A stretch of DNA of 7,256 nt from a virus. Taxonomy: Duplodnaviria > Heunggongvirae > Uroviricota > Caudoviricetes. The position numbers and the translations under genes are program-made. Under the pieces are notes generated by a model. That model was not told where the DNA came from and ran no database searches. It worked only from the letters and a program-made list of their open reading frames with translations. Of the stretch, positions 1 to 7,256 are shown one piece after another. The stretch is from IMG/VR virus record IMGVR_UViG_2778261296_000008; one strand, written 5' to 3'. Position 1 is the first letter of the stretch, and the number at the start of each line of letters is the position of its first letter.

Positions 1-219
1 TCACATCCACATAATTTGCTGCCCTGACGGCAACGGGTGCGGCCTTACGGCGTGGACTTCTCCCGGCTTCACGATGTATCTCTGTACCGACTCATAGGTG
101 ATGAACGTGGCGCTGCAATTCACGTTCTGACACTGGTGATAACGCTCTTTTGTCGTGTCAGTGATATAGCGGCTTGTACGCGCATGTGCGGCATGCTGGC
201 ATAAAGGACAATGAAACAT
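1..219 (-). CDS. ogr: Ogr, zinc-finger late-gene transcriptional activator (72 aa)
   Basis: Translation from the ATG at 219..217 gives MFHCPLCQHAAHARTSRYITDTTKERYHQCQNVNCSATF..., with the Cys4/Cys7/Cys30/Cys35 zinc-finger spacing (C-x2-C-x22-C-x4-C) of the P2 Ogr/Delta family. A GAGG Shine-Dalgarno lies just upstream. Stop codon TGA at 3..1. The track ORF (1..282) runs further upstream, but the 72-aa product from 219 matches the known Ogr length. Confidence 0.88.
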   Translation of the reverse strand: MFHCPLCQHAAHARTSRYITDTTKERYHQCQNVNCSATFITYESVQRYIVKPGEVHAVRPHPLPSGQQIMWM

Positions 220-253
220 CGCGAGCACCTCTTCCGGTTTTGTTGATGGTGCC

Positions 254-282
254 ATTTTAGTTAATTTATCCTTATAAAACAA
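254..282 (-). promoter_or_regulatory. Candidate sigma70 promoter for ogr
   Basis: On the coding strand the D-ogr spacer reads TTGTTT (282..277), then 17 nt, then TAAAAT (259..254). This is a good -35/-10 pair with optimal spacing about 35 bp upstream of the ogr ATG. Prediction from sequence only. Confidence 0.4.
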
Positions 283-300
283 ACAGATAAAATAAAAACA

Positions 301-1464
301 TCACTCATCATCTTCTGTTTCGTACTCCACATCAGAAAGCCTGACCTCAAGCTCTAAGGACGTCGTGAAGCCGCTATTATTCAGAAAATGTGTCACCTTA
401 GTGATTGTCCAGTCCTGCTCGTCTATGACGCGCTTAAAGCCTGACACTTTGACCGGCGTTTCCGTGTAAATATCTGCCCGACCGGTAGCCAGGCTGATGG
501 AGAACTCCGCAACACCCCGTTGCAGTTTATCCCACTTCGCCTGAGCGGCGCGCATGGCCTGTGCTTTCGTGGCATATACCGTGGTCAGGGCAAAAACGTT
601 GTCAGCCTCACCGGCCATGTATTCACCTTCGCGCGCTTCCGGTACTTTTGGCGCTTTCTTCTGCGTGACTGGTTTCGCTTTCGGGTGCTCCAGTGCGCGC
701 AGGTGTTTCTCTTTCTTTTTGCGTTTCAGTTTTACCTTCTGCTTTTGCGGCTTCGGGTCTTTGGTGTGTAACCACTTTGCCGTTACGCCGGTGTAGGCTC
801 CACGGTCAGCAATCGCAAAATGATGACGGTCGCCGTCGCTGCGGGTGATGGTGACCTGCTGGATTTTTTTACCGCTGGCCGTCACCCCCTGCCCCGCTTT
901 GAGAAACAACAATTTTCCCATTTTTACCGACACCTCACCGCCGTTGCGTTCTGCAAGACGGGTCAGGAATTTCGCATCAGACTCCTGCGACTGGTCGATG
1001 TGCGGGATTTTAATTCCGGCCAGTGACGGAGCGACACTGGCTTCCAGCCTGTTACGGGAGGCTATCGCCTCAACAATCGCACCGAGCGTGGTGTCATGCC
1101 ATGAGCCTTCACGGCGGGAATTGAGCGTCCCGCGAAAATCTGCACTCCGGGCGCGGATGGTGACCACATCCGGTGCGCCCCGGTGTTCAACCTCATCAAC
1201 GGTAAATTTCCCTTTGCATACCAGGGCAAAACCTTTCCAGCCGATATACACCGTCAGGACAGCGCCACGAACCGGTAGTCCGACCTGCCCGTCGGCATCG
1301 TTCAGTTCAATATCAAGCTGGTCAGCCTCAAAGCCCCGGTTATCCGTCAGGGTCATGCTCATCAGACGGTCGCTGATATTGCCGGTAATATCCCTGCTGT
1401 CGAGCATCAGCATGTAATCCGGCGTCAGCGTACTGCCTGCATCAAATGTCAGTGCATCCAGCAT
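301..1464 (-). CDS. D: Tail protein gpD (P2 D-like late tail gene, 387 aa)
   Basis: A 387-aa ORF of the same length as P2 gpD, immediately downstream of U. Its ATG (1464..1462) overlaps the U stop codon as TAATG, which suggests translational coupling. It contains a Lys-rich basic segment at about residues 234-275. Confidence 0.88.
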   Translation of the reverse strand: MLDALTFDAGSTLTPDYMLMLDSRDITGNISDRLMSMTLTDNRGFEADQLDIELNDADGQVGLPVRGAVLTVYIGWKGFALVCKGKFTVDEVEHRGAPDVVTIRARSADFRGTLNSRREGSWHDTTLGAIVEAIASRNRLEASVAPSLAGIKIPHIDQSQESDAKFLTRLAERNGGEVSVKMGKLLFLKAGQGVTASGKKIQQVTITRSDGDRHHFAIADRGAYTGVTAKWLHTKDPKPQKQKVKLKRKKKEKHLRALEHPKAKPVTQKKAPKVPEAREGEYMAGEADNVFALTTVYATKAQAMRAAQAKWDKLQRGVAEFSISLATGRADIYTETPVKVSGFKRVIDEQDWTITKVTHFLNNSGFTTSLELEVRLSDVEYETEDDE

Positions 1465-1943
1465 TATCCCGCCCCCGTCATACCCGTGAATTTAGTCGCC
1501 ATACTGCCAGCCTTACCGATGAGCGATTCCGCCTGTTTACCGATATCGCCATAAAGCGCGGCCAGTGATTCATCAACGCGGGTGAGCGACAGCGTAAAAT
1601 CAATTTTCCGGGGTGTGCCGTCTGCAAAGAAAATACTCCCTGTTTCACTCACCTTGCTGATGACATACATGCCGTAAATCATGCCGGTGCCATCCAGCAA
1701 CGGCCACGCCCGCCCCTCCTCTGCCATCAGCCTGAGCGTGGTCATCGTCAGCTTGCCGCCGGTCAGTTCGGGATAAAGCACACCGGCAAGCGTGATGTTT
1801 TCCTCACCCACACCGAGAAACTGAAAAGCGTCCCGTTTACCTATACGGGAATTTGACGGCCAGCGATAATCTGATTCACGCTGCATGGTCTGGTGTGGCA
1901 GCGTCTGGCGCATAAAAACAAACATACCTAACGCGAGCATCAT
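1464..1943 (-). CDS. U: Tail protein gpU (159 aa)
   Basis: A 159-aa ORF of the same length and position as P2 gpU, between T and D. A strong Shine-Dalgarno (TAAGGAGGTGACGAAAA-ATG) lies upstream. Stop codon TAA at 1466..1464 shares one nucleotide with the D start. Confidence 0.88.
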   Translation of the reverse strand: MMLALGMFVFMRQTLPHQTMQRESDYRWPSNSRIGKRDAFQFLGVGEENITLAGVLYPELTGGKLTMTTLRLMAEEGRAWPLLDGTGMIYGMYVISKVSETGSIFFADGTPRKIDFTLSLTRVDESLAALYGDIGKQAESLIGKAGSMATKFTGMTGAG

Positions 1944-1957
1944 TTTTCGTCACCTCC

Positions 1958-4405
1958 TTAACCGTCATGCATCATGCTGGCACGGGCGCGCGCACGTTTA
2001 TCCCGCTCGTATTTTTCGAGCGCATCCTGTAACTGGCGGTCGAGCTGTGTCCCCGGCGCAGTACCACCCGTCAGGCTGATGTGATATTCGTTTTTACTCT
2101 GGTCCACATAAGAGCGGCCAGCCGGTGCCGTGACCGGCTGATAAGCCTGATAGCCTGCATAAGAGCTGGTCGCCGGAATATAACCACCGGTGCCATACGT
2201 GGCGGCATGAGTTCTGGCGGCGGTCTGGTCAAGTGTGTCTGACTCTTTGTTGATGACCCCGAGCTTTTCCAGTACCCAGTCAATGCCGCTGCGCAGTTTG
2301 TTGAACGCATTAAGCGGCAGCATCAGTGCGTCAGCCAGTGCCTGCCCGAACATGACGCCCGTGTCACGGCAACGGTTCAGGGTGTCCTGGGTGGCTTTAA
2401 CCGGGGCAATCAGGTTTTTAAACCACTGCCACGCGGCCTGTAACTTTTCGCCCAGCCAGTCAAACACCGGCTTCAGTGGCGTGAACAGTTCTCCCACCGG
2501 CGCAAATGCCGCTTTCAGCCCTTCCACCACACCGCCAAAGAATGCGCTGACAGGCTCCCAGTATTTACGGATAAGCAACGCCCCGGCGACAATTGCAGCC
2601 ACCACGGCCACAACCGGCCAGCTAATCGCCCCGATGGCCGTCATAACGGCACTACCAACCGTCGTGAAGATTGCCCCCATTGCGCCTGCTGCCGCGATGA
2701 TGGCATTGATGCCGGTGATAACCGGCCAGGCTACAAGACCAATTGCACCGATGATGCCAGTAAGCGCCAGCGCGCCACCGGCAATGATGCCAATGGTTGA
2801 CGCCAGTGATTTGTTTTTCTGTATCCAGCCGTCGAGTTTTAACACATACTTTGTGGCCGTCTGCGTGAGATTACGCAGTGCGCCTTCCTGCTGGTCAAAC
2901 AGGTCAGTCCCCACCGCCTCATAAGCGGACTGAAACTCCTTAAAATCACCTCCGAGGTTGTCCTGCATGATATTTACCAGTTCTGCGGTCTTTCCGTCTG
3001 AGGCTTTAAACGCAGCGGTCAGTTTGTCCAGCTTTCCGGTTGAGGCGGCAGTCATCAGCACGGCGGCGGCTGAACTGGCCTCCTCCCCGAAAATGGTTTT
3101 CATGTATTCAGCCTGCTGGGCAGTACCGAGCCGGTTTTTCTCAAAACTGGCCTGCATTTCTTTCAGAATGGTAAATACTGGTCGGGTGTTTCCCTTACTG
3201 TCTGAGGTTTTCACACCAAGCTCTTTGAGTGCATCCCATGCTTTTCCCGTCGGTGCCTGCAGGCGGCTTAACACGGCACGGCTTCCCGTCCCCGCCATTG
3301 AGCCTGTGATTTTTGCATCATGCAGCGCCCCGACCATTGCGGCGGTTTCTTCAATGCTGACACCGGCATTTTTTGCCACAGGTGCGGCATAGGTCAGCGC
3401 ATCGCTCATGCCGTCAAAATCGGCGGCGGTTTTGTTCATCGTCATGGAGAGAACATCCCCGATATGAGCGACCTTATCGTTTGAAAGCTGAAAGGCGGAT
3501 TTCATCCCCATCAGCAGGGCGGCATTTTCTTCCATCGTGCGACGGTTCGCCAGCGCCATATTCAACGTGACCGGCGTTGCCGCCTGAATGGCATCAACAT
3601 CCCCACCGGCTTTCGCGATAATAATCTGCGCACCGGCTGCATCATCCGCCGAGGCGGCGGTATTGTCGCCGAGCTGGCGCGCCTGCTTGCGTAGTGCAGC
3701 CATTTCGGCGGAGTCTTTTGCCACACCGAGCACAGCCTGCAATTCTGAGTTTTTCTGCGCAAACTCATAACCGGGCATCAGCAACTTAACTCCGGCCATC
3801 GTTCCCGCCGCCGCAATCCCCACACCGGCAGCGCCCACTGAGGCCATATTTCCGGCCAGTTCCTTTCCGGCCTGATAACGCTGTTTTACTGCGTTAAGTT
3901 TTGCCTGTTGTGCACTGACACGCGCCAGCGCGTCGCGCTGTCGGTTAAGCTGTGCGGTGGTTTCACTGATACGGTTTTTCAGTCCCTGCTCATCATGTGC
4001 AAGATTGCGGGTATTAATTCCCACAGCGGCCAGTTCCCGCTGCTGGCGTTTAACGGAGTCTGTCAGGCGGTTATATTTCGCCTGTAAATCCTCCGCCGCA
4101 CGCTTTGCGGATTCCAGCACTTTCGCCTGAGCACGTGTCGGACGTTCGGTGTTTTTAAACTGTGTGGCAAGGGCTTCGGCCTCCTGCCGTGCCTTTTCAA
4201 GTGCATGACCAGTCACGGCAAGCTGTGCACTGGTCTTGCGAAATCCCTCAATACGGGATGCGTGACCGTTCATCTCGCGCAGTGATTTTTGTGTTTCCCG
4301 GATATCCCCCGACAGCGACTTACTCGCTGTGCGGATGGATTTAAACGGGCGGGATGCCTGGTCAACAGCCCTGAGCAATACCTGTAATTTTACATTGTTA
4401 CTCAT
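1958..4405 (-). CDS. T: Tail tape measure protein gpT (815 aa)
   Basis: An 815-aa ORF of the same length as P2 gpT. The N-terminal third is helical and rich in Q/R/A/E/K (coiled-coil-like). A long Gly/Ala/Ile-rich hydrophobic segment at about residues 533-612 is typical of tape measure proteins. Its ATG (4405..4403) overlaps the E' stop codon. Confidence 0.9.
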   Translation of the reverse strand: MSNNVKLQVLLRAVDQASRPFKSIRTASKSLSGDIRETQKSLREMNGHASRIEGFRKTSAQLAVTGHALEKARQEAEALATQFKNTERPTRAQAKVLESAKRAAEDLQAKYNRLTDSVKRQQRELAAVGINTRNLAHDEQGLKNRISETTAQLNRQRDALARVSAQQAKLNAVKQRYQAGKELAGNMASVGAAGVGIAAAGTMAGVKLLMPGYEFAQKNSELQAVLGVAKDSAEMAALRKQARQLGDNTAASADDAAGAQIIIAKAGGDVDAIQAATPVTLNMALANRRTMEENAALLMGMKSAFQLSNDKVAHIGDVLSMTMNKTAADFDGMSDALTYAAPVAKNAGVSIEETAAMVGALHDAKITGSMAGTGSRAVLSRLQAPTGKAWDALKELGVKTSDSKGNTRPVFTILKEMQASFEKNRLGTAQQAEYMKTIFGEEASSAAAVLMTAASTGKLDKLTAAFKASDGKTAELVNIMQDNLGGDFKEFQSAYEAVGTDLFDQQEGALRNLTQTATKYVLKLDGWIQKNKSLASTIGIIAGGALALTGIIGAIGLVAWPVITGINAIIAAAGAMGAIFTTVGSAVMTAIGAISWPVVAVVAAIVAGALLIRKYWEPVSAFFGGVVEGLKAAFAPVGELFTPLKPVFDWLGEKLQAAWQWFKNLIAPVKATQDTLNRCRDTGVMFGQALADALMLPLNAFNKLRSGIDWVLEKLGVINKESDTLDQTAARTHAATYGTGGYIPATSSYAGYQAYQPVTAPAGRSYVDQSKNEYHISLTGGTAPGTQLDRQLQDALEKYERDKRARARASMMHDG

Positions 4406-4825
4406 TCGTGTTTCCGCTTCGCCGGAGCGCCTTTTCGCGCCATGTGATGAGTTCGGTCAGGCTCATGGGATACAGTTCTGATGGCGGCCAGTGAAATATC
4501 ACTGCCACATCCGCCATCAGGTCATCGACCGAGAGATTTTTCGGAAACGTCACTGCACCGAGTTCGGCGACAAAAAACCGACCACCTTACCGGCCAGCGC
4601 CACAAGGTCAGGCAGTTCCAGCGCGGCGACTTCCTGCTCGGTCAGCATCGGTGCCGTCATGCGCGGCAGCACCTTAATCAGTGCATCGACTTCTGAGTTT
4701 GCGACCGCAGCCAGACTGACACCGCGCAGCGTCCCGGCACTGGGTTTCATCAGCGTGACCTGTTCGATGACCTGCTCACCACGCTTGACCGGATTGTCCA
4801 GGGTAATCACATTTTCTTTGTTCAT
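4398..4825 (-). CDS. E+E': gpE+E' tail chaperone, programmed -1 ribosomal frameshift product (about 142 aa)
   Basis: A -1 slip on T TTT TTG (4577..4571) continues in the -1 frame as ...GFFVAELGAVTFPKNLSVDDLMADVAVIFHWPPSELYPMSLTELITWREKALRRSGNTNE, ending at TAA 4400..4398. That is 84 + 1 + 57 = 142 aa, matching P2 E+E' and the conserved G/GT-like chaperone frameshift found upstream of tape measure genes. Worked out by hand from the sequence. Confidence 0.8.
4550..4825 (-). CDS. E: Tail assembly chaperone gpE (91 aa, unshifted product)
   Basis: A 91-aa ORF between FII and T, MNKENVITLDNPVKRGEQ...GFLSPNSVQ, ending at TGA 4552..4550. It contains the slippery heptamer T TTT TTG (4577..4571) seven codons before its stop. 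Confidence 0.88.
   Translation of the reverse strand: MNKENVITLDNPVKRGEQVIEQVTLMKPSAGTLRGVSLAAVANSEVDALIKVLPRMTAPMLTEQEVAALELPDLVALAGKVVGFLSPNSVQ
4571..4577 (-). other. Slippery heptamer T_TTT_TTG for the E/E' -1 frameshift
   Basis: The plus strand reads caaaaaa at 4571..4577, which is TTTTTTG on the coding strand in the X_XXY_YYZ register of the E frame (GGT TTT TTG). Confidence 0.8.
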
Positions 4826-4853
4826 GGTTTTCTCACTTCTGAATCAGGGTTAA

Positions 4854-4874
4854 CCGGTCAGCCTGGCTGACCGG
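4854..4874 (-). other. Perfect 21-nt palindrome (stem-loop) in the FII-E spacer
   Basis: ccggtcagc-ctg-gctgaccgg: a 9-bp GC-rich stem with a 3-nt loop, 8 nt downstream of the FII stop. It is not followed by a U-tract on the coding strand, so it is not a canonical intrinsic terminator. Confidence 0.5.
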
Positions 4875-4881
4875 ATGAAAA

Positions 4882-5400
4882 TCACAGGCCGATATTGCGG
4901 CGGTGTTGCTCCAGCCGGTCGACGCCGTTCACCTTCTCAATCATGTTGATGGTGTCGATTTCGACCAGCTCCTTACCGTCCATCGTCAGCCGGAAATAGG
5001 TGCAGACCACGGAGATTTTCGACTCAGTGTCTTCTCCCTGTTTCCCCTCGCCGGTGTCGATTTCTTTCTGACGGCCACGCATGACCACCTCGACGGCCAC
5101 CGTTTCGCCGGTATCGTCGCGCTGGTAAGAGCCTGCAAAACGAATCGGCACGGCATCCACACCGGTTGCGGCGTAAAGCTCCCAGATAACCGAATCCGGG
5201 AAGCCCCCGAGCGACCACTCCATTGACAGCGCATCGTCATCAAGGCCGAGGTCTACCGGTGCGCTGCCGTTCATCCCCGCACCGCGATAGTTTTCGAGCT
5301 TACGGGTCAGTTTTGGCAGCGTGACGGACTTTGCAACGCCCTGATAGCTGTAGCCGTTCAGAAAGACGTTCATTAACTTGAGTTTGCGCGGCATTGCCAT
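4882..5400 (-). CDS. FII: Tail tube protein gpFII (172 aa)
   Basis: A 172-aa ORF of the same length as P2 FII, immediately downstream of the sheath gene. A GGAG Shine-Dalgarno sits in the 12-bp FI-FII spacer. Stop codon TGA at 4884..4882. Confidence 0.9.
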   Translation of the reverse strand: MAMPRKLKLMNVFLNGYSYQGVAKSVTLPKLTRKLENYRGAGMNGSAPVDLGLDDDALSMEWSLGGFPDSVIWELYAATGVDAVPIRFAGSYQRDDTGETVAVEVVMRGRQKEIDTGEGKQGEDTESKISVVCTYFRLTMDGKELVEIDTINMIEKVNGVDRLEQHRRNIGL

Positions 5401-5412
5401 CGGTCAGGCTCC

Positions 5413-6603
5413 TTAATTGCTGTTAACCGAGGTGACCAGATTTGCCAGGTATTTATCGGTAATACGCTGGCGCAGGGTCAGGTTTTCAAGAGGAGGCACC
5501 GGTGTATAGTCGTAGTCGATATACAGTTTTCCGGCCTTGAGGGTTTCCGCATCGTTGGATTCTTCGCTGAACCAGCAGGTCGCATCCACGATATAGCCGT
5601 TTGTTTTCAGCTCACGGAATTTGGCATTAATGCCGTCAACGATGTCGCGAATCAGCGTTGCGGTGATGGGCTTGTCCACCGCCCACATGTGCGCCTCAGC
5701 CATCGTGTCGGCCAGCACCTGCGCGGTGCGGGTGTAGTTTTCAAAGAGGAACAGCGGGTCATCAGAGCAGGTACGGTTACCCCAGAAGCGGAAACCGTCA
5801 CGGCGAATCAGCGTTGTGACGCCTGACTCATTCAGCAGGTCAGCATCGGTGCCGGACTCCTGCAAATCCCAGAATACAGATGCGCTGATGCCGGTAACAC
5901 CGTTCACCCCAACGTTGGACAGTGTTTTATGCCAGCCCTGCTCCTGGTCGATTTTAGCGCGCAGACCCAGCGCACGGGCGGTGGCATACGCGGTGGCGGT
6001 GGTACTGGTGACCGTATCCCATGCGAGGAAATCCGGCCAGATGACCATCAACTCACGCTGGCTGAAATTCTGGCGGTAGGCTTTCACCTCGGAAATAGTT
6101 TTACAGCCCCATGCGCTGATATACCCGAAAGCGCGCAGCTTCTGACAGACTGATGCCAGTGCAACAGCCACCTCTTTGGTATCCAGCCCCGGCACACCGA
6201 GAATACGCGGTTTAACACCGGTTACCGACTCCGCCGCCAGCAGGGCTTTTAGTCCGGTGTACTGACCGTTTTCGTCGGTGGTGCCGATGATATTGGAAAC
6301 GGTCTGCGCGAGTTTCGTTTCCTCGTCATCACCGGTGCCGTCTTCCACGCGCACGACAACGGTGACCGGTTTTGACTGGTCAGCGATGGCCTGCAACGAT
6401 GCCGCCAGCGTGCCTTTTTTACCGGCCTTTGCAATTGCGCTCTGCACATTGGTAATCAGCACAGGTTTATTGAGGGGGAAGGTTTCCGCATCCGCATCGC
6501 TGGCCGTGCAGACCATGCCGACAATGGCAGTGGATACGGTGGAAATGACGCGGGTGCCGTCGTTAATCTCCAGCACCTGCACGCCGTGATGATAGTCACT
6601 CAT
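5413..6603 (-). CDS. FI: Contractile tail sheath protein gpFI (396 aa)
   Basis: A 396-aa ORF of the same length as P2 FI, first gene of the FI-FII-E-T-U-D operon. Shine-Dalgarno GGAG lies 8 nt upstream of the ATG (6603..6601). Stop codon TAA at 5415..5413. Confidence 0.9.
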   Translation of the reverse strand: MSDYHHGVQVLEINDGTRVISTVSTAIVGMVCTASDADAETFPLNKPVLITNVQSAIAKAGKKGTLAASLQAIADQSKPVTVVVRVEDGTGDDEETKLAQTVSNIIGTTDENGQYTGLKALLAAESVTGVKPRILGVPGLDTKEVAVALASVCQKLRAFGYISAWGCKTISEVKAYRQNFSQRELMVIWPDFLAWDTVTSTTATAYATARALGLRAKIDQEQGWHKTLSNVGVNGVTGISASVFWDLQESGTDADLLNESGVTTLIRRDGFRFWGNRTCSDDPLFLFENYTRTAQVLADTMAEAHMWAVDKPITATLIRDIVDGINAKFRELKTNGYIVDATCWFSEESNDAETLKAGKLYIDYDYTPVPPLENLTLRQRITDKYLANLVTSVNSN

Positions 6604-6628
6604 CCGTTTAACTCCGTGGTTAATGGGT

Positions 6629-6692
6629 GAGTGGTATTTTCAGTTGTGCCGGAGATGTCAGGCTATTTGTCCCGGTTGGCTAAGGGATGACA
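6629..6692 (-). promoter_or_regulatory. Candidate Ogr-dependent late promoter P_F upstream of FI
   Basis: P2 late promoters carry a TGT-N12-ACA element centred near -55. The coding strand has TGTCATCCCTTAGCCAAC (6692..6675; TGT-N12-AAC, one mismatch). About 55 bp downstream of its centre is a -10-like GAAAAT (6641..6636), with no properly spaced -35, as expected for an activator-dependent promoter. The predicted start is about 25 nt upstream of the FI ATG. The element lies inside the 3' end of the invertase ORF. Confidence 0.35.
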
Positions 6693-7256
6693 CAATTTAT
6701 TCTTTGTCGCTGATGAGGGAAATTTTTTATAGAGCGTGGACAGGCCAATATCAAAAATCAGCGCCACACGTTGACGAGATTCCCCCGCAGCCAGCAACCG
6801 TCCGACCTGCTCCCACTCACTCGCGGTGAGTTTCGGACGTCTGCCACCAATACGACCTTTGGCTCTGGCCGCTTCCAGTCCGGCGCGTGTCCGCTCGACA
6901 ATGAGTTCTCGCTCCATTTCAGCCAGGGCCCCCATCACATGAAAGAAAAAACGCCCCATCGGCGTGCTGGTATCAATAGCATCCGTCAGACTGCGAAAAT
7001 TAACGCCGCGTTCGCGCAGTTCCTCAACCAGAATGACCAGATGCCGCATACTACGCCCCAGCCTGTCCAGCTTCCAGACTACCAGAGTGTCACCTGCTGA
7101 TAATGTTCTGAGCAGTTTTTTCAGTCCCGGTCTGTCGGACTTCGTGCCGCTGATTTTATCCTCAAAAATCCGCTCGCATCCTGCGCACTCCAGCGCGTTA
7201 CGCTGCAATTCCGTGTTCTGGTCATTTGTTGACACGCGTACATAGCCAATAAGCAT
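6663..7256 (-). CDS. Serine DNA invertase, Hin/Gin/Pin/Cin family (197 aa)
   Basis: The N-terminus MLIGYVRVSTNDQNTELQRNAL carries the catalytic-serine motif of small serine recombinases. Conserved blocks DTLVVWKLDRLGRS and MGRFFFHVMGALAEMERELIVERT, and a C-terminal helix-turn-helix (ALIFDIGLSTLYKKFP), match Hin-family invertases. The start codon is exactly at the window edge (7256..7254) and the stop TAG is at 6665..6663. Confidence 0.85.
   Translation of the reverse strand: MLIGYVRVSTNDQNTELQRNALECAGCERIFEDKISGTKSDRPGLKKLLRTLSAGDTLVVWKLDRLGRSMRHLVILVEELRERGVNFRSLTDAIDTSTPMGRFFFHVMGALAEMERELIVERTRAGLEAARAKGRIGGRRPKLTASEWEQVGRLLAAGESRQRVALIFDIGLSTLYKKFPSSATKNKLCHPLANRDK

Follow-up and report, generated by a model that had tools for sequence, protein, structure and literature searches.

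The window, i.e. the whole stretch of 7,256 nucleotides that was analysed, carries a late tail region of the P2 type and, at its far end, the gene of a DNA invertase. The genes from ogr to FII were assigned as open reading frames (ORFs) of the P2-type late tail region. The assignment of FI draws on its ORF and on the annotation of the loci L001 and L002 and of P2, while that of the invertase combines the ORF, Pfam, complete identity to WP_000905108.1, the identity to PinE, Gin and Hin, and the structure of Gin. The following genes are present:

1-219, minus strand: ogr
301-1464, minus strand: D
1464-1943, minus strand: U
1958-4405, minus strand: T
4398-4825, minus strand: E/E'
4882-5400, minus strand: FII
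5413-6603, minus strand: FI, tail sheath, first gene of the F operon
6663-7256, minus strand: invertase, 197 amino acids plus the stop codon TAG

This layout matches the annotated genes of a locus in Escherichia coli O55:H7 (L001, 98-99% identical) and of phage pro483. Every tail gene in the window is an intact ORF, pointing to a functional prophage. The highest identity to the window among complete E. coli genomes is 98.2%. A window-specific 61-mer has no exact match in genome contigs or metagenome contigs. In IMG/VR, one contig carries this 61-mer (IMGVR_UViG_2548876938_000002, hereafter L017); it is only about 97% identical to the window, contains internal deletions, and is not the source. 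Within 4398-4825, overlapping E (4550-4825) and GpE-family (4398-4553) ORFs precede the tape-measure gene. These correspond to the programmed -1 frameshift E/E+E' annotated in P2 and are ordinary.

Judged from its sequence, the gene at 6663-7256 encodes an ordinary, intact DNA invertase of the Pin/Gin type from a P2-like (Peduovirus) E. coli prophage. The ORF extends from ATG at 7256-7254 to TAG at 6665-6663, the start codon being formed by the last three bases of the window. The 197-residue product shows the architecture of the small serine recombinases (family size about 185-200 residues), in which an N-terminal catalytic domain is followed by a C-terminal helix-turn-helix (HTH). Specifically, Pfam identifies a Resolvase domain (residues 3-135, E 7.7e-53) and an HTH_7 domain (residues 138-181, E 5.4e-13). 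Furthermore, the protein matches PHROG 125 'DNA invertase' at 6.7e-101, and its closest solved structure is that of Mu Gin (3uj3, 4e-94), with residues 1-182 of the 193-residue chain aligned. The sequence identity amounts to 86% with PinE of e14, 75% with Gin of Mu and 65% with Hin; in the Hin sequence used, the numbering fits the residues that PMC3798978 names. WP_000905108.1 of L001 is the same protein at 100% identity, and 2419 indexed blocks of the assembly collection contain exactly this sequence. Its RefSeq label is only 'recombinase family protein'. The two domains are encoded as follows:

6852-7250, minus strand: catalytic (resolvase) domain, residues 3-135, located by Pfam and the alignment with Pin, Gin and Hin
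6714-6845, minus strand: C-terminal HTH_7 DNA-binding domain, residues 138-181, located by Pfam, with Q150, R153 and L154 in invariant columns

In the catalytic domain, the codon of Ser9 is located at 7230-7232, and the surrounding motif GYVRVS9TNDQ is intact, Ser9 being the counterpart of S9 in Gin and S10 in Hin. R7, R42, D64, R65 and R68 occupy alignment columns that are invariant with Pin, Gin and Hin, the catalytic arginines being conserved. The domain also contains the basic helix-B residues K46, K47 and R50. Together with Q150, R153 and L154 of the HTH domain, these correspond to K47, K/R48, K/R51, Q151, R154 and L155 of Hin, which are involved in activation by Fis and the enhancer and are conserved in invertases, not in resolvases; Q151, R154 and L155 constitute the Fis contact patch (PMC3798978). 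The enzyme is presumably dependent on Fis and an enhancer. The original prediction had described a complete invertase of the Hin/Gin family in the same orientation as the tail genes. This description holds, as the ORF is full-length, its catalytic-serine motif is undisrupted, and FI, FII, E, T, U, D and ogr are likewise encoded on the minus strand.

The invertase gene is a mosaic when compared with pinE of e14. Nucleotide identity ranges from 80 to 96% over codons 1-120 and falls to about 60-64% over codons 121-178 (window 6720-7256). This pattern points to a recombination junction close to the transition from the catalytic to the DNA-binding domain.

The gene had been placed in the Z/fun slot of P2, and both the gene order and the P2 homology agree with this placement, since fun(Z) occupies the same position before the late promoter pF. 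The end of fun(Z) in P2 is 390 bp upstream of FI, and the gene is encoded on the strand opposite to the tail genes. According to the P2 annotation, the activator-binding site and the transcription start of pF sit between fun(Z) and FI. In an alignment with this intergenic region, homology to P2 resumes at position 6695 of the window, inside the pF activator site, and two further features were located in this way:

6672-6700, minus strand: homologue of the binding site for the P2 pF late-promoter activator (Ogr), obtained by mapping P2 features through ungapped alignment
6663-6695, minus strand: last 10 invertase codons (LCHPLANRDK) and stop codon, P2-backbone DNA according to the P2 alignment and P2 annotation

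The homologue of the Ogr site overlaps the 3' end of the invertase ORF, and the equivalent of the pF transcription start is found at 6627-6629. The textbook dyad of P2 late promoters, TGT-N12-ACA, has no match in the window; the pF site is imperfect in P2 as well and was therefore mapped via alignment to the annotated P2 feature. As a minor new detail, the last 10 codons of the invertase gene are, to judge by this alignment, P2 late-promoter DNA. The native C-terminus was thus replaced at the insertion junction, and the invertase exceeds PinE by 13 residues because its ORF runs into the P2 promoter. The stop codon of the invertase is separated from the start of FI by 59 bp, in which no terminator-like structure is found. 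In the terminator scan, the only matches were weak 5-bp stems within coding sequence, and in a scan for sigma-70 promoters neither the intergenic region nor the surroundings of the invertase start gave a match.

Since the start codon of the invertase coincides with the last three bases of the window, the window includes neither the promoter of the gene nor the crossover sites and the segment between them. The prediction of such a segment was therefore tested in relatives. In total, eleven loci encoding the identical invertase protein were examined, namely L001, with 99% identity to the final 1.86 kb of the window, and L007-L016, ten loci retrieved via the protein. In L001, the tail-fibre gene H (1281 bp) and tfa (444 bp) are followed by an opposed pair consisting of tfaE (603 bp) and a fibre C-terminus (546 bp), and then by the invertase and FI. 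The opposed 546-bp ORF is located 30 bp before the ATG of the invertase. The same cassette layout is found in phage pro483, in L007-L014 and in L016. The alternative fibre tips belong to the Pfam families Collar and Gp53-like_C, respectively, and a separate Caudo_TAP chaperone gene comes after each of them.

The longest inverted repeat in the flank of L001 is a 27-nt pair, from which two 26-bp sites can be read, both built as 12-2-12 around a central AA. The proximal site, TTCTCCCAAACC-AA-CGTTTATGAAAA (in full TTCTCCCAAACCAACGTTTATGAAAA), is located 56-81 bp before the start codon of the invertase. It agrees with the e14 site in 26 of 26 positions and has the same distance from the ATG. The distal site, TTCTCCCAAACC-AA-GGTATGCGAGAA, is inverted and situated inside the tail-fibre gene H, about 2 kb further on. 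All ten further loci contain the proximal site at the same distance, and nine of them contain its partner within H, L015 being the exception. Both sites and both cassette pairs are thus kept in 10 of the 11 loci encoding the identical invertase. Furthermore, the loci cease to resemble each other precisely at the proximal site, as expected if this site bounds a variable cassette. A crossover site just upstream of the invertase, an inverted partner, and opposed fibre C-terminal cassettes bracketed by the two had been predicted beyond the end of the window, and all are present in relatives with the identical protein (L001 and nine of the ten further loci).

The relatives also show individual variation. 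In L013, the proximal site (6920-6945) has a Mu gix-like outer half (TTCCGGTAAACC) replacing the pix-type TTCTCCCAAACC, which indicates that the cassette side of the site travels with the cassette. In L015 (LR134152.1, 3200-7000), copies of IS1 replace the H side, and the invertase, one silent Collar-type cassette and the proximal site remain. L007 and L008 are two copies of the tail region about 18 kb apart in one E. coli genome (LS992171.1, 2954787-2969380 and 2973065-2987658). An element of the IS21 family is present within both of their invertible segments, which are in opposite orientations. This pair could represent a tandem prophage duplication or an assembly effect. The contig L017 is a prophage fragment that, compared with the window, has large internal deletions affecting FI, FII, E and T. 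It retains both 26-bp sites (1858-1883 and 3693-3718), and both the interval between these and the position of the invertase contain ORFs of the size expected. Between the crossover site and the ATG in L001, a short hairpin and a T run were observed at 10877-10896, corresponding to 21-40 bp past the end of the window. The hairpin is partly conserved in e14 and Mu (TGGCATCAT...TTTTA) and could be a terminator of the fibre-operon transcript or part of the invertase promoter.

In hin, gin and cin, the recombinational enhancer is embedded in the 5' part of the coding sequence of the invertase, and its Fis sites are spaced by about 48 bp. A candidate for such an element was identified in the window:

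7172-7235, no strand assigned: putative recombinational enhancer at the 5' end of the invertase gene, aligning with the 5' ends of gin and pinE

It comprises two candidate 15-bp Fis cores of the form G-N13-C, i.e. GTGTCAACAAATGAC at 7221-7235 and GCGCAGGATGCGAGC at 7172-7186. The two cores are spaced 49 bp centre to centre, and about 97 bp separate the nearer core from the midpoint of the crossover site of the relatives. The spacing between site and enhancer in Hin-type invertase systems is roughly 100 bp (PMC3798978). Synonymous conservation with respect to pin and gin is somewhat higher in codons 1-15, and the 5' end as such is not clearly above the rest of the gene. The element is a candidate enhancer by homology and motif spacing.

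Inversion of the segment was investigated by constructing a junction in silico, in which the segment was inverted at the predicted crossover (the central dinucleotide), and by searching 5,426 complete E. coli genomes. The inverted junction was found over its full length and with 99.7% identity in E. coli N58. At a coverage of 80% or more, the inverted junction occurs in 161 of these genomes and the uninverted junction in 56. The comparison of L001 with N58 (L004) reveals an exact inversion of 10922-12910 with collinear flanks and with breakpoints inside the two sites. The invertase and Tfa proteins of both are identical, and H is intact in both states, encoding 426 and 444 amino acids. Since both junction orientations are present among the genomes, the segment does invert. 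Programmed inversion is supported at the population level, i.e. across genomes and not within one culture. In enteropathogenic strain EPEC E2348/69, inversions in two P2-like prophages were detected by sequencing, one of them being a four-variant shufflon (PMC4272514). Reads from within one culture are available from that study for P2-like prophages.

The gene at 6663-7256 is therefore best explained, with high confidence, as the invertase of a Pin/Gin-type tail-fibre switching module in the Z/fun hotspot of a P2-like E. coli prophage. On the model of Hin and Gin, dimers of the invertase would bind to the two inverted 26-bp sites. The dimers would then synapse on the enhancer, bound by Fis and situated within the 5' portion of the invertase gene, completing the invertasome. 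Cleavage at the central AA/TT via Ser9 would be followed by a single 180-degree rotation, inverting a segment of about 1.98 kb. In the process, H would exchange its final 145-165 codons or so, together with the Tfa (G-like) gene downstream of it, for the opposed stored pair. A lysogen population would consequently be expected to release phage with two receptor specificities. The flank of the source was not recovered, so that the segment is assigned to this genome from the loci sampled, according to which it is in all likelihood present and intact.

The invertase may also serve the lysogen, in addition to or instead of host-range switching, either by acting in trans on pix-type sites of other prophages such as e14 or by giving rise to proteins derived from the fibre that block adsorption of other phages. 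Din-family invertases complement each other. Cross-reaction is plausible given that the proximal site is identical to that of e14 and that the protein is 86% identical to PinE. An adsorption block has a precedent in PinQ of Qin, which inverts the P segment of e14 and thereby blocks adsorption of T2 (PMC12529663). However, the module is part of an apparently complete tail operon, and the classical host-range role is sufficient, making a role of this kind unlikely. It is equally doubtful that expression of the invertase is coupled to the transcription of the late tail genes and/or that the enzyme acts in trans on e14-type segments, with a PinQ-like block. If such coupling were true, Ogr, once bound, might block the last part of the invertase transcript, or transcription of the invertase might continue into the F operon.

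Alternatively, the gene could be an orphan remnant, in which an intact invertase no longer switches anything because the segment in this genome has been lost by deletion, is interrupted by an IS element or is locked. Such decay is seen among the relatives. In L015, IS1 removed the site and the cassette on the H side while sparing the invertase and one silent cassette, L007 and L008 carry the IS21-family insertion within the segment, and L017 is a prophage remnant ridden with deletions. Nevertheless, both sites and both cassette pairs are retained in ten of the eleven loci with the identical protein, the IS21-bearing pair still occurs in both orientations, and even the degraded L017 still has both sites. 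Moreover, the tail genes of the window are all intact ORFs, suggesting a functional prophage, and loss of the segment is considered very unlikely. A resolvase or generic serine recombinase, acting in co-integrate resolution or excision and not in inversion, would fit the RefSeq name and the Pfam domains, which are common to resolvases, but was rejected as highly improbable because the match to Gin reaches 316 bits versus 100-118 bits for gamma-delta/Tn3 resolvases, residues conserved only in Fis-dependent invertases are present, the flanking sites in relatives are inverted rather than direct, and both orientations are observed.

The tail-fibre switching module thus remains the preferred explanation, and the arrangement of invertase and tail-fibre switching in P2-like prophages is already known. 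Both PMC4272514 and bioRxiv 10.1101/2024.10.15.618418 describe it, in line with the original assessment that variation of this kind is known and does not represent a new system. The result opens no new question. Its value is in annotation, as the 'recombinase family protein' of thousands of E. coli assemblies can be named a tail-fibre invertase of the Pin type. A programmed 2-kb inversion will distinguish assemblies of the same prophage, and it reflects neither an assembly error nor divergence. For host-range prediction and prophage typing, both fibre tips should be counted.

Among the known systems, the Pin (PinE)/P segment of e14, a cryptic prophage of E. coli K-12, shares the identical proximal 26-bp site at 56-81 bp from the ATG. 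Its layout, stfP-tfaP / tfaE-stfE'-pinE, is also the same, with an inverted 603-bp tfaE and fibre C-terminus before the invertase. However, e14 is a defective lambdoid remnant, whereas the module described here resides in the prophage of a P2-like myovirus whose tail operon is intact, and PinE ends 13 residues earlier than this invertase. The Gin/G segment of Mu has the same order, in which the constant fibre is followed by [Sv U / U' Sv'] and the invertase, all reading the same way, and its crossover site is located about 60-70 bp before the invertase start. The Mu segment is about 3 kb in length, compared to about 2.0 kb here, and the fibre cassettes and the phage backbone differ. The Cin/C segment of P1 stands beside that of Mu among the closest known systems, and the comparison covered Mu. 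The Hin/H segment of Salmonella has the same type of 26-bp site (12-2-12, central AA). The activation residues of Hin are conserved in the present invertase, and the spacing from the site to the candidate enhancer is likewise about 100 bp. In contrast, Hin flips a promoter in flagellar phase variation, while the module here swaps coding C-termini. Among the P2-like phages, pro483 is 94.9% identical over the invertase region and contains the same opposed cassettes, and some relatives carry multi-site shufflons (PMC4272514). In a survey of P2-like hotspots, a DNA invertase was often found in the Z/fun locus, with adjacent genes inverted (bioRxiv 10.1101/2024.10.15.618418). Compared with the reported P2-like invertible loci, the element, its slot and its arrangement are the same, and the cassette alleles differ.
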